Source: an uncultured Bacilli bacterium (lineage in GTDB: Bacteria; Bacillota_I; Bacilli_A; RF39; UBA660). From it: a DNA stretch of 64,000 nt. The stretch covers positions 658 to 64,657 of the forward strand of contig CAKPLP010000007.1 of assembly GCA_934167695.1 (NCBI GenBank), written 5' to 3'. Under the pieces are notes generated by a model. That model saw only the letters and a list, made by a program, of their open reading frames with translations. It was not told the origin of the DNA and made no database searches. A program made the position numbers and the translations under genes. Below are positions 1 through 64,000 of this stretch, piece by piece. Positions within the stretch are counted from its first letter, which is position 1; each line of letters starts with the position of its first letter.

Positions 1-464
1 ATCGTGATATAGATGACATGGAAAAAGATTTAAGCCGATTAGAAAAAGACATAAATAAAAAACTAAATATTATTTCTAATTTGTATAATGATAAAGTTGA
101 GGGAATAATTTCAGTTGATGTGTATAAAAATCTATCAGATAGCCATGAGAAAGATTTAAAACAATTAAAGGTTAAAAAAGAAGAAATAGAAAATAAATTA
201 AAGATATTTTCTGATAAATCAAAAGAAAAAGAATTTACTAAATGTCGTGAAGCAGTAGAAAAATTTATGAAATTAAAAACTCCATCTAGGGATACAATAA
301 AAAATTTGATTAGTAGAATTGTTATATATGATGAAGGCAATGAAAAAGAGGTTAAAGTATTTTTAAGATTTAAAGAACTTACCAATATAGCAAGTAAGTT
401 AGTTTAATATTTAAAAAGTTATCACAATAATATGGGCAACCCTTTATTTTTTTATAACTCTAAA
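1..464 (+). mobile_element. Right-hand end of an integrated element (prophage/ICE/transposon-like); the rest lies left of the window
   Basis: A serine-recombinase C-terminus runs in from the window edge. An orphan 3' fragment of a SEDS gene begins about 60 nt after its stop codon. Housekeeping genes (deoD, add) follow. Confidence 0.5.
3..407 (+). CDS. C-terminal part of a large serine recombinase (DUF4368-like tail); the 5' end is outside the window
   Basis: The frame is open from the window edge (RDIDDMEKDL...). A K/E-rich coiled-coil stretch is followed by TIKNLISRIVIYDEGNEKEVKVFLRFKEL. This is the pattern at the C-terminus of large serine recombinases of Firmicutes mobile elements. Confidence 0.65.
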   Translation, partial: RDIDDMEKDLSRLEKDINKKLNIISNLYNDKVEGIISVDVYKNLSDSHEKDLKQLKVKKEEIENKLKIFSDKSKEKEFTKCREAVEKFMKLKTPSRDTIKNLISRIVIYDEGNEKEVKVFLRFKELTNIASKLV

Positions 465-575
465 ATGGCAAAGGGGGTTACATTGCCATTTCTTTCATAT
501 GGAGGAAGTTCCCTTCTAATATCCATGATTTCAGTTGGAATACTATTAAATATAAGTAGCTATTCAAAAAAATAA
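465..575 (+). pseudogene. Orphan 3' fragment of a SEDS family (FtsW/RodA/SpoVE) gene, last ~34 codons
   Basis: Translation is [36 protein letters not shown]. It carries the invariant SEDS C-terminal motif (compare [30 protein letters not shown] in the intact SEDS gene at 44328-45470). Upstream in-frame codons ([11 protein letters not shown]) are unrelated to SEDS and a stop lies at 411-413. Confidence 0.75.
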
Positions 576-684
576 TTATTATTTTTATCGCAATATTTTA
601 CTTGACAAATTAATAAAAAAAGATAATTATGATATTATAAGTGCGAAATAATAATTAAAGATCACTTATGTATAGGAGGATAAT

Positions 685-1395
685 ATGACACCACATATAA
701 ATGCAAAAAAAGAAGATATTGCTAAAACAGTAATTATGCCGGGGGATCCATTAAGAGCTCAATTAATTGCTGAAAATTATTTAGATAATTATGAAATAGT
801 AAGTAGTGTAAGGGGAATGAATACATACACAGGAACATATAAAGGAAAAAAAATAACAGTTATGCCATCTGGTATGGGAATCCCAAGTATGGGAATATAT
901 TCATATGAACTATTTAAATTTTATGAAGTAGATAAAGTAATAAAAGTAGGTACTTGTGGTTCCTATACTAAAGACTTACAGTTAGGAGATGTAGTATTAG
1001 TAAATGCTAGTTATTCTGAATCTACTTATGCCGAAGTACAAGATAATTCAAAAGAACATCTTATCTATGCCGATCAAGAACTAAATAAAATAATAAAAGA
1101 AACTGCTAAAACTCTTTCTAGAGATGTAACTTTAGCAAATATACATTGTAGTGATGTTTTTTATGAAGAAGATGAAAGTTATAAGGAAAAATTAATAGAA
1201 AGATATAACTGCTTGGCATGTGAAATGGAATCATTTTCACTACTACATAATGCCAAAAAATTTAAAAAACAAGCTACTCAAATCTTAACAGTAACAGATA
1301 ATTTAGTTACAAATGAGAGAGCATCAAGTGAAGAAAGGCAAAATAAAGTAAACAATATGCTTGAAATAGCTTTAGAAAGCGTACTAAAATTATGA
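685..1395 (+). CDS. deoD: Purine nucleoside phosphorylase, DeoD type
   Basis: 236 aa with the N-terminus MTPHINAKKEDIAKTVIMPGDPLRA and ...CEMES..., typical of hexameric DeoD. SD taggagg upstream. Confidence 0.9.
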   Translation: MTPHINAKKEDIAKTVIMPGDPLRAQLIAENYLDNYEIVSSVRGMNTYTGTYKGKKITVMPSGMGIPSMGIYSYELFKFYEVDKVIKVGTCGSYTKDLQLGDVVLVNASYSESTYAEVQDNSKEHLIYADQELNKIIKETAKTLSRDVTLANIHCSDVFYEEDESYKEKLIERYNCLACEMESFSLLHNAKKFKKQATQILTVTDNLVTNERASSEERQNKVNNMLEIALESVLKL

Positions 1396-2372
1396 TTAAT
1401 TTACAAAAAATGCCAAAAGTGGAATTACATTTACACTTAGATGGCTCTGTAAAAGTAGAAACGGCGGCAAAAATTTTAAATAAAGATATAAATTATATAA
1501 AAAATGAAATGATCGCTAAAGATAAATGCCAAGATTTAAATGAATACTTAACAAAATTCGAACTTTCCAGTGAAATTTTGCAAACCAAGGAGAACTTACA
1601 AATAGTATCACACCAATTAGTAAATGATTTAAAGTCAGATGGAGTAATATATGCTGAAATAAGATTTGCACCTATGAAACATATAAAAAAAGGTTTAACT
1701 AAAGAAGAAGTAATAGAAAGCGTATTAAAAGGACTAGATCAAGAAGAAGTTAAAACTAATTTAATACTATGTATGATGAGAGATGCATCATATGAAGAAA
1801 ATAAGCAAGTTATAGATTTAGCAGAAGAATATTTAAATAAAGGAGTTTGTGCTATAGATCTCGCAGGTGCAGAAGCTTTATATAAAACAGAAAAATTCCA
1901 AAAGTTATTTATCTATGCAAGTAGTAAAAATATTCCATTCACAATTCATGCAGGAGAAGCAGATGGCAAAGATAGCATCAAAAAAGCCATAGAATTTGGA
2001 GCATTAAGATTAGGTCATGGTATACGTATAACAGAAGATGAAAAATTAATAGAGCAAGTAAAAGAAAAAAATATACACTTAGAAATATGTCCAACAAGTA
2101 ACGTCCAAACTAATGTAATAGATTTATACTCTAATCATCCAATAAAAAAATTCTTAAAAGAAAATATTTCTCTATCAATAAATACTGATAATAGAACCGT
2201 ATCCAATATAACTCTAACAAAAGAATACGAAAAATTAGTAAAACACCTTAATTTTACAGAAGAAGATTTAATAAAAACCAATATCATGGCAATTAACCAT
2301 AGTTTTTTATCAAAAGATGAAAAAGAAAATCTTCTGGAGAAATACAACAAAATATTAAATAAATTGACATAG
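1392..2372 (+). CDS. add: Adenosine deaminase
   Basis: PKVELHLHLDGS, HAGE and SINTDN motifs. 4-nt overlap with deoD suggests an operon. Confidence 0.9.
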   Translation: MINLQKMPKVELHLHLDGSVKVETAAKILNKDINYIKNEMIAKDKCQDLNEYLTKFELSSEILQTKENLQIVSHQLVNDLKSDGVIYAEIRFAPMKHIKKGLTKEEVIESVLKGLDQEEVKTNLILCMMRDASYEENKQVIDLAEEYLNKGVCAIDLAGAEALYKTEKFQKLFIYASSKNIPFTIHAGEADGKDSIKKAIEFGALRLGHGIRITEDEKLIEQVKEKNIHLEICPTSNVQTNVIDLYSNHPIKKFLKENISLSINTDNRTVSNITLTKEYEKLVKHLNFTEEDLIKTNIMAINHSFLSKDEKENLLEKYNKILNKLT

Positions 2373-2425
2373 GTATAATTTAATGATAGTATTATGTAAA
2401 ATTTTATTTGGAGTTTGGAGTAGTT

Positions 2426-4162
2426 ATGAAGAAGTTTAATACATTTAAAATTTTATTTTACTATTTAAAAGATGAAAAGTTAAAACTAATAATTTATGTG
2501 TTATTAGTTTTATTAACTTATATACCAAGTATTTTAACAGCCTATTTCTGGGGACTTACATTAGAATTTCTAATTAATAAAAATTTATCAAATTTTATAT
2601 TATATTTAGTAATATTAGAAGGAATTAATATTATTTTCTATACATTGTTACAATTACCAAGAGATTATTTATATAATTATTTAGAAATAAAATTTACAAA
2701 GAATGTTTCAAAAGATTTATATAAAAAAATTAACTGTTTACCAGCTGTAGCATTTGAAGAAATAGGAACAGGTGAATTTATTAATAGAATTTATACTGAT
2801 CCAGATAGAATAATGCAGTTATTAGCTCATCTTATAAAACTAATTTGTAAATCATTAGTAGTAATTGCTGTAGTTTTTGTATCATTTAAGATAAGCCTAT
2901 TATTAGGATTAGAAATAATTTTATTTGGAGCCATCATGGGATTAATCTCTTATAAGTTCTTTCCAAAAATCAAAAATACTCAAGAAAATATAAAGAAACA
3001 AGCTGATGAATATGTAAAAAATGCAACGGAAAATATAACAGGAATTAGAGAAATAAAATCTTTAGGAATAAAAGAAAATACCGAAAAAAATATTTTTACA
3101 ACCCTTGATTGTTTATTTAGTAATAATAGTAAAATAAAAAAATACGAAGTAATTTATTATAGTTTAAATAATTTAACTTATTTTATATTACAATTTATCA
3201 TATTATTAACCGCCGGTTATTATACAATACATGGTAAAATTGCTTATAGTCTGTTCGTTGTACTTGAAACATATACATGGAAAATAGATGACGTAGTAGA
3301 ATCTATTTCGGATTTTGGAATAAGTTATAATAAAATTACAGTTTCACTAAAAAGAATAAATGAAATAATTAATAATGAATTATATTTGGATGAAAAATTT
3401 GGCAATATGAAACTTGATAATACTATTGGAAATATTGAATTTAAGAATGTCAAATTCAAATACAAAGAAGATGAAGATTATACTTTAAAGGGCCTTAATT
3501 TAAAAATAGCACCTCATAAAAAAGTGGCTATAGTAGGAAGAAGTGGTAATGGTAAGACAACACTATTTAACTTACTACTTAGATACTTTGATGCATCTGA
3601 TGGAAAAATCACTATAGATGGAGTAGATATAAGAGATTTAACAGAAAAATCATTAAGAAATAACATTTCAGTTATTAGACAAAATCCATTTATATTTAAT
3701 CTAACAATTCTAGATAATTTTAAATTAGTAAAAGAAGATGTAACCCTAGAAGAAGTCAGAAAATATTGTAAAAAAGCCTATATCGATGATTATATTATGA
3801 GCTTACCCAATAAATATAATACAGTTATTGGAGAAGGTGGAATTAATTTAAGTGGTGGACAAAAACAAAGATTGGCAATCGCTAGAACTTTACTACTTAA
3901 TACTAAAATAATCCTATTTGATGAAGCAACAAGCGCCCTAGACAACGAAAGTCAAGAATATATAAAGAAAACAATAGACAATTTAGTAAAAGATCATACT
4001 ATTATAATAATAGCTCATAGATTGAGTACTATAATTGATGCAGATATTATTAACGTAATAGATAAGGGAAAATTATCAGCATCAGGTACGCATAAAGAAT
4101 TATTAGAGAAATCATCAGTATATAAAGATTTATATTCAAGTGAAAATAGAACGATAGAATAG
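2426..4162 (+). CDS. ABC exporter, fused permease/ATPase (MsbA/MdlB type)
   Basis: Six-TM N-terminal half. Walker A GRSGNGKTT, signature LSGGQKQR, Walker B ILFDEATSALD. ATG at 2426 is preferred over TTG at 2408 because GGAG lies 8 nt upstream. Confidence 0.85.
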   Translation: MKKFNTFKILFYYLKDEKLKLIIYVLLVLLTYIPSILTAYFWGLTLEFLINKNLSNFILYLVILEGINIIFYTLLQLPRDYLYNYLEIKFTKNVSKDLYKKINCLPAVAFEEIGTGEFINRIYTDPDRIMQLLAHLIKLICKSLVVIAVVFVSFKISLLLGLEIILFGAIMGLISYKFFPKIKNTQENIKKQADEYVKNATENITGIREIKSLGIKENTEKNIFTTLDCLFSNNSKIKKYEVIYYSLNNLTYFILQFIILLTAGYYTIHGKIAYSLFVVLETYTWKIDDVVESISDFGISYNKITVSLKRINEIINNELYLDEKFGNMKLDNTIGNIEFKNVKFKYKEDEDYTLKGLNLKIAPHKKVAIVGRSGNGKTTLFNLLLRYFDASDGKITIDGVDIRDLTEKSLRNNISVIRQNPFIFNLTILDNFKLVKEDVTLEEVRKYCKKAYIDDYIMSLPNKYNTVIGEGGINLSGGQKQRLAIARTLLLNTKIILFDEATSALDNESQEYIKKTIDNLVKDHTIIIIAHRLSTIIDADIINVIDKGKLSASGTHKELLEKSSVYKDLYSSENRTIE

Positions 4163-4235
4163 AATTAATAAAAAAATAAAAAATCTACTAGCAAAAATCT
4201 AAAAATATGTTAGAATAGTAAGCTAGGTGGTTTAA

Positions 4236-5021
4236 ATGACAGAAAAAGAATGGAATGATAAACAAAAAAAATTATTTAAATTATATTTTTCAAAGAAAAA
4301 TACAAAAAGAAATGGCACAAATATAAAAAATGTAATTTCTAGTATAGAACCATGGCATCTAAAATGGGATAAATTTCAAGAAATACTAAAAAAATATTCT
4401 ACAGAATTTAGAAGTTTTTCTATTATCGAGGATAGTAGATTAATTAATTATAAACATAAAAATTATCTTATAATAAAGATTATGTCATTAACATATTTAT
4501 GTATAGATTTAGAAGATGAAAAAATAATTACATTTGGAGAAAATTTAGATCCTTTTAACCAAAACTTTTTTATAGATAATTTTAATGAAAAAGAGATTGA
4601 TAATCCAGAACAGTATTACTTTTCAATCGATTTTGAATCATCAGGTATTAATGAATTAATGAATTTTATTTTAGAAAATAAAGTATTATTTTATACTGAA
4701 ACATATTTTAAGTATTTATTAAGAGATAATGATGAATATATAACATATCTAAATTTTGATATTCAAAATGGAAATATAACACTATACTTTGGGGATGAAT
4801 ATAGTTACCATAATTCAAATTATATATACATAGATAATGACTTAAACACTATAAAAATAGAAGAAAAAAGTAGTAAAGATTACCTAAAGAAAATATGTTC
4901 TAAAATAAAACTAATAAAAATACCTTTCAACATAATACCAGCATTCTTAATACCAAATATTACTAGTAAAAATAATGCAAACATCATTGATATAAAAAAA
5001 TTAATTAAAATTAATACATAA
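4236..5021 (+). CDS. Hypothetical protein (no recognisable motif)
   Basis: 261-aa ORF with SD aggtgg and a terminator downstream. N/K/E/Y/F-rich. Confidence 0.5.
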   Translation: MTEKEWNDKQKKLFKLYFSKKNTKRNGTNIKNVISSIEPWHLKWDKFQEILKKYSTEFRSFSIIEDSRLINYKHKNYLIIKIMSLTYLCIDLEDEKIITFGENLDPFNQNFFIDNFNEKEIDNPEQYYFSIDFESSGINELMNFILENKVLFYTETYFKYLLRDNDEYITYLNFDIQNGNITLYFGDEYSYHNSNYIYIDNDLNTIKIEEKSSKDYLKKICSKIKLIKIPFNIIPAFLIPNITSKNNANIIDIKKLIKINT

Positions 5022-5026
5022 AATTT

Positions 5027-5057
5027 AATACAAATTGAAAGATTTGTATTTTTTTTA
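5027..5057 (+). terminator. Rho-independent terminator
   Basis: AATACAAAT-tgaaag-ATTTGTATT followed by a T run. Confidence 0.6.
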
Positions 5058-5131
5058 TATACTTTTAAAAATTACGTGTTATACTACTTAATATAAAAAT
5101 TAATAAAATGTATATTAAAAAAGGAGAAATT

Positions 5132-5656
5132 ATGAATATTACAGAATATTACAACGAAATAGAAAAAATAATTGATAAAGATTGTAAAAGAATAATGGAT
5201 GAAATTTTAAGTTTATATAATAAAAGAGTAGAGGTAAACAAAAACTTTACCGCTCTTATTAAAGAAAGAATTGATCCAAAGTACTTATATCTTCTAGAAA
5301 CATATTATAATAAAATAATAAAACTAATTCCAGAAGATTTATATATATGTCCAAATGGTAAATGGGTATTAGTAACAGAAAAAGAATTTAATGAAATAGT
5401 ATTTACTAATAAGTATACACTTTTAAGTACTAAAGAAAAAAATTTAACAGAAATAATTAATAAAATAACAGAAGAGTTTATAAATAATAATAATATAGAC
5501 TTTTTTGAAACTATTAATAAATATGTTAGTCAAATCAATGAAACAGAAAATTTATTAGATAATAATAAATATATAATGAATCAAATATATTATAATTTAG
5601 AAAAAAAAGGCTATACTGTTATAAGTATAAGCCCTCTAATAATTAAAGCAAAATAA
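5132..5656 (+). CDS. Hypothetical protein
   Basis: ORF with SD aaggag 7 nt before the ATG at 5132. No recognisable motif. Confidence 0.5.
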   Translation: MNITEYYNEIEKIIDKDCKRIMDEILSLYNKRVEVNKNFTALIKERIDPKYLYLLETYYNKIIKLIPEDLYICPNGKWVLVTEKEFNEIVFTNKYTLLSTKEKNLTEIINKITEEFINNNNIDFFETINKYVSQINETENLLDNNKYIMNQIYYNLEKKGYTVISISPLIIKAK

Positions 5657-5920
5657 TTATTGTTTAATATACATGTCAACTCTGTTTGGCAATTTTTTTG
5701 CTTTTAAAGCAGTTTTTTCTTCAAATAGTTGTTTAGTTTCAATACCAAATGATCTTGCAATAGTATCAATATTTTTACAAGTAAGATTGGCATCACCAGT
5801 TTCTATAATACTAATATAAGCCATCTTAAACTTAGTTTTTTCAGCATATTGCTCTTGAGTTAAACCTCTTTGATATCTATGCCATTTTGTATTTAGACCA
5901 ACTAATTTCATTGCGTCCAT
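5657..5920 (-). CDS. XRE-family helix-turn-helix transcriptional regulator
   Basis: 87 aa. LRxxRGLTQEQYAEKTKFKMAYISIIETGDANLTCKNIDTIARSF is a classic Cro/CI HTH. SD GGAGGTG. Confidence 0.8.
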   Translation of the reverse strand: MDAMKLVGLNTKWHRYQRGLTQEQYAEKTKFKMAYISIIETGDANLTCKNIDTIARSFGIETKQLFEEKTALKAKKLPNRVDMYIKQ

Positions 5921-6192
5921 TATTTACTTCACCTCCAAGCTTTAAATAAAACTTGTTAAATTAAAACTTATCCATAAAGCATTATAAAATCATTAATAAG
6001 TAAAATTAATACCAATAAAACTTATTAAGATATAAATTAATAAATACAATAAGTTAAAATTAACAAAGAATATTTTAAAATATTTAAAGGCAATTTATAT
6101 TTTAGATAAACCAATAAAAAACAAAATTATAAAATATTGACATCAATTATTATGTAAAATATATGATATAATATCAAATAGGAAGTGATATT

Positions 6193-7425
6193 ATGTCTAA
6201 AACAATTATAATAGGAGCAGGAGCATCAGGATTAATTGCCGCTATAATAGCAAAAAGAAATAATGAGGACGTATTACTACTAGAAAGAAATACAACATGT
6301 GGCAAAAAACTTTTAATAACGGGTAATGGACGTTGTAATTATTTTAATGATGATCAAGATTTAAGACACTATCACAGTAGTAATAAAGAAGTACTAAAAG
6401 AAATTATAACTTCAAATAACTTAAATAAAGTATTAGAATTTTTTAATAGTATAGGTATTATTCCACAAATAAAAAATGGTTACTATTATCCTTATTCTAA
6501 TCAAGCTGTAAGTATCCAAAATAGTCTCTTATCAGAAATAAAATCTTTAAATATTAAAGTAGAAACAAATACTTATGTAAAAAGTGTTGAGCATAAAAAT
6601 AATAAATTCTTAATAAAAACAGATGATAAAGAAATAATAGCAAATAAATTAATTATTGCAACAGGTTCAAAATCAGCACCTAAAACTGGTTCAGATGGAA
6701 ACGGTTATGATTTAGCAAAAAAATTAGGCCATTCAATTATCAAACCTCTACCAGCTTTAGTGCAATTAAATATAAATGAACCATTTCTAAAAGAATGGTC
6801 CGGAATAAGAGCAAATGTATCCATAAAACTAATAGAAGATGACAAATATATAAAACAAGAACAAGGTGAAATTTTATTAACCAATTATGGAATTAGTGGA
6901 ATCTGTGTAATGCAATTAAGTTCCAAAATATCTCGAGGACTTTATGAAGGAAAAACAGAAGAAGTTATAATTAATTTTTTAGATGGTTTAATATCAACCA
7001 GACAAGAATTTATTGCATTTATGAATGAAAGAGATAAAAAATTACCAAATAGAAATATAACTCAATTATTAGATAGTATTCTAAATTATAAATTAATAAA
7101 CGTACTTGTAAAAAAATCAAATCTCCAAACATCAAAAAAATGGTCACAATTATCATCAAAAGAAAAGTCAGTAATGGCTAGTAATTTTATTGAATTAAGA
7201 TTAAAAATTACTAGTACAAACTCCTTTGAAAAAGCTCAAGTAACAAGTGGAGGAGTACCACTAAATGAAATAAATCCACTCACATTAGAGTCAACTATAG
7301 TTAAAAACTTATATTTTGCAGGAGAAATATTAGATGTTGATGGTGATTGCGGTGGTTATAATTTAACATTCGCGTGGATAAGTGGAATTTTAACAGGGTC
7401 AAGCAGAGGTAATAAAAATGATTAG
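6193..7425 (+). CDS. FAD-dependent flavoprotein, HI0933/BaiN-like family
   Basis: N-terminal IIIGAGASGLIAA dinucleotide fold, GNGRCN motif, and C-terminal GEILDVDGDCGGYNL typical of this family. Confidence 0.8.
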   Translation: MSKTIIIGAGASGLIAAIIAKRNNEDVLLLERNTTCGKKLLITGNGRCNYFNDDQDLRHYHSSNKEVLKEIITSNNLNKVLEFFNSIGIIPQIKNGYYYPYSNQAVSIQNSLLSEIKSLNIKVETNTYVKSVEHKNNKFLIKTDDKEIIANKLIIATGSKSAPKTGSDGNGYDLAKKLGHSIIKPLPALVQLNINEPFLKEWSGIRANVSIKLIEDDKYIKQEQGEILLTNYGISGICVMQLSSKISRGLYEGKTEEVIINFLDGLISTRQEFIAFMNERDKKLPNRNITQLLDSILNYKLINVLVKKSNLQTSKKWSQLSSKEKSVMASNFIELRLKITSTNSFEKAQVTSGGVPLNEINPLTLESTIVKNLYFAGEILDVDGDCGGYNLTFAWISGILTGSSRGNKND

Positions 7426-9007
7426 ACTAAGACAAATAAAAATAGCATTAAAAGATAACAAAGAAGAAATAATTCTAAAAAAATGTGCTTCCAAACTTCA
7501 TATAAAAAGTAATAGTATAAAAAAATTAAATATAAATAAATTATCACTTGATTGTCGAAAAAAACCTAATATTTATTATATTTATGAAGTGGATATAGAA
7601 GTAGAAAATGAAGATGTTATCTTAAATAATAAAGAAAATAGTGATATATTTAAAACTCCAGTAGAAAAATACAACTTTGAAATTTCTGGAACAGAAAAAA
7701 TAAAAAACAGACCTATTATCGTAGGAAGTGGTCCAGCAGGATTATTTTGTTCATATATTTTATTAGAAAATGGTTATAAGCCAATTATTATTGAAAGGGG
7801 AGAACAAATAGAAAAAAGAATTGAAACGGTAGAAAAATTTTGGAATAAAGGTATATTAAATAAAAATTCTAATGTTCAGTTTGGAGAAGGTGGAGCAGGA
7901 ACTTTCTCCGATGGAAAATTAAATACACTAGTAAAAGATCGTTACTATCGTCAAAAAAAAGTTTTTCAGACCTTTGTTGAATCTGGAGCACCCAAAGAGA
8001 TCTTATATTTAAATAAACCACATATCGGAACAGACCTGTTAAGAAATGTAATAATTAATTTAAGAAAAAAAATAATTTCTATGGGTGGAGAATTTAGATA
8101 TAATTCCACCTTAACAAATATTATAATAGAAAATAAAAAGATAAAGAAAATAGAAATAAATAATAATGAATACATAAATACAGATATTTTAGTTTTAGCA
8201 ATCGGTCATAGTGCCAGAGATACATTTGAAATGCTTTATAAAAATAATTTGACAATGTTACCTAAACCTTTTGCAATAGGAATTAGAATTCAACATCCAC
8301 AGACAATGATTAATAAAAGTCAATACGGTATAGAAAATAGTGAATTTTTACCACCAGCAAGTTATAAATTGACATATACCACTAAAGAAAAAAGAGGTGT
8401 ATATACCTTTTGTATGTGTCCCGGAGGTTTTGTTGTAAATTCATCATCAGAAGCTGAAAAGTTAGCAATAAATGGGATGAGTAATCACAATCGTGATAGT
8501 CTTAATGCCAATTCTGCAGTAATTGTAACTGTAACACCAAATGATTTTGGAACTAATCCATTAGATGGTTTAAAATTTCAAAGAGATCTAGAAAGTAAAG
8601 CATTTAAGTTAGGAAATGGCAAAATACCAATTCAGTTATATAAAGATTTTAAAAATAATGTAATAACAAATAAATTAGGAGAAGTAAATTCAATCATGAA
8701 GGGAGATTATACTTTTACTAATATAAGAAAAATACTACCAGACTACGTCAGTAAGTCTTTAATCGAGGCAATAGAACATTTTAATACAAAGATTCCTTCT
8801 TTTGCAAGGGATGATGCTATTTTAGCAGCAATAGAAAGTAGAACATCATCTCCAATTAAAATAGAGCGTAATGAATATGGTATAAGCTCTATTGAAGGAA
8901 TATATCCATGTGGTGAGGGAGCAGGTTACGCAGGAGGAATCACATCAGCAGCAATCGATGGAATAAAAACTGCAGAGAATATAGCAAAAAAATATACAAA
9001 TACCTAA
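7418..9007 (+). CDS. FAD-dependent oxidoreductase (COG2509-like)
   Basis: IIVGSGPAGLF Rossmann motif after a ~95-aa N-terminal domain. C-terminal GIYPCGEGAGYAGGI motif. Overlaps the previous gene by 8 nt. Confidence 0.75.
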   Translation: MIRLRQIKIALKDNKEEIILKKCASKLHIKSNSIKKLNINKLSLDCRKKPNIYYIYEVDIEVENEDVILNNKENSDIFKTPVEKYNFEISGTEKIKNRPIIVGSGPAGLFCSYILLENGYKPIIIERGEQIEKRIETVEKFWNKGILNKNSNVQFGEGGAGTFSDGKLNTLVKDRYYRQKKVFQTFVESGAPKEILYLNKPHIGTDLLRNVIINLRKKIISMGGEFRYNSTLTNIIIENKKIKKIEINNNEYINTDILVLAIGHSARDTFEMLYKNNLTMLPKPFAIGIRIQHPQTMINKSQYGIENSEFLPPASYKLTYTTKEKRGVYTFCMCPGGFVVNSSSEAEKLAINGMSNHNRDSLNANSAVIVTVTPNDFGTNPLDGLKFQRDLESKAFKLGNGKIPIQLYKDFKNNVITNKLGEVNSIMKGDYTFTNIRKILPDYVSKSLIEAIEHFNTKIPSFARDDAILAAIESRTSSPIKIERNEYGISSIEGIYPCGEGAGYAGGITSAAIDGIKTAENIAKKYTNT

Positions 9008-9032
9008 AGAATTCTTCTTGGAATTCTTTTTT
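9006..9032 (+). terminator. Rho-independent terminator
   Basis: AAAGAATTC-ttcttg-GAATTCTTT plus a T run. Confidence 0.6.
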
Positions 9033-9096
9033 ATTGGTATTAAACATAAAAAAATGTAAAGCATATTATATATTAGTAATAAATTTTAAAAAAACA

Positions 9097-9150
9097 TTGA
9101 CAGTTGAATACTTGCTCAACTATACTATTGTTAGTTGAATAATCATTCAA
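9097..9150 (+). promoter_or_regulatory. Promoter with two palindromic operators for the ArsR-type repressor
   Basis: TTGACA (9097-9102), 18 nt, TATACT (9121-9126). Palindrome GTTGA-n8-TCAAC (9103-9120) sits between the -35 and -10 elements. Perfect TTGAAT-aatc-ATTCAA (9135-9150) lies just downstream. Confidence 0.55.
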
Positions 9151-9165
9151 TTAATAGGAGGAATA

Positions 9166-9534
9166 ATGTCAAATATAGATTTTGTATGTGACTGTAATAT
9201 AATACATAAAGATGTGGTAGAAAAAACCATAAAAAAAATGCCTGATCAAAAAACTTTTGAAGAAATAGCAACTTTCTTTAAAATAATCGGTGATCAAACA
9301 AGAGCAAAAATTCTTTTTGCATTAGATTCTAATGAAATGTGTGTATGTGATATTGCTAATGTTCTAGGAATGAGTAAATCATCAATATCACATCAATTAT
9401 CCATTTTAAGAAAAAATGAAATTGTTAAATATAGAAAATCTGGAAAAGAAGTATATTATACTCTAGCAGATCATCATGTAAATGAAGTATTTGAAATAGG
9501 TATGGAACATATAGAACATAAAAAAGGAGAATAA
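9166..9534 (+). CDS. ArsR/SmtB-family metalloregulator (CadC-like)
   Basis: CVCD metal-site motif and the HTH SKSSISHQLSILR. First gene of the metal operon. Confidence 0.85.
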   Translation: MSNIDFVCDCNIIHKDVVEKTIKKMPDQKTFEEIATFFKIIGDQTRAKILFALDSNEMCVCDIANVLGMSKSSISHQLSILRKNEIVKYRKSGKEVYYTLADHHVNEVFEIGMEHIEHKKGE

Positions 9535-9535
9535 A

Positions 9536-9760
9536 ATGAAAAAATATATTTATAAAATTGAAGGCCTAGACTGTGCAGCCTGTGCCTTAGAATTAGAAGA
9601 GAAAATTAGTAAATTAAACGGAGTTGAAAATGTTTCAATTTCATTCTTTAGTGAAAAATTAATTTTTGAAATTGATCCTTCAAAAGAAAGTGATCTACTA
9701 CCAAAAATAAAAAAAACTATCAAAAAATCTGAACCAGATGCAACAATAAAGGAATTATAG
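9536..9760 (+). CDS. Stand-alone heavy-metal-associated (HMA) domain protein
   Basis: 74 aa with GLDCAACA (the CxxC of the HMA fold). Confidence 0.8.
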   Translation: MKKYIYKIEGLDCAACALELEEKISKLNGVENVSISFFSEKLIFEIDPSKESDLLPKIKKTIKKSEPDATIKEL

Positions 9761-9770
9761 GGGTATAATT

Positions 9771-11612
9771 ATGAAAAAAAGATTATATTTAATCATTATA
9801 TCTGCAATATTATATATCATTGCACTAACTTTAAAGTTTGAAAATAAGTGGATTACTAATTCAATATTTATAATCAGTTATATTATCGTTGGTCATAAAA
9901 TAGTAAAAAAAGCATTAAAAAATATTTTTAGAGGAAAGGTGTTCGATGAAAACTTTCTAATGTCTCTAGCAACAATAGGGGCCTTTGCGATTGGAGAATT
10001 TCCAGAAGCTGTAGCAGTAATGTTGTTTTACCAACTTGGTGAACTATTCCAAGACTTTTCAGTAGATAAATCAAAAAAATCTATTAAAGCATTAATGAAT
10101 ATCAGACCAGATTACGCCAATGTAAATAGAGATTCTAATATTATAAAAGTAAAACCAGAAGATGTAAAAATTGGGGAAATAATTACCATTAAACCGGGGG
10201 AAAGAGTTCCACTAGATGGTATTGTAATAGAAGGAACAACAATGTTAGATACATCAGCAATAACAGGAGAATCTGTACCGAGAAAAATAAATTTAAATGA
10301 TAAAATTCAAAGTGGTTGTATCAATAAAAATGGAGTTATAAAAGTAAAAGTCACAAAAATATTTGGTCAATCAACAGTAAGTAAAATTTTAGACTTAGTT
10401 GAAAATGCAAGTAGCAAAAAATCTAAATCAGAAAAATTTATTACCAAATTTGCTAAATACTATACACCAACAGTAGTAATAATCGCCTTACTATTAGCAA
10501 TTTTTCCACCAATAATATTGAAAGAGCCATTTACAACTTGGCTTTATAGAGCATTATCATTCTTAGTTGTATCATGTCCATGTGCTCTAGTAATTTCTAT
10601 TCCATTAGGTTTTTTCGGGGGAATCGGAGCAGCATCTCAAATAGGAGTGTTAATTAAAGGAAGTAATTATTTAGAAGCACTATCAAATATAAATACCATA
10701 ATATTTGATAAAACAGGAACTTTAACAGAAGGAGTATTTGAAGTTATAGATATTTCACCAATTAATATTACAAAGGAACAATTAATAGATTTAGTTTCTC
10801 TAGCAGAGTACTATTCAAATCATCCTGTCGCTGAATCAATAAAAAGAATAAGTAATAAAGAAGTTGATAAAAATAGAATAGGAAGCATAAAAGAAATAGA
10901 AGGTCAAGGAATAAAAGCAATAATTGATAACCAAGAACTTCTTGTTGGAAATGATAAATTAATGCTAGAAAATAAAATAAAATATAAAAAATGTAAAAAA
11001 GTAGGAACACTACTATACGTTTCACTAGATAAAAAATACGTCGGTTATATTTTAATATCTGATAAAATAAAAAAAGATTCACCATCAGCTATTGAATCAT
11101 TAAGAAAACTAGATATAAGAAACATTATAATGTTAACAGGAGATAAAAAAGAAGTTGGTGAATACGTAGGAAATCAGTTAGGAATAGATGAAGTACACAC
11201 AGAATTAGTACCAGATGGTAAAGTAAAAGAAATGGAAAAAATAATGGCCCAAAAAGAAAAAAATACCAAAGTAGCTTTCGTAGGTGACGGAATAAATGAT
11301 GCTCCAGCACTTGCATTATCTGATATTGGTATTGCAATGGGTGGTTTAGGTAGTGATGCGGCAATCGAGGCTGCAGATATAGTAATAATGACTGATGAAC
11401 CTTCAAAAATTGCTAAATCAATTAACATTTCAAAAAAAACAATGAAGATTGTTAAAGAAAATATTATTTTTGCAATCTTTGTTAAAATAGTAGTCTTACT
11501 ATTAAGCGCCCTAGGAGTTGCTACAATGTGGGAAGCAGTCTTTGCAGATGTAGGAGTTTCCATTCTAGCAATATTAAACTCATTAAGAATGCTAATTATA
11601 AAAAAAGATTAA
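9771..11612 (+). CDS. P1B-type heavy-metal translocating ATPase (Cd/Zn/Co class likely)
   Basis: TGES, CPC in a TM helix, DKTGTLT and GDGINDAPAL. It lacks its own N-terminal HMA domain, which is encoded separately upstream. Confidence 0.9.
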   Translation: MKKRLYLIIISAILYIIALTLKFENKWITNSIFIISYIIVGHKIVKKALKNIFRGKVFDENFLMSLATIGAFAIGEFPEAVAVMLFYQLGELFQDFSVDKSKKSIKALMNIRPDYANVNRDSNIIKVKPEDVKIGEIITIKPGERVPLDGIVIEGTTMLDTSAITGESVPRKINLNDKIQSGCINKNGVIKVKVTKIFGQSTVSKILDLVENASSKKSKSEKFITKFAKYYTPTVVIIALLLAIFPPIILKEPFTTWLYRALSFLVVSCPCALVISIPLGFFGGIGAASQIGVLIKGSNYLEALSNINTIIFDKTGTLTEGVFEVIDISPINITKEQLIDLVSLAEYYSNHPVAESIKRISNKEVDKNRIGSIKEIEGQGIKAIIDNQELLVGNDKLMLENKIKYKKCKKVGTLLYVSLDKKYVGYILISDKIKKDSPSAIESLRKLDIRNIIMLTGDKKEVGEYVGNQLGIDEVHTELVPDGKVKEMEKIMAQKEKNTKVAFVGDGINDAPALALSDIGIAMGGLGSDAAIEAADIVIMTDEPSKIAKSINISKKTMKIVKENIIFAIFVKIVVLLLSALGVATMWEAVFADVGVSILAILNSLRMLIIKKD

Positions 11613-11620
11613 TTACAAAG

Positions 11621-11653
11621 TTTCGTTTTAAATAAAATAAAACGAAATTTTTT
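11621..11653 (+). terminator. Rho-independent terminator
   Basis: TTTCGTTTTA-aataaaa-TAAAACGAAA plus TTTTTT. Confidence 0.65.
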
Positions 11654-11706
11654 ATTTAAAAGAATAAAATATAATAGTATAATTTATATAAGAAAGTGAG
11701 TAAATA

Positions 11707-12333
11707 ATGAAAATAAATAGTCCAAAAACTTCTAAATGTTTAAAAAAATCCTTCTATGATTGTTATTATAAAGAGGAATTTGAAAATGCTATATTTGAAG
11801 ATGAAATAATAAAAAATGAATTAAAATTAGAAAATATAACAATCGATTCATGTATTTTTAAAAATATCAGTTTTGAAAATATTGCTATGTCTGATGTAGA
11901 TTTAATAGATGTAGTATTTGAAAACTGTGATCTATCAAATAAATGTTTTGATAGAAAACTACTTAGTAGAGTACAATTTAAAAACTGTAAATTAATGGGT
12001 ATGAGTTTTATAGACTCTTCAATAAAGGATGTTTCATTTTTAGAATGCAATGCAACATACTTAAATTTTTCATCATCAAAAATAAATAATTTTAGTATTA
12101 TAAACAGTGATCTTTCAGAAAGTTCATTTTTACTTACTAAAATAAAAAATATATTCTTTAATAATACTAAACTATCAAAAACAGATTTTTTTAATACTAA
12201 CTTAAATAATGTTGATTTTTCAACATCAGATATTGCAGAAACAATATTTGATGTAAACTCATTAAAAGGAATTATTATAGATCAATTTCAAAGTCCATTT
12301 CTAATTGGAATGTTAGGAGTAAAAATAAAATGA
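11707..12333 (+). CDS. Pentapeptide-repeat protein
   Basis: Runs of A(D/N)LxX-type pentapeptides (DLSNKCFDRKLLSRVQFKNCKLMGMSF...). Confidence 0.75.
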   Translation: MKINSPKTSKCLKKSFYDCYYKEEFENAIFEDEIIKNELKLENITIDSCIFKNISFENIAMSDVDLIDVVFENCDLSNKCFDRKLLSRVQFKNCKLMGMSFIDSSIKDVSFLECNATYLNFSSSKINNFSIINSDLSESSFLLTKIKNIFFNNTKLSKTDFFNTNLNNVDFSTSDIAETIFDVNSLKGIIIDQFQSPFLIGMLGVKIK

Positions 12334-12346
12334 AAGGACAGATAAA

Positions 12347-13006
12347 ATGATAGATAAAATTAAACAAATCTTAAAGAAGTATGGTGCATGGATCATTGTA
12401 TTTATATCTATTTTAATTGTTTTAAAAATAGCACGAGAAATTTTTGAAGATGAAATAATGTATATAGATACATGGTTTTATGAAACATTTATTCAAACTA
12501 TAAGGAATAATACTTTAACTAAAATAATGAAATTAATAACATCTTTTGGAAATAGTACAATGATAATTTTATTAACCTTTTTTTCATTTTTTATATGTTC
12601 CAATAAAAGAAAATCAATTTGTATAGGTTTAAATGCCTTCATAACAACCATTATAAATCTTACTTTAAAAAATATAGTCCAAAGAAAAAGACCATCAGAA
12701 ATATTTTTGATTATTGAAAGCGGATTTAGCTTTCCATCAGGACATGCAATGATATCTATGGCGTTTTACGGATTTATCATTTATTTAATAAGTCAAAAAG
12801 TAAAAGATAAAACTAAAAGAAATATCATAATAATTCCATTAGTAATATTAATTTTGTTGATTGGTTTTAGTAGAATATATTTAGGAGTTCACTATTTTTC
12901 AGATGTAGTAGCAGGATTTCTAACATCACTTGCATATCTTATAATCTTTATTAAAGTATCAAAAAAATATATACAGGGAGGTATCAAAAAAAATGAAAAA
13001 AAGTAA
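12347..13006 (+). CDS. PAP2-family lipid phosphatase (undecaprenyl-diphosphatase-like)
   Basis: KNIVQRKRP, PSGH and SRIYLGVHYFSDV tripartite PAP2 motif. Multiple TM segments. Confidence 0.8.
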   Translation: MIDKIKQILKKYGAWIIVFISILIVLKIAREIFEDEIMYIDTWFYETFIQTIRNNTLTKIMKLITSFGNSTMIILLTFFSFFICSNKRKSICIGLNAFITTIINLTLKNIVQRKRPSEIFLIIESGFSFPSGHAMISMAFYGFIIYLISQKVKDKTKRNIIIIPLVILILLIGFSRIYLGVHYFSDVVAGFLTSLAYLIIFIKVSKKYIQGGIKKNEKK

Positions 13007-13358
13007 TCTTATAAGTAGTTTTAAATATGCCTTTATTGGTATTTTTTCTACTATTAAATTAGAAAGAAATATGAAAATACATCTACTAATCACATCATTA
13101 GTAATTATATTTGGAGTCATATTGAAAATAAGTATAACAGAGTGGTTTGTCTGCTTAATACTAATAGGATTAGTAACCTCAGCAGAATGTATAAATACAT
13201 CAATCGAAAGAACGGTAGATATTATAAGCCCAACTAGAAGTGAAAATGCTAAAATAGCAAAAGATACAGCAGCAGGAGCTGTATTAATATTAGCAATTAT
13301 TTCATTCATAATCGGAATTATTATATTTTTACCAAAGATATTTATTCTTCTAAAATAA
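12993..13358 (+). CDS. dgkA: Diacylglycerol/undecaprenol kinase, DgkA family
   Basis: 121-aa 3-TM protein with ...SAECINTSIERTVD... and AKDTAAGAVL motifs. 14-nt overlap with the PAP2 gene. Confidence 0.8.
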   Translation: MKKSNLISSFKYAFIGIFSTIKLERNMKIHLLITSLVIIFGVILKISITEWFVCLILIGLVTSAECINTSIERTVDIISPTRSENAKIAKDTAAGAVLILAIISFIIGIIIFLPKIFILLK

Positions 13359-13406
13359 AAGTATGTTATAATGAAAATAAATAAGCCATATCAGGAGGAT
13401 TTTATT

Positions 13407-15407
13407 ATGGACAATGAATTAAAATATTTACATGAAGAAAGACCTTGGATGAAATATTATGATACTAAATTAATAAATTCAATAACATCACCATCATCAA
13501 ACTTGGTAGAATATTTAAAGGAAAAAAATAAAGACAGAGATAAGTATATCGCAGAAACATATTATGGAAAACAAACAACATATCAAGATTTTTTTGATAA
13601 AAAAGTAGATGGCGCATCAAAAGCTTTAAGTCAATTAGGAATAAAATGTAAAGATAGAATATTATATTTACTTCCTAATATTCCAGAAAGTGGACACTTA
13701 TACTTAGGAGCAACACAACTAGGAGCTGTATCAGACTTTTACGATCCAAGACCAGATAGTACTGATCTAAAGGCCAATGCTAAAAAAATGTTAGAAACAA
13801 TTATAGAAGAAAAAGTTCAATATATAGTAGCTTTAGACATTTGCTATTTAGCTATGTTAAAACCAATAGAAAAAGAATTAAAAGACCTAGGAATTAAACA
13901 AATTGTTACTGTATCAGCAACTGATTCAATGAATTTGAGTGGTAAAATATCTTATATTAAAGAAGTAATTGATTATAATAAATTAAAGAATTTAAAAACA
14001 GATCAAGCCATCAAAAAACTAAAATCATATCAAGCAGTTTTAAAAAAAGTAAATCAAATGAAAACTGAAAATGAATTATTTAAAGAAGCTGTAAAAACTT
14101 CAGAACTAGAAATAATTCCATATAGCGATTTATTTAAACAGTCTGTAAATACTTCATTTATAAAAGTAAATGATGGTGATTTATTAAACTATATAGGACA
14201 CACATCAGGAACTAGTGGCAATAGACCAAAACCAATTCCACTTACAAACAACAATCAAATTTCAGGAACTGATCAATTATTTATGGCAGGAGCAAACTTT
14301 AAAGAAAAAGACAAGATTTTACATGAACTACCGTTCTTTTCACCATTAGGAACAGATAATAATTACATTTTAAATTTAGCAAGTGGTTCAAATAATATTC
14401 ATATCCCTGAATTTGATATAAGTGAGTTCGGTTACTTAATTTTAAAACATCATCCAAACGTTATTTTAGGTACACCAGCATGGATCTCAGCTTTACCTCA
14501 ATGTAGTTATTTAGATAAAGTAGATTTATCATGTATTAATAGAATAATATATGGTGGTGGTTCAATGCTAGCAAAGGACCAAGAAAAAGTTGATAAATGG
14601 TTAAAAGAGCATGGCAGCAAAGCAGAAGTTGAATCAGGTCATGGAATGAGCGAATATTGTGGATGTGGTTCATATGCTCAAAAAGAATGGAATATTAAAG
14701 ATTCAATAGGAATTCCACTACCAGATACAATATATACCTTAGTGGATCCAGAAATAAAAGACAAATTAGTACCAATAGGTTTTAAACCAACTGATGAAAA
14801 AATAAAAGGTGAAATAGCAGTTTCTTCCAAAGCTGTTACAGAAGGTAAACTAGATGATAGAATAATTACTCCTCATCAACAACTAGATGGAAAAAGTTAT
14901 ATACGTACAGGAGATATTGCCCAAGCAGATAGGAATGGTGTTTTCTATTACCAATCAAGAAAAGACAGATCGTTTACTAGATTTGATGGATATAAATACA
15001 AATCATTTGAAGGAGAAAGAATAATTAAACAAAATGCTAACGTAAAAGATTGTATTATTGTTCCATACTTTGATGAGGCAAAAAGAGGAAATATGCCTTT
15101 AGCAAACATTATACTTAATAATGAAAATCAAACAGAAGAAGAAAAAAAATCAATTATAGAAGAAATTATTTATACTGAATTCATAAATAATAAAGAAACA
15201 ACATCAAGACAAATACCTTCAAGAATTAAACTAAGAAGTAGTATGCCCCTTACTAAGAATAGTAAAGTAAGTTACAAAGATCTTGAAAAAGAAGGGCTAA
15301 CAGGTGAAGAATATATTATTGATATAGAAGAAACAAATTTATCCGTAGGAGAAATAAAAATATATTCCCCAAATGAAGTAAAAGGAAAAATAAAAGTAAA
15401 AAAATAA
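13407..15407 (+). CDS. AMP-dependent synthetase/ligase (acyl-CoA synthetase-like)
   Basis: HTSGTSGNRPKP AMP-binding motif, and YIRTGD...D later. ATG 13407 preferred (SD aggagga). Confidence 0.8.
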   Translation: MDNELKYLHEERPWMKYYDTKLINSITSPSSNLVEYLKEKNKDRDKYIAETYYGKQTTYQDFFDKKVDGASKALSQLGIKCKDRILYLLPNIPESGHLYLGATQLGAVSDFYDPRPDSTDLKANAKKMLETIIEEKVQYIVALDICYLAMLKPIEKELKDLGIKQIVTVSATDSMNLSGKISYIKEVIDYNKLKNLKTDQAIKKLKSYQAVLKKVNQMKTENELFKEAVKTSELEIIPYSDLFKQSVNTSFIKVNDGDLLNYIGHTSGTSGNRPKPIPLTNNNQISGTDQLFMAGANFKEKDKILHELPFFSPLGTDNNYILNLASGSNNIHIPEFDISEFGYLILKHHPNVILGTPAWISALPQCSYLDKVDLSCINRIIYGGGSMLAKDQEKVDKWLKEHGSKAEVESGHGMSEYCGCGSYAQKEWNIKDSIGIPLPDTIYTLVDPEIKDKLVPIGFKPTDEKIKGEIAVSSKAVTEGKLDDRIITPHQQLDGKSYIRTGDIAQADRNGVFYYQSRKDRSFTRFDGYKYKSFEGERIIKQNANVKDCIIVPYFDEAKRGNMPLANIILNNENQTEEEKKSIIEEIIYTEFINNKETTSRQIPSRIKLRSSMPLTKNSKVSYKDLEKEGLTGEEYIIDIEETNLSVGEIKIYSPNEVKGKIKVKK

Positions 15408-15425
15408 AAAGTGGAGTGTGGTAGT

Positions 15426-17267
15426 ATGCAAAATGGTCAAGGATTGTTAATACTAAATATTTATGCATTATTAATAATACTAGTAACTAGCATTGTATTC
15501 TTTAAAAAAGAACGTTTAAATCAAATAGAAGATAAAACATATTCAAAATTCTTAATCATAAATATATTGGTTAGTATTAGTGGTCTAATATTAGGAATAA
15601 TAGTAGAATCTCCGGCAAATACTAATGAACTATTAATTACGTTCTTCAACAAGATATATTTAATTTGCCTATTATTATGGATAACAATATTAACATACTA
15701 TACAATGTATATTGCCTTTTATGCGAATAATAAAAAAGTTACCAAATTAACAAAAGTATATAGTGTATTAACACTTATAAATATTATTATGATTTGTATT
15801 CTACCAATAAAAATAACAATAAAAGAAAATGTTATAGCAAGCGGTCTGGCAATTTATTATACATATTCCATATTTGCAATAGGTTTTGTAGTTCAATTAA
15901 TTTGTATATTAATAGATTATAAAAATATGAAAAGTAAAAAGTATATTCCATTTTATTCATTGATATTTTTGGGAGTTGTAACCTTAACAATTCAAGTGTT
16001 TTTTCCAAACTTAAATTATATAATTAATCCAGCCCTAATTTTAATTGCATTTATCATGTATCATACTATCGAAAATCCAGATGTAAAAATGATTAATGAG
16101 TTAAATATTGCAAAATTAGAAGCCGAAAGAGCAAGTAGTGCAAAAACAGAGTTCCTTGCTAATATGTCCCATGAGATAAGAACACCATTAAATGCAATAA
16201 CTGGTTTTAGCCAAGCTTTAGCTGAAGAAGAAGGCATGCCAGAAAGTGCTAAAGAAGATATAAATGATATTATTTTGGCATCAAATAGTTTATTAGAAAT
16301 AGTAAATGGAGTGTTAGATATTTCTAAAATAGAAGCAAACAAAATAGAGATTGTTAATAAAAAATATAGACCTATAGAAATATTTAAAGAATTAGAAAGC
16401 TTAACAAAAGTTAGAATAGGACAAAAACCAATAGAGTTAAGAACCTCCTTTGATGCTACAATTCCAGATCAATTATATGGAGACCACACCAGAATAAAAC
16501 AAATAATTTTAAATTTACTTACAAATGCAGCCAAATATACAGAAAAGGGATATATAGACTTTAAAGTAAGTTCAGTTATAAAAGAAGATGTTTGTCGTCT
16601 GATAATTTCGGTAGAAGATACAGGAAAAGGAATTAAAAATGACCAAATAGATAGATTATTTACAAAATTTGATAGACTTGATGAGGAAGAAAATATTACA
16701 ATCGAAGGAACAGGATTAGGACTTGCAATTACAAAAAAATTACTAGAATTAATGAATGGAAAAATAGTAGTTCAAAGTATATATGGACAAGGTTCGAAAT
16801 TTACTGCATATATAGATCAAAAAATTGTAAAACAAGAAAAAGAAAATAAAGTAGTAACAGAACCTGAAATATTAATGGATGAAGAAGATAATGATTATCG
16901 AAATAAGAATGTATTGGTAGTAGATGATAATAAACTAAATCTAAAAGTAACTGAGAAATTATTAAAAAAATATAATATTAATGTAACTTTATTGCAATCT
17001 GGTTTTGATACTATAGAAAAAATAAATTCTGGAACAACTTATGATCTTATTTTAATGGATGATATGATGCCTCAAATGAGTGGAAAAGAAACATTAATAA
17101 AACTAAGAGAAAATAAAAGTTTTAATATTCCTACAATAGCATTAACTGCAAATGCTTTAACAGGAATGAGGGAAGAATATTTAAAAATAGGATTTAATGA
17201 TTATCTGGCAAAGCCAATAGAAAAAATAGAATTAGAAAGAGTATTAAAAAAGTTTTTAAGTAAATAA
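15426..17267 (+). CDS. Hybrid sensor histidine kinase/response regulator
   Basis: ~7 TM segments, H-box SHEIRTPLNAI, G-box GTGLGLAI, and a C-terminal receiver (VLVVDDN...LILMDDMMP...KP). Confidence 0.85.
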   Translation: MQNGQGLLILNIYALLIILVTSIVFFKKERLNQIEDKTYSKFLIINILVSISGLILGIIVESPANTNELLITFFNKIYLICLLLWITILTYYTMYIAFYANNKKVTKLTKVYSVLTLINIIMICILPIKITIKENVIASGLAIYYTYSIFAIGFVVQLICILIDYKNMKSKKYIPFYSLIFLGVVTLTIQVFFPNLNYIINPALILIAFIMYHTIENPDVKMINELNIAKLEAERASSAKTEFLANMSHEIRTPLNAITGFSQALAEEEGMPESAKEDINDIILASNSLLEIVNGVLDISKIEANKIEIVNKKYRPIEIFKELESLTKVRIGQKPIELRTSFDATIPDQLYGDHTRIKQIILNLLTNAAKYTEKGYIDFKVSSVIKEDVCRLIISVEDTGKGIKNDQIDRLFTKFDRLDEEENITIEGTGLGLAITKKLLELMNGKIVVQSIYGQGSKFTAYIDQKIVKQEKENKVVTEPEILMDEEDNDYRNKNVLVVDDNKLNLKVTEKLLKKYNINVTLLQSGFDTIEKINSGTTYDLILMDDMMPQMSGKETLIKLRENKSFNIPTIALTANALTGMREEYLKIGFNDYLAKPIEKIELERVLKKFLSK

Positions 17268-18043
17268 TGGAGGAAGAAATGAAAGATAAAAATTTTTTAA
17301 TTCAAAATGGAGTAAATGTAGAAAAAAGCTTAGAGTTATTTGGAGATATGGAAACATATAATGATACATTAAAGGAGTTTATAAAAGAAATAACTGACAA
17401 AGAAACAAAATTACAACAATATAAAGAAGTATCAGATATGGCTAATTATGCAATATACGCTCATTCTATAAAAAGTGATGCTAAATATTTTGGATTTGAT
17501 AAATTAGCCGAACTAGCATTAAATCATGAAATGGCAGGTAAACAAAACAACATGTACTATGTTTCAGAACATTATGACGAATTTATGAATGAATTAAAAA
17601 AAGTCGAAAATATAGTTAGAGAATATATGGGAATGGCTGTAGAAGAAAATAATTTAGTATCTAACCAATTAAAAGATAAAACAATATTAGTAGTAGATGA
17701 TTCAGCAGTAATCAAAAAATTTATCCAATCAATATTTAATAATAAATATAATGTAGTAGAAGCAACCGATGGAAATCAAGCAATAAAAATTATAAATAGT
17801 AATCAATATAACATATCATCAATGTTATTAGATTTAAATATGCCTAATGTAAATGGTTTTCAAGTATTAGAGTATTTTAAACAAAATAATTTATTCAATA
17901 AAATAAATATTACCATAATTACAGGTATAGGATCAGATGATATAATTTCTAAAGCAAAAACTTATCCTATAAATGGAATAATATTAAAACCATTTAATGA
18001 AAGAGATATCAAAAACGCAGTAGAAAAAGATGAACTTATATAA
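17267..18043 (+). CDS. Hpt domain plus receiver domain phosphorelay protein
   Basis: Hpt motif YAHSIKSDAKYFG, then a receiver ILVVDDS...MLLDLNMP...KP. TAATG stop/start overlap with the kinase gene (alternative ATG at 17279). Confidence 0.8.
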   Translation: MEEEMKDKNFLIQNGVNVEKSLELFGDMETYNDTLKEFIKEITDKETKLQQYKEVSDMANYAIYAHSIKSDAKYFGFDKLAELALNHEMAGKQNNMYYVSEHYDEFMNELKKVENIVREYMGMAVEENNLVSNQLKDKTILVVDDSAVIKKFIQSIFNNKYNVVEATDGNQAIKIINSNQYNISSMLLDLNMPNVNGFQVLEYFKQNNLFNKINITIITGIGSDDIISKAKTYPINGIILKPFNERDIKNAVEKDELI

Positions 18044-18053
18044 GTTAAAATTC

Positions 18054-18078
18054 AAGTCATATTATAATGACTTTTTTT
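18054..18078 (+). terminator. Rho-independent terminator
   Basis: AAGTCAT-attata-ATGACTT plus a T run. Confidence 0.55.
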
Positions 18079-18181
18079 ACTAAATTTAATCCTAAATAAA
18101 AAGAAATTTTATAAAAAGGATTGCAATAAATCCTAAAATAATTTATTATATATTTATAAGGATAAAGGATAGGTAATAAAA

Positions 18182-18616
18182 ATGAGTAAAGAAAAAATAA
18201 AGAAGGCATTAGCTAATAAAAAAGTAATAGTTGGTATCATAATTATTGTAGCACTTATTGCTGCTTTACTTGTTCATAATATTTTAACAGGTAAAAACAA
18301 TAATAAAAAAACACCAGCTAATATAGCAGAATTAACAAAGGAAAAAGTATACAGAAATTTAAAATTTTCAGATATAGAAGTAATATCCACTGATGATTTA
18401 AATCATATAGCACTAAATATTACTAATACTTCTAATGAACCGTTTAAGCAAGAATTTGTAAAAATAACATTTAAAAATAAAAACGGTGAGAAAATCGATA
18501 CTGTAGAAGCCATTATACCAGATATAGATGGTAATGCTACATCTAGGTTAGATATGGTTGTAGAAGAAAAAGTTTTAGCTGCTTATACTTTTACAGTAAA
18601 AAAAATAAAGCAATAA
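18182..18616 (+). CDS. Membrane-anchored small extracellular protein (hypothetical)
   Basis: One N-terminal TM (VIVGIIIIVALIAALLV) followed by a ~100-aa beta-rich domain. Confidence 0.55.
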   Translation: MSKEKIKKALANKKVIVGIIIIVALIAALLVHNILTGKNNNKKTPANIAELTKEKVYRNLKFSDIEVISTDDLNHIALNITNTSNEPFKQEFVKITFKNKNGEKIDTVEAIIPDIDGNATSRLDMVVEEKVLAAYTFTVKKIKQ

Positions 18617-18670
18617 AAATGTGATTTTTAATCACGTTTTAATATTTATACAAAGAAGGAGTGTATTTTG

Positions 18671-21600
18671 ATGAAAAATGATAAGAAAAAAATAGTATCG
18701 ATTGCAGGAATTTTATTTTTAGTTATTTTTGTAGTAGCAATAAGTTATGCAGCTTTTTCATATTCAAAAATAGGACGAGAGAATAAAATAACAACAGGTA
18801 CTATTAGTATGAACTATACTGAAGCAAATAACGGTCTTACAATAAATGAGGCCGTACCAACAACGGATGAAGAAGGAAAGATCCTTATTAGTCCTGGACA
18901 AGTATTTGACTTTACAGTAAGTATAGATATAGTAGGAGATTTCCAAGTTAGTTATGAGGTAGTAGCAGAAAAACAAGCATCATCAACTTTAGATGAAAAG
19001 TACGTAAAACTATACTTAGAAAGAGGCCTAGATGGTACAAACTATAGTGAAATAATGGAACCAAGTATATATGTAGGAATAGAAAAAGCAAGTGAGTTCG
19101 GAGCACCAACTGGTTCAATGATAATGGATACAGGTACAGTATCAAGTTCAACATTATATTATTATAGATTAAGGATGTGGCTAGACGAAAGCTATGAGTT
19201 AACATCAGAAGCAAAGAGCTTTACAGTTAAAGTAAATGTATATGGTACAACAGAAAAATATAAATTAGATAATGAAGGATTTGCTTGTACATTTAGTGAT
19301 AATGATACTTTATCTGTAGGTAATAAGAGTACTGTTGATTTAATATGTACAGATCAAACATCAGGTGTAGAGAAAAAACAACTTGCAATTTCAGACTTTG
19401 TAAATAGTGACTCAGAAGTAGGAGAGATAAAAGAAATAAGTAATCCAATAAAAATTAATGGAGGATATAAATATACCTTAACATTACAAGGAAAGAAAGC
19501 CGGCGAATTTAAATTAACATTGCCAGAAGGTAAGATAAGCGATAGATTAGGTAATAAAAATACAGAACAATCAAAAACATATAATGTAAGTAATACAATA
19601 TATAGAATAACTTATAAAATTGGTAAGAATGTTGAAACAATAGAAAAGGAATCTGATAGTTGTATAGTAAATGCAGATGGAAAGTGTGAAGTAACATTAC
19701 CATCTATTACTCCAAAAGCAGGATACACATCTTTAGGATGGAGTACAGAAGAAAATTCAGATACAGAAGGTTACAAAGAAAATACAAAATATGAAGTAAC
19801 AAGTAGTACAGTATTATATGCTCACGCTAAAGATATAACAGCACCAAAAGTAGTAATGGAAATAGAAGGCGATGAACAATATGATCAAAACAAAGAAGTA
19901 AAAGTAGACATAGTAGAAGAAGCAGGAGAAATAAGTGATGACGGTACTGTTGCATATGGATGGTCAACATCAAAAGATATAGAACCAACAACTTGGACAA
20001 CTGTAACATTTGCAGAAATGGAAAAAACAACAGGAAAATATACATTCAAAGCAACAGCAACAAACTTAACAGGAGAATATTACTTATTCGTAAAAGCAAA
20101 CTTAAAAGATAGTGTTGGTAACATTTCAAACGAAACAAAAATATCAACTAGTACATTTAAATTTGATAATGTAAAACCTATTTGTAAAATAACTGGAGAT
20201 AACACCATAATGGTAGAAGAAGCTAAAGAATTAACTTTAACTTGTACCGATGAAAACTCAAAAGTTATAGCAAAAGATTTAGATATAAGCAATATAGAAA
20301 TAAGTAATGATACAGGGAAAATATTATTAATCTCAGCAGCAACGAAAACCGAAAATGGTTATAAATATCAAATAAAACTAAAGGGATTAACAACAGGAAG
20401 TTTCAACGTAAGTTTAAAAGCAGGAATAATATCTGATAGCGCTGGAAATAAAAATGAAAAAGTAACAAGCGAGACAATAGAAGTAACAGGAAGAACCTAT
20501 ACAGCAACATACCAAAAGGGTAATAATATAGAGTCAATTAGTAGGGAAAGTGATACTTGTACAACTACTGGATCAAATACTAGTTGTGAAATAACTTTGC
20601 CTGAAATAGTAGCATCAGTAGGATATAGTCCTGCAGGATGGTATAATGAGGACAAGAGCAAACAAACAGCTCCAAATGCTAAATACACATTAACTAAAGA
20701 TGAAACATTAACAGCAGAAGCTGTAGTTAATAGTTATAAGGTAACTTATGACTATATGACAAACGGTGGAAGTGCTGTAAGTCAAAAAGAAGATAAAGTA
20801 AATTATAATAGTGCAGTAGACTTAAATGTAACAGCAACAAAAGATGGCTGGACATTTGTAGGATGGAATACAGACAAAGATGCAACAATAGGTCTAACAA
20901 GTCTAAAGATAGGTACAGAAGATGTAACCTTATATGCAATATTTAAAAAAGAAGTAACAGCAACATTTACTTATTATGATTCAGGACTAAAAAATGCAAC
21001 AACAAGTTGTGTAATGTACAATAATGAAACAGTATGTAATTACGAAATTCCAACAGTTGTAACATCAAGTGCTGGACCAAGTGAAACAGTATATAAAGGT
21101 GTTTCAACAAAAACATCAAGTACAGATTTAACTACAACATATAATAGTAATACAACAAAATACTATGCGGTATATGATGTTGTAAAAAGTGCAACATATT
21201 ATTATTACAATGGAACTACTCAAACAAGTACAACAGCAAGCGCTACAAGAACAGCATTAAGTGATGGAACAACATATAAAGTTACTGAAGGAAAAATAAC
21301 AATTCCAGAAGAAATAACAAAAAGCATAGGACCATCAAATGCAACATATAGTGGAATAGCAAGCTCAGTAAGTCAAACAACAAGTGCCGATAGTACAACA
21401 GCAAATAGTAAATACTATGCATACTATAGTGGAAAATGGAATATAAAATATGCCAAGGGTGCAGGAGTAAATACAATCGGATCAACAGGAACAACTTGTG
21501 ATAGTAATAAAGTTAGTAATGGAACAACATATCAAGAGACAAGTTGTGAAGTAACATTACCAGAAATAACAGCAGAATCAGGATACACAGTAACAGGATG

Positions 21601-24600
21601 GTACGAAGGATCAACAAAAGTAGGTAACGCAGGAGCAAAATACACAGTTAGTAAAGATGTAACATTAACGGCGCAAACAAATATAAATGCATATACAGTA
21701 ACTTATGACTATATGACAAACGGTGGAAGTGCTGTAAGTCAAAAAGAAGATAAAGTAAATTATAATAGTGCAGTAGACTTAAATGTAACAGCAACAAAAG
21801 ATGGCTGGACATTTGTAGGATGGAATACAGACAAAGATGCAACAATAGGTCTAACAAGTCTAAAGATAGGTACAGAAGATGTAACCTTATATGCAATATT
21901 TAAAAAAGAAGTAACAGCAACATTTACTTATTATGATTCAGGACTAAAAAATGCAACAACAAGTTGTGTAATGTACAATAATGAAACAGTATGTAATTAC
22001 GAAATTCCAACAGTTGTAACATCAAGTGCTGGACCAAGTGAAACAGTATATAAAGGTGTTTCAACAAAAACATCAAGTACAGATTTAACTACAACATATA
22101 ATAGTAATACAACAAAATACTATGCGGTATATGATGTTGTAAAAAGTGCAACATATTATTATTACAATGGAACTACTCAAACAAGTACAACAGCAAGCGC
22201 TACAAGAACAGCATTAAGTGATGGAACAACATATAAAGTTACTGAAGGAAAAATAACAATTCCAGAAGAAATAACAAAAAGCATAGGACCATCAAATGCA
22301 ACATATAGTGGAATAGCAAGCTCAGTAAGTCAAACAACAAGTGCCGATAGTACAACAGCAAATAGTAAATACTATGCATACTATAGTGGAAAATGGAATA
22401 TAAAATATGCCAAGGGTGCAGGAGTAAATACAATCGGATCAACAGGAACAACTTGTGATAGTAATAAAGTTAGTAATGGAACAACATATCAAGAGACAAG
22501 TTGTGAAGTAACATTACCAGAAATAACAGCAGAATCAGGATACACAGTAACAGGATGGTACGAAGGATCAACAAAAGTAGGTAACGCAGGAGCAAAATAC
22601 ACAGTTAGTAAAGATGTAACACTAACAGCGCAAACAAATATAAATGCATATACAGTAACTTATGACTATACAACAAATGGAGGAAATAGTGCAACAAAGA
22701 CAAGTGCAACAGTAAATTATAATAGTGCAATAGATCTAAGTGTAACAGCGACAAAAACAGGATATACATTTGTAGGATGGAATACAAATAAAGATGCAAC
22801 AACAGCACTAACAAGTTTAAAAATGGGGACAAGTAATATAACACTATATGCAATATTTAAAGATGCAACAGCACCAGTATGTAGTTTTGGAACAGCTCCA
22901 ACAATAAAATATGGATCAACAGGAACAATAACCTTAACTTGTACCGATAATGAACCTGGTATGAGTAGTCATACAATAGCTACAAGTGACTTAACGGTAT
23001 CAAATTCAAATGGTAGTATAACAGCAATAAGTGCACCAACAGCAGTAACAAAAGGATATACATATACAGTAACATTAAAAGGATTAACAGTAGGAACATT
23101 TACGGTAAGTTTAAATGAAAAAGTAATCAGTGATAAACTAGGAAATACAAATGTAAAGGCAACAAGCTCAAATGTAACAGTAGAAAAAATATCAGCAGTT
23201 AATCCAACGCTAACCGCATACACCGGTACATATGATGGGTCAAGTCATACAATCGAAGTAAGTGGAGGAAGTGGAGGTACTATTCAATATAGTACAGATA
23301 ACTCAACATGGTCTACAACAAAGCCTACAAGAACAAATGCCGGAACAACTACTGTATATGTTAGAGTTTTAGGTGATAGTAATCATAATACTACTTCATC
23401 AATTTCAGCAAATATAACAATTGCAAGAAAGTCAATAGAAGTTCCAACATGTACAGCAAAAACATATACAGGGGTAAGTCAAACTTTATTCAGTAGTGGT
23501 ACAGGATATACTGCAGGGGGAACAACAAGTGGAATAGATGCAGGAACATATACTGCAACAGCAACACCAACCGGAAATTACATGTGGAGTGATGGAACAA
23601 CAACTGCAAAGAATGTATCATGTAAAATAAATGCAAAAAGCGTAGCAGTAAGTTGGGGAACAACTACAACATTTACATATAGTGGAAGTGCTCAAGGACC
23701 AACAGTAAGTGCAGTAACAGGGGTAAGTGGAGAAACAGTAAACTTTACAAGAACAACAGCAACAAATGCCGGAAGTTATACATCAACAGCAAGCTGTAGT
23801 AGTGTAACAGGTGGAAGAGCAAAATGTGCAAATTATAGTTTAAGTGGTGCAACAAAGGCCTATACTATAAGTAAGAAAAGTATGACAAAACCAACAAGTC
23901 CAACAGCCAAGAACTATACAGGAAGCTCTCAAACAAGTGGAATAACATGTCCAACTGGAAGTACCGCAGGAGGAACAACAAGTGCAACAAATGCCGGAAC
24001 ATATAGTCAAACATGTACTCCAGATTCAAATCATATATGGAGTGATAATACAACCACTGCAGTATCAATATCATGGACAATAAATAAAGTAGCCGCAACA
24101 CTAACATGTAGTAATAAAACATATTCAGGAGTAAGTCAAACTGGATGTACATGTAGTGGTGGAACAATAGGTGGAACTTATTCAGGAATAGATGTAGGAA
24201 CATATACAGCAAGTTGTACAGCAGATTCAAATCATACATCACCAGCAAATAAAAGTTGGTCAGTATTAGCAAAAAGCGTAGCAGTAAGTTGGGGAACAAC
24301 TACAACATTTACATATAGTGGAAGTGCTCAAGGACCAACAGTAAGTGCAGTAACAGGGGTAAGTGGAGAAACAGTAAACTTTACAAGAACAACAGCAACA
24401 AATGCCGGAAGTTATACATCAACAGCAAGCTGTAGTAGTGTAACAGGTGGAAGAGCAAAATGTGCAAATTATAGTTTAAGTGGTGCAACAAAGGCCTATA
24501 CTATAAGTAAGAAAAGTATGACAAAACCAACAAGTCCAACAGCCAAGAACTATACAGGAAGCTCTCAAACAAGTGGAATAACATGTCCAACTGGAAGTAC

Positions 24601-25708
24601 CGCAGGAGGAACAACAAGTGCAACAAATGCCGGAACATATAGTCAAACGTGTACTCCAGATTCAAACCATATGTGGAGTGATAATACAACCGCTGCAGCA
24701 TCGATATCGTGGACAATAAATAAAATAGCAGCAGTTAATCCAACGCTAACCGCATACACTGGTACATATGATGGATCAAGTCATACAATCGGAGTAAGTG
24801 GAGGAAGTGGAGGTACTATCCAATATAGTACAAATAATTCTACATGGACTACTACAAAGCCTACAAGAACAGATGCAGGAACAACTACTGTATATGTTAG
24901 GGTTTTAGGTGATAGTAACCATAATACTACTTCAAGTATTAATGCAAAAATTACAATTAACAAAAAAACACCAACTGTTGTATTAACACCATCATCAGGA
25001 AAAGCCACAAAAGCTTCTTCACAAACAACATTTGAAGAACGAGCTGATGTAGCAGGTAAATTTTCAAATACAAGTGGAGCTGCAAGTATAGTATCTGTAG
25101 CACCAGCTACATATACAGATGTAGCTGCAAATACATCGCAAACAGTACATGTTGCAGGATTAGCAACTGGTACTGGTAATGTTGTAGTAACATTTACACC
25201 AACTAGTTCAAATTATGCAACTGTTACTAAAACATATTCGTTAACAAGTGATATTACTCTTCCAACATGGTCATTGGTAAGTGCAACAACTGAAACAATT
25301 TCAAAAACAGCAACTCCTCTTGAAACAATAACATTAAAAATAAAAGGAACTGATGATTCCGGTTCATCAACAAGTACACTAACAAATGATAATATTAAAG
25401 TTTACATAAACGGAAGTTTAGTAACGCCATCGAGCAAAGGTATATCAGCAACCGCAGGTGTAACAGGTGGTAAAGAGTATACAATATTAATAAGTGGTAT
25501 AAATTCAGCAGGTAGTATGACTGTTATGATTGACGCAGGTACATTAACAGATGCTGTTGGAAATGCAAGTGCCAAAGCATCAATAACAACAGGAATAACA
25601 ATTAGAAAATATACAGCATCTGAAGTAACATACAGTGGAACTTCAAGTGGAAGTAGTTGTACATCAGTACAATGTGCATTAGACGAAATTAGTAAAAAGG
25701 TAAGTTAG
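18671..25708 (+). CDS. Giant (2345 aa) secreted/cell-surface repeat protein
   Basis: N-terminal signal-anchor ending ISYAAFSYS. Next come a TasA-like module (GTISMNYTE...YYYRLRMWL), Ig-like modules ending ...D.(A/L)GN.N, GWxFVGWNT Listeria-Bacteroides-type repeats and many Yx(G)...NAGTY repeats. The C-terminal motif is VTYSGTSSGSSCTSVQCALDEI. No LPXTG. Confidence 0.85.
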   Translation: MKNDKKKIVSIAGILFLVIFVVAISYAAFSYSKIGRENKITTGTISMNYTEANNGLTINEAVPTTDEEGKILISPGQVFDFTVSIDIVGDFQVSYEVVAEKQASSTLDEKYVKLYLERGLDGTNYSEIMEPSIYVGIEKASEFGAPTGSMIMDTGTVSSSTLYYYRLRMWLDESYELTSEAKSFTVKVNVYGTTEKYKLDNEGFACTFSDNDTLSVGNKSTVDLICTDQTSGVEKKQLAISDFVNSDSEVGEIKEISNPIKINGGYKYTLTLQGKKAGEFKLTLPEGKISDRLGNKNTEQSKTYNVSNTIYRITYKIGKNVETIEKESDSCIVNADGKCEVTLPSITPKAGYTSLGWSTEENSDTEGYKENTKYEVTSSTVLYAHAKDITAPKVVMEIEGDEQYDQNKEVKVDIVEEAGEISDDGTVAYGWSTSKDIEPTTWTTVTFAEMEKTTGKYTFKATATNLTGEYYLFVKANLKDSVGNISNETKISTSTFKFDNVKPICKITGDNTIMVEEAKELTLTCTDENSKVIAKDLDISNIEISNDTGKILLISAATKTENGYKYQIKLKGLTTGSFNVSLKAGIISDSAGNKNEKVTSETIEVTGRTYTATYQKGNNIESISRESDTCTTTGSNTSCEITLPEIVASVGYSPAGWYNEDKSKQTAPNAKYTLTKDETLTAEAVVNSYKVTYDYMTNGGSAVSQKEDKVNYNSAVDLNVTATKDGWTFVGWNTDKDATIGLTSLKIGTEDVTLYAIFKKEVTATFTYYDSGLKNATTSCVMYNNETVCNYEIPTVVTSSAGPSETVYKGVSTKTSSTDLTTTYNSNTTKYYAVYDVVKSATYYYYNGTTQTSTTASATRTALSDGTTYKVTEGKITIPEEITKSIGPSNATYSGIASSVSQTTSADSTTANSKYYAYYSGKWNIKYAKGAGVNTIGSTGTTCDSNKVSNGTTYQETSCEVTLPEITAESGYTVTGWYEGSTKVGNAGAKYTVSKDVTLTAQTNINAYTVTYDYMTNGGSAVSQKEDKVNYNSAVDLNVTATKDGWTFVGWNTDKDATIGLTSLKIGTEDVTLYAIFKKEVTATFTYYDSGLKNATTSCVMYNNETVCNYEIPTVVTSSAGPSETVYKGVSTKTSSTDLTTTYNSNTTKYYAVYDVVKSATYYYYNGTTQTSTTASATRTALSDGTTYKVTEGKITIPEEITKSIGPSNATYSGIASSVSQTTSADSTTANSKYYAYYSGKWNIKYAKGAGVNTIGSTGTTCDSNKVSNGTTYQETSCEVTLPEITAESGYTVTGWYEGSTKVGNAGAKYTVSKDVTLTAQTNINAYTVTYDYTTNGGNSATKTSATVNYNSAIDLSVTATKTGYTFVGWNTNKDATTALTSLKMGTSNITLYAIFKDATAPVCSFGTAPTIKYGSTGTITLTCTDNEPGMSSHTIATSDLTVSNSNGSITAISAPTAVTKGYTYTVTLKGLTVGTFTVSLNEKVISDKLGNTNVKATSSNVTVEKISAVNPTLTAYTGTYDGSSHTIEVSGGSGGTIQYSTDNSTWSTTKPTRTNAGTTTVYVRVLGDSNHNTTSSISANITIARKSIEVPTCTAKTYTGVSQTLFSSGTGYTAGGTTSGIDAGTYTATATPTGNYMWSDGTTTAKNVSCKINAKSVAVSWGTTTTFTYSGSAQGPTVSAVTGVSGETVNFTRTTATNAGSYTSTASCSSVTGGRAKCANYSLSGATKAYTISKKSMTKPTSPTAKNYTGSSQTSGITCPTGSTAGGTTSATNAGTYSQTCTPDSNHIWSDNTTTAVSISWTINKVAATLTCSNKTYSGVSQTGCTCSGGTIGGTYSGIDVGTYTASCTADSNHTSPANKSWSVLAKSVAVSWGTTTTFTYSGSAQGPTVSAVTGVSGETVNFTRTTATNAGSYTSTASCSSVTGGRAKCANYSLSGATKAYTISKKSMTKPTSPTAKNYTGSSQTSGITCPTGSTAGGTTSATNAGTYSQTCTPDSNHMWSDNTTAAASISWTINKIAAVNPTLTAYTGTYDGSSHTIGVSGGSGGTIQYSTNNSTWTTTKPTRTDAGTTTVYVRVLGDSNHNTTSSINAKITINKKTPTVVLTPSSGKATKASSQTTFEERADVAGKFSNTSGAASIVSVAPATYTDVAANTSQTVHVAGLATGTGNVVVTFTPTSSNYATVTKTYSLTSDITLPTWSLVSATTETISKTATPLETITLKIKGTDDSGSSTSTLTNDNIKVYINGSLVTPSSKGISATAGVTGGKEYTILISGINSAGSMTVMIDAGTLTDAVGNASAKASITTGITIRKYTASEVTYSGTSSGSSCTSVQCALDEISKKVS
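20741..22654 (+). repeat. Near-identical tandem duplication, 2 x 957 bp (319 aa), plus a diverged partial third unit from 22655
   Basis: gtaacttatgactatatgac... recurs at 20741 and 21698 (offset 957). A diverged copy starts at 22655. The translated units are identical. Only a few differences were noticed, near the unit ends (acattaacggcg versus acactaacagcg). Confidence 0.9.
23636..24660 (+). repeat. Near-identical ~385-bp segment present twice, offset 636 bp
   Basis: aaaagcgtagcagtaagttgggg... appears at 23636 and 24272. The protein stretch KSVAVSWGTTTTFTYSGSAQGPTVSAV...NAGTYSQTCTPDSNH is repeated verbatim. Confidence 0.85.
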
Positions 25709-25768
25709 AAATAATTTACCTTTGCTAATTAAGTATAAATAGTAAAAGTAGAATAAGGAGAGGAAAAT

Positions 25769-26224
25769 ATGAGCAAAAAAACGAATAAAAGAGATTACAA
25801 ATCAATGGCAATCTTAGCAATAATATTAATTGTTACAGTTATATTACTAATACTAATATTTAAAACTTTATTTGGAGGAGCTATATCAACATCAAATGTT
25901 GACTTAGATAAAATAATCAAAAATAAAGAAACAAAAATAGTTTATGTTGAAAATAGTGATTCAAGTAAATGTAAAAATTGTTCTGAAATTAAAAAATATT
26001 TAGATAGTACAAAAATAAGTTATGCAACATACGATGTAAATAAAGTAAAAGACTCAGAATATAAAGACTTTCTAAACAAATTATATATAGATAGTGAAAT
26101 ATTTAACTATCCTGCAGTAATTTATATAAGAGAAGGATCAATGTATTCAAATATTATAAATATCAAAAAAACATCTGTAATTGATCAATTTATAAAAGAT
26201 TATGACTTGGAAAAAGTTAAATAA
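25769..26224 (+). CDS. Membrane-anchored thioredoxin/glutaredoxin-like protein (CxxC)
   Basis: N-terminal TM, then KIVYVENSDSSKCKNCSEIKKYL (beta-strand, CxxC, helix as in a Trx fold). SD aaggagagg. Confidence 0.6.
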   Translation: MSKKTNKRDYKSMAILAIILIVTVILLILIFKTLFGGAISTSNVDLDKIIKNKETKIVYVENSDSSKCKNCSEIKKYLDSTKISYATYDVNKVKDSEYKDFLNKLYIDSEIFNYPAVIYIREGSMYSNIINIKKTSVIDQFIKDYDLEKVK

Positions 26225-26234
26225 TTATTAAAAG

Positions 26235-26261
26235 GCTAATAAACATTTATTAGCTTTTTTT
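26235..26261 (+). terminator. Rho-independent terminator
   Basis: GCTAATAA-acat-TTATTAGC plus TTTTTTT. Confidence 0.65.
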
Positions 26262-26302
26262 ATTTTACTTTACATAAATATACAAAAATACAATGCTTTT
26301 CG

Positions 26303-26332
26303 TTGACTAAAAAAAATATTACGAGCTATAAT
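26303..26332 (+). promoter_or_regulatory. SigmaA-type promoter
   Basis: TTGACT, 18 nt, TATAAT. Confidence 0.5.
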
Positions 26333-26353
26333 TAATATGAATGAGGTGTCATA

Positions 26354-26917
26354 ATGAACTATAATACATACTATAAAAATTTAAGAAAAAAAGAACTAAT
26401 GAAAACAGCAATATTTACTATTTTCATTTTATTATTTACATGTATTTCAACATATAATATTTATAATAAATTTAAAGATAGTAGGGATGAAATTATGTCA
26501 TCAAAATCACTAGATGTAACATTTCATGAAAAGAATGAGGTAACAATAAATAAAATAACTCCAGTATCAGATTCAGTTGGCCTTTCATCAAAAGCATATA
26601 CCTTTACTATTAAAAATAATACTAATAAAAAAGTAAACTATATAGTAAAAATTGAAAAAGATACCAAAACAATAAAAGAAGATAATTGTGGAGAATATCA
26701 AATACCTTTAAATATTATTAAAACAGGAATTCACCAAGAAGGAGAAGTAAGTCAAATATATAATTTAGATGATTTAGAAGATGGAATAATAACTACTAGA
26801 ACCATAGGACCACAAAAACAAACTAATTATAAAATACGCTTCTGGATTTCTAAGAACACCCTTACATTAGGAGCAGACTTACATTTTCATGGTATAATAA
26901 AGGTAGTAGAAGGCTAA
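26354..26917 (+). CDS. Membrane-anchored TasA-like module protein (paralog family)
   Basis: TM, then SLDVTFHEKNEVTINKITPVSDSVGLSSKAYTFTIKNNTN...YKIRFWIS...LHFHGIIKV. Colinear with 26981-27556, 54436-55773 and the N-terminus of the giant protein. Confidence 0.6.
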   Translation: MNYNTYYKNLRKKELMKTAIFTIFILLFTCISTYNIYNKFKDSRDEIMSSKSLDVTFHEKNEVTINKITPVSDSVGLSSKAYTFTIKNNTNKKVNYIVKIEKDTKTIKEDNCGEYQIPLNIIKTGIHQEGEVSQIYNLDDLEDGIITTRTIGPQKQTNYKIRFWISKNTLTLGADLHFHGIIKVVEG

Positions 26918-26980
26918 AAATTAAAAAACTTTACTTTATAACCTAATATTTGTATAATAAAATAAAGATAGGTGAAATAT

Positions 26981-27556
26981 ATGAAAAAAGAAGATAAAAT
27001 TAGAAAAAATACATTTGTCATTATGATAGTTGCAACAATTACTTTAGTATTAACAAGTAGTTTTGCACTTTTTACATACTTTGGAGAAGGTCAAGAACAT
27101 AAAATGACAACAGGTACTTTAGTATTAAACTTAACAGAGGATAATTCATTAACATTAGCAAATACATATCCTATGAGTGATAAAGAAGCTTTAACTACAA
27201 AAGCATATTCATTTAAAATTAATAATATAGGAACGGAAGATGCAAAGTATAAATTATCCATAATAGACGATGCAACAAAATATGAACGAGATGGTTGTAG
27301 TAGTGAAAAATTACCATGGAGTGTTATAAAATACTCAGTAAAGAAAAATGATGGTCAAAATAATATTGGAATATTAGCAGATAACAACGGAATTATTGAC
27401 TCATCAACAATTAAAGCAAACTCTACAGATAATTATGAGGTAAGATTATGGATTAGTTCAACAGCAGGAAATGAAATAGCAAATCTTCACCTTCATGCAA
27501 AAATCAAAATTCAAGCAATTCTAACTAATAGAACAAATTACGAAACCGGAGCCTAA
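26981..27556 (+). CDS. Secreted TasA-like module protein with a SipW-type-looking signal
   Basis: TM ending SSFALFTYF, then GTLVLNLTEDNSLTLANTYPMSDKEALTTKAYSFKINNIGT...YEVRLWIS...LHLHAKIKI. Confidence 0.6.
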   Translation: MKKEDKIRKNTFVIMIVATITLVLTSSFALFTYFGEGQEHKMTTGTLVLNLTEDNSLTLANTYPMSDKEALTTKAYSFKINNIGTEDAKYKLSIIDDATKYERDGCSSEKLPWSVIKYSVKKNDGQNNIGILADNNGIIDSSTIKANSTDNYEVRLWISSTAGNEIANLHLHAKIKIQAILTNRTNYETGA

Positions 27557-27614
27557 ATAGTTCTTAGACTTCTTTTTTTCTTTGAAAAACATACATTTAA
27601 TTAGGAGGAGTAAT

Positions 27615-28703
27615 ATGCGTATAATAATTAGTGCCGGGGGAACAGGAGGTCATATTTATCCAGCCTTAGCAATAATAAATAAAATAAAGGACATGGAACC
27701 AGATAGTGAAATACTATATATTGGAACAACAGATAGAATGGAAAATAAAATAATACCAGAGAAAAACATTCCATATTTAGGTATTGAAATGCAAGGTTTA
27801 AATAGAAAAAATATTCTAAAAAATATAACCGTATTAAAAAAATATCTAAAAGCTATAAAAAAAGTAAAAAAAGAAATAAAAAAATTTAATCCTGATGTAG
27901 TAATAGGAGTAGGTGGATATGTTAGTGCCCCTGTAATAAAAGCTGCTCATTCACTTGGATACAAAACAATTATACATGAACAAAATTCATATCCGGGAGT
28001 TTCCAATCAAACACTTTCAAAAATCGTAGATAAAGTCCTAGTTTCTCTACCAGATAGTATCAATTATTTTCCAAAGGAAAAAACAGTTTATACAGGAAAC
28101 CCTAGAAGTGAAGAAATAACATTAATAAAAGCAGTTCCAAAGAGCCAATTTGGTTTTTCAAACTCGAAAAAATTAGTAGTAATAGTTATGGGATCATTAG
28201 GTTCTGCTACTATGAATGAAAAAGAATTAGAACTAGTAAAAGAATTTAAAAATAAAGACTATGAAGTACTATTAATAACAGGAGAAAAATACTTTAACGA
28301 TTACAAAAATATTGATATTCCAAAAAATGTAAAAGTAGTACCTTTTTTATCTGAATTGATTAATCTATTAAAAAATACTGATTTAATAGTATCACGTGCT
28401 GGAGCATCAACAATCGCTGAAATAACAGCAATAGGATTACCTTCTATCCTAGTACCATCTCCATATGTAACTAATAATCATCAACTAAAAAATGCCAAAG
28501 AACTAGAAAAAAATGAAGCTTGTTATATTATAGAAGAAAAAGATTTTAGTAAAGATACTTTAATCCCATTAATAGATAAAATTTTAAATGATAAAACACT
28601 TTATCAAAATATGAAAAATAAAACTAAAAAATTAGGAGTTACAGATAGTGCTACTAGGGTGTATAATGAAATAAAGAAAGTCGTAGAGGTTGATGAAACA
28701 TGA
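27615..28703 (+). CDS. murG: UDP-N-acetylglucosamine--N-acetylmuramyl-(pentapeptide) pyrophosphoryl-undecaprenol GlcNAc transferase
   Basis: MRIIISAGGTGGHIYPA N-terminus, SD aggagg 6 nt upstream, and the C-terminal SRAGASTIAE motif. Confidence 0.9.
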   Translation: MRIIISAGGTGGHIYPALAIINKIKDMEPDSEILYIGTTDRMENKIIPEKNIPYLGIEMQGLNRKNILKNITVLKKYLKAIKKVKKEIKKFNPDVVIGVGGYVSAPVIKAAHSLGYKTIIHEQNSYPGVSNQTLSKIVDKVLVSLPDSINYFPKEKTVYTGNPRSEEITLIKAVPKSQFGFSNSKKLVVIVMGSLGSATMNEKELELVKEFKNKDYEVLLITGEKYFNDYKNIDIPKNVKVVPFLSELINLLKNTDLIVSRAGASTIAEITAIGLPSILVPSPYVTNNHQLKNAKELEKNEACYIIEEKDFSKDTLIPLIDKILNDKTLYQNMKNKTKKLGVTDSATRVYNEIKKVVEVDET

Positions 28704-29608
28704 CAGAGTTTTTGCAAGAAGTAGAAAAAGCAAACATTGGAAAAATTGAAGAGAATGTTCCTTTAAAAAATTATACTACATATAAAGTTGGTGGTAATGC
28801 AAGATGTATTATTTATCCTAAAAGTACTAAAGAATTAGTAAAGTTAGTTAAACTAATAAAAAAGTATAATTTAAAATATAAAATATTAGGAAATGGTTCA
28901 AATCTTTTATTTAGTGATAATGATTACAATAATGTATTAATAAAATTAAATGAATTATCAAATATTGAAATTATAGATAATAAAATTACCGTAGGAGCAG
29001 GTTTTTCTTTAATGAGATTAGCAGCAATAGCTACTAGACATTCACTAACAGGGTTAGAATTTGCTGCAGGAATACCGGGGACAATAGGTGGCGCAATTTT
29101 TATGAATGCTGGTGCCTATAAAAGTGATATGGGCTATATTGTTTCAAGTGTAAAAGTATTAACACCAGATTTGAAAATAATTACACTAACTAATAATGAA
29201 TTGAATTTTCATTATAGAACATCATTTCTACAACAAAATAGTAATTATATATGTTTAGAGGCTATAATAAAATTAAAACACGGTAAAAAATCAGAAATAG
29301 AAAAGGTAATTAAAGACCGTAAGGCAAGAAGAATATCATCACAACCACTAGAATATCCGTCAGCAGGATCTGTTTTCAGAAACCCATCATCTGAATTACC
29401 ATCTGGAAAAATAATAGAAGATTTAGGATTAAAGGGGCTAAAAAAAGGTGGAGCTCAAATAAGTACTAAACATGCTAATTTTATAATTAATACAGGAAAT
29501 GCAACAGCCAAAGATATTAAAGAACTAATAGAATTTGTAAAGAAAAGTGTGAAAGAACACTATGATATAGATCTAAAAGTAGAACAAGAATTTGTAAATT
29601 GGGAGTAA
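28700..29608 (+). CDS. murB: UDP-N-acetylenolpyruvoylglucosamine reductase
   Basis: YTTYKVGG, GNGSNLL and AGSVFRNP motifs. Overlaps murG by 4 nt. Confidence 0.9.
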   Translation: MTEFLQEVEKANIGKIEENVPLKNYTTYKVGGNARCIIYPKSTKELVKLVKLIKKYNLKYKILGNGSNLLFSDNDYNNVLIKLNELSNIEIIDNKITVGAGFSLMRLAAIATRHSLTGLEFAAGIPGTIGGAIFMNAGAYKSDMGYIVSSVKVLTPDLKIITLTNNELNFHYRTSFLQQNSNYICLEAIIKLKHGKKSEIEKVIKDRKARRISSQPLEYPSAGSVFRNPSSELPSGKIIEDLGLKGLKKGGAQISTKHANFIINTGNATAKDIKELIEFVKKSVKEHYDIDLKVEQEFVNWE

Positions 29609-29612
29609 TATT

Positions 29613-30290
29613 ATGGCAAAAAAAATAGTAAAAAAGAAAAAATTAAAAGTTTTACATTTTTTACTATTACTATTGATATTAATAGTAATAGTTTTTGCCA
29701 TTTACTTAATATTAAATACGAAAATTAAAAATATTATAATAACAGGAAATAACTATATAAAAGATGAGCAAATTTTAACTGAAGCAAAATTAACAAATTA
29801 TCCACCATTCTTTCTAACATTATCAAGTAAAATTAAAACAGATTTACAAAAAAATCCCGCTATAAAAGAAGTAAAAGTAAGAAAAAAATTCTTTAATGTT
29901 TTGGAAATAAACTTAAAAGAGTATAAAGTAGTATTAAAAAAATCTGAAAATAAATATATATTGGAAAATATAAAAGAATTAACATATGATGGAGAAATAT
30001 CAGTGCCAAGATTAACAAACGATGTACCAAACAATAAATACAAAGAATTAATAGAAAATATGGCTAATATAAAAAGTAATATTTTAGAGGAAATGTCAGA
30101 AATTAAATATGTTCCAAATGAATATGATAAAGATCGTTTTTTAATATATATGGATGATGGAAATAGCGTATATCTAACACTAACAAAATTTGAAATGATA
30201 AACTACTATAATAGAGTTTTACCACAACTAGAAAATAGAAAAGGAATACTCTATCTTGATAGCGGTAACCACTTTAAAATAATGGAATAA
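29613..30290 (+). CDS. divIB: Cell division protein DivIB/FtsQ
   Basis: Single TM plus a POTRA-like segment (IKNIIITGNNYIKDEQIL). Positioned between murB and ftsA. Confidence 0.75.
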   Translation: MAKKIVKKKKLKVLHFLLLLLILIVIVFAIYLILNTKIKNIIITGNNYIKDEQILTEAKLTNYPPFFLTLSSKIKTDLQKNPAIKEVKVRKKFFNVLEINLKEYKVVLKKSENKYILENIKELTYDGEISVPRLTNDVPNNKYKELIENMANIKSNILEEMSEIKYVPNEYDKDRFLIYMDDGNSVYLTLTKFEMINYYNRVLPQLENRKGILYLDSGNHFKIME

Positions 30291-30416
30291 TATTTAATTT
30301 ACAATAGGATTAACTGTATCTAATAATCTAATATTTTAATATATAAGTTAAAAAATTAGACTTTTTTTTTGAAGTCTTTTATAGTATAATCAAATTATAA
30401 TGAGAGGAGAATACAA

Positions 30417-31652
30417 ATGGGGAAAATATATACTGGTATTGATATTGGCACTAATAGTATAAAAATAGTAGTTGCTGAAAAAATAAATGACAAATTTAAA
30501 GTGCTGGCTGCAGAAGAAGTTAAATCAGAAGGTATCAAAAGAAGTGTTATAACAGATATAAAAAAAGTAGCAACATCAGTTTCTAAAGCAATTCAAGAAA
30601 TAGAAAAAATACTAGGTATAAAATTAAAAAAAATAGTAGTATGTATTCCATCTCAAGATAGTCTTTTTGATATAGTAAGCTCTAAAATAAACGTTCAAAA
30701 TGAATTATGTATAACAGGAGAAGACATTAATAATTTATTAAAGGATGCAATAGGGGAAAAAATAAAAACAGGATATGAACTTGTAAGTGCAATGCCTATA
30801 AATTTTAAATTAGATGATAATAAATTAGTAAAAGATCCTAAAGGCTTATCCTCAAAAACAATAGAGGCTAGAATAGTAATAACAGAAGTCCCAAGAAAAA
30901 ATTTATATAATTTATTAAATGTTTTAGAAATTTGTGGATTAGAAGTAATAGATATAACTTTAAAAACCATAGCTGACTACTTTGAAGTTAAAAATAAAAG
31001 ATTAGATAGTGAAGTAGGGGCAATAATAAATATTGGAGAAGATACAACTAACGTATCAATATATAATAAAGGAATAATGATAAAAAATAGTATTATAAAC
31101 GTTGGTAGTTATTATGTTGATCATGACTTTACGTATATCTATAAAATAGATTTAGCACAATCTAGAAAATTAAAGGAAACTTTTGCACTAGCATCAACTA
31201 GATATGCTGATAAATATGACGATATTACAGTTGATAATGAAGTTGGAGAAAAACAAACAATTAATCAGCTAGAGATAACTCAAATAGCAGAGGCTAGAAT
31301 TGCAGAAATACTAAAAATAGCGAAAAAAGAAATAAAAACCTTAACAAATAGGCAAATTAGTTATATAATCATATTAGGTGGGCTAAGCGAAATGACAGGA
31401 TTTCAGTATATAGCTGAAAATATCTTAGGTGAAAAAGCAACTGTATGGAATAGCACCACTATAGGTATTAGACACAATAAATATACCAGTGCTCTAGGTA
31501 TTATAAAATATTTTGATGATAAATTAACATTACGTGATAGAAATATTGAGATGTTTGATACCGAAGATATTAATAAGCTAATTTCTATAAATAAAAAAGA
31601 AAAAGATAATGCTATCATAAACAAAATGTTTGGGCAATTTCTTGGTAATTAA
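30417..31652 (+). CDS. ftsA: Cell division protein FtsA
   Basis: Actin-like N-terminus [18 protein letters not shown]. 411 aa, immediately upstream of ftsZ. Confidence 0.9.
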
Positions 31653-31664
31653 GGAGGATAAGGT

Positions 31665-32810
31665 ATGTTAGGCGGATTAGAAATGGACCAATTAGCAAAA
31701 ATAAAAGTTATAGGTTTAGGTGGCGGCGGAGGAAATGCTGTCAATAGAATGGTTGAATCTGGAGTAAAAGGTGTAGAATTTATTGTTGCTAATACTGATC
31801 TACAGGTATTAAATAATTCTAAAGCTGATGTTAAAATCCAAATTGGTGCTAGTTTAACTGATGGATTAGGTGCAGGAGCAAAACCAGAAATAGGTAAAGA
31901 GGCTGCTGTAGAATCAAAAAAAGAATTAGAAGATGCTCTAACAGGAGCAGATATGGTTTTTATCACTTGTGGAATGGGTGGAGGAACAGGAACAGGTGCT
32001 GCTCCTGTTGTTGCTGAAATAGCTCAAGCACTAGGAACTTTAACCGTAGCAATCGTTACAAAACCATTCTCATTTGAAGGTAGAAGAAGAATGGAAAATG
32101 CTTTAAAAGGTATTGAAGAGTTAAGAAAACACGTTGATACTTTAATTGTAATTCCAAATGATAAATTAAGAGAAATAATTGATAAATCAACACCAATGCT
32201 AGAAGCATTCAAAGAAGTTGATAATGTTCTACGTCGAGGAGTTCAATCAATTTCAGATTTAATCGCTGTAGTAGGACTTGTAAACCTAGACTTTGCAGAT
32301 ATTAAATCGATTATGAAAGATTCAGGAAATGCTGTTATTGGTATTGGTATTGGTATGGGAGAAGATAGAGCACTAGAGGCAGCAAAAGAAGCCGTATCTA
32401 GTCCATTGCTAGAAAATAGTATAGATGGAGCAACAGATGCCATTATTAATATCACCGGAGGAGTTAACCTAACATTATTCGAGGCAGAACAAGCTGCAGA
32501 AGTTGTTAGAGCAGCTTCAAAAACTGATATTGATACAATATTTGGTGCAGTTATTAATGAAAACTTAACAGATGAGGTAATCGTAACAGTAATTGCAACT
32601 GGTTTTGATAAAAGAGCAAAACAAAAAATAGCGGAAATGGAACAAACAAGAAAATCACAAGAAATATTACAATCACAAGTAGAAAATGTATTGCCACGTA
32701 GAAGAAGTGAAGAAATAAAACGTGAAATACCAATTAATCAAAATACAACAACAGACGACGATGATGATGGATTTGAGTTACCACCATTCTTACAAAATAA
32801 AATTTTCTAA
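31665..32810 (+). CDS. ftsZ: Cell division protein FtsZ
   Basis: [13 protein letters not shown] and [12 protein letters not shown] tubulin signature. C-terminal [10 protein letters not shown] peptide. Confidence 0.95.
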
Positions 32811-32832
32811 TATATTATAAATTAATTAATGT

Positions 32833-32859
32833 AAAGCAAATGACTAATTTGCTTTTTTT
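32833..32859 (+). terminator. Rho-independent terminator
   Basis: AAAGCAAA-tgactaa-TTTGCTTT plus a T run. Confidence 0.65.
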
Positions 32860-32916
32860 ATTTAAATAAAATATTAATACGTGATATAATCTAACTATAG
32901 TGAGGTGTCTTAAATA

Positions 32917-35220
32917 ATGGCAAAACAAAAGAAAAAGAAGGTTACAAAAAAAGAATTTGAACATAGTGCCGAATTATATGGTATTTTGTGTATTTTAATA
33001 TCTATACTTGGTATTGGAGAATATGGCCCAGTAGGCAGAGTTATTGCATCATTTGCTCTATTTCTAGTAGGAAGCTTATACATGGTATTATTAGCCGTTT
33101 TATTCTTAATTGGAGCATACCTAATTGTAAAAAGAGAATACCCAGATTTCTTCACCTCAAAGTTACTGGGAACATATATTGCCGTTTTGGGACTATTAAT
33201 ATTAATGCATAAAGACTTTGTTATTCAAAATGATGGAAATATGATTGCCATATTTAAAGAAACAATTAATCAGTTAGTTGCAGGATTTAATAGTATCATG
33301 AATAAAGGTAGTCTAAGTGATGTGTTCTCTGTTGGAGGAGGAGTAATAGGTGGAGTCTTTGCTATTATCTTTGATAAATTATTTTCATGTACTGGAATGG
33401 AGATAGTTGCATGGACAATGGTTGTATTAGGAATATTACTATTTACAGGATTCTCTATTTTAGACTTCGTTCAAGAAAAATATGCTGAAGAAAGAAAACA
33501 TCATATAGAAAGAAAAGAAGAAAGAAAACAAGAAAAATTACAAAAGAAAAAAGATCTAGAAGAAAAATCATCACCTGTTATTATAAGTGATGGAAATGAA
33601 GAAGAAGAAATTAAGGATAATAAAAAGGTTATAAGTAGTATTTCAGAATTAACAAATCAGCCTGCAAAAGAAGTGGAAGAAGAAAAAAATCCAGAACAAT
33701 CTTCCCAAGTGGTCACAGTAACTCCTTCTATTCAAAAAAACAAAACTTATATTTTACCACCACTTGACTTACTAGATAAACCAAAGAAAAAAAATAAATC
33801 GACTGACAACAGTGTTATTGAAAAAAATATTACAACATTAGAACAAGTATTAAAAGACTTTAAAATTAATGGTAAAGTAGTAGAAGTACACGTTGGTCCA
33901 ACAGTAGTACAATATGAACTTGAAATTGCCAGTGGAACAAGAGTAAATAAAATTACAAGTATAAACAGAGAAATATCTTTAGCACTGGCTAAAAAAGATG
34001 TTCGTATAGAAGCACCTATTCCGGGCAAAAATACTGTTGGAATAGAATTTGCAAACGACACACCATCACCAGTAAGTTTTTATGAAATAATAAGCAGTAA
34101 ACAAATGTTAAATGCTATGGATAAAAAATTAATGGTACCACTTGGAAAAAGTATTATGGGTGACATAGGTGTTTGTGAAATAAATAAAATGCCCCATTTA
34201 CTAATCGCAGGAACAACAGGATCTGGTAAATCTGTATGTGTAAATGGAATAATTTGTTCAATTTTAATGAGAGCCAAACCAGATGAAGTAAAGCTTGTTA
34301 TGGTTGATCCTAAAGTTGTAGAGCTTTCAGTTTATAATGGAGTACCTCATTTATTAAGACCAGTTGTAACTGATCCAAAACAAGCATCAATCGCTCTTGC
34401 TAAAATGGTTGCAGAAATGGAGAGAAGATATCAAGTATTTAGTGAATCTCAAACAAAAAATATTGAAGGCTATAATTCGTATATAGAAAAACAGAATCAA
34501 TCAATTCTTGATCCTGATGCCAAAAAAGAAAAAATGCCATATATTGTAATTATAATAGATGAGTTAGCAGACTTAATGATGGTTGCAGCAAAAGAAGTAG
34601 AAGATTCTATTTTAAGAATAACTCAAAAGGCCCGTGCTGCAGGTATGCATTTAATAGTTGCAACTCAAAGACCATCTACAGAAGTAATTACAGGGTTAAT
34701 AAAAGCAAACATTCCATCAAGAATAGCCTTTTCCGTAGGTTCAGGAATCGATTCCAGAACGATACTTGATCAAACAGGAGCAGAAAACTTATTAGGTAAA
34801 GGAGATATGTTATTCTTACCAATAGGAATGAATTCACCACTTCGTATTCAAGGTTCATTTATAACAGATGATGAAATAAAAAGAATAATTGATTATACAG
34901 TATCACAACAAAAAGCACAATATGATGACAATATGATGAATTTAGATATACCAAGTAATAGTAAAAGTCAATCTCAAATAGAAGATATGAATCAACAAGA
35001 AGAATATGACGATCCATTATACAATGAAATTGTAGACTTTGTTGTAACAAGTGGCAAAGCCAGCGCTTCACTATTACAAAGAAGATTTAAATTAGGTTAT
35101 AATAGAGCAGCTCGTATTGTTGATTTATTAGAAGAAAGAGGAATAATTGGACCACCTAATGGATCTAAACCAAGAGAAGTTTTAGTAAAATTAGAATCCC
35201 AAGAAGAAAAATCAGAATAA
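32917..35220 (+). CDS. ftsK: DNA translocase FtsK/SpoIIIE
   Basis: 4 N-terminal TMs and a K/E-rich linker. Walker A GTTGSGKSV, Walker B IVIIIDELADL, and a C-terminal gamma domain LLQRRFKLGYNRAARIVDLLEERGIIGP. Confidence 0.9.
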   Translation: MAKQKKKKVTKKEFEHSAELYGILCILISILGIGEYGPVGRVIASFALFLVGSLYMVLLAVLFLIGAYLIVKREYPDFFTSKLLGTYIAVLGLLILMHKDFVIQNDGNMIAIFKETINQLVAGFNSIMNKGSLSDVFSVGGGVIGGVFAIIFDKLFSCTGMEIVAWTMVVLGILLFTGFSILDFVQEKYAEERKHHIERKEERKQEKLQKKKDLEEKSSPVIISDGNEEEEIKDNKKVISSISELTNQPAKEVEEEKNPEQSSQVVTVTPSIQKNKTYILPPLDLLDKPKKKNKSTDNSVIEKNITTLEQVLKDFKINGKVVEVHVGPTVVQYELEIASGTRVNKITSINREISLALAKKDVRIEAPIPGKNTVGIEFANDTPSPVSFYEIISSKQMLNAMDKKLMVPLGKSIMGDIGVCEINKMPHLLIAGTTGSGKSVCVNGIICSILMRAKPDEVKLVMVDPKVVELSVYNGVPHLLRPVVTDPKQASIALAKMVAEMERRYQVFSESQTKNIEGYNSYIEKQNQSILDPDAKKEKMPYIVIIIDELADLMMVAAKEVEDSILRITQKARAAGMHLIVATQRPSTEVITGLIKANIPSRIAFSVGSGIDSRTILDQTGAENLLGKGDMLFLPIGMNSPLRIQGSFITDDEIKRIIDYTVSQQKAQYDDNMMNLDIPSNSKSQSQIEDMNQQEEYDDPLYNEIVDFVVTSGKASASLLQRRFKLGYNRAARIVDLLEERGIIGPPNGSKPREVLVKLESQEEKSE

Positions 35221-35225
35221 ATAAT

Positions 35226-35252
35226 AGAGTAAGTAATTTACTCTTTATTTTT
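35226..35252 (+). terminator. Rho-independent terminator
   Basis: AGAGTAA-gtaat-TTACTCT followed by ttattttt. Confidence 0.55.
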
Positions 35253-35365
35253 GTAAAAAAGTTTATTATATTGCTATAGTTTATTAATTAAAATTCTGGT
35301 ATAATAAAATTGAATTTACTATAATATAAATTAAAAATAAGCACATACTAAAACGGAGGGATAAA

Positions 35366-36628
35366 ATGGAATATATAAAAAAGAATTTAGGTTCATATAA
35401 TTTACATTTAATAAAAAATACAAACTTCAAATCCATAATGGTAAAAGTGTATTTTAGAGAACCAATAAAAAAAGAAAATATTACAATTCATAATTTTTTA
35501 ACTACAATGCTTACTTTTTCATCAAAAAAGTATCCAACAAGAAGAGAATTAATATTAAAAACTCAAGACTTATATTCTTGTAGTCTATCAAGCAGTGATT
35601 CAAGATTAGGAAATTATATTAATACAAGTTTTAAATTAACAGTTTTAAAAGATGAATATACCGAAGAAAATAACCTAGAAAAGGCCATAGAATTTTTAAG
35701 TGAAATAATTTATAATCCAAATGTTACAGATAATAAATTCGACGAAGCATCATTTAATATAGTTATGAATCAAGGCTGTCTTGCTCTAAGTAGTATTAAG
35801 GAAAATCCATCAAGCTACAGTATTATCCGCATGTTGGAAAATATGGATAGTAATTCACCAATCTCATATAGATCATTTGGATACTTAGAAGATTTAAAAG
35901 ATATAAATAGTTCTAATCTATATACATACTACAAACAAATGATAAAAGAAGATGACATGGATATTTTCGTAATAGGAGATATAGATTTTGAACAAATGGA
36001 TTTAATTATTAGAAAATACTTTAAGCAAAAAACATTTAAAAAGGTAAAAGGTAATTATCTAATACCAGCAAAAAAAGCTCCATTAAAAAAGAGAATAATA
36101 ACAGAAGAAAATGAAAGTAATCAATCAAAATTAGCCATAGGATGTAGAACATACAATTTAACTGATTACGAAAGAAATTATCCTTTAACACTATATAATA
36201 TCATTTTAGGAGGAGGAGCAGACTCTAAATTATTTACAGAAGTAAGAGAGAAAAATTCATTATGCTATTATATCGGTTCAACAGCAAATAAATTAGATAA
36301 TATCCTCTTAATAAGAGCAGGAATATCAAATACAAATTTTAAGCAATCAATAAAACTAATTGAAAAACAAATGAATGAAATAGCTAAAGGTAATTTTACT
36401 GAGGAAGATATAGAAAATGCTAAGGAATTATATCAAACTGCAATAGATGAAATAGAAGGTAGCGAATCAGAAATTATCGCATCTTATTATATGATAGAAT
36501 TATTAGGCGTTGACACTATAGAAACAAAAGCCAAAAAAATGAAAGAGGTAACTAAAAAAGAAATTATTAAGGTAGCAAAAAAAGTTAAAATAGATACAGT
36601 ATATATGTTAGAGGGGGTATTAAAATAA
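35366..36628 (+). CDS. M16-family peptidase-like protein, non-catalytic subunit type
   Basis: Pitrilysin-family length and layout, but no HxxEH zinc motif in the N-terminal region. Confidence 0.65.
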   Translation: MEYIKKNLGSYNLHLIKNTNFKSIMVKVYFREPIKKENITIHNFLTTMLTFSSKKYPTRRELILKTQDLYSCSLSSSDSRLGNYINTSFKLTVLKDEYTEENNLEKAIEFLSEIIYNPNVTDNKFDEASFNIVMNQGCLALSSIKENPSSYSIIRMLENMDSNSPISYRSFGYLEDLKDINSSNLYTYYKQMIKEDDMDIFVIGDIDFEQMDLIIRKYFKQKTFKKVKGNYLIPAKKAPLKKRIITEENESNQSKLAIGCRTYNLTDYERNYPLTLYNIILGGGADSKLFTEVREKNSLCYYIGSTANKLDNILLIRAGISNTNFKQSIKLIEKQMNEIAKGNFTEEDIENAKELYQTAIDEIEGSESEIIASYYMIELLGVDTIETKAKKMKEVTKKEIIKVAKKVKIDTVYMLEGVLK

Positions 36629-37929
36629 TGAAAAAAATTAACTTCTCAAAAGAATTAGAATTAGAAGGATATTACGAAAAATTAGAAAATGGCTTAGAAG
36701 TATATTTAATTCCAATGGAAAAAAAAGATAAATATTTCTTAACCTATGCAACAAGATTTGGCTCAACTACAACTACTTTTACCCCGGGCGACTCTAAAAA
36801 AGAAGTAACAGTTCCAGATGGAATAGCACATTTTCTAGAGCATAAAATGTTTGAACAAAAAGATGGAATAGATCCTTTTACCTTTTTCTCAAAAAGCGGT
36901 ACAGATGCTAATGCTTCAACTAATTACGATGGTACAAGATATATTGCATCAGGAACAAAAAACTTTGAAGAAAATCTTCGTTATTTAATTAATTATGTTA
37001 ATAATCCATATTTTACAGATGAAAATGTCGAAAAAGAAAAACCAATTATTGCTCAAGAAATAAATATGTATAAAGATGAAGCCGAATGTGCAATCGAAAA
37101 TACTCTAAGATTAAATACCTATCACAAAGATAATCATAGAGTAGATATTGCAGGAGAAGTAAAAGATATCGAAAAAATAACAAAAGAAGATTTATATTTA
37201 TGTTATGATAATTTTTATCAACCTCGTAATATGTTTTTATTAGTAGTAGGTAACTTTGATCTTAATACAGCTAAAAAAATAGTAGACGAAGAATTAAGAA
37301 CATTAAAAAATAAAACAGAAACAATTCCAACCGTTAAAGAAATAAAAGAACTACCATCAGTTAGAAAAAAAGAAGAAACTGTACCATTTAATATTTCAAT
37401 TCCAAAAATTATGATATCAATAAAAACTCCAATTAATAATTTTAAAATAGAGGATAAATTAAAACTAAGCTTATACCTATATATTATAAATAACATTAAC
37501 TTTGGAAATGCTTCCTTATTTAAAGAAAAAATGACTAATAATAATTTAATAACTAAATTTTATACAGATTCAGAATATGTCAATAATTATGAAATAATCT
37601 ATTTATATGCAGAAACAACAAAACCAAAAGAATTGTTAAAAGAGATATATCATAAATTAGATGATTTAACAGTAACAGAAGAAGAATTAACAAGATTAAA
37701 AAAGGTTTTAATCGCGCAAGAAATAAAACAAGCTGATTATGTAGATGGCGTAACTGCCAGTATTACTCATGATTTAATAAAATATAATAAGTTAGTAGAA
37801 AATCCAATAGAAATATATAAAAGTTTAAATATAGATGAACTAAATAAAATATTAAAAGGAATAAATTATAAAAATAGAGCAGTAGTAACTTATGTTCCAA
37901 AAAATATGCCAAAATTTCAAGAGAGTTAA
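36628..37929 (+). CDS. M16-family zinc peptidase (pitrilysin-like)
   Basis: Inverted zinc motif HFLEH...E. 1-nt overlap with the previous M16 gene. Confidence 0.75.
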   Translation: MKKINFSKELELEGYYEKLENGLEVYLIPMEKKDKYFLTYATRFGSTTTTFTPGDSKKEVTVPDGIAHFLEHKMFEQKDGIDPFTFFSKSGTDANASTNYDGTRYIASGTKNFEENLRYLINYVNNPYFTDENVEKEKPIIAQEINMYKDEAECAIENTLRLNTYHKDNHRVDIAGEVKDIEKITKEDLYLCYDNFYQPRNMFLLVVGNFDLNTAKKIVDEELRTLKNKTETIPTVKEIKELPSVRKKEETVPFNISIPKIMISIKTPINNFKIEDKLKLSLYLYIINNINFGNASLFKEKMTNNNLITKFYTDSEYVNNYEIIYLYAETTKPKELLKEIYHKLDDLTVTEEELTRLKKVLIAQEIKQADYVDGVTASITHDLIKYNKLVENPIEIYKSLNIDELNKILKGINYKNRAVVTYVPKNMPKFQES

Positions 37930-37937
37930 TTAAAAAA

Positions 37938-37966
37938 AGAACATTTATAGCGATTGTTCTTTTTTA
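37938..37966 (+). terminator. Rho-independent terminator
   Basis: AGAACA-n11-TGTTCT plus TTTTT. Confidence 0.55.
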
Positions 37967-38005
37967 TTATTCATGGTAAACTTATAATAATGAGGTGATC
38001 TAAAA

Positions 38006-39133
38006 ATGGAAAACGGATTAAGAACAGAGGAGTTTGGAAAGAAAAAGAATACTACTAAAATAATGATAATATTACTCCTTCTAATAGTAATAATAACCAT
38101 AGCATTATGTACATATTACTATATAACAAATAAGAAAAAAGAAGAGGCAAAGAAAAAAACAATAGAAATAACATCACTAAATGAAGAACTTCAAGATATA
38201 TATGGTTTTGCTATTTCAAATAATTATATAGTAGCTTTAAAAAATAATGGAAGTATGATTAAAATTTATAATTTACTTCAAGGAACAGGAAATTTAGGAA
38301 ATTTTACATACTACACATATTATAATGATAAATTATATTTATTATTTGAGGATAATAATTTATACACCATTTCCTTAACAGATGGTAATAAAGTTTATGA
38401 ACTAACTAAAAATCTAACCTTAGAAAATTTACAATGTAGTTCAAATAACATAGGAAAAACCAGTGATTTAGCCTTCAGTGGTAAAACAATTTATTTTAAT
38501 ACATCATCATGTGGAATTAGTAGACTAAGTTATGATGCAAAAACAAAAAAAGCTAAAATGGATGTTTTAAAAACATATAATAATGTAGGAGTTGATTTTG
38601 AACTTTCTCCTTTAACTAAGTCATTATATGTAAAAGCAGATAACACCATTTCTAAATTTGATAATACAACAGGAGAAATAACTACAATCGCCAATAATAT
38701 TAATACAACAAAACCATTAGTATTAAAATCAAATTTATTAGTATATAATAATAACAAAGAATTTTATGCTTATAATATAAAAACAAACAATTTAAGTAAA
38801 ATAATAGATAATGCTGAAGAGTTATTAATATATAAAAATTCATTTATTTATAGAAGTAATGATACGATATATTTAATGACTCCAAATAAAACATCAGAAA
38901 TATATAAAGTACATTATAATAATTTAACTAATATGCAGTTAATTGGTAAAAATACCTTACAAATAGTAGATACAGATACAACAGATGAAACAAAAAAGAG
39001 AATAATTAATATTGATCTTTCTAATAAAAAATACTCAACAACACAAAATGAAAATGAATATACTAACATAGTAGAATATACTAAAAAGACTAGTAGTACT
39101 AATACTACTAATCAAAAAAGTAATAGTAAATAA
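38006..39133 (+). CDS. Membrane-anchored repeat protein, probably beta-propeller-like (hypothetical)
   Basis: One TM, then recurring ...(I/L)Y(Y/F)...N..(I/L)Y.(I/L)...G blades. S/T/N-rich tail. Confidence 0.5.
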   Translation: MENGLRTEEFGKKKNTTKIMIILLLLIVIITIALCTYYYITNKKKEEAKKKTIEITSLNEELQDIYGFAISNNYIVALKNNGSMIKIYNLLQGTGNLGNFTYYTYYNDKLYLLFEDNNLYTISLTDGNKVYELTKNLTLENLQCSSNNIGKTSDLAFSGKTIYFNTSSCGISRLSYDAKTKKAKMDVLKTYNNVGVDFELSPLTKSLYVKADNTISKFDNTTGEITTIANNINTTKPLVLKSNLLVYNNNKEFYAYNIKTNNLSKIIDNAEELLIYKNSFIYRSNDTIYLMTPNKTSEIYKVHYNNLTNMQLIGKNTLQIVDTDTTDETKKRIINIDLSNKKYSTTQNENEYTNIVEYTKKTSSTNTTNQKSNSK

Positions 39134-39161
39134 AAAACATCTTTTCAAATAGATGTTTTTT
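39132..39161. terminator. Bidirectional terminator between convergent genes
   Basis: AAAAAACATCT-tttcaaat-AGATGTTTTTT. The A run and T run serve the two strands. Confidence 0.65.
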
Positions 39162-40025
39162 TTATTGATACATTTCTTGTTTTAACAAATCTAAATTATC
39201 ATTCATTAATGATACATAATCTTTTTTCTCTTCTCTTTCTTTATCAGTAAGATTATCAATTTTATGAAGTTTAACTTCCTTTAAATCACTATATTGCTCT
39301 AATAATTTTTTACTGTTATTACTTAATGTATCACCTTTAAAATTATAAATATAACTAATTGAACCGTTCTTTATCAAATCTTTAACAGTATCTATTGTTT
39401 TTTGACTTGCTTTATCATCAATACAGATAACATTAATACCAAATTTTTCTAAATACATCAAACTTTCTTCATTAACAACAATCGTTTTATCTTTAGTATC
39501 TTGAACTGCTACTCTATAGTCAGCATCAAGTTCAGATAATTTAACCTTTAATTGTTCATAAGCATCATCAATTTCTTTTTGTAAATAAGTACTAGTAACA
39601 TATTCATCAAGTCCTAATTGTACGTTCTTAGCCATCATAAGTAGGGAAGAAGGGTTAAGCCATAATTCTTCAGGACTATAATCTTCCTCTAAAACATAAG
39701 CAGTATCTATAATTCTAAGATTGCTATTTAAATCTAATAAATCAACTGCTAGCTTTCGTTCTTTATCTATTAAACCATTGTATATAAATAAACCTTTACT
39801 ACTAAAATCATTCTTCTGTTTCTTAGTAATTTTATAACTGTTAGTTGAAACACCATCAGGATAAATAGATTCTATATTAGCATGTTTTCCATATAACTTA
39901 GAAGTAATATACTCATTAGCATAATTAGTAACAATAATATCAATATCCTCCATATCATCTTGTTTACAACCTGTACATAAAAAGACCGTCATAATAACTA
40001 ATAATATAATAAATTTCTTTTTCAT
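39162..40025 (-). CDS. ZnuA/TroA-fold solute-binding lipoprotein with degenerate metal site
   Basis: Lipobox LCTGC. Colinear with the Zn/Mn SBP family (...LFIYNGL..., ELWLNP.., VNEESLMYL). The usual His ligands (DPHxY, HxWLDP, H.AF.Y) are replaced. Confidence 0.55.
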
Positions 40026-40249
40026 TTCTTAATCTCCTTTTTTATTGGAACAGGATCATATCCAAAACCACCCAAAGGATTACATTTTAATATTCTTCTA
40101 ATACCTAAAAAACTACCTTTAATTGCTCCATAATTTTCAATAGCAATCTTCGTATATTCAGAACAAGTAGGATTAAAATGGCAATTTTGATGAAATCTAC
40201 CCGGTGTTTTTTGATAAAGATTAATAAGAAAAATTAAAATCCTTTTCAT
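40022..40249 (-). CDS. yidD: Membrane protein insertion efficiency factor YidD
   Basis: 75 aa with [23 protein letters not shown]...RILKCNPL. Confidence 0.85.
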
Positions 40250-40377
40250 AAATATCCTCCAATAATATTTTACTAAAAAAAGATGTTACTTTCAAGTATA
40301 TATAAAATCAAAATAAGTAAAAAACAGAGCATTTACTAATTTAAAAAAATAGTCTATAATGTAATAGGTGATGAAGA

Positions 40378-41040
40378 GTGGACGAGTTATTTAAAAATTT
40401 AAATATTAAACCAAAAGACCTAACACTTTATGAAAGAGCTTTTTCTCATTCTAGTTATGCCAACGAACATGCAAAAAAGCAAGATTATGAAAGATTAGAA
40501 TTTTTAGGAGATGCTATTGTTGATTTAGTAGTAGCGGATTATTTGTATGAAAACTATACTGAAGATGAAGGTGAAATGACAAAAGTAAGAGCAAGCTATG
40601 TATGTGAAAATGCCTTATATGAATATTCTATGGCATTAGGACTAAATAAATATATTAAAGTAGGACATGGAGAACAAGAAAAGGAAGATATTCTAAAAAA
40701 AGCTATAATAGCTGATATTTTTGAGGCTCTAACAGCTGCTATTTATTTAGACTTAGGCTTTGCAACTGCAAGACGCGTAGTTTTAAATATAATTGTACCC
40801 TATATAAAAAATAATGTTACATTTTTTAGTGATTATAAATCAGCATTACAAGAAGCAGTTCAAACAGATAAAAAAAGTGTTGAGTATGAATTAATAAAAG
40901 AAGAAGGACCATCACATAAAAGAAAATTTACAGTAGAAGTAAAAATAAATGATATTATTTACGGAACAGGTATCGCTGGTAGTAAAAAAGAAGCAGAGCA
41001 AAATGCTGCTAAAATGGCTTTGGAAAAACTTGCAATATAA
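40378..41040 (+). CDS. rnc: Ribonuclease III
   Basis: ERLEFLGDA signature and a C-terminal dsRBD (GPSHKRKFTVEV...GSKKEAEQNAAKMAL). GTG start with SD aggtga. Confidence 0.9.
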   Translation: MDELFKNLNIKPKDLTLYERAFSHSSYANEHAKKQDYERLEFLGDAIVDLVVADYLYENYTEDEGEMTKVRASYVCENALYEYSMALGLNKYIKVGHGEQEKEDILKKAIIADIFEALTAAIYLDLGFATARRVVLNIIVPYIKNNVTFFSDYKSALQEAVQTDKKSVEYELIKEEGPSHKRKFTVEVKINDIIYGTGIAGSKKEAEQNAAKMALEKLAI

Positions 41041-41057
41041 ATATAAAGGAGTTAGTT

Positions 41058-41471
41058 ATGAAAAAAGAAAAATCCTGTGGTAATATTGTATTCAAAAAAG
41101 AAAATGACATTTTAAAAGTTTTACTTGTTCATCATAATTTAGGTCATTATGGTATGCCAAAGGGACATGTTGAATTAAACGAAACCGAAGAAGAAACTGC
41201 TTTAAGAGAAGTATTTGAAGAAACAGGCATATCTTCATATATAATAGATGGCTTTAGAGAAATGATTACATATAGTCCCAAAGAGAATGTTATTAAAGAT
41301 GTAATTTTCTTTGTTGGAGAGGCAACTGATGATAAAATAACTCCACAAATAAGTGAAGTAAGTGAAGCTTTCTTTACTGAAACTGATAAAGCAGTAGAGC
41401 TACTAACTCATAAAAATGAAAAGAAAGTCTTAGAAAAGGCCATAGAATTTTACAAAGGCTTAGAAAGATAA
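41058..41471 (+). CDS. NUDIX hydrolase
   Basis: Nudix box GHVELNETEEETALREVFEETGI. Confidence 0.85.
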   Translation: MKKEKSCGNIVFKKENDILKVLLVHHNLGHYGMPKGHVELNETEEETALREVFEETGISSYIIDGFREMITYSPKENVIKDVIFFVGEATDDKITPQISEVSEAFFTETDKAVELLTHKNEKKVLEKAIEFYKGLER

Positions 41472-41543
41472 TTTGAAAAATAATTATTTTTTTGATATAA
41501 TGTAGAAGCTTGTTAACTTAATTAGCTAAAGAAAGGAGAAATT

Positions 41544-43199
41544 ATGAGCAAAATAAAAATATTTGGTTTAGGCGGACTAAATGAAAACGGTAAAAATATG
41601 TATATCGTTGAAGTTGATAAAAAAATATTCGTTTTTGACGCCGGACTAAAATATGATAATGATATCAAATTAGGAATTGACTACATTATCCCTAATTATG
41701 ATTATTTAATAGAACATAAAAAAAATGTAGTAGGAATTTTCTTAACACATGGACATGAAAGTCACATCGGAGCAGTACCAGAAATATTAAAGGTATTACC
41801 AAATATTCCAATCTATGGTACAAAACTAACATTAGAAATTTTAAAAAATGATTTAGATCAACAAACATTAAACAAGGCTAAATTAATTGAATTAAAACCA
41901 CATGTAAAAATAAACTTTGGAAGATTATCAATTTTTCCAATTAGTGTAACACATTCAATACCAGATGCTGTATTATATGTTTTATATACTCATGATGGTG
42001 CAATCGTCTACACAGGTGATTATGTCTTTGATTCAACTGTTCCAAGTATCTATCAAACAGATATTGGAAAATTAGCTTATGTTGGAAAACAAGGTGTATT
42101 ATGTTTACTTAGTGAATCATTATATGCTGAAAGACCGGGGCATACAAGTCCAAATAATAGAGTATCATCATTTATAAAAGAAGTATTGAAAAAAAGTGAA
42201 GATAGAATTATAGCAACTATCTTTCCAGCCCATTTTTATAGAATTCAAGAAATATTTAATGAAGTAGAAAAAACAAATAGACAAATTGTAATCATGGGAA
42301 AAAAATTACAACAAACTATTTTTAATGCAATCGATGGAGGATACTTAAATGTATCAAAAAATAAAATAGGAAATTTATCAAATATAAATGATAAGAATGC
42401 AATTATCTTGATATCAGATGAAAAAGAAAAACCTTTTGCAAATTTAGAAAGAATTATCAAAGGATATGATAAATATATAACAATAAAGGAAAGCGATACA
42501 ATTTTCATAACAGAACCAAGTTATGATGGAATCGAAAAAAGAACTGCCGAAATAATGGATGAAGTTGCAATGTTAGGCGCAGATGCTGTGTCATTATCAA
42601 GTAAAAAACATTTACTTCATCATGCTTCAAGAGAAGATTTAATGTTAATGATAAATTTAATGAATCCAAAATATTATTTCCCAGTTAAGGGAGAATATAG
42701 ATATTTATATGCTAATGCAAAAGTAGCTGAAGATGTAGGAATTTCTAAAGATAATATAATTCTAAAACAAAATGGTGATGTTGCAGAATTTATAAATGGT
42801 GAATTAAATAAAGAACAATTCGTCCATATTAAAACAGATGAAATTTTAATAGATGGTACTAGTGGTGAAGATGTTGGAAATCTTGTTTTAAAAGATCGTG
42901 AGATGTTAGGTGAAAATGGTATTGTAATAGTAAGTTGTACCCTAGATAAATTAACCAAAAAGATAATTGGAGGACCAGAAATACTTACAAGAGGTTTTAT
43001 ATATGTAAAAGATAATCAAACACTTCTAGAAGAAACAAAATCATTTTCAGAAGAAATAATAGAAGAAAATATAGAAACAAATGCAACTAGAGTAGATTAT
43101 TCTAGAATAAAAAATGAAGTACGCGACAAGCTAGGAAAATTCTTCTATGAAAAAACAGAATCAAAACCTATGATTATAACAGTAATCCAAGAGGTTTAA
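41544..43199 (+). CDS. rnj: Ribonuclease J (metallo-beta-lactamase/beta-CASP)
   Basis: 551 aa with IFGLGGLNENGKNMY, the THGHESHIG motif, and beta-CASP and C-terminal domains. Confidence 0.85.
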   Translation: MSKIKIFGLGGLNENGKNMYIVEVDKKIFVFDAGLKYDNDIKLGIDYIIPNYDYLIEHKKNVVGIFLTHGHESHIGAVPEILKVLPNIPIYGTKLTLEILKNDLDQQTLNKAKLIELKPHVKINFGRLSIFPISVTHSIPDAVLYVLYTHDGAIVYTGDYVFDSTVPSIYQTDIGKLAYVGKQGVLCLLSESLYAERPGHTSPNNRVSSFIKEVLKKSEDRIIATIFPAHFYRIQEIFNEVEKTNRQIVIMGKKLQQTIFNAIDGGYLNVSKNKIGNLSNINDKNAIILISDEKEKPFANLERIIKGYDKYITIKESDTIFITEPSYDGIEKRTAEIMDEVAMLGADAVSLSSKKHLLHHASREDLMLMINLMNPKYYFPVKGEYRYLYANAKVAEDVGISKDNIILKQNGDVAEFINGELNKEQFVHIKTDEILIDGTSGEDVGNLVLKDREMLGENGIVIVSCTLDKLTKKIIGGPEILTRGFIYVKDNQTLLEETKSFSEEIIEENIETNATRVDYSRIKNEVRDKLGKFFYEKTESKPMIITVIQEV

Positions 43200-43208
43200 T
43201 TTAAGAAG

Positions 43209-43234
43209 ACTATAAATTATTTATAGTTTTTTTT
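43209..43234 (+). terminator. Rho-independent terminator
   Basis: ACTATAAA-tta-TTTATAGT plus TTTTTTT. Confidence 0.6.
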
Positions 43235-43294
43235 GTAAATAAAAATCTTGTTTTTATTAAGAGTTCTTGTTAAAATTTAAATAGTGGTGATAAT

Positions 43295-44314
43295 ATGAAA
43301 GTTTTATTATATGCAGAAGCATTAAAAACGATTGGAAAAAGTGGTCTAGGAAAGGCAATAAAACATCAACAGAAAGCTTTAGATTATATGAAAATACCAT
43401 ATACAACTAATGAACTTGACGACTATGATATTTTACATATAAATACTTACTTTCTAAAATCTTATCTTTTAGCAAAAAAAGCTAAAAAAGAGGGCAAAAA
43501 GGTAGTTTATCATGCTCACTCAACAGAAGAAGATTATAAAAACGGTTTTATTTTATCACAGAAAACTTCTAAACAATTTAAAAAATGGTTAATTAAATGT
43601 TATTCACTTGGAGATGTAATTATAACTCCTACACCATACTCAAAAAAAATATTAGAAGGTTATGAAGGATTAGAAAACAAGAAAATATTTGCAATTTCTA
43701 ATGGCATAGAAATGGACTTTTTTAAACCAAATAAATCATACCGAAAAAGTTTTAGACAAAGATACGGTTATTCTGATAGTGATAAAATAATCGTAGGTAT
43801 AGGCCTATATATAAGAAGAAAGGGAATAGTAGACTTTGTAGAAATTGCTAAAAGAATGTCAGAATATAAATTTATATGGTTCGGGGCAAGTCCTTTATCT
43901 GCAGCAACAGAAGATGTAAAAAAAGCAGTTCATACTAAACTACCAAATTTGAAATTTGCAGGATATGTTGAACAAGAATACATAAGAGAAGCTCTCGGAG
44001 GATGTGATTTATATTTATTTCCAACCCTAGAAGAAACAGAAGGAATTCCAATAATAGAAGCCCAAGCCATGAAATGTGATGCCATTATAAGAGATATACC
44101 AATATTTGATAATTGGTTAGAAGATGGTAAAAATGTATATAAAGCAAAAGATATAGAGGAATTTATTACCAAAATAAAAAAAATATTAGAAAAAGAGTTA
44201 CCATCAGTTACAGAAGAAGGCTATAAATTAGCCAAACAAAGAGATATAAAAATGGTAGGAAAACAATTAAAAGAAGTATATGAAGAGGTATTAGATAATA
44301 AAAAAGAATCTTAA
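43295..44314 (+). CDS. Family 4 (GT-B) glycosyltransferase
   Basis: C-terminal EETEGIPIIEAQAM (E-x7-E) motif. 339 aa. Confidence 0.75.
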   Translation: MKVLLYAEALKTIGKSGLGKAIKHQQKALDYMKIPYTTNELDDYDILHINTYFLKSYLLAKKAKKEGKKVVYHAHSTEEDYKNGFILSQKTSKQFKKWLIKCYSLGDVIITPTPYSKKILEGYEGLENKKIFAISNGIEMDFFKPNKSYRKSFRQRYGYSDSDKIIVGIGLYIRRKGIVDFVEIAKRMSEYKFIWFGASPLSAATEDVKKAVHTKLPNLKFAGYVEQEYIREALGGCDLYLFPTLEETEGIPIIEAQAMKCDAIIRDIPIFDNWLEDGKNVYKAKDIEEFITKIKKILEKELPSVTEEGYKLAKQRDIKMVGKQLKEVYEEVLDNKKES

Positions 44315-44329
44315 AAAGGATTCTTTTTT
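44302..44329. terminator. Bidirectional terminator between convergent genes
   Basis: AAAAGAATC-ttaaaaag-GATTCTTTT overlapping both stop codons. Confidence 0.6.
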
Positions 44330-45470
44330 ATTGAAATCTGTAATTATATTTATGATTATTACTATCACACGAAATATTAAAAATAATTCCAACCATTAAC
44401 ATATAAGAAAGCAAACTACTTCCACCATAACTAATAAATGGAAGTGTAATACCCGTAATAGGTAACAATCCAATAGTCATACCAATATTTTGAACTTGTT
44501 GAAAAACTAAACATCCAATAATTCCAACTAAAATATATTTATCAGTTATTAATATTTTCTTTCCGATTAAACGAATTAACTTAATATCAAAGAATAGGAT
44601 TAAACTAACAAGCAAAACTGCTCCAACAAAACCAAAGTTAGAAGCAAAAACAGCAAATATAAAATCTGTACCAGACTCAGGAAAATAAATAGGAGTTTTA
44701 TTATAACCATGTCCAAAAAGCCCAGCTGAACCTATAGCGGCTAAAGCATTTTCAAGTTGAAGACCAGAACCACTTTGCCAATTAAAAATTCTTTCAAATC
44801 TATAAAATAAATTAGTACCAAAAAGATTAATGAAAAGTTCACTGTTTAAAAAATAAATACCCATGATACTACTTAATAATAAAACAGCTAATATACCACA
44901 AATAACAAACCATCTCATTCTAATACCAGATGTAAACATCATACAAAAATATATTACTAAGTACATAATAACAGCACCAGTATCAGGTTGTAAAAATGTA
45001 AGAGTAGATGGAATTAGAACAATAATTAAAGTTTTAAAGATAAATAATGCTTCATCCTTTATAGTTGCTTCATCATACTGAATTCTAAAATTATTAATCA
45101 TAACACTAAGTACTAACATAAGTACAATTTTCATAAACTCACTAGGTTGAAAATTACCAACTCCGGGTATTGTAAACCAACATTTACTATTATTAATAGG
45201 AGTTCCAAAAAATAACAACAACAATAGTAATACACAAAAAATAACATATAATACAAAAGCATGTCTATATAAATATTCATTTTTAAAATGCATAATAATC
45301 AAAGTCAAAATTGCACCAATAAAATACCAGATAACCTGTTTTGCAACTAAATTTCCCATACTACTAGAAATGTATGTAGAAGCACTATTAATAGTAAAAA
45401 TACTAATAATTGCAAATATAATAATAGTAATTAATATACTAATATCAATTTTATTTTTATTTTTTATCAT
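44328..45470 (-). CDS. SEDS-family peptidoglycan glycosyltransferase (RodA/FtsW)
   Basis: ~10 TM segments and the C-terminal [19 protein letters not shown] motif. ATG at 45470 is preferred over the extended ORF (GGAG upstream). Confidence 0.85.
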   Translation of the reverse strand: MIKNKNKIDISILITIIIFAIISIFTINSASTYISSSMGNLVAKQVIWYFIGAILTLIIMHFKNEYLYRHAFVLYVIFCVLLLLLLFFGTPINNSKCWFTIPGVGNFQPSEFMKIVLMLVLSVMINNFRIQYDEATIKDEALFIFKTLIIVLIPSTLTFLQPDTGAVIMYLVIYFCMMFTSGIRMRWFVICGILAVLLLSSIMGIYFLNSELFINLFGTNLFYRFERIFNWQSGSGLQLENALAAIGSAGLFGHGYNKTPIYFPESGTDFIFAVFASNFGFVGAVLLVSLILFFDIKLIRLIGKKILITDKYILVGIIGCLVFQQVQNIGMTIGLLPITGITLPFISYGGSSLLSYMLMVGIIFNISCDSNNHKYNYRFQ

Positions 45471-45554
45471 AAAACATCTCCATTCTTTAAATATTATACC
45501 AAATATTAGCAATTTTTATTTATTTAATTCATAAAATATTTTGAGGTGGACCAT

Positions 45555-45854
45555 ATGAAAAATTTACCAAAAATATATAAACAAAAAATAAATAAGAAAT
45601 TTACTAATAACAGTACCGTATATTATTCTACAACACAATACCAAGAAAAAGAACCAGAAATAGAGGATATTTCTAAATTTTTAGATGATTTACTAAAAGA
45701 AGATGGTTATATATTCAATAAACCATTAACTATTAAAACAAAAGATAAAACATATAATACTGCAATAGTACAAAAAAAAGAAGATAAGATTTATACTTTA
45801 AGTGATGAAATAATAAGAATTAAAGATATTATTTCAATTAAAAAAAATAATTAA
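45555..45854 (+). CDS. Hypothetical small protein
   Basis: ORF with SD gaggtgg. No recognised motif. Confidence 0.45.
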   Translation: MKNLPKIYKQKINKKFTNNSTVYYSTTQYQEKEPEIEDISKFLDDLLKEDGYIFNKPLTIKTKDKTYNTAIVQKKEDKIYTLSDEIIRIKDIISIKKNN

Positions 45855-45982
45855 ACACAAAATTAATTATTTTTTTATGTTTTAAAGACTATAATTTACT
45901 AAAAAAATGTATTTATCTAAATTATTTAATTATAAAGTACAGTATGATATACTTAAAATATATTTAAAAGAAAGGAATAAAT

Positions 45983-48259
45983 ATGCTTGAATTAAGAAAT
46001 ATAAATAAAAGTTATAAAACAGGAAATTTTGTACAATATGCCTTAAAAAATATTAATATTAAGTTTAGAACAAATGAATTTGTTGCAATTTTAGGACCAA
46101 GTGGTAGCGGAAAAACATCACTTTTAAATGTTATAGGTGGTCTAGATAGATATGATAGTGGAGATTTATTAATTAATAATAAAAGTACCAAGAAATTCAA
46201 AGATAATAATTGGGATTTCTATCGTAATAACTGTGTGGGATTTATTTTTCAATCATATAATTTAATAAGTCATATAAACGTTTTAGAAAACGTAGAAATG
46301 AGTACTATATTAAGTGGATATAGCAAGAAAAAAAGAAGAAAAAAAGCCAAAGAGGCCTTGGAAAAAGTTGGACTTGGAGATCATATTTATAAAAAACCAA
46401 ATCAATTATCTGGAGGCCAGATGCAAAGGGTAGCCATTGCTAGAAGTTTAGTTAATGATCCGGATATTATTTTGGCAGATGAACCAACGGGAGCCCTTGA
46501 CTCGAAAACAAGTAAGCAAATAATGGATCTAATAAAAGAAATTGCTAAAGACAAACTTGTGATAATGGTTACCCATAATCCAGATTTAGCAAATGAATAT
46601 GCAACAAGAATAATAAATTTTCAAGATGGAGAGATTTTAAATGATTCAAATCCTATAAAAGATACTAATGAAAATAATGATAAATTTAAAATAAAGAAAA
46701 CATCTATGAGCTATAAAAGTGCTATTAATTTATCATTCAATAATTTAAAGACAAAAAAAGGAAGAACATTCATAACTTCCTTCGCTTCATCAATAGGTAT
46801 CATAGGAATAGCATTAATTCTTTCCTTATCAAATGGATTTAAAATAAAAATAGATGAATTTGAAAAGTCCACACTATCTCAGGCACCAATAATAATATCA
46901 GAACAAGCAATTACCTCATCAAATTTTAAACAAACTGATGATAATTTAACAGAATACTCAAATAAAAAACAAATTTATGCTTTAAAAACCATTCAAGATA
47001 CAACTCATATAAATAAATTAACAAATGATTATATTAAATATATTCAAAATATAGATCCAACCTTAATTGGTGGTATCAGTATGAGTAGAACTACAAACCT
47101 AAACTTACTAACAAAAATATCTGGCAAAATAAAACCAATTTCATCTAATAATATTTTTTCTGCAATGCCAAACTCATTAGATGGAAAAACATCCACTATT
47201 ATGAAAAATAATTTTGAATCTATCTATGGAAAAATAACTAACAAAAAGGAAGATATATATCTACTAGTAGATTCTAAAAACAGAATAAATAATGATGTAC
47301 TAGAAGCATTAGGATATAAAGATGAAAAAATAAACTTTAAGGATATTGTTGGAAAAGAATTTAAAATAGTTCAAAACAATGATTACTACAAAAAAATAGG
47401 AACAAATTATATTCAAAATAATGATTATGATAGCCTATATAATAACAAAAATAATTTAACAATAAAAATAGCTGGTATCATAAGAGGTAAAAAGAATAGT
47501 GACTTTGCTAAACTTAGTGGAACTGGCATAATATACAATAATGAACTTTTAAATTTTATTATAAATAACAATAAAAACTCTGATATTGTTAATGATCAAC
47601 AGGAAGCTGATTATAATGTTTTAACATCAGAACCATTTGATTATCAAACAGAAGAGAAAAAAGAACAGACATTATCATATTTAGGAGCAGATACAACACC
47701 ATACATTGTTCAAATATATCCTAAAGATTTTAAGGCTAAAGATAAACTTTTAAATTATTTAGATAAATATAATAAAAATAAATCAGAAGAAGAGCAAATC
47801 CTTTATACAGATCAAGCTAAGTTAATTACAGATTTATCAGGTAACATTATGGATGCAATAACAATCGTTTTAATAGCCTTTTCATCTATTTCATTAATTG
47901 TATCAAGTATTATGGTAGGTATTATTACTTATACTTCGGTCTTAGAAAGAACAAAAGAAATAGGTATTTTACGTGCATTAGGAGCTAGAAAAAAAGATAT
48001 TAGACGAGTATTTAATGCTGAGGTATTAATAATTGGATTTACTAGTGGTTTATTAGGAATAATAATAGCAAGAATTTTAATAATACCAACTAACAAAATT
48101 ATTGAACAACTATCAGGATTATCAGGGGTAGCAAAACTTAATCCAATACATGCACTTATTTTAATATTAATAAGTGTTACTCTAACATTAATAGGTGGAA
48201 TGATCCCAGCTCGTATAGCATCGAAAAAAGATCCTGTAATAGCACTTAGAAGTGAATAA
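45983..48259 (+). CDS. MacB-like ABC transporter, fused ATPase/FtsX permease
   Basis: Walker A GPSGSGKTS, LSGGQMQRVAIARSL, ILADEPTGALD. A large extracytoplasmic domain and the C-terminal FtsX TM bundle (ERTKEIGILRALGA). Confidence 0.85.
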   Translation: MLELRNINKSYKTGNFVQYALKNINIKFRTNEFVAILGPSGSGKTSLLNVIGGLDRYDSGDLLINNKSTKKFKDNNWDFYRNNCVGFIFQSYNLISHINVLENVEMSTILSGYSKKKRRKKAKEALEKVGLGDHIYKKPNQLSGGQMQRVAIARSLVNDPDIILADEPTGALDSKTSKQIMDLIKEIAKDKLVIMVTHNPDLANEYATRIINFQDGEILNDSNPIKDTNENNDKFKIKKTSMSYKSAINLSFNNLKTKKGRTFITSFASSIGIIGIALILSLSNGFKIKIDEFEKSTLSQAPIIISEQAITSSNFKQTDDNLTEYSNKKQIYALKTIQDTTHINKLTNDYIKYIQNIDPTLIGGISMSRTTNLNLLTKISGKIKPISSNNIFSAMPNSLDGKTSTIMKNNFESIYGKITNKKEDIYLLVDSKNRINNDVLEALGYKDEKINFKDIVGKEFKIVQNNDYYKKIGTNYIQNNDYDSLYNNKNNLTIKIAGIIRGKKNSDFAKLSGTGIIYNNELLNFIINNNKNSDIVNDQQEADYNVLTSEPFDYQTEEKKEQTLSYLGADTTPYIVQIYPKDFKAKDKLLNYLDKYNKNKSEEEQILYTDQAKLITDLSGNIMDAITIVLIAFSSISLIVSSIMVGIITYTSVLERTKEIGILRALGARKKDIRRVFNAEVLIIGFTSGLLGIIIARILIIPTNKIIEQLSGLSGVAKLNPIHALILILISVTLTLIGGMIPARIASKKDPVIALRSE

Positions 48260-48266
48260 AAATCCA

Positions 48267-48297
48267 AAAGAAAAAGTAGTTTTGCTACTTTTCTTTT
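48267..48297. terminator. Bidirectional terminator
   Basis: AAAAGAAAAAGTAG-ttttg-CTACTTTTCTTTT (one bulge) between convergent genes. Confidence 0.6.
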
Positions 48298-48313
48298 TAG
48301 TTTATATAATTAG

Positions 48314-48721
48314 TTAGCATAAATCAACAAATACATCAGGATGACACTGTAATGCACTAACACAGTTTAAATCAATAGTGAAAAACTGTCTAGTAGCTGT
48401 ATAAGTATCATCACCATTATCAATTAATATTCTGCAAGTACAGCAGCAATTATCAACTTTTTCTGCTCTAAATACTGTTGAAGTAGCAGTTGTCTCATTA
48501 ATCGTATATTGTATATTCCAAAGTTCACCAGATTGACAATTATAAAAACTCAAAGGTCTAGTATTATAGCATTCACAACTTAAAGTAGGACCCAAGAAAG
48601 GTTTGTCACATCCTTCACTACAGCAAGTATCAGCATCCATATTTTGAAGATTTACAATTTCTCGTATTAATTCAGACAAACAACAACTTCTATCAGCATT
48701 ATTTTCATTTCCACAGCACAT
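48314..48721 (-). CDS. CotY/CotZ-family cysteine-rich spore coat/exosporium protein
   Basis: 135 aa and Cys-rich. CCSEGCDKPFLGPT, VFRAEKVDNCCCTCRIL and IDLNCVSALQC are colinear with Bacillus CotZ/CotY (CPTGC..., FFRVE..C..CATLSIL, EVDL.CFCAI.CL). SD AGGAGG. Confidence 0.75.
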   Translation of the reverse strand: MCCGNENNADRSCCLSELIREIVNLQNMDADTCCSEGCDKPFLGPTLSCECYNTRPLSFYNCQSGELWNIQYTINETTATSTVFRAEKVDNCCCTCRILIDNGDDTYTATRQFFTIDLNCVSALQCHPDVFVDLC

Positions 48722-48734
48722 ATTTAATTCCTCC

Positions 48735-49130
48735 TTAACAAATATTTTCTAAAGCAAGATCACTTAAGCAAGAAACTACACACATACATTTTAAATTAAC
48801 AGTAACAAAATTATTAGTAGCCGAATATGTTTGTGTAGTAGTATCAAATGCTAAAATTCTAAGCTTAGCACAGCAATCACATACATGTTCTACCCTAAAA
48901 ACACTACTAGTATTAGCAGTACCACCAGAAGTATAATTTACTGTAAATAAACTACCATTACATGTATATAAAGTTATTGGTCTAGTGTTATAGCAAGTGT
49001 TTATTTGAGTAGGCCCTAAGAATGGTTTATCACACCCCTCACTACAACAAGAGTCAACAGTTGAATTTTTTTGCAGTATTTCAATAACTTTTAGAATTTT
49101 AGCAACGCAGCAACTATCATTATTAACCAT
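48735..49130 (-). CDS. CotY/CotZ-family cysteine-rich spore coat/exosporium protein (tandem paralog)
   Basis: Same motifs (CCSEGCDKPFLGPT, VFRVEHVCDCCAKLRIL, VNLKCMCVVSCL). ATG 49130 is preferred because the GTG at 49139 lies inside the SD AGAGGTG. Confidence 0.75.
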   Translation of the reverse strand: MVNNDSCCVAKILKVIEILQKNSTVDSCCSEGCDKPFLGPTQINTCYNTRPITLYTCNGSLFTVNYTSGGTANTSSVFRVEHVCDCCAKLRILAFDTTTQTYSATNNFVTVNLKCMCVVSCLSDLALENIC

Positions 49131-49156
49131 TATATCCACCTCTTAACTTTCTAGTA

Positions 49157-49184
49157 TAATTTATGTTTATACCCCATTTTTAGT
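49157..49184 (-). promoter_or_regulatory. SigmaK-type (late mother-cell) promoter candidate for the cotY/Z-like pair
   Basis: The minus strand reads AC, 17 nt, CATAAATTA. This matches AC-N16/17-CATAnnnTA and lies ~27 nt upstream of the ATG. Confidence 0.5.
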
Positions 49185-49292
49185 GTAGGTATAATCCTAA
49201 TAAATAATATGTAAAAATATTAAATAGTTTACAATTAAACTTATTCCTTTAATATATAGTCCAAATAATTAGTTAATATTTTTGTAAGTATC

Positions 49293-49321
49293 TTGATACT
49301 GGCATTAAATTATTATATACT
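49293..49321 (+). promoter_or_regulatory. SigmaA-type promoter of leader/surface-protein gene A
   Basis: TTGATA, 17 nt, TATACT. The identical arrangement is conserved at 62425-62453. Confidence 0.55.
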
Positions 49322-49349
49322 TACTATAATATAATAATTAGGAGGAAGT

Positions 49350-49465
49350 ATGAGAGCGTCAATCAAATGTTCTAGTGGGGGGGGGGGGCACTTTACTAGA
49401 ACAATAAATATATTTAGAGATACATAACTTTTGTAGTATAGAAAGATATGAAAGGAGTGTATTAA
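49350..49465 (+). promoter_or_regulatory. Conserved 5' leader with a 25-codon mini-ORF (49350-49427), a G12 tract and a hairpin
   Basis: AGGAGG-aagt-ATG, encoding MRASIKCSSGGGGHFTRTINIFRDT*. Hairpin arms GTTCTAGT (49369-76) and ACTAGAAC (49395-402) enclose G12+CACTTT. Confidence 0.6.
49377..49388 (+). repeat. Homopolymeric G12 tract
   Basis: Counted directly: tctagt + 12 g + cac. This is very unusual in an AT-rich background. Confidence 0.95.
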
Positions 49466-50395
49466 ATGAAAAAAATAAAGAAGAAATATATACTTATAAT
49501 TATAGGAATACTAATAGGATTAGTAATTTCAGTAGGTGGGGTATATGCTGCAGTAACCATTACAGGAAGTAATGTAACATATTCAAATTCTTCCTCAGGT
49601 CTAACTTCAACGACAGTACAAGGAGCAATCGATGAATTAAATAATAAAACAGATATAAGGAAAATGTCCAATTTTGTTTCAGTATATAAATATAGCACAG
49701 CAACATCAACAAAATGTATCACAGGAGAAGAAGATACATGTGTAAAATCAACTTGCCACAAAACTAAAACAAGTGGAAGTTGTCCCGCGGGAACAATAAT
49801 AAAATATAAAGTAAATGATGCTACAGTAGTAACATTCCATGTAATGTTTGACAATGGAAGTACCTTAACAATGCAAAGTCAGAAAAATATCTCCTACAAC
49901 TCGGCATGGTATGGTACTAGTACAAGTGATACTAATACATCAGGCCCCATGTCCTTATTACCATTGTTAGAAAGTATAACTGCAGGCTGGAGTAATGTCA
50001 ATAATCAAACATATACAATGGGTACAACAGTATTTAAAACAAATGCATACACCGGATGTAGTGACTATAACAGTTGTACAACCAATACTTATACTTTAGC
50101 ATCAAGAACATCAAAAGCTCGTATGATAACAGTACAAGAAGCAGCTGCCTTAGGATGTTTAGGTATTTCTACGCCAAAATCATGCCCAATCTGGATGTAT
50201 AATTATTTAAATAACTCAACAAGTTATGGTGGCACAATAAATGATAGTACAGCATCATCTGGTTACTGGACAATGTCCGCTTCTACCAATTCTTTAGTTG
50301 GTGCCTTTTTCATATATTATTATGGCCAGTTGCGATATGATAATTATGTTTGCAGAACACTTGGAGCTAGAGCAGTAGTAGTAGTTTCAAAATAA
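49466..50395 (+). CDS. Secreted Cys-rich lectin-like surface protein, paralog A
   Basis: Signal ending SVGGVYAAVTITG, motif SNVTYSNSSSGLTSTTVQGAIDELN, a Cys-rich core, and C-terminal ...GYWTMS...GARAVVVVSK. Paralog of 62594-63565 and of the C-terminal half of 54436-55773. Confidence 0.75.
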   Translation: MKKIKKKYILIIIGILIGLVISVGGVYAAVTITGSNVTYSNSSSGLTSTTVQGAIDELNNKTDIRKMSNFVSVYKYSTATSTKCITGEEDTCVKSTCHKTKTSGSCPAGTIIKYKVNDATVVTFHVMFDNGSTLTMQSQKNISYNSAWYGTSTSDTNTSGPMSLLPLLESITAGWSNVNNQTYTMGTTVFKTNAYTGCSDYNSCTTNTYTLASRTSKARMITVQEAAALGCLGISTPKSCPIWMYNYLNNSTSYGGTINDSTASSGYWTMSASTNSLVGAFFIYYYGQLRYDNYVCRTLGARAVVVVSK

Positions 50396-50407
50396 ATTTC
50401 ATACTTG

Positions 50408-50436
50408 TTGCAAAATTACAAAAAATATGCTATAAT
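50408..50436 (+). promoter_or_regulatory. Near-consensus sigmaA promoter with extended -10
   Basis: TTGCAA, 17 nt (ending TGc), TATAAT. Confidence 0.6.
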
Positions 50437-50477
50437 ATAGCAGTTTTTTGAAAAAAAGAGGGGGAAAAATAATAAGT

Positions 50478-51554
50478 ATGAAAAATAAAGAACTATTTAT
50501 AGATGGCTACAAACTACCACAACCACTATCAAAGGATGAAACAAACAGACTACTAAAAGAAGTAAGTGAAGGATCAACAACTGCTAGACAATTACTAGCA
50601 GTTCATAATATTCGCTTTGTTATAAAAGAAGTATTAAATACATTCGCTACTGTTGAATATGATAAAGATGAATTAGTATCTATAGGAAATATTGGATTGT
50701 TAAAGGCTATTGATAATTATGATTTAACAAAAGGAGTTAATTTTCTTACCTATACCGTTAGATGTATCGATAATGAAATATTAATGTTTTTAAGAAAATT
50801 AACAAAAGCAAGAAATACAGATAGTTTAGAAAAAGTAATAGGCAATAACGAGGATGGCAGTGAAACAAAATTAAAAGATATATTAAGTACTGATAATGAC
50901 TTATTAGAAAATAAAGAAAAAATTGAAACCTATAAAGCAATTAGAGAAATAGTAAAAAACTTACCAAAAACAGAAAAAGAAATTATAATGTTATATTTTG
51001 GGTTCTATGATGATCAGGTATATACACAAAAGGAAATTGCAGAAGCATTACATCTTTCACAATCATATGTATCAAGAGTTATAAAACGTGCAGTAGAACA
51101 AATCGGTATGGAATTACAATCTCGTGAATTTATAGAACTATCTAAAAAGAAAAAGAAACAACCAAAAGGAAAAAATAATGGTATACAATCAATTTATGAA
51201 TATTTTGAAGAATATACAAAAGAACAAATAAATGATATGTTAGCAAAATTATCATCAGAAGAAATTGAACTAGTTAAATTAAGATATGGTGAAGATCTAG
51301 AAAAGCCAGTACGATTAAAATTAAAAGAAGAATACAAAAATAAATTCTATGGTTATTTACTTCCAAGAATGAAAAAAATGTTAGCAAATCCTGATGTGGA
51401 ATTTAAAAGAGTACATAGAGATCCTAAAAATAAAAAAAATAATTTATCAAGAAAAAAACCAATATCACAAATTTTAGAATTAAATAATAACCAAAACGAG
51501 TTTTTAACTAATGAGAAAAATAATCAATATCAATTAGTAAAACATACTAAATAA
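50478..51554 (+). CDS. Sigma-70 family sigma factor (SigE/SigK-like core) with a ~135-aa C-terminal extension
   Basis: LPQPLSKDETNRLL..., SIGNIGLLKAIDNYD, TYTVRCIDNEILMFLRK (region 2) and TQKEIAEALHLSQSYVSRVIKRA (region 4.2). Then a K-rich linker and SIYEYFEEYTKEQINDMLAKLSSEEIELVKLRYGEDL. Confidence 0.8.
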   Translation: MKNKELFIDGYKLPQPLSKDETNRLLKEVSEGSTTARQLLAVHNIRFVIKEVLNTFATVEYDKDELVSIGNIGLLKAIDNYDLTKGVNFLTYTVRCIDNEILMFLRKLTKARNTDSLEKVIGNNEDGSETKLKDILSTDNDLLENKEKIETYKAIREIVKNLPKTEKEIIMLYFGFYDDQVYTQKEIAEALHLSQSYVSRVIKRAVEQIGMELQSREFIELSKKKKKQPKGKNNGIQSIYEYFEEYTKEQINDMLAKLSSEEIELVKLRYGEDLEKPVRLKLKEEYKNKFYGYLLPRMKKMLANPDVEFKRVHRDPKNKKNNLSRKKPISQILELNNNQNEFLTNEKNNQYQLVKHTK

Positions 51555-51622
51555 AGAAACTACTAGCATTCAGTTCCTTTATTTTTATACAAAATACATC
51601 ATATGATCAAAAAACAATTCTA

Positions 51623-51651
51623 TTTACAACTTTCTAATTATAATATATAAT
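51623..51651 (+). promoter_or_regulatory. SigmaA-type promoter
   Basis: TTTACA, 17 nt, TATAAT. Confidence 0.5.
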
Positions 51652-51691
51652 GAATATATCAAATTTATTAATAATGGAAAGGTGACTAGAA

Positions 51692-52000
51692 ATGTTAGAA
51701 TATATAATAATTGCTTTGATATTAATAATAATTATGTTTGCCATAATTAAAAGTACCAAAAAAGATGTAAATTTAGATTTAAATAAATTAGTAGAATACT
51801 TAGGCGGAAAAGATAATATTATTAAAACAGAAACAGAACTTTCTAGATTTAAAGCCACTTTAAAGGATGTATCCAAAGCCAATAAAGATGGAATTCAAAA
51901 ATTAGGAGCTAAAGGAATTGTTGAAATTGATAATCAGTTGAAAATTATTTTAGGACCGGAATCTAAACAATTAAAGAAGTACATAGACGAGCTAAAATAA
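51692..52000 (+). CDS. Membrane-anchored PTS EIIB(Glc)-like domain protein lacking the active-site Cys
   Basis: TM, then LVEYLGGKDNIIKTETELSRFKATLKD...GAKGIVEIDNQLKIILG. This is colinear with EIIB domains (..LGGK.NI....C.TRLR..L.D), with Glu-Leu in place of Cys. Confidence 0.6.
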   Translation: MLEYIIIALILIIIMFAIIKSTKKDVNLDLNKLVEYLGGKDNIIKTETELSRFKATLKDVSKANKDGIQKLGAKGIVEIDNQLKIILGPESKQLKKYIDELK

Positions 52001-52010
52001 GCTCGTTTTA
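51987..52010 (+). terminator. Rho-independent terminator
   Basis: ACGAGC-taaaataa-GCTCGT plus TTTT, overlapping the stop codon. Confidence 0.5.
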
Positions 52011-52086
52011 TAATCTTTACAAATATTAGTTTTAGTAGTATAATTAACATTCGTCACAAAATGGTGATATGAAAAAAGGTGATTTT

Positions 52087-52731
52087 ATGGAACACGAAAA
52101 AAAGAAAGTTAGTATAACCAAAGAAGAAATAGAAATGCTTCTTTTAAAATATAATTCAGCACTAAAAACATTAGAGAATCATTTAAATATTTTGATTAAT
52201 GATTTTGAATTTAAAAATAGATATATGCCAGTAGAACATGTAAAATCAAGAATAAAAAAATTTGATTCAGCGATTGCAAAACTGTCAAGGAAAAACTATG
52301 ACATAACAGTAGAAAATATAGAAGCACATGTTCATGATATGGTTGGAGTTAGAATAGTATGTTCATTTCTAGACGATGTATATAAAATAAGAGAACTAGT
52401 TAAAAATAGTGATTTTATAACAGTATACGAAGAAAAGGACTATATAAAAAATCCTAAAGAAACAGGATACTCTAGTTATCACTTACTTGTTTATGTCCCT
52501 GTTTACTTATCAGATGGAGTAGAGTTAGTAAAAGCAGAAATTCAAATAAGAACAATGGCAATGGATTTCTGGGCTAGTTTGGATCATAAAATTCAATACA
52601 AATTTGAAGAAAAAATACCAGAAGATGTAATTGAAGAAATGCATAAATGTTCAGTTGACATCAATAACTTGGACAGTAAAATGTTAAGTTTAAATGAAAC
52701 AGTCCAAAGTTACTTAAGCGACGAAGAATAA
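52087..52731 (+). CDS. Small alarmone synthetase (RelP/RelQ-type GTP pyrophosphokinase)
   Basis: DMVGVRIVCSF, GYSSYHLLV and EIQIRTMAMDFWASLDHKIQYK motifs. About 215 aa. Confidence 0.85.
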   Translation: MEHEKKKVSITKEEIEMLLLKYNSALKTLENHLNILINDFEFKNRYMPVEHVKSRIKKFDSAIAKLSRKNYDITVENIEAHVHDMVGVRIVCSFLDDVYKIRELVKNSDFITVYEEKDYIKNPKETGYSSYHLLVYVPVYLSDGVELVKAEIQIRTMAMDFWASLDHKIQYKFEEKIPEDVIEEMHKCSVDINNLDSKMLSLNETVQSYLSDEE

Positions 52732-53237
52732 TGAGTCTTTTAATAATAAGTGATATTCATGGCTCAGATGATAGTCTAAAAAAACTAACTCAAGAAATGC
52801 AAAAAGTTGATAAAATAATAATATTAGGAGATTATTTAAATTACAGTAATGATGAAAATAAAGAACTAATAACTATTTTAAACAATCTAAAAGAAAAAAT
52901 AATAGGTATAAAAGGTAACTGTGATACAGAATATACTAAGTCTCTTTTAAATTTTAAATTACATAATTATTATTTATTAGAAATAGATGGTTTAACCCTA
53001 TTTTTGACACATGGAAACATTGATTATAGTTATTTAATAGATGAAAGTTATATTAAAGTATCAGGGCATACTCATGTATACTTATTAAATGAAAATCAAA
53101 TAAATCCCGGAAGTATTGCCTACCCAAGACTAAATAAGAATAAAACATACATAATATATGAAAATAATACTTTTGAACTATTCGATCTAGATACAAAAGA
53201 GAAAATCAAAAAATTAGTAATAGAAAGGAAAAAATAA
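52731..53237 (+). CDS. YfcE/MJ0936-family metallophosphoesterase
   Basis: LIISDIHGS, GDY, GNCD, THGN and GHTH motifs. Confidence 0.8.
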   Translation: MSLLIISDIHGSDDSLKKLTQEMQKVDKIIILGDYLNYSNDENKELITILNNLKEKIIGIKGNCDTEYTKSLLNFKLHNYYLLEIDGLTLFLTHGNIDYSYLIDESYIKVSGHTHVYLLNENQINPGSIAYPRLNKNKTYIIYENNTFELFDLDTKEKIKKLVIERKK

Positions 53238-53238
53238 T

Positions 53239-54366
53239 ATGATTTATTTAGATTATAGTGCAACAACTCCTGTAAATAATGAAGTTTTAGATACATTTAC
53301 AAAAGCAACTATTACCTTTCCGGGCAACCCTAATTCACTCCATAAATTAGGGCTAGAATCAAAAAAATTAATTGATGCCTCTACTAAACAAATAGCAAAA
53401 TTATTAAATATTCATGAAAATGAAATAATTTATACCTCAGGAGCAACAGAGTCAAACAATACAGCAATAGAAGGAGTTTTGTCTAGATATAGTTCAAGAG
53501 GTAAACATATTATTACAACAAAACTAGAACATTCATCTATTTTAGAAACACTAAAATATTTTGAAAAATTAGGTTATAAAGTAAGTTATGTAAAATTAGA
53601 TGAAAATGGCCAAGTAGATTTAGATGATTTAAAACAATTAATTACAGATGAAACTGTATTAGTAACAATAGCCAGCGTAAATAGTGAAACTGGTGTAAAG
53701 CAAGATTTGAATAAAATAAAAAAGGTCTTACTTCCACATAAAAAGATAATTTTTCATTCTGATGTAACCCAAAGTATAGGTAAAGAGAAAATCGATTTAT
53801 CACCAGTAGATCTAGCCAGTTTTTCAGCCCAAAAATTTTATGGATTAAAAGGAATAGGCTTATTAATAAAAAAAGAACATTTAGAAATCGATCCATTAAT
53901 AAAAGGAGGAAAATCAACTACCATATATAGAAGTGGTACTCCATCCCCAGCCTTAATAGCATCCATGGCTAAAGCTCTGCGTCTTGCCTTAGATAATATA
54001 GATGAAAAATATAGTAAAGTAGAAAACTTAAATAAGTACTTAGTAAGAGAATTACAAAAAATAAAAGAGGTTCATATTAATAGTAACAATTACTCAATAC
54101 CACACATAATAAATATCAGTATAGAAAAAATAAAACCAGAAACTATGTTACATGCCCTTGAACAAAATAATATATACATATCAACCAAAACTGCCTGTAG
54201 TAAAAGTGAAACTATTTCAGAAGCGGTTTATGAGTTAACAAAAAATATGGATTATGCTACTCATTCCTTAAGAATAAGTTTATCATATTTAACTACAAAA
54301 GAAGAGTTAGATATATTTATAAAAGTTTTAAAAGATCAAATAATAAAATTAAAGATATTAAGTTAG
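53239..54366 (+). CDS. Cysteine desulfurase (class V aminotransferase, NifS/IscS-like)
   Basis: IYLDYSATTP, FTSGATESNN-like, HSDVTQ, SAQKFYGLKGIG (PLP Lys) and a ...KTACS active-site loop. Confidence 0.8.
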   Translation: MIYLDYSATTPVNNEVLDTFTKATITFPGNPNSLHKLGLESKKLIDASTKQIAKLLNIHENEIIYTSGATESNNTAIEGVLSRYSSRGKHIITTKLEHSSILETLKYFEKLGYKVSYVKLDENGQVDLDDLKQLITDETVLVTIASVNSETGVKQDLNKIKKVLLPHKKIIFHSDVTQSIGKEKIDLSPVDLASFSAQKFYGLKGIGLLIKKEHLEIDPLIKGGKSTTIYRSGTPSPALIASMAKALRLALDNIDEKYSKVENLNKYLVRELQKIKEVHINSNNYSIPHIINISIEKIKPETMLHALEQNNIYISTKTACSKSETISEAVYELTKNMDYATHSLRISLSYLTTKEELDIFIKVLKDQIIKLKILS

Positions 54367-54390
54367 TACATCACAAAATGTACTTTTTTC
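54365..54390 (+). terminator. Rho-independent terminator
   Basis: AGTACAT-cacaaa-ATGTACT plus TTTTTT. Confidence 0.65.
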
Positions 54391-54435
54391 TTTATAAATA
54401 AAAAAAGTATGTTATAATTAAAATAGGTGAGTAGA

Positions 54436-55773
54436 ATGAATAGAAAAGAATGGAATGATTTTTTTAAAAGTAATAAAGTACTTATCTTATTAATATTATT
54501 ATCATCAGTAGTATTAGTAGGAAGCAGTTATGCATGGTATACATTAAGCATTACATCAGATAAAACTCATACCTTAACAGCAGGTACTTTATCATTAGAA
54601 TTAGGAGAACAAGACACTACTATTAACCTTGTAAACGCTGTTCCGCAAACAGATAAGGAAGGTTTAAAAAATGAGGCTTATACATTTACAATTACCAATA
54701 ATGGTACATTAAGTAGTAACTATGCCGTTTATTTAGATGATGTTGATTTAACTACAGGAAATAGTAGGATGAGTGATTCGGTAATAAAATATAATTTAGT
54801 AAAAAATGATGTATCTCTTGGTACCACATATTTAAACTCTTTAACAAATACCAACGGTTCAAGATCATTAGTAACAGGAAATATTGACCCGGGGGTAACA
54901 ATTACTTTCAAATTATCAATGTGGATTACAGAAGAAGCTACTGTTGATATTTCTGGACAAGAATTTATCGCTAAAATAAGATTAGAAGGAAATCAAGCAT
55001 TAAAATTATGTAAAAGAGCAACAACACTTCATACAGAAACTTGTGCTCAAACCTCTTCAACACAAGCATGCAGTTCTGATGGATATGTAGCAGGATCTAA
55101 AGGAACTACTATTACTTATGGAAATTTAGGAACAAAAGGAAAATTATCAATAGGAGATGCCTTTGACTGCGATGTTAATGGGGACGGAGTATATAATGCT
55201 GAATATGAAAGATTTTATTATATGACAGATATGGATGATGATACAGCAGTTTTAATATATTACAATAATGTAGTAGGAGGAAGTCTATATCATCCAACAG
55301 CTTTTGCCTATGATGATGCTCAAGTAAATAATAATGGTCCAATAACAGCAGCAAAACAACTACCAACAATCAATCAATGGAAAAATGTAAGTTTGAAAAA
55401 TACAAAAAGACAAATATTAAGTGAACTAGGTACAACATCAACTGAAGCTGGAAATTTACCAACAGCATTTAGTTACGATGGATATGCTGCAAGATTATTA
55501 ACATATCAAGAACTATATAATGCTTGTTACTATCCTTCAACACAATCAATTTATTTCTCAGGTGATTGCCGATTTATTTTAGAAAATACTAAATATTCAA
55601 ATAATAGTAATTTAACTGGAATTTGGTTAGAAACTCCAGCAGCTCAGACTACAGTTCATGCAGAATATGTTAGCGGACTAGATAAATCAACAGGACAGTT
55701 GCATGTATTTGATAATAGTGACTTTGGTGTTCGCCCAGTAATAGAAGTTACAAAATCCAGAATATTATATTAA
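54436..55773 (+). CDS. Secreted two-module protein: TasA-like N-module plus Cys-rich lectin-like C-module
   Basis: Signal ending GSSYAWYTLS, then GTLSLELGEQDTTINLVNAVPQTDKEGLKNEAYTFTITNNGT...FKLSMWIT. Then CKRATTLHTETC...GDAFDCDVNGDG...ARLLTYQEL...GVRPVIEV. Confidence 0.75.
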   Translation: MNRKEWNDFFKSNKVLILLILLSSVVLVGSSYAWYTLSITSDKTHTLTAGTLSLELGEQDTTINLVNAVPQTDKEGLKNEAYTFTITNNGTLSSNYAVYLDDVDLTTGNSRMSDSVIKYNLVKNDVSLGTTYLNSLTNTNGSRSLVTGNIDPGVTITFKLSMWITEEATVDISGQEFIAKIRLEGNQALKLCKRATTLHTETCAQTSSTQACSSDGYVAGSKGTTITYGNLGTKGKLSIGDAFDCDVNGDGVYNAEYERFYYMTDMDDDTAVLIYYNNVVGGSLYHPTAFAYDDAQVNNNGPITAAKQLPTINQWKNVSLKNTKRQILSELGTTSTEAGNLPTAFSYDGYAARLLTYQELYNACYYPSTQSIYFSGDCRFILENTKYSNNSNLTGIWLETPAAQTTVHAEYVSGLDKSTGQLHVFDNSDFGVRPVIEVTKSRILY

Positions 55774-55777
55774 TAAT

Positions 55778-55809
55778 AAAAAACATTTAATTGAATTAGA
55801 TGTTTTTTT
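55778..55809 (+). terminator. Rho-independent terminator
   Basis: 13-bp stem (55778-90 / 55796-808, one G.U) running into a T run. Confidence 0.65.
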
Positions 55810-55842
55810 ATTTTATACTATTACTAAAGGTAGGCGAAGTAA

Positions 55843-58020
55843 ATGAAAAAAATAAACAATAAAGCTTTTACAATGCTTGAATTATTAGCATCAATAATAA
55901 TCCTTATAATTATTAGTGGTATTGCCATATCATCAGTCGCCGGTTACTTAAAAAAATCACATAATGAATACTGCAAATCAACTGTTGACATGGTAACATT
56001 AGCAGGTAGAGATTACTATAAAGATAATCGTTCACAATTACCACTAGAAGGAACAAAAGAGGTTTATCTAAGACAACTAATAAATGAAAAATATATCGAA
56101 ACTGTAACAGATTACAATAAAAAAACTTGTGATATTGACCGTAGTAAAGTAGTTGTATCAAAACAATTTGGCAACGTTTATTATTACAGCACATATTTGT
56201 ATTGCAATAAGTGTACAACAGAAAATACAACAAAAGAAGTAACATCTCCAACAATAACATTTACTCCAAACAAAGGAACTTATACTAATAAAGATGCTAA
56301 TATCAAAATAAATATTAAAGATCGAAAAAATGACATTACATCCTACAAATATCAAATATTACAAAAAATAAATAACAACTTTACTCCAATAAAAGAAGTA
56401 ATTAAAGATAATGTTCAAAAAGATAATGTGAATTTTAATGTAAAATTAAATAAAAAAGGTACATATAAAATAAAAGTTTCAGCCTATAACGTTATTTCCA
56501 AGAAAACAGAAGCTACAAGTGGTGAATACATCTTAAACTATGTTTTAGACTGTAATAAACAAGTATCCATAACTACAAATGATTTTCAAGAAAACATCTG
56601 GAAAAAGGGTGAATTAAATATTAAAATTAATGCAAAAGGTTCAGTAGATAGTTATGATGTTTATTTAAAAAAAGATAATAATGATTATAATAAAATTGTA
56701 ACATTTGCAACAAAAGAAATTTCAAAAAAATATTCTGAAACAGGAAAATATACCTTTTATATAGAAGCAAGGGATGATCAAGGACAAAGTTGTAAAACTA
56801 AAGAATATACCTATTTAATTGATAACAAAGCACCAACATGTACAACATCAAATGTTTCAGATAGTTGGACTAATAATAATGTTAGTTTAACTTATTATTG
56901 TTCTGACCAAGAAAGCGGTTGTAAACAAAATGTAATTATTCAAACATTTACAGAAAACATGAACAGTTTATCATCACCAGTTGTTGTACATGATAATGCC
57001 GGAAACGATGCAATCTGCCCTCAAAGAACTATAAAAATAGATAAAATTGCACCTAGTTGTAAAGTTGACTTAAATGGAACACTAGGAGACAATGATTATT
57101 ATATAAGTAATAAAGTAACAGGAAAATTAACCTATGATAAAAATGATAGTTTGAGTGATATAAAGTACTATGATATAGCTAAATCAAGAGAAGATATTAA
57201 CAAAACAAATACAAAAGTACAAACAAGTACAACAAGAAATACAAGCACAAAAAAACGCTATTATGGTTATGTTGCAGATGAAGCTGGCAATGTTGGTGAA
57301 TGTGAAAGTAAAAAATTTAGATTAGATCATACACAACCAACTTGTAACTTAAAAACAACAGGAGTAAACTATGATACAAATAATGGATGGTATAATTCTG
57401 GAAATGTGGACGTCATATTAAAAGGTTCAGCAGGTGTAAGTGGTTTACAAACATGTAAAATAGGGAGTAAAGAAGTAGATTGTGACGGAGGCAAAGTAAC
57501 ACACAAAAATAGTGGTGCAAATATTAACTATAATGCTACCGTAACAAATAAAGCTGGTAATTCTACTCCGTGCTATATTACATTTAATCTCGATAAAGAT
57601 AATCCAGAGATTACTTCATCTAAAATAACCCCTGTTGGAGGACAATTATGTAATGGTAGTGTTACAAATAAACAAAAAATAGTAAAAGGAGAAACAGCAA
57701 CATTAAAAATAAAATATGAGGTAAAAATAAAGGATAAAACAAGTGGAATAGGTTCAATTAGATATATCTTAGCTCCAGTCGCTTATATTTCTTCAGCACC
57801 AACTTCAAAAACCACCACAACAACAATTAAATATGGTAATAATATTACTCAGGAAACTACAAATTATATTTACACAGGAGAAGGTGGAGGTAGTAAAAGT
57901 GTAAGTAAAAGTTATACATTTAAAGCTACAATAGGTCCATTCGATAGTGATATGTATTATTGTTTTGATTACAGTGCTAATGTACAAACAATCGATAAGG
58001 CAGGAAACTGGGGTTACTAA
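55843..58020 (+). CDS. 725-aa protein with a prepilin-type N-terminal cleavage/methylation signal and Ig-like repeats
   Basis: MKKINNKAFTMLELLASIIILIIISGIAI. Phe+1 and Glu+5 are canonical, with Ala at -1 instead of Gly. Downstream modules follow the pattern ...APTC...WTNNNV...HDNAGND...DKIAPSC. Confidence 0.75.
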   Translation: MKKINNKAFTMLELLASIIILIIISGIAISSVAGYLKKSHNEYCKSTVDMVTLAGRDYYKDNRSQLPLEGTKEVYLRQLINEKYIETVTDYNKKTCDIDRSKVVVSKQFGNVYYYSTYLYCNKCTTENTTKEVTSPTITFTPNKGTYTNKDANIKINIKDRKNDITSYKYQILQKINNNFTPIKEVIKDNVQKDNVNFNVKLNKKGTYKIKVSAYNVISKKTEATSGEYILNYVLDCNKQVSITTNDFQENIWKKGELNIKINAKGSVDSYDVYLKKDNNDYNKIVTFATKEISKKYSETGKYTFYIEARDDQGQSCKTKEYTYLIDNKAPTCTTSNVSDSWTNNNVSLTYYCSDQESGCKQNVIIQTFTENMNSLSSPVVVHDNAGNDAICPQRTIKIDKIAPSCKVDLNGTLGDNDYYISNKVTGKLTYDKNDSLSDIKYYDIAKSREDINKTNTKVQTSTTRNTSTKKRYYGYVADEAGNVGECESKKFRLDHTQPTCNLKTTGVNYDTNNGWYNSGNVDVILKGSAGVSGLQTCKIGSKEVDCDGGKVTHKNSGANINYNATVTNKAGNSTPCYITFNLDKDNPEITSSKITPVGGQLCNGSVTNKQKIVKGETATLKIKYEVKIKDKTSGIGSIRYILAPVAYISSAPTSKTTTTTIKYGNNITQETTNYIYTGEGGGSKSVSKSYTFKATIGPFDSDMYYCFDYSANVQTIDKAGNWGY

Positions 58021-58085
58021 AAATAATATTTTACAAATGAAAAAAATAATGATATACTAACAAAGTTTTAGAAAGGAGAAACATT

Positions 58086-58757
58086 ATGACAGAATTATAT
58101 ATTGGATATAAAAAAACAAATCAAATAGTATTAAAAGATGGCAAAGTATTTTTAAACATGCAAGAACTTCAAAAAATAAAAAACAATACATATAATTTAA
58201 ATCAAGATACAAGACTAAAACTTTTTAGTGAAAATGAAGAACATCTAGATGAAAAAACACTAGCAATGTTAACAGTTACTGATACAAAAAATATACCAGT
58301 ACCAACAGATCTAATTTATACTATATCTAATAACGTAAGAGGCTATATTTATCCAAGAAAAGAAGACAAAGAAGATATTAGAACTTCTAAAATGAGAAAG
58401 ATAGTAGATGATTTAACAAAATTAAAAGAAGATGCTATCATTCTAGGAAAAAAAGGAATATATATAGGTCATCTAACAAAATATAATACTGAAAATTTAC
58501 AGGTAATAGACCCTAGTGCATTAAAAAAAGTTCATAACAATAGTAATCAAACAATGAAAAATATTTCTGAAATTAATGATTATTATTTAAGAACAGTTTT
58601 TAACGGAGATAAGTCTCTTGAAAAAGCATTAATACAAGACTATAAAAAAACAGGTTACTTATATTTTGGAGATTATTTAGAAGAAACTGCTCCAAAATAT
58701 TGTACAGTAGAAGAGTATGAAAAAAATTTACCTAAGATTTTAAGAATAGGGCGATAA
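58086..58757 (+). CDS. Hypothetical protein, degenerate paralog of the kinase-like protein at 61735-62385
   Basis: LTKLKEDAIILGKKGIYIGHLTKYNT..LQVIDPS aligns with LSILKEDLLLLSDNNILVEDFNKDNT..IYLIDPGS. It lacks the G-loop and the catalytic Asp. Confidence 0.55.
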   Translation: MTELYIGYKKTNQIVLKDGKVFLNMQELQKIKNNTYNLNQDTRLKLFSENEEHLDEKTLAMLTVTDTKNIPVPTDLIYTISNNVRGYIYPRKEDKEDIRTSKMRKIVDDLTKLKEDAIILGKKGIYIGHLTKYNTENLQVIDPSALKKVHNNSNQTMKNISEINDYYLRTVFNGDKSLEKALIQDYKKTGYLYFGDYLEETAPKYCTVEEYEKNLPKILRIGR

Positions 58758-58809
58758 TTGACAAATAATACTAATAAGTGTTATGATTAAAACATCAATG
58801 AGGTGAATT

Positions 58810-59454
58810 ATGAAAAAAACACATGCAATTAGTGTTCTTCTATCATCAATAGGTATATGCATGATTGTCATTGCACTTATCATGATAGGAGTAACTAATC
58901 CAGATAGTTTTATATCATATAGTAGTAATAATGAGATTTTAACTACTAGCATGAAATATACTTCTGCTAGTACTATAAAAGAAGTAAGTATGAAAAAATC
59001 TCCTAATGCTACAATAGAAGTTGCAGAAGCCTTCCAAGGTGACATTATGTCTGGCCAAACAGTAGAAGAAATAGCAATTCAACTAAACAAACATTTAGGT
59101 ACAGATATGCTTATGAATAAAGGTGAATTAATTGCTAGTTACTGTATAAGCCTAGGAGTTGATCCTTACGTTGCAGCAGCAATAATGCTTCATGAAAGTG
59201 GATGCCATTCCAAATGTAGTGCTTTAGCACGTAAATGCTACAATGTCGCAGGTCAAAAAGGAAGTCCAAGTTGTAGTGGAAGCTACAAGGGATACTCATC
59301 AATAGACGAAGGCATAAAAGGTGCAATAAATAATTTATATAAAAACTATTATTCTAAAGGATATAATACTGTTGAAAAAATAGGGCCAAGATATGCTGAA
59401 AGTAATACTTGGATATCAAAGATTAATAGTTATGTTAGTTTACTAAAAAGCTAA
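58810..59454 (+). CDS. Membrane-anchored GH73-type N-acetylglucosaminidase
   Basis: TM, then AAAIMLHESGCHSKCSALARKCYNVAGQKG...YKGYSSIDEGI...YA. This is the glucosaminidase E...N.(F/A)G...Y pattern. Confidence 0.7.
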   Translation: MKKTHAISVLLSSIGICMIVIALIMIGVTNPDSFISYSSNNEILTTSMKYTSASTIKEVSMKKSPNATIEVAEAFQGDIMSGQTVEEIAIQLNKHLGTDMLMNKGELIASYCISLGVDPYVAAAIMLHESGCHSKCSALARKCYNVAGQKGSPSCSGSYKGYSSIDEGIKGAINNLYKNYYSKGYNTVEKIGPRYAESNTWISKINSYVSLLKS

Positions 59455-59484
59455 AATTCAAATCTAAGAATTTGAATTTTTTTA
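59453..59484 (+). terminator. Rho-independent terminator
   Basis: AAAATTCAAAT-ctaaga-ATTTGAATTTT plus a T run. Confidence 0.7.
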
Positions 59485-59517
59485 TTTTCTAAACATATAA
59501 TATATCAAGGTCATAGT

Positions 59518-59546
59518 TTGACAAAAAAGCTTATTTATGATAAAAT
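59518..59546 (+). promoter_or_regulatory. Near-consensus sigmaA promoter with extended -10 driving the large ncRNA
   Basis: TTGACA (59518-23), 17 nt ending TGa, TAAAAT (59541-46). Confidence 0.65.
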
Positions 59547-59551
59547 GAGCA

Positions 59552-60139
59552 GTAATTGATGGCACATTATTCTAGTCAATTACTTTATTATGAGGACGGG
59601 GATAAATTACCGTTAAAGAGCACATCTATGAAACCTTTGGTGTTTGCTTTAAATGCCCAATTTGGGGTGGATGCTGAAGATGAGAATAATGGGCGAGGTG
59701 TAATGGCATATACCAGCCGACCCACTATTCGCGGAGACCTATTTGCGTGGTAAGCCTATACGGTTTACTGACGGACTTATTACGGAATAGGACTAAACCT
59801 ACTTTGTGGCGAAAGTTATGAGTAGCGTAGCTTGTCTTGAGTGAGAGCTTTGGGATTAGCAATAATTAGATAATATAAAATAGGCCAATTTTATATTATC
59901 TACTATGAAATTACTCTTGCAAAAAAGAATTAATAATAAAGTGTTGTTGAGGAAAGCTCCTAGGGTGTTATCGAATATGGGATTGCAGTGGGCACTAAGT
60001 GGTAATCAAGTCGTATAGAACTTCTATACTTATATTTTTAAAGGGGAACCGCACTACTGGTAACGGTATGTAAATATAAGGGAAATCCTACTTGACCTAA
60101 GGCCCAAAGTTAACCATATAAGAAGCCATCATTTTTTTT
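59552..60139 (+). ncRNA. Large (~580 nt) structured non-coding RNA; candidate OLE-class RNA
   Basis: 705-bp gap with markedly higher GC than its flanks. The only ORF has no SD. Multiple perfect helices are present (59551-59/59576-84, 59845-51/59953-59, 59867-81/59888-902, 60013-19/60023-29). A possible closing helix is TGATGGC 59557-63 / GCCATCA 60125-31. A small 4-TM protein gene follows directly. Confidence 0.6.
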
Positions 60140-60159
60140 GACTAAAAAAAGAGGATTTT

Positions 60160-60753
60160 ATGAAAAGAAAAAGGGAAAATATTCTAAAAAACTTACAAGT
60201 TCAAACAAAGAAAAAAGAAAAAATAAAAAAAGAAAAAGTAAATATTAAATGGATTATCGAAATATGTATAACTTCATTTTTAATATCAATATTTATGTCA
60301 TTACTAAGTGAAACAACTCTAAATAATGTAAATCTATTAATTTCACTAATTATTACATTAGTATTCATTTTTATAGGAATACTATTCGATATAATAGGTG
60401 TTGCAGTAACTAGTAGTGATGAAAAAGTATTTCACTCTATGAGTTCTAGAAAAGTAAAAGGTTCAAAAATCGCTGTTAAGTTAAAGAAAAATGCCGAAAA
60501 AACATCATCATTTTGTTGTGATGTAATAGGAGATATATGCGGAGTATTATCAGGAACAAGTGGAGTAGTAATTGCAACAAACATTGTTAAATTAACAAAT
60601 TATAATAGTTTGATTGTAACATTACTAACAACGGCTACCATCGCTTCCTTAACCATTACAGGAAAAGCAATCGGTAAAAGTTTTGCAATAAATAAAAGTA
60701 ATATAATTCTTTATGAATTTTCAAAAGTAGTATCATATTTTTATAAAGGTTAA
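60160..60753 (+). CDS. Small 4-TM membrane protein, candidate OapA (OLE-associated protein A)
   Basis: 197 aa (~21-22 kDa). Basic N-terminus, four predicted TM helices, and a repeated D(I/V)IG motif in TM2/TM3 (FDIIGVAV, CDVIGDICG). Located 20 nt after the ncRNA. Confidence 0.5.
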   Translation: MKRKRENILKNLQVQTKKKEKIKKEKVNIKWIIEICITSFLISIFMSLLSETTLNNVNLLISLIITLVFIFIGILFDIIGVAVTSSDEKVFHSMSSRKVKGSKIAVKLKKNAEKTSSFCCDVIGDICGVLSGTSGVVIATNIVKLTNYNSLIVTLLTTATIASLTITGKAIGKSFAINKSNIILYEFSKVVSYFYKG

Positions 60754-60776
60754 AATATAGATTCAGGGGGTTACTT

Positions 60777-61733
60777 ATGAAAATTAGATTTAATAAGATA
60801 AAACTATTAACAACATTAATAGGAGAAATAGTATTAGTTACTACTTTTCCAAGTAAAATAGGCAAAGAAACACTTTCATATCAAGTTGGAGAACATAATA
60901 TAATAGAAACAAATAAAAATATTACTTCATTAAAACCAAAAAGTTTTAAAAAAGATTTAAATTCTCCACCGGGATATAAAGTAGTAGATTACGATTATGA
61001 AAAAAATATAGCATATTATATTGAAAATATTTTATATAAAAATACTCAAATTATAGATACTGAAAGTATTAATGAATTTGGAACACCCAAAACACAAAAT
61101 CAGAATGATAAAAATAACATCTATGCCCCTCATAAACATCAAATAGTAGAATATAATGTAAAATTCGAGTTACATACAAAAAAGCATCAGTTAAAAGTAT
61201 TAACAGCACCAGAAGGTTATGAAATCACAAAATATAATTATGAAAAAAACAATGAAATTGTTTCAGAAATAATATTATATGAAAATACTGTTCCAGTAGA
61301 AAAAGATAAGGAAAATGATTTTGGAAAACCTCTAGTAGAAATTCCAAAAAATAATGACTATATAGAAGTTAAAGATCAAAAGTTAGCAGTAATCAATATA
61401 AATAAAAATCTCATCTTCAAAAATAGAAAGAAAAAATTAACAACCCCACCAAATTATAAAATAATAGATTATGATTATAATAGAACATTCGACAAAGAGG
61501 TAGAAACAATTTTATACGAAAATTCACAAAGAATTAACAAAAATATTTTAGAGCAAACCTTTAAGCAAACTGATGAAGAGTACTATGTAGAAATAGAAAA
61601 AACATCATCACCGAAGTTCAAAAAATTAAAATATATAGAAAATCCAATAGGTTATAACTTAATAAGTTACAGTACGGATTATAATAAATATTATACATAT
61701 AACACAAAATTATATGTAAAAAAGGGGCATTAA
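60777..61733 (+). CDS. Protein with four ~80-aa internal repeats (hypothetical)
   Basis: Recurring P(P/E)GY(K/E)(V/I).(D/K)Y(D/N)YEKN...E.ILYENT motif, four times. Weak hydrophobic N-terminus. Confidence 0.55.
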   Translation: MKIRFNKIKLLTTLIGEIVLVTTFPSKIGKETLSYQVGEHNIIETNKNITSLKPKSFKKDLNSPPGYKVVDYDYEKNIAYYIENILYKNTQIIDTESINEFGTPKTQNQNDKNNIYAPHKHQIVEYNVKFELHTKKHQLKVLTAPEGYEITKYNYEKNNEIVSEIILYENTVPVEKDKENDFGKPLVEIPKNNDYIEVKDQKLAVININKNLIFKNRKKKLTTPPNYKIIDYDYNRTFDKEVETILYENSQRINKNILEQTFKQTDEEYYVEIEKTSSPKFKKLKYIENPIGYNLISYSTDYNKYYTYNTKLYVKKGH

Positions 61734-61734
61734 C

Positions 61735-62385
61735 ATGACAAATAAACATCATCTACTTGGTGAAGGTAGAGAAGGAAAAGTTTATCTACTAAACGATGAG
61801 GCAATTAAGATATATAATTATACTTGTGATAAAAGAAGACTAAATAAAGAAGATGCTACAAAATTAAGCAAAATTAAAACAAAAAGAATTTTAACACCTA
61901 CGAGAATTTTTTTAGATAAGGAAAAAGAAATAAAAGGATACTCTACAAAATATATTGAAAATTTAAATATAAATAATTTATTAATATTAAAAAGAGAACT
62001 TTTATTAAAAGAATTATCCATTTTAAAAGAAGATTTATTATTGTTAAGTGATAATAATATTTTAGTAGAAGACTTTAATAAAGATAATACTTGTTTTAAT
62101 AATGGTATTTATCTAATAGATCCCGGAAGTTATGAATGTGATTATGATTTAGATAAAAATCAGATTTTGGGTAAAAATATAGAAATAATGAATGAATTTT
62201 TATTAGATATTATGGCATGGTGTAGTCACGAATTAACAAAAAATACTTTTACTGATAGAAAATTAACACAGGAAATATTTCATGATTATATTGAAAAGAA
62301 ATATCCTGACTTAATAGAATATTTAAAAGAAAATGTAAAAGAAAATAATAATATATCGGAATTTATATATAAGAAAACTAAGTAG
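61735..62385 (+). CDS. Minimal protein-kinase-like protein (Bud32/RIO-size)
   Basis: G-loop LLGEGREGKVY, AIKIY lysine, VEDFNKDN catalytic-loop-like segment, and LIDPGS (DFG-like). 216 aa. Confidence 0.55.
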   Translation: MTNKHHLLGEGREGKVYLLNDEAIKIYNYTCDKRRLNKEDATKLSKIKTKRILTPTRIFLDKEKEIKGYSTKYIENLNINNLLILKRELLLKELSILKEDLLLLSDNNILVEDFNKDNTCFNNGIYLIDPGSYECDYDLDKNQILGKNIEIMNEFLLDIMAWCSHELTKNTFTDRKLTQEIFHDYIEKKYPDLIEYLKENVKENNNISEFIYKKTK

Positions 62386-62412
62386 AGATTAAAGAAATAT
62401 ACTTAGTTTTTT
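62376..62412 (+). terminator. Rho-independent terminator
   Basis: AACTAAGTA-n15-TACTTAGTT plus TTTT. Confidence 0.55.
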
Positions 62413-62424
62413 ATTTTAGATATC

Positions 62425-62453
62425 TTGATACTGCTATTAAAATATTGTATACT
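62425..62453 (+). promoter_or_regulatory. SigmaA-type promoter of leader/surface-protein gene B
   Basis: TTGATA, 17 nt, TATACT. Homology to locus A starts exactly at this promoter. Confidence 0.55.
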
Positions 62454-62479
62454 TTAGTAGATTAATAATAGGAGGAAGT

Positions 62480-62593
62480 ATGAGAGTGTCAATCAAATGT
62501 TCTATTGGGGGGGGGTCACTTTAGTAGAACAATAAATATATTTAGAGATACATAACTTTTGTAGTATAGAAAAATATGAAAGGAGTGTATTAA
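62480..62593 (+). promoter_or_regulatory. Conserved 5' leader, copy B, with a 14-codon mini-ORF (62480-62524), a G9 tract and a hairpin
   Basis: AGGAGG-aagt-ATG, encoding MRVSIKCSIGGGSL*. Arms GTTCTATT (62499-506) and AGTAGAAC (62523-530) enclose G9+TCACTTT. Confidence 0.6.
62507..62515 (+). repeat. Homopolymeric G9 tract
   Basis: Counted directly: tctatt + 9 g + tcac. Confidence 0.95.
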
Positions 62594-63565
62594 ATGAATA
62601 AAAAAATTATATTTATAGTTCTAGTAATACTAATAGGACTAGTAATTTCAGTAGGAGGAGTATATGCTGCAGTAACCATTACAGGAAGCAATATAACTTA
62701 CTCCAATTCATCTTCAGGATTATCCTCAACGACAGTACAAGCAGCAATCGACGAATTAAATACAAAGACGGATATAAGAAAAATGGGAAATTTCATAGGA
62801 GTGTATAAATACAGTACGGCAACATCAACTAAGTGTATCACAGGAGAAGAATCAACTTGTGTAAAATCTACTTGCTATAAAACTAAAACAAGCGGTAGTT
62901 GTCCAGCGGGAACAATCGTAAAATATAAAGTAAATGATGCAACAGTGGTAAATTTTCATGTAATGTATGATAATGGATCTACTATGACTATGCAAAGCCA
63001 AAAAAATACAATATACAATATACCTTGGATAAGTAAAGAAGATTATACAACAGCAAATACTAATGGAACAAGTTGTAGTTATGACTCTTGCAGTGATGAA
63101 GGACCACTAACGATACTAAAAGCATTAGAATCAGTAACTGCAGGGTGGAGCAATGTCAACAATCAAACATATACAATAGGTACAACAGTATTTAAAACTA
63201 ATGCATACACTAGTTGTAATAGTTACAATTCATGTAGTGGCAACGCCTATACCTTAGCATCAAGAACCGCAAAAGCCAGAATAATAACATTACAGGAAGT
63301 TGCAAACTTGGGTTGCTCATCGATATCTGCATGCCCAATTTGGATGTATAATTACCTCTTTAATTCAGTAGAATCTGGAGGAACAATAAATGATACTGCT
63401 TATGGACCAAATTGGAGTAACAATGCCGGTTATTGGACAATAACAGGAACAAGCAATACACCTCATGGTGCATGGCGTGTATCAGCCGGAGATGAACCAG
63501 TTACAATTAGAGCTACTGCTGCTCCATATTATGGTGCCAGAGCAGTTGTCGTAGTATCAAAATAG
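62594..63565 (+). CDS. Secreted Cys-rich lectin-like surface protein, paralog B
   Basis: The N-terminal ~130 aa are closely similar (most positions identical by eye) to 49466-50395. The middle is divergent. The C-terminus reads GYWTITGTSNTPHGAWRVSAGDEPVTIRATAAPYYGARAVVVVSK. Confidence 0.75.
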   Translation: MNKKIIFIVLVILIGLVISVGGVYAAVTITGSNITYSNSSSGLSSTTVQAAIDELNTKTDIRKMGNFIGVYKYSTATSTKCITGEESTCVKSTCYKTKTSGSCPAGTIVKYKVNDATVVNFHVMYDNGSTMTMQSQKNTIYNIPWISKEDYTTANTNGTSCSYDSCSDEGPLTILKALESVTAGWSNVNNQTYTIGTTVFKTNAYTSCNSYNSCSGNAYTLASRTAKARIITLQEVANLGCSSISACPIWMYNYLFNSVESGGTINDTAYGPNWSNNAGYWTITGTSNTPHGAWRVSAGDEPVTIRATAAPYYGARAVVVVSK

Positions 63566-63664
63566 TTTTGTAAAAATACACATTAAGGACCAGATTCAAA
63601 TAAAACTTGTCTTTTTTTCTATTTTAAGGTAAAATGAAACATAGCTTTGTGAGGTGATTGATTT

Positions 63665-64000
63665 ATGTTAGAAGTAAGAAATGTAAGTTTGAAATTTGGA
63701 AAGAGAACTTTATTTGAAGATGTTAATTTAAAGTTTCAAGATGGAGCATGCTATGGTCTAATCGGAGCAAATGGTGCAGGAAAATCTACTTTTCTTAAAA
63801 TCTTATCAAAAGAGCTTGATACAACAACAGGAGAAGTTTATTTAGAAAAAGGCAAAAGAATTTCCTTTTTAAAACAAGATCATTATATGTATGATGATGT
63901 AAGTGTTATAAATACAGTTTTAATGGGAAATGAAAAGCTATGGAAAATAATGGAAGAGAAAAATAAACTTTATAGTCAAACAGAATTTTCTGATGAGGAT
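63665..64000 (+). CDS. ABC-F family ATPase (5' part; continues beyond the window)
   Basis: MLEVRNVSLKFGKRTLFEDVNLKF..GACYGLIGANGAGKSTFLKIL. SD GAGGTG. The frame is open to the window end. Confidence 0.8.
   Translation, partial: MLEVRNVSLKFGKRTLFEDVNLKFQDGACYGLIGANGAGKSTFLKILSKELDTTTGEVYLEKGKRISFLKQDHYMYDDVSVINTVLMGNEKLWKIMEEKNKLYSQTEFSDED

Follow-up and report, generated by a model that had tools for sequence, protein, structure and literature searches.

The window analysed here is a 64-kb stretch of DNA with a G+C content of 27% that carries two copies of a leader, each placed upstream of a gene of one and the same protein family. The first leader (49293–49472) and its gene comprise the following features.

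49293–49321, forward strand: sigma-70-type promoter TTGATA-17-TATACT, copy 1 (−35 hexamer 49293–49298, −10 hexamer 49316–49321)
49340–49345, forward strand: strong Shine-Dalgarno sequence (SD) AGGAGG of the upstream open reading frame (uORF); three relatives (L083, L086 and L092) use this SD-ATG as the true start of the gene
49350–49427, forward strand: uORF of 25 codons encoding MRASIKCSSGGGGHFTRTINIFRDT and a stop (ATG at 49350, TAA at 49425–49427); this is the long frame, given by the present G12 state
49369–49402, forward strand: hairpin P1 around the tract, 8 bp formed by GTTCTAGT (49369–49376) and ACTAGAAC (49395–49402)
49377–49388, forward strand: uninterrupted G12 homopolymer, the proposed slipped-strand switch (G11 in the relative L082)
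49397–49407, forward strand: short-frame stops, TAG at 49397–49399 (for G10/G13) and TAA at 49405–49407 (for G11/G14)
49411–49472, forward strand: hairpin P2; its 5' arm (AUUUAGAGAUACAUAACUUUUGU) covers the final codons and the stop of the uORF in the long frame, its 3' arm the main SD, spacer and AUG
49454–49468, forward strand: SD and start codon of the main gene (GGAG at 49454–49457, 8-nt spacing, ATG at 49466–49468)
49466–50395, forward strand: family gene copy 1, 309 aa, consisting of a hydrophobic segment at the N-terminus (anchor or signal sequence) followed by an extracellular domain

The promoter, the mini-ORF initiated from AGGAGG-ATG, the G12 run and its flanking 8-bp hairpin were all found at the coordinates assigned to them in a first-pass annotation of this DNA. 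That annotation had also argued that a G12 run is improbable by chance in so AT-rich a genome, and arithmetic from run counts bears this out, with about 1e-5 occurrences expected per 64 kb from base composition. Runs of at least six G or C occur only twice in the window, the G12 at 49377–49388 and a G9 at 62507–62515, and both of these are located in the two family leaders. GGG, which had been called a rare codon, is indeed the rarest glycine codon here, accounting for 4.3% of glycine codons. The G12 run lies 55 nt 3' of TATACT, within the predicted translated uORF and not between the −35 and −10 hexamers, and it is outside the regulated ORF, as the stop at 49425–49427 and a separate SD and ATG stand in between. 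A terminator scan of 49140–49520 returned no terminator-like site, and neither window hairpin is followed by a T run. Neither at the gathering threshold nor at E up to 1 did an Rfam search match the leader, the exception being a single hit on the opposite strand that is no better than chance, and exact-pattern scans for the leader matched nothing in the genome contigs or in the first metagenome scan; its close relatives were obtained via protein homologs.

The second copy of the leader (62425–62593), which had been missed in the first-pass annotation, is approximately 95% identical to the first from the −35 hexamer to the start codon. Its features, with those of its gene, are the following.

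62425–62453, forward strand: promoter TTGATA-17-TATACT, copy 2
62480–62524, forward strand: uORF copy 2, in a short frame, encoding MRVSIKCSIGGGSL and a stop
62507–62515, forward strand: G9 tract, copy 2
62539–62600, forward strand: hairpin P2, copy 2, predicted to sequester the SD and AUG of the gene at 62594–63565
62594–63565, forward strand: family gene copy 2, 323 aa, with 66% protein identity to copy 1

Sequence conservation between the two leaders starts exactly at the −35 hexamer, and the leaders are better conserved than the genes that follow them (approximately 95% leader identity vs 66% amino-acid identity). As the mini-ORF of copy 2 is read in a different frame past the tract, the conserved feature is not a single peptide.

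The protein encoded by copy 1 has no match in Pfam or NCBIfam. A homology search yielded 461 homologs, nearly all from gut metagenomes and metagenome-assembled genomes (MAGs) labelled uncultured Bacilli, Erysipelotrichaceae, Tenericutes or Clostridia; 125 family loci are found in species-representative genomes, and one MAG holds more than 25 copies. All family members feature a hydrophobic anchor or signal segment at the N-terminus, and larger paralogs contain BspA-type leucine-rich repeats of the LRR adhesin kind. For the AlphaFold model (pLDDT 84.7) the best structural match is part of the Thomasclavelia ramosa IgA peptidase (E 1.3e-3), followed by weaker matches to C-type-lectin-like folds. 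Based on the N-terminal anchor, the BspA repeats of the larger paralogs and the likeness to the IgA peptidase fold, surface proteins is a reasonable description of the predicted family products, in keeping with the label originally given to the downstream gene. We also considered a link to the adjacent SigK/SigE-like sigma factor gene and rejected it, as this gene is not beside family genes in other genomes.

The consequences of tract length for the uORF can be read directly from the sequence. In the window, the two short frames stop 11 or 19 nt past the tract, at the TAG and TAA listed above, so that the earlier stops anticipated for the other two frames are present, and the long frame continues for 39 nt into the 5' arm of P2. 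The long frame corresponds to G9, G12 or G15 in copy 1 and to G8 or G11 in copy 2.

Folding of the window leader predicts the two hairpins P1 and P2. In P1, the stem is extended by G:U and G:C pairs between the tract and CACUUU; in relatives only the 6-bp core GTTCTA/TAGAAC is kept. A G-C to U-G difference in P1 between copies 1 and 2 looked compensatory but was rejected as such, since other relatives have G.G or A.C at this position. P2 has a predicted stability of −12.4 kcal/mol with a z-score of −4.2, none of 200 shuffled sequences being equally stable, and the fold of the whole leader has a z-score of −4.65. The first-pass annotation had proposed that CACUUU acts as an anti-SD by pairing with GGAGUG of the main gene. 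Folding does not agree with this proposal: CACUUU is paired with the G tract in P1, and the main-gene SD is paired with AGAGAUACAU. The idea is thus replaced by a different predicted SD-sequestering hairpin, P2, which has support from covariation. Across six relatives, 96% of the alignment cells in P2 are paired, compared to 39–59% in controls in which the partner strand was slid, and compensatory change is seen at four pairs, all of them in the inner helix and representing about one or two events between two lineages. Helices 1 and 2, which hold the SD and AUG, are invariant, and covariation therefore neither supports nor contradicts these two helices.

To model accessibility, a ribosome footprint was imposed on the leader up to 12 nt past the stop of each frame. 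SD and AUG are unpaired with a probability of 0.31 in the free RNA, 0.31 and 0.42 with a ribosome in the two short frames, and 0.89 with a ribosome in the long frame. Footprint folding gave a similar outcome for copy 2 and for the relatives L085 and L088.

On balance, we favour an interpretation in which the G12 run is a hypermutable contingency tract that turns the surface-protein gene ON and OFF by way of slipped-strand mispairing, the uORF frame and P2. Slipped-strand mispairing at replication would change the length of the tract, and this length would set the reading frame that the well-initiated 25-codon uORF takes past the tract. A ribosome translating the long frame would enter the 5' arm of P2, melt the hairpin and expose the SD and AUG of the main gene (ON), and in the short frames P2 would stay closed and main-gene translation would be low (OFF or low). 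From the frame that each allele uses and the SD/AUG accessibility computed per frame, copy 1 (G12) is predicted to be ON, copy 2 (G9, in the shortest frame) to be OFF, and a G11 allele to be OFF or intermediate. Since the SD and AUG are part of the hairpin P2 and no T run follows it, control is predicted to be exerted at translation initiation and not at transcription termination. Beyond the sequence architecture we infer every mechanistic step, including frequent and reversible slippage, a limit set on translation by P2, and the relief of this limit by translation of the uORF. The main gene possesses a good SD and ATG of its own, and P2 is moderately stable, so its expression might not depend on the uORF.

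We surveyed the occurrence of such tracts across the family in the window together with 98 further loci (L001–L098). This set contains 68 G runs of at least seven nucleotides, every one of them G on the strand of the family gene and none on the opposite strand; a family ORF was called at 57 of the 68, and the remaining 11 are mostly found at locus ends. Looking from the side of the genes, a tract of G7–G12 is present at 52 of the 96 family genes with a complete upstream region, and in some family members it is absent or decayed. G-quadruplex formation was considered for these tracts and rejected, because tracts of G8–G9 cannot form one.

The tracts are found in four layouts. In the first (layout A), seen in 32 promoters, the tract is placed in the promoter spacer between a TTGnnn −35 and a TAnnnT −10 hexamer and abuts the −10 hexamer or falls within 6 nt of it; the loci include L003–L012, L018, L027, L035, L041, L046, L052, L057 and L098. 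The spacers measure 17 nt (n=2), 18 nt (n=2), 19 nt (n=27) or 22 nt (n=1), and tract length offsets flank length (8+G11, 9+G10, 10+G9); tract-free family promoters have 17-nt spacers. Irrespective of flank length, the spacer is thus 19 nt in 27 of the 32 promoters, a preference that is left unexplained by a simple random-walk switch.

In layout B, a promoter is followed by an SD-ATG leader ORF containing the tract, a hairpin with a T run, and the SD-ATG of the family gene. The promoter is canonical where readable (e.g., TTGAAA-17-TATACT in L068), and a fold-based scan located the hairpin and a T4–T6 run 32 to 70 nt past the tract in 18 of 18 leaders. A stricter terminator scan found none in L014 or L068, whose stems are AT-rich or mismatched, which accounts for the negative result. 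We also tried a unified model in which the layout B tracts, too, are in a promoter spacer (TTAACT, 8+n nt, TAAAAT). It was rejected: upstream, these leaders already possess an SD-ATG and a canonical TTGnnn-17-TATACT promoter, transcription from the alternative position would run directly into the terminator, and the in-frame relatives use this uORF start as the true start of their gene.

Layout C, a leader ORF with an SD hairpin, is that of the window and is common to L085, L088–L091, L093–L095 and L084. In layout D the tract is in the 5' coding region (L083, L086 and L092). The promoter, the AGGAGG-ATG and the tract of these three loci are as in the window, and a 61-nt segment is missing from them, such that the long frame past the tract, GGGHFSRTINIF-KKNYKILIG..., continues into the family protein. 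Their assembled G9 gives a 14-aa peptide, and G8 or G11 would give the full protein of 325–344 aa. Correspondingly, the N-terminal extension of the in-frame relatives has a homolog in HFTRTINIF, the post-tract peptide of the window uORF.

The arrangement of frames described for the window recurs in the leader-ORF relatives, in which two frames stop 3 to 19 nt past the tract (with the exception of L064) and the third runs for 32 to 113 nt and ends within or past the terminator hairpin. This pattern is seen in at least four or five sequence-distinct sub-lineages; singly it is not rare, with a probability of 0.1 to 0.3 per leader in a shuffle test, and the leaders share ancestry. Most assembled alleles use a short frame, the long frame being found in L049, L068, L075 and L102, and in OOIH01 one of nine paralogs is in the long frame. 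Among the loci with decayed tracts, L062 (G6) is in the long frame by manual reading, whereas a short frame is the fixed state of L069 (GGGGGGAGGG). Decay has turned the tract of L084 into GAGGGGTGGT; its uORF is held in the long frame with its stop just before the SD, and P2 contains a mismatch; judged from its sequence, L084 looks like a locked-ON derivative.

Taken together, the sequences support in essence the original suggestion that changes in tract length shift the mini-ORF stop and may thereby alter leader structure and translation. The tract is family-wide, the leader-ORF relatives other than L064 combine two short frames with one long frame, the long frame of close relatives is the N-terminus of the gene itself, and one assembly has G11 in place of G12. 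As at contingency loci, a homopolymer of at least about seven nucleotides is located in a promoter, leader or 5' ORF, and the target is a multigene surface-protein family. Frames, SD accessibility, in-frame relatives and promoter spacers jointly predict that a change of one unit in the tract would alter the expression state. The sole property common to the four layouts is a mutable homopolymer, and this is the strongest argument that mutability itself is selected. We therefore suggest, more tentatively than for the window tract alone, that poly-G may serve as a portable switch within one family, acting on promoter spacing, on a leader peptide with a terminator, on unmasking of the ribosome-binding site or on the coding frame, with the window representing a heritable SD-unmasking form of attenuation.

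A difference in tract length between otherwise identical assemblies was seen at one locus. L082, from a different ENA assembly and encoding an identical protein, is free of mismatches to the window across an alignment of 3035 nt, the single gap being the difference between G11 and G12; only 16 nt separate its tract from the contig end, a region more prone to error, and the G11 may thus be an assembly error. Within a single genome, the tracts of paralogs range from G8 to G12, with differences of one or two Gs. Comparison of strains gave a divided answer: the tract differs between assemblies at this one locus (G11 vs G12), but at five other loci independent assemblies have the same consensus length (G12, n=4; G9, n=3; G10, G9 and G9, n=2 each). 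Consensus assemblies report the majority state and may pool paralogs where the conserved leader exceeds the assembly k-mer; in one rabbit MAG all 21 of 21 tracts are G9, possibly through such pooling. Contig ends and N-gaps at tracts were rejected as evidence for heterogeneity, because conserved multicopy leaders break assemblies anyway and such breaks are uninformative.

Stable consensus lengths also speak for the alternative that the tract is a relic. According to this explanation, the ancestors were in-frame genes, a 61-nt segment brought in the stop, the new SD and the new ATG, and tract and uORF have persisted with no effect on expression. It accommodates the separate SD (GGAG, 8-nt spacing) and ATG of the main gene, the straight read-through of the three loci that have no such segment, and the missing or decayed tracts of some family members. 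An unselected G9–G12 run at 27% G+C should, on the other hand, be interrupted fast, and the runs are intact in W1, W2, L085, L088–L091 and L093–L095. [quoted passage not shown] We consequently regard a relic as unlikely.

Slippage at the level of RNA, in which RNA polymerase slippage or ribosomal frameshifting would mix the frames and yield a fixed expression level in place of a heritable ON/OFF state, would equally be compatible with consensus lengths that are stable across samples. It would further make sense of the observation that all three in-frame loci carry G9 and are out of frame, provided that slippage during expression restores the frame, and productive slippage at G tracts has been debated for the pili of Bifidobacterium (PMC9187656). 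The same study, though, attributed the effect to replication slippage (PMC9187656), differences exist at the DNA level (G11 vs G12, and G8–G12 among paralogs), and the promoter-spacer layout can act at the DNA level only. As a replacement for DNA slippage we hold RNA-level slippage to be improbable; it could be additional to it.

The G run might instead be a site in the mRNA leader to which a C/U-rich small RNA or a protein binds, with run length tuning the interaction, as described for RepG and tlpB in H. pylori (PMC8295292). The tract is always G on the sense strand and is presented in the loop or upper stem of P1, in line with this possibility, but the promoter-spacer tracts are 5' of the predicted transcription start and hence not in the RNA, the window contains neither a C run of at least six nucleotides nor a candidate small RNA, and the frame architecture and the in-frame relatives would be left unexplained, making such a site very unlikely. 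The second suggestion of the first-pass annotation, that pausing of the ribosome at three or four GGG codons acts as a sensor, is the least credible of all: GGG is the rarest glycine codon and the tract is within the window uORF, but tract lengths in paralogs and orthologs differ by non-multiples of three (G9+T, G10, G11), promoter-spacer tracts are untranslated, the window leader holds no terminator/antiterminator pair of the kind found in amino-acid attenuation leaders, and the downstream genes encode surface proteins and are unrelated to glycine metabolism.

Returning to the favoured contingency tract, its components can be compared to known systems. Repeat-driven phase variation is textbook knowledge for Neisseria, Haemophilus, Campylobacter and Mycoplasma; to our knowledge it is barely documented in spore-forming gut Firmicutes, and we know of no report from this uncultured lineage. 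Promoter-spacer, intragenic and leader-peptide-plus-terminator forms of it are already known. What is new here is the lineage and the protein family, the presence of four layouts in one family, and the SD-unmasking form of the window, no description of which, as a repeat-driven translational attenuation, was found in the literature searched.

Homopolymer switches in the promoter spacer operate at porA and opc of Neisseria meningitidis and at vlp of Mycoplasma hyorhinis. The layout A relatives resemble these in carrying the tract between −35 and −10, and the target is a multigene surface-protein family here as in the vlp system, whereas the window tract lies past the −10 hexamer, inside the uORF. 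Intragenic G tracts act as ON/OFF switches in Neisseria pilC and in Campylobacter contingency genes. In the window, the stop and the second SD/ATG cut the tract off from the gene, and a frame change therefore cannot act directly on the protein. A gut commensal, Bifidobacterium breve, has an intragenic G-tract ON/OFF switch for its sortase-dependent pili, with a 5' G tract and slippage by ±1 (PMC9187656), and this is the state of L083, L086 and L092.

The step proposed to follow the frame change in the window resembles translational attenuation. In ermC and cat, the position of a ribosome in the leader ORF opens a hairpin that masks the downstream SD, and the trigger is drug-induced stalling. 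A ribosome in the leader ORF would likewise unmask the SD in the window; the trigger in ermC and cat is physiological, and the one proposed here is a heritable frame change. With tlpB of H. pylori, where a variable-length G repeat in the leader sets expression and the trans-acting C/U-rich small RNA RepG is required (PMC8295292), the window shares a G repeat of variable length in the mRNA leader; no uORF frame logic is involved in that system, and its small RNA has no candidate counterpart in the window.

The nearest precedent is found in Streptococcus gallolyticus pil1 and pil3, where out-of-frame numbers of GCAGA repeats lengthen a leader peptide and the ribosome then destabilises a premature terminator (PMC3894217). 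The first-pass annotation had been aware of no described mechanism for this protein family, a statement that holds for the family, which is uncharacterised, but not for the principle, as phase variation by repeats in a leader peptide is proven for pil1 (PMC3894217). The pil loci and the window have in common a simple sequence repeat in a short leader ORF 3' of the promoter (PMC3894217), and a logic, proposed in the case of the window, by which a longer leader peptide brings the ribosome to a downstream hairpin and allows expression of surface-structure genes. Most alleles are in the short, low-expression state in both, low expression being a prediction in our case. Terminator-type relatives (e.g., L014, L068, L064 and L102) reproduce the pil architecture, including the intrinsic terminator between leader ORF and gene that the window lacks; accordingly, the long frame of these relatives ends within or past a terminator and that of the window in the 5' arm of P2. 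The repeat is a G homopolymer here and a series of GCAGA units there, and the switch would serve one family, with up to dozens of paralogs in each genome, here and two pilus operons there.

If the proposed switch operates, slippage would vary up to dozens of surface proteins in each genome, which would matter for escape from immunity (IgA), resistance to phages and the persistence of strains in the human gut, and metagenome assemblies would systematically hide the underlying heterogeneity in tract length. The four layouts within one family form a natural series for the re-use of a mutable tract across expression levels, in which the window form would carry leader-peptide control, known from the single example of S. 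gallolyticus pil1, over from transcription to translation.

Among the relatives of the surface-protein family that carry the poly-G tract between the -35 and -10 elements (L003-L057 and L098), the promoter spacer is 19 nt long in 27 of 32 promoters irrespective of flank length, the flank and tract summing to this value as 8 nt plus G11, 9 nt plus G10 or 10 nt plus G9. Family promoters devoid of a tract have a spacer of 17 nt. A simple switch model offers no explanation for the prevalence of the 19-nt spacer. Family genes also occur in tandem, with up to four copies spaced about 1.05-1.1 kb apart (L011, L027, L035, L041, L046 and L052). Each gene of these arrays displays a terminator, TTGCAA, G9 and TATAAT, followed by a 7-bp hairpin (CTTAGAT/ATCTAAG) that holds the SD in its loop and has its 3' end at the ATG.

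In the terminator-type leaders (L014, L017, L031, L038 and L043), a CCC is conserved about 17 nt 3' of the tract in AT-rich surroundings and could pair with the G run; this CCC is missing in other sub-lineages.

At the strain level, comparison with L093 and L095 revealed a deletion in L094 (1590-2196) and L096 (1043-1649). Its endpoints are two AGTAGGAGGAA repeats, one in the SD region of the small upstream ORF and the other in the SVGGT codons, and the sequence lost between them comprises, for the family gene located after P0044, the entire leader, the tract and the codons of the signal anchor.

Several assemblies break at or near tracts. A run of N (scaffold gap) in L002 (2941-2951) lies exactly where the promoter and G tract of one family gene should be, and contigs end 16-110 nt from the tract in L011, L035, L064, L079, L080, L082 and L091. 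One protein was called by gene callers as either 347 aa (P0016/P0125) or 320 aa (P0122/P0123), and the contigs concerned measure 49369 and 49370 nt. Since the 347-aa version extends across the promoter G10 (L098:416-446), the 1-nt difference in contig size may be the tract.

Two further features of the window are as follows.

48314-49139, minus strand: two CotZ-like spore-coat genes in tandem, divergent from family copy 1
18668-25708, plus strand: very large ORF of 2346 aa with a TTG start

The CotZ-like pair, together with SpoIIR and SpoIID on related contigs, shows that the host is a spore-former. Family copy 1 is located immediately 5' of a SigK/SigE-like sigma factor gene (50448-51554), whose product scores under the SigK and SigE cut-offs and is extended at its C terminus by about 140 aa; in other genomes, family genes lack this sigma factor gene as a neighbour. 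An OLE (ornate large extremophilic) RNA is present in full length at 59543-60145 (377 bits), immediately 5' of three ORFs for small or membrane proteins (60160-62385), which are followed by family copy 2.

Follow-up and report, generated by a model that had tools for sequence, protein, structure and literature searches.

Repeat tracts in promoter spacers are known from porA and opc of Neisseria meningitidis, hif of Haemophilus influenzae and vlp of Mycoplasma hyorhinis, and translational coupling through the unmasking of a Shine-Dalgarno (SD) sequence is known from rpmI-rplT and from the coat and replicase genes of phage MS2. Contingency loci with an intragenic homopolymeric tract form another class, to which pilC of Neisseria gonorrhoeae belongs. 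The poly-G tract of Neisseria lgt (PMC2192423) and the poly-G phasome of Campylobacter (PMC6321876) are of the same intragenic kind. In Helicobacter pylori, the leader of tlpB contains a variable G repeat that is targeted by the small RNA RepG (PMC8295292). The closest described system is pil1 of Streptococcus gallolyticus, in which changes in a GCAGA repeat shift the stop codon of a leader peptide from 39 bp before a stem-loop to a position within or after it, and the ribosomes melt the stem-loop (Danne et al. 2014; PMC3894217).

Phase variation has been well studied in a few pathogens and barely in the uncultured low-GC Bacillota of the gut. Here, we analysed a stretch of 64,000 nucleotides from an uncultured Bacilli bacterium (hereafter the window), in which two copies of one leader, each about 175 nt long, precede two paralogous genes. 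We regard the locus as a genuine regulatory module. The window has a G+C content of about 26%, and it also holds an OLE RNA (59543-60145) and CotZ genes (48314-49139), in keeping with a spore-forming Firmicute.

Organization of the two leaders

Both copies follow the same plan (Table 1). A TTGATA-TATACT pair with a 17-nt spacer is followed by the SD sequence AGGAGG, which stands 4 nt before the ATG of a mini-ORF, the upstream open reading frame (uORF). The G tract occupies codons 10-13 of this mini-ORF and lies inside a first hairpin (hairpin 1). A second hairpin (hairpin 2) comes next, and the main gene has an SD of its own, AAAGGAG, 8 nt ahead of the main ATG. An earlier note on this DNA, made from the letters alone, had described both loci, and its sequence details (the tracts, the mini-ORF, the promoter spacing, the SD and one hairpin pair that is discussed below) matched when we re-read and aligned the two copies.

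Table 1 Coordinates of the features of leader copies A and B in the window; promoter roles and hairpins are predictions.
Feature	Copy	Position	Strand	Basis or remark
Promoter-like pair, TTGATA (62425-62430), 17 nt, TATACT (62448-62453)	B	62425..62453	+	consensus scan, 10/12
Promoter-like pair, TTGATA, 17 nt, TATACT	A	49293..49321	+	consensus scan
uORF: SD AGGAGG 62470-62475, ATG 62480, TAG 62522-62524	B	62470..62524	+	14 codons, short frame; peptide MRVSIKCSIGGGSL
uORF: SD 49340-49345, ATG 49350, TAA 49425-49427	A	49340..49427	+	25 codons, long frame; peptide MRASIKCSSGGGGHFTRTINIFRDT
G tract, G9, then T at 62516	B	62507..62515	+	sequence
G tract, G12	A	49377..49388	+	sequence
Hairpin 1, 13-bp stem UGUUCUAUUGGGG / CUUUAGUAGAACA around the remaining tract	B	62498..62531	+	dG -14.4 kcal/mol, z -4.75
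Hairpin 1	A	49368..49403	+	dG -16.0 kcal/mol, z -6.5
Hairpin 2, SD-sequestering	B	62547..62591	+	dG -12.3 kcal/mol, z -5.2
Hairpin 2, outer part, GAUACAU with GUGUAUU	B	62547..62553 with 62585..62591	+	
Hairpin 2, inner part, CUUUUGUA with UAUGAAAG	B	62556..62563 with 62575..62582	+	
Stop of the would-be long frame, TAA	B	62553..62555	+	
Main SD, AAAGGAG	B	62579..62585	+	within the 3' strand of hairpin 2
Hairpin 2, over main SD 49451-49457	A	49419..49463	+	fold and alignment
Main gene, 323 aa	B	62594..63565	+	N-terminal membrane helix, Cys-rich extracellular part
Main gene, 309 aa	A	49466..50395	+	paralog of B, 66% amino-acid identity

The promoter-like pair of copy B is kept in copy A and in two relatives from other assemblies, L036 and L039. 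From the consensus match and this conservation we infer that the pair probably serves as the promoter. Two other candidates were rejected. A minus-strand promoter-like site at 62492-62465, with 11/12 matches, is absent from copy A and from L036. A second promoter with the tract as its spacer, as in distant relatives, would have to use poor hexamers (TTCTAG...TACTAG/TAGTAG), and the scans did not report it.

In the window copies, a segment of about 57 nt intervenes between the tract and the main gene. Each of the three frames meets a stop within it, and it also carries another SD and another ATG. The tract therefore belongs to the uORF. We also considered that the mini-ORF might fuse to the main ORF at other tract lengths, and discarded this for the window copies, as all three frames stop within 40 nt past the tract.

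The gene product and its family

Searches of Pfam and of PDB sequences with the main-gene proteins gave nothing significant, and one family member weakly matches Pfam Lcl_C. The AlphaFold2 model, built from a 36-sequence alignment (pLDDT 82.7, pTM 0.79), shows a membrane helix at the N terminus and an extracellular part of mixed alpha/beta fold. Its best PDB fold match is the IgA peptidase of Thomasclavelia ramosa (9qa6; E 0.011, probability 0.97, TM 0.37), and the next matches are C-type-lectin-like and weak. The product is a Cys-rich, membrane-anchored surface protein and plausibly a variable antigen or adhesin. The family is large, with several copies per genome, and ranges over metagenome-assembled genomes of uncultured gut 'Bacilli', 'Clostridia', 'Erysipelotrichaceae' and 'Tenericutes' from human, mouse, rabbit and rumen.

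Three positions of the G tract in one family

In the more distant members of the family (L001, L003, L004, L006, L007, L008, L013 and L015), a tract of G8-G12 lies in the promoter, between TTGACA and TATAAT/TATACT, with spacers of 17-22 nt. In a second type, which we call fused (L039, L040, L052 and L043@48), the tract lies at the 5' end of the coding sequence, in the same SD-ATG-'M(R/K)xxIKCSS'-tract segment that opens the mini-ORF, and this segment continues into GGG(H/Y)F(S/T)RT(I/V)NIFKKNYK and then into the membrane helix. The tract lengths of these fused genes, as assembled, put the coding sequence out of frame, so that gene callers choose a GTG within the tract (P0004 and P0011, 'MGGG...') or a later codon (P0121) as the start. 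The related P0021/L041, with an interrupted tract (GGGGAGGGGGG), is in frame from the strong ATG, the protein starting MKKTIKCSSGEGGHFTRTINIFKKNYK..., and it reads as a locked in-frame allele. One cluster at 90% identity unites the in-frame P0126 (MRVSIKCSSGGGHFSRT...) with the out-of-frame P0011/L040 (G9+T), and another contains N-terminal variants of 333, 311 and 343 aa. By their sequences, the fused and promoter-spacer relatives have the make-up of classical contingency loci.

The third type, which we call decoupled, consists of window copies A and B, L036, L043-45 (two genes), L046-49 and L037; among these, L036 is the ortholog of copy B (97% protein identity). The SD and ATG that open the mini-ORF are the full-length protein start in the fused P0021 and P0126. 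The earlier description of the element as a leader with a mini-ORF was incomplete, because L039, L040, L041 and L052 have this SD-ATG-tract segment as the genuine start of their coding sequence. Judging from this shared segment, the mini-ORF is homologous to the 5' end of the fused paralogs and is itself the displaced 5' coding end of a phase-variable gene. A tract position able to alter expression is clear in the relatives (promoter spacer; frame of the 5' coding sequence), whereas in the window copies such an effect would depend on the proposed coupling through the uORF. We consider it highly probable that the tract serves phase variation in some way in this surface-protein family.

Conservation of the leader and variation of the tract

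The two tracts are the only runs of at least seven G in the 64-kb window, where 0.3 would be expected by chance. In 344 kb of related DNA, each of the 25 runs of at least eight G marks the 5' end of a family gene and is on its coding strand, and the count of such C runs is 0. Leaving the tract aside, only 4 of 104 positions from the mini-ORF ATG to the main ATG distinguish A from B, versus 19 of 53 four-fold degenerate sites of the adjoining coding sequence (Fisher p = 2.6e-7); the leader is about ten times more conserved than synonymous sites. The similarity of A and B sets in 3-4 nt upstream of the -35 hexamer, which agrees closely with the earlier placement of its start at the -35, but it does not end at the main ATG as had been stated, since about 83% nucleotide identity continues through the first ~120 codons. 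The mini-ORF start of L036 is a mosaic, identical to those of L041 and L043 and unlike that of B; module exchange among paralogs, or gene conversion, may inflate the conservation of the A and B leaders.

Relatives carry G7 to G12 at the site of the copy B tract. The tract was rightly singled out as the length-variable part of a conserved leader. The tract is uninterrupted, at G9-G12, in five of six independent decoupled loci, in a genome of 26% GC. Decoupled loci that were found in several samples show one length each (L046-49, G12 four times; L043-45, G9 three times; window B and L036, both G9), and the tracts differ between L037 and L046; a metagenome assembly can misstate the length of a homopolymer by one. 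The data support a leader that is under constraint, with the G tract as its length-variable and functionally relevant part.

A helix over the main SD sequence

Folding of the whole leader gave a 16-bp helix just 5' of the main ATG, hairpin 2, which had gone unnoticed before. It is predicted in every decoupled leader, with dG of -12 to -16 kcal/mol and z of -5 to -7, L037 being weaker. Folded alone, hairpin 2 has -12.3 kcal/mol in both A and B, -13.4 in L043 and -16.0 in L038, with z from -5.2 to -7.3.

We aligned seven distinct decoupled leaders without gaps, an alignment with an effective sequence number of 2.4 that represents about two lineages. Paired cells made up 93.8% of hairpin 2, versus 36-57% when the partners were slid by 1-3 columns. 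Between the window lineage and the L043 lineage, 3-4 of the 16 pairs have changed on both sides (U-A to C-G, A-U to U-A), and the co-variation score was reached by none of 500 shuffles. Differences within a lineage fall in loops or unpaired columns only, with the exception of L037. The pairs of hairpin 2 thus appear to have been kept by compensatory changes between the two lineages sampled.

The tract-less paralog L051 has a similar helix over its SD, which indicates that the helix predates the uORF arrangement, and given this paralog hairpin 2 might serve another purpose. A covariance-model search for hairpin 2 in 337 kb returned the known leaders and a marginal match to L051 only. The leaders had no match in Rfam 15 at the gathering score, and a permissive Rfam scan yielded only a sub-threshold PreQ1 on the opposite strand (17.9 bits vs a threshold of 39). 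Scans of JGI metagenomes for the 5' module and for hairpin 2 gave no matches, the lineage being absent from that collection. Neither hairpin qualifies as an intrinsic terminator: the U tract is missing, and a terminator scan had no matches in either leader.

A possible uORF-gated translational switch

The spacer from TGTTCTNNN to ACTTT sets the frame of the uORF, and all three frames are seen among the decoupled modules. With a spacer of 13 nt (window A, L046-48), the uORF has 25 codons and terminates 6 nt into the 5' strand of hairpin 2. A spacer of 12 nt (L043/L045@2779) gives 18 codons and a stop 14 nt upstream of hairpin 2, and one of 11 nt (window B, L036, L043-45@1387) gives 14-15 codons and a stop 22-25 nt upstream. 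Only the tract-length class of copy A extends the mini-ORF into hairpin 2, the class of copy B ending 25 nt short. The long-frame stop falls in the same column in both lineages, although the window lineage uses UAA and the L043/L046 lineage UGA.

The best explanation for these observations is a phase-variable uORF that gates the SD-masking helix, and we give it roughly an even chance of being right. According to this model, transcription from the TTGATA-17-TATACT promoter would yield a transcript with a strong SD, an ATG and the G tract at its 5' end, in which the main SD would be locked in the 16-bp hairpin 2. Slippage in the G tract at replication would change the reading frame of the uORF. 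In the long frame (13 nt, as in copy A), termination would leave the ribosome on the 5' strand of hairpin 2, where it would free the SD and allow the gene to be translated. In the other two frames, with the stop 14 or 22-25 nt before the helix, the helix would stay closed or be only partly opened, and translation would be poor. The helix-opening step draws on the established knowledge of ribosome footprints and SD-masking helices. Copy A would accordingly be 'on' and copy B 'off or low', and the switch would most likely be a random on/off switch, or a dimmer, for the surface-protein gene.

The decoupled locus L037 departs from the others in several features. Its tract has decayed to GAGGGGTGG and is fixed in the long frame. 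Without the usual long-frame stop, its uORF continues as far as a UAG 20 nt ahead of the main ATG. Its helix, at -7.4 kcal/mol, and its SD are both weaker. This combination would fit the switch model as a locked-on allele. More broadly, and with somewhat less confidence, we propose that one hypermutable G-tract module has been redeployed at three levels (promoter spacer, coding frame and uORF) within one surface-protein family. The window version would be a homopolymer-gated translational switch of a kind not described so far, in which the frame of the uORF decides whether the SD helix opens, possibly with three expression levels.

Alternative explanations

The mini-ORF could instead be a relic, the 5' end of a once-fused phase-variable gene that was stranded when the gene gained, or recombined onto, its own SD and ATG; expression would now be constitutive and tract length would have no effect. 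This would sit well with the good SD of the main ORF, with the decay of the L037 tract, with the single tract length in all samples of any one decoupled locus, with the hairpin 2-like helix of the tract-less paralog and with the shuffling of modules among paralogs. A stranded relic would not, however, be expected to keep uninterrupted tracts in five of six independent loci of so AT-rich a genome, nor a leader so much more conserved than synonymous sites, nor a long-frame stop placed on the helix in both lineages while all three frames are represented. We consider the relic unlikely, although it deserves to be kept in mind.

The tract might also act at the level of RNA or transcription without translation of the uORF, through mRNA stability, elongation or pausing, hairpin 1, or a C/U-rich small RNA. 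Moraxella uspA1, with a poly-G tract in its 5'-UTR, is an example of such action, and the RepG-targeted repeat of H. pylori tlpB is another. The tract does lie in the transcribed leader and is partly paired in hairpin 1, G runs look like SD sequences, and the CACUUU directly 3' of the tract is, by reading of the sequence, complementary to GGAGUG at the main SD. Against this, a change in tract length affects only the loop of hairpin 1 (8 vs 10 nt) and barely alters its energy, and a terminator is absent after either hairpin. A C-rich partner of the RepG kind was rejected, as the window has no run of at least five C elsewhere on either strand that could be its source. Action on RNA would also leave the strong SD and ATG before the tract, and the placement of the stops, unexplained. 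An action of this kind is decidedly improbable in our judgement, and the uORF-gated switch is the reading that we retain.

The inverted repeat around the tract

The earlier note had read hairpin 1 with its G-rich loop as a selected structured RNA, for example a protein- or ligand-binding site, that is kept by compensatory evolution. The inverted repeat around the tract is real and conserved. TGTTCTA...TAGAACA is invariant in all 11 transcribed modules, and it is missing around the promoter-spacer tracts. As RNA, the stem is longer than had been described: pairing of CUUU with the first four G's of the tract brings it to 13 bp. L052 retains the repeat intact despite a one-nucleotide shift of its upstream reading frame, which places the conservation of hairpin 1 at the nucleotide level.

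The argument for selection on the stem had been a double change at one pair, G-C in A (49375/49396) and U.G in B (62505/62524), either half of which was said to break the pair on its own. We compared this pair across 11 independent modules. It is G-C in five (window A, L041, L043@1387, L043@2779 and L052), U.G in window B alone, and mismatched in the remaining five, as G/G in L036, L039 and L040 and as A/C in L046-48 and L037. The state that should have been forbidden is precisely the one found in L036, the ortholog of B. The co-variation therefore fails as evidence for selection on the stem, because the double change was drawn from two sequences, finds no support among their relatives and is no more than chance would give; A and B are better explained by a single change in each, starting from an AGT/AGT mismatch, than by one compensated double change. 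The other eight of the nine inverted-repeat pairs are invariant across the 11 modules and are thus uninformative on selection either way, and no compensatory change was found at any pair in this set. Its strong fold (z -4.7 to -6.5) and its invariance even in the frame-shifted L052 notwithstanding, hairpin 1 is very unlikely to be a selected RNA element of this kind, as its sole variable pair is open in nearly half of the modules, compensation is seen at no pair, Rfam has no match, and the modules are so closely akin that invariance may equal recent ancestry or gene conversion.

Comparison with known systems

The promoter-spacer systems find their counterpart in the G8-G12 spacer tracts of distant family members. 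The window leaders differ from them, as their promoter spacer is fixed at 17 nt and the tract comes after the -10 hexamer, some 55 nt further downstream. A frame-toggling G tract near the 5' end of a surface-related gene, the hallmark of intragenic contingency loci, is seen in L039, L040, L041, L052 and P0126/P0011. In the window, unlike in these loci, direct truncation of the protein by a change of frame is impossible, because stops in all frames follow the tract and the gene starts from a second SD and ATG. With the coupled genes of rpmI-rplT and MS2, the proposed switch would share the principle that translation of an upstream frame opens a helix hiding a downstream SD; coupling there is constitutive or feedback-regulated and has no gate made of a hypermutable repeat. 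The tlpB leader resembles the window leaders in having a variable G repeat in the transcribed leader 5' of the regulated gene, but in tlpB a C/U-rich small RNA targets an untranslated repeat (PMC8295292), whereas the repeat of the window leaders lies within an ORF with a strong SD. Our literature search did not find a homopolymer in a uORF that acts as a switch by SD unmasking, and an earlier description may nevertheless exist.

The data suggest an evolutionary route to such a switch, in which an intragenic contingency tract was parted from its gene. They also matter for annotation, since on and off alleles of one gene show up as different proteins (the P0004, P0011 and P0121 starts). The large, multi-copy, Cys-rich family is a candidate for, and likely to be, a variable antigen or adhesin set of gut commensals.

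The likeness to pil1 extends to several features. In both, the repeat lies inside a translated leader ORF with its own ribosome-binding site, and a stem-loop separates this ORF from the gene; the short peptide stops well before the stem-loop, at 39 bp in pil1 and at 14-25 nt here, while the frame-shifted longer peptide stops in the stem-loop, which a ribosome there is able to melt; and the target is a surface structure of a gut Firmicute (PMC3894217). The repeat is GCAGA x22 in pil1, whereas it is a G homopolymer in the window leaders (PMC3894217). The pil1 stem-loop is a premature intrinsic terminator, whereas hairpin 2 is without a U tract and covers the SD, which would point to control of translation initiation. 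In addition, the window module is visibly derived from the intragenic tract of its paralogs. From these comparisons we infer that the window element would work like pil1 yet fails one of its defining features, the terminator. If the model is true, it would extend the single described case of leader-peptide phase variation from a pentanucleotide to a homopolymer, and from transcription termination to SD unmasking.

Loss and probable exchange of G-tract modules among paralogs

The G-tract modules are the SD-ATG-G-tract segments of this family of membrane-anchored surface proteins. Compared with the relative loci L043 and L045 (2760-2960), the third tandem family gene of L044 (2700-2760), found in one Hadza sample, lacks the entire G-tract module, the leader and the N-terminal membrane helix. 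The endpoints of this deletion are two TAGGAGGA repeats, of which one lies in the SD and the other in the SVGG codons. Such a deletion is a recombinational route to silence or remodel a family gene copy.

Codons 1-4 of the mini-ORF differ at 4 nt between copy B and its 97%-identical ortholog L036 (ATGAGAGTGTCA versus ATGAAAAAAACA). Since the L036 mini-ORF start has the same sequence as the other paralogs L041 and L043 rather than that of copy B, the comparison points to patchy gene conversion between modules.

The G tract was also a frequent break point of assemblies. An N run in L005 (~2935) falls at the exact site occupied by G8 in L004 and G10 in L006, and three contigs (L038, L042 and L049) start at the tract or just past it. 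Poly-G sequencing problems or length heterogeneity could be the cause of these breaks.

Leaders of tract-less and promoter-spacer paralogs

The paralog P0012 (L051 1400-1503) is without the tract and retains an SD-covering helix (AUACAUC / GGUGUAU). Its locus contains a 27-codon ORF with a UAA stop directly before the SD, and this ORF looks leaderless, given that its start lies 7 nt past the -10 hexamer. The leaders of paralogs of the promoter-spacer type (L007, L009, L023 and L003) have in common the motif gtaagaacatacgacaNNaaacgactata, located 60-100 nt 5' of the family gene. This motif includes an acgac direct repeat, is found both with and without a G tract, and may be an operator or other RNA element.

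Sequence context of copies A and B

Features of the window and position of the compared mini-ORF start
Feature	Position	Strand	Remarks
Two CotZ-like spore-coat genes	48314-49139	-	Divergently oriented; one flank of copy A
Sigma-70-family protein, 368 aa	50448-51554	+	Other flank of copy A
Hairpin and T run	62374-62411	+	Just 5' of copy B promoter
TTGACA-16-TATTAT	62465-62492	-	Promoter-like; 11/12 matches; overlaps mini-ORF start
Mini-ORF start	62480-62493		Compared with L036 2887-2900
2346-aa ORF	18668-25708	+	G+C locally raised (0.31-0.35 vs ~0.26 elsewhere)
OLE RNA	59543-60145	+	Full-length; 377 bits
197-aa ORF	60160-60753		Directly 3' of OLE RNA

The hairpin near copy B (aaactaagta...tacttagtttttt), common to L036 and L039, probably serves as terminator for the gene before it; its A+T-rich stem explains why it escaped the scan. 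The minus-strand promoter-like site is conserved neither in copy A (TTGACG) nor in L036, and therefore probably reflects chance resemblance. Beside copy A, the sigma-70-family protein comprises regions 2 and 4 and a long C-terminal extension, and its gene has its own promoter-like site (50408-50436).

OLE RNA and giant ORF

The 2346-aa ORF may encode a giant surface or repeat protein. The 197-aa ORF encodes a membrane protein with a weak CNNM match. The slot directly after OLE (ornate, large, extremophilic) RNA is the usual coding place of OLE-associated proteins, and this ORF occupies that position.
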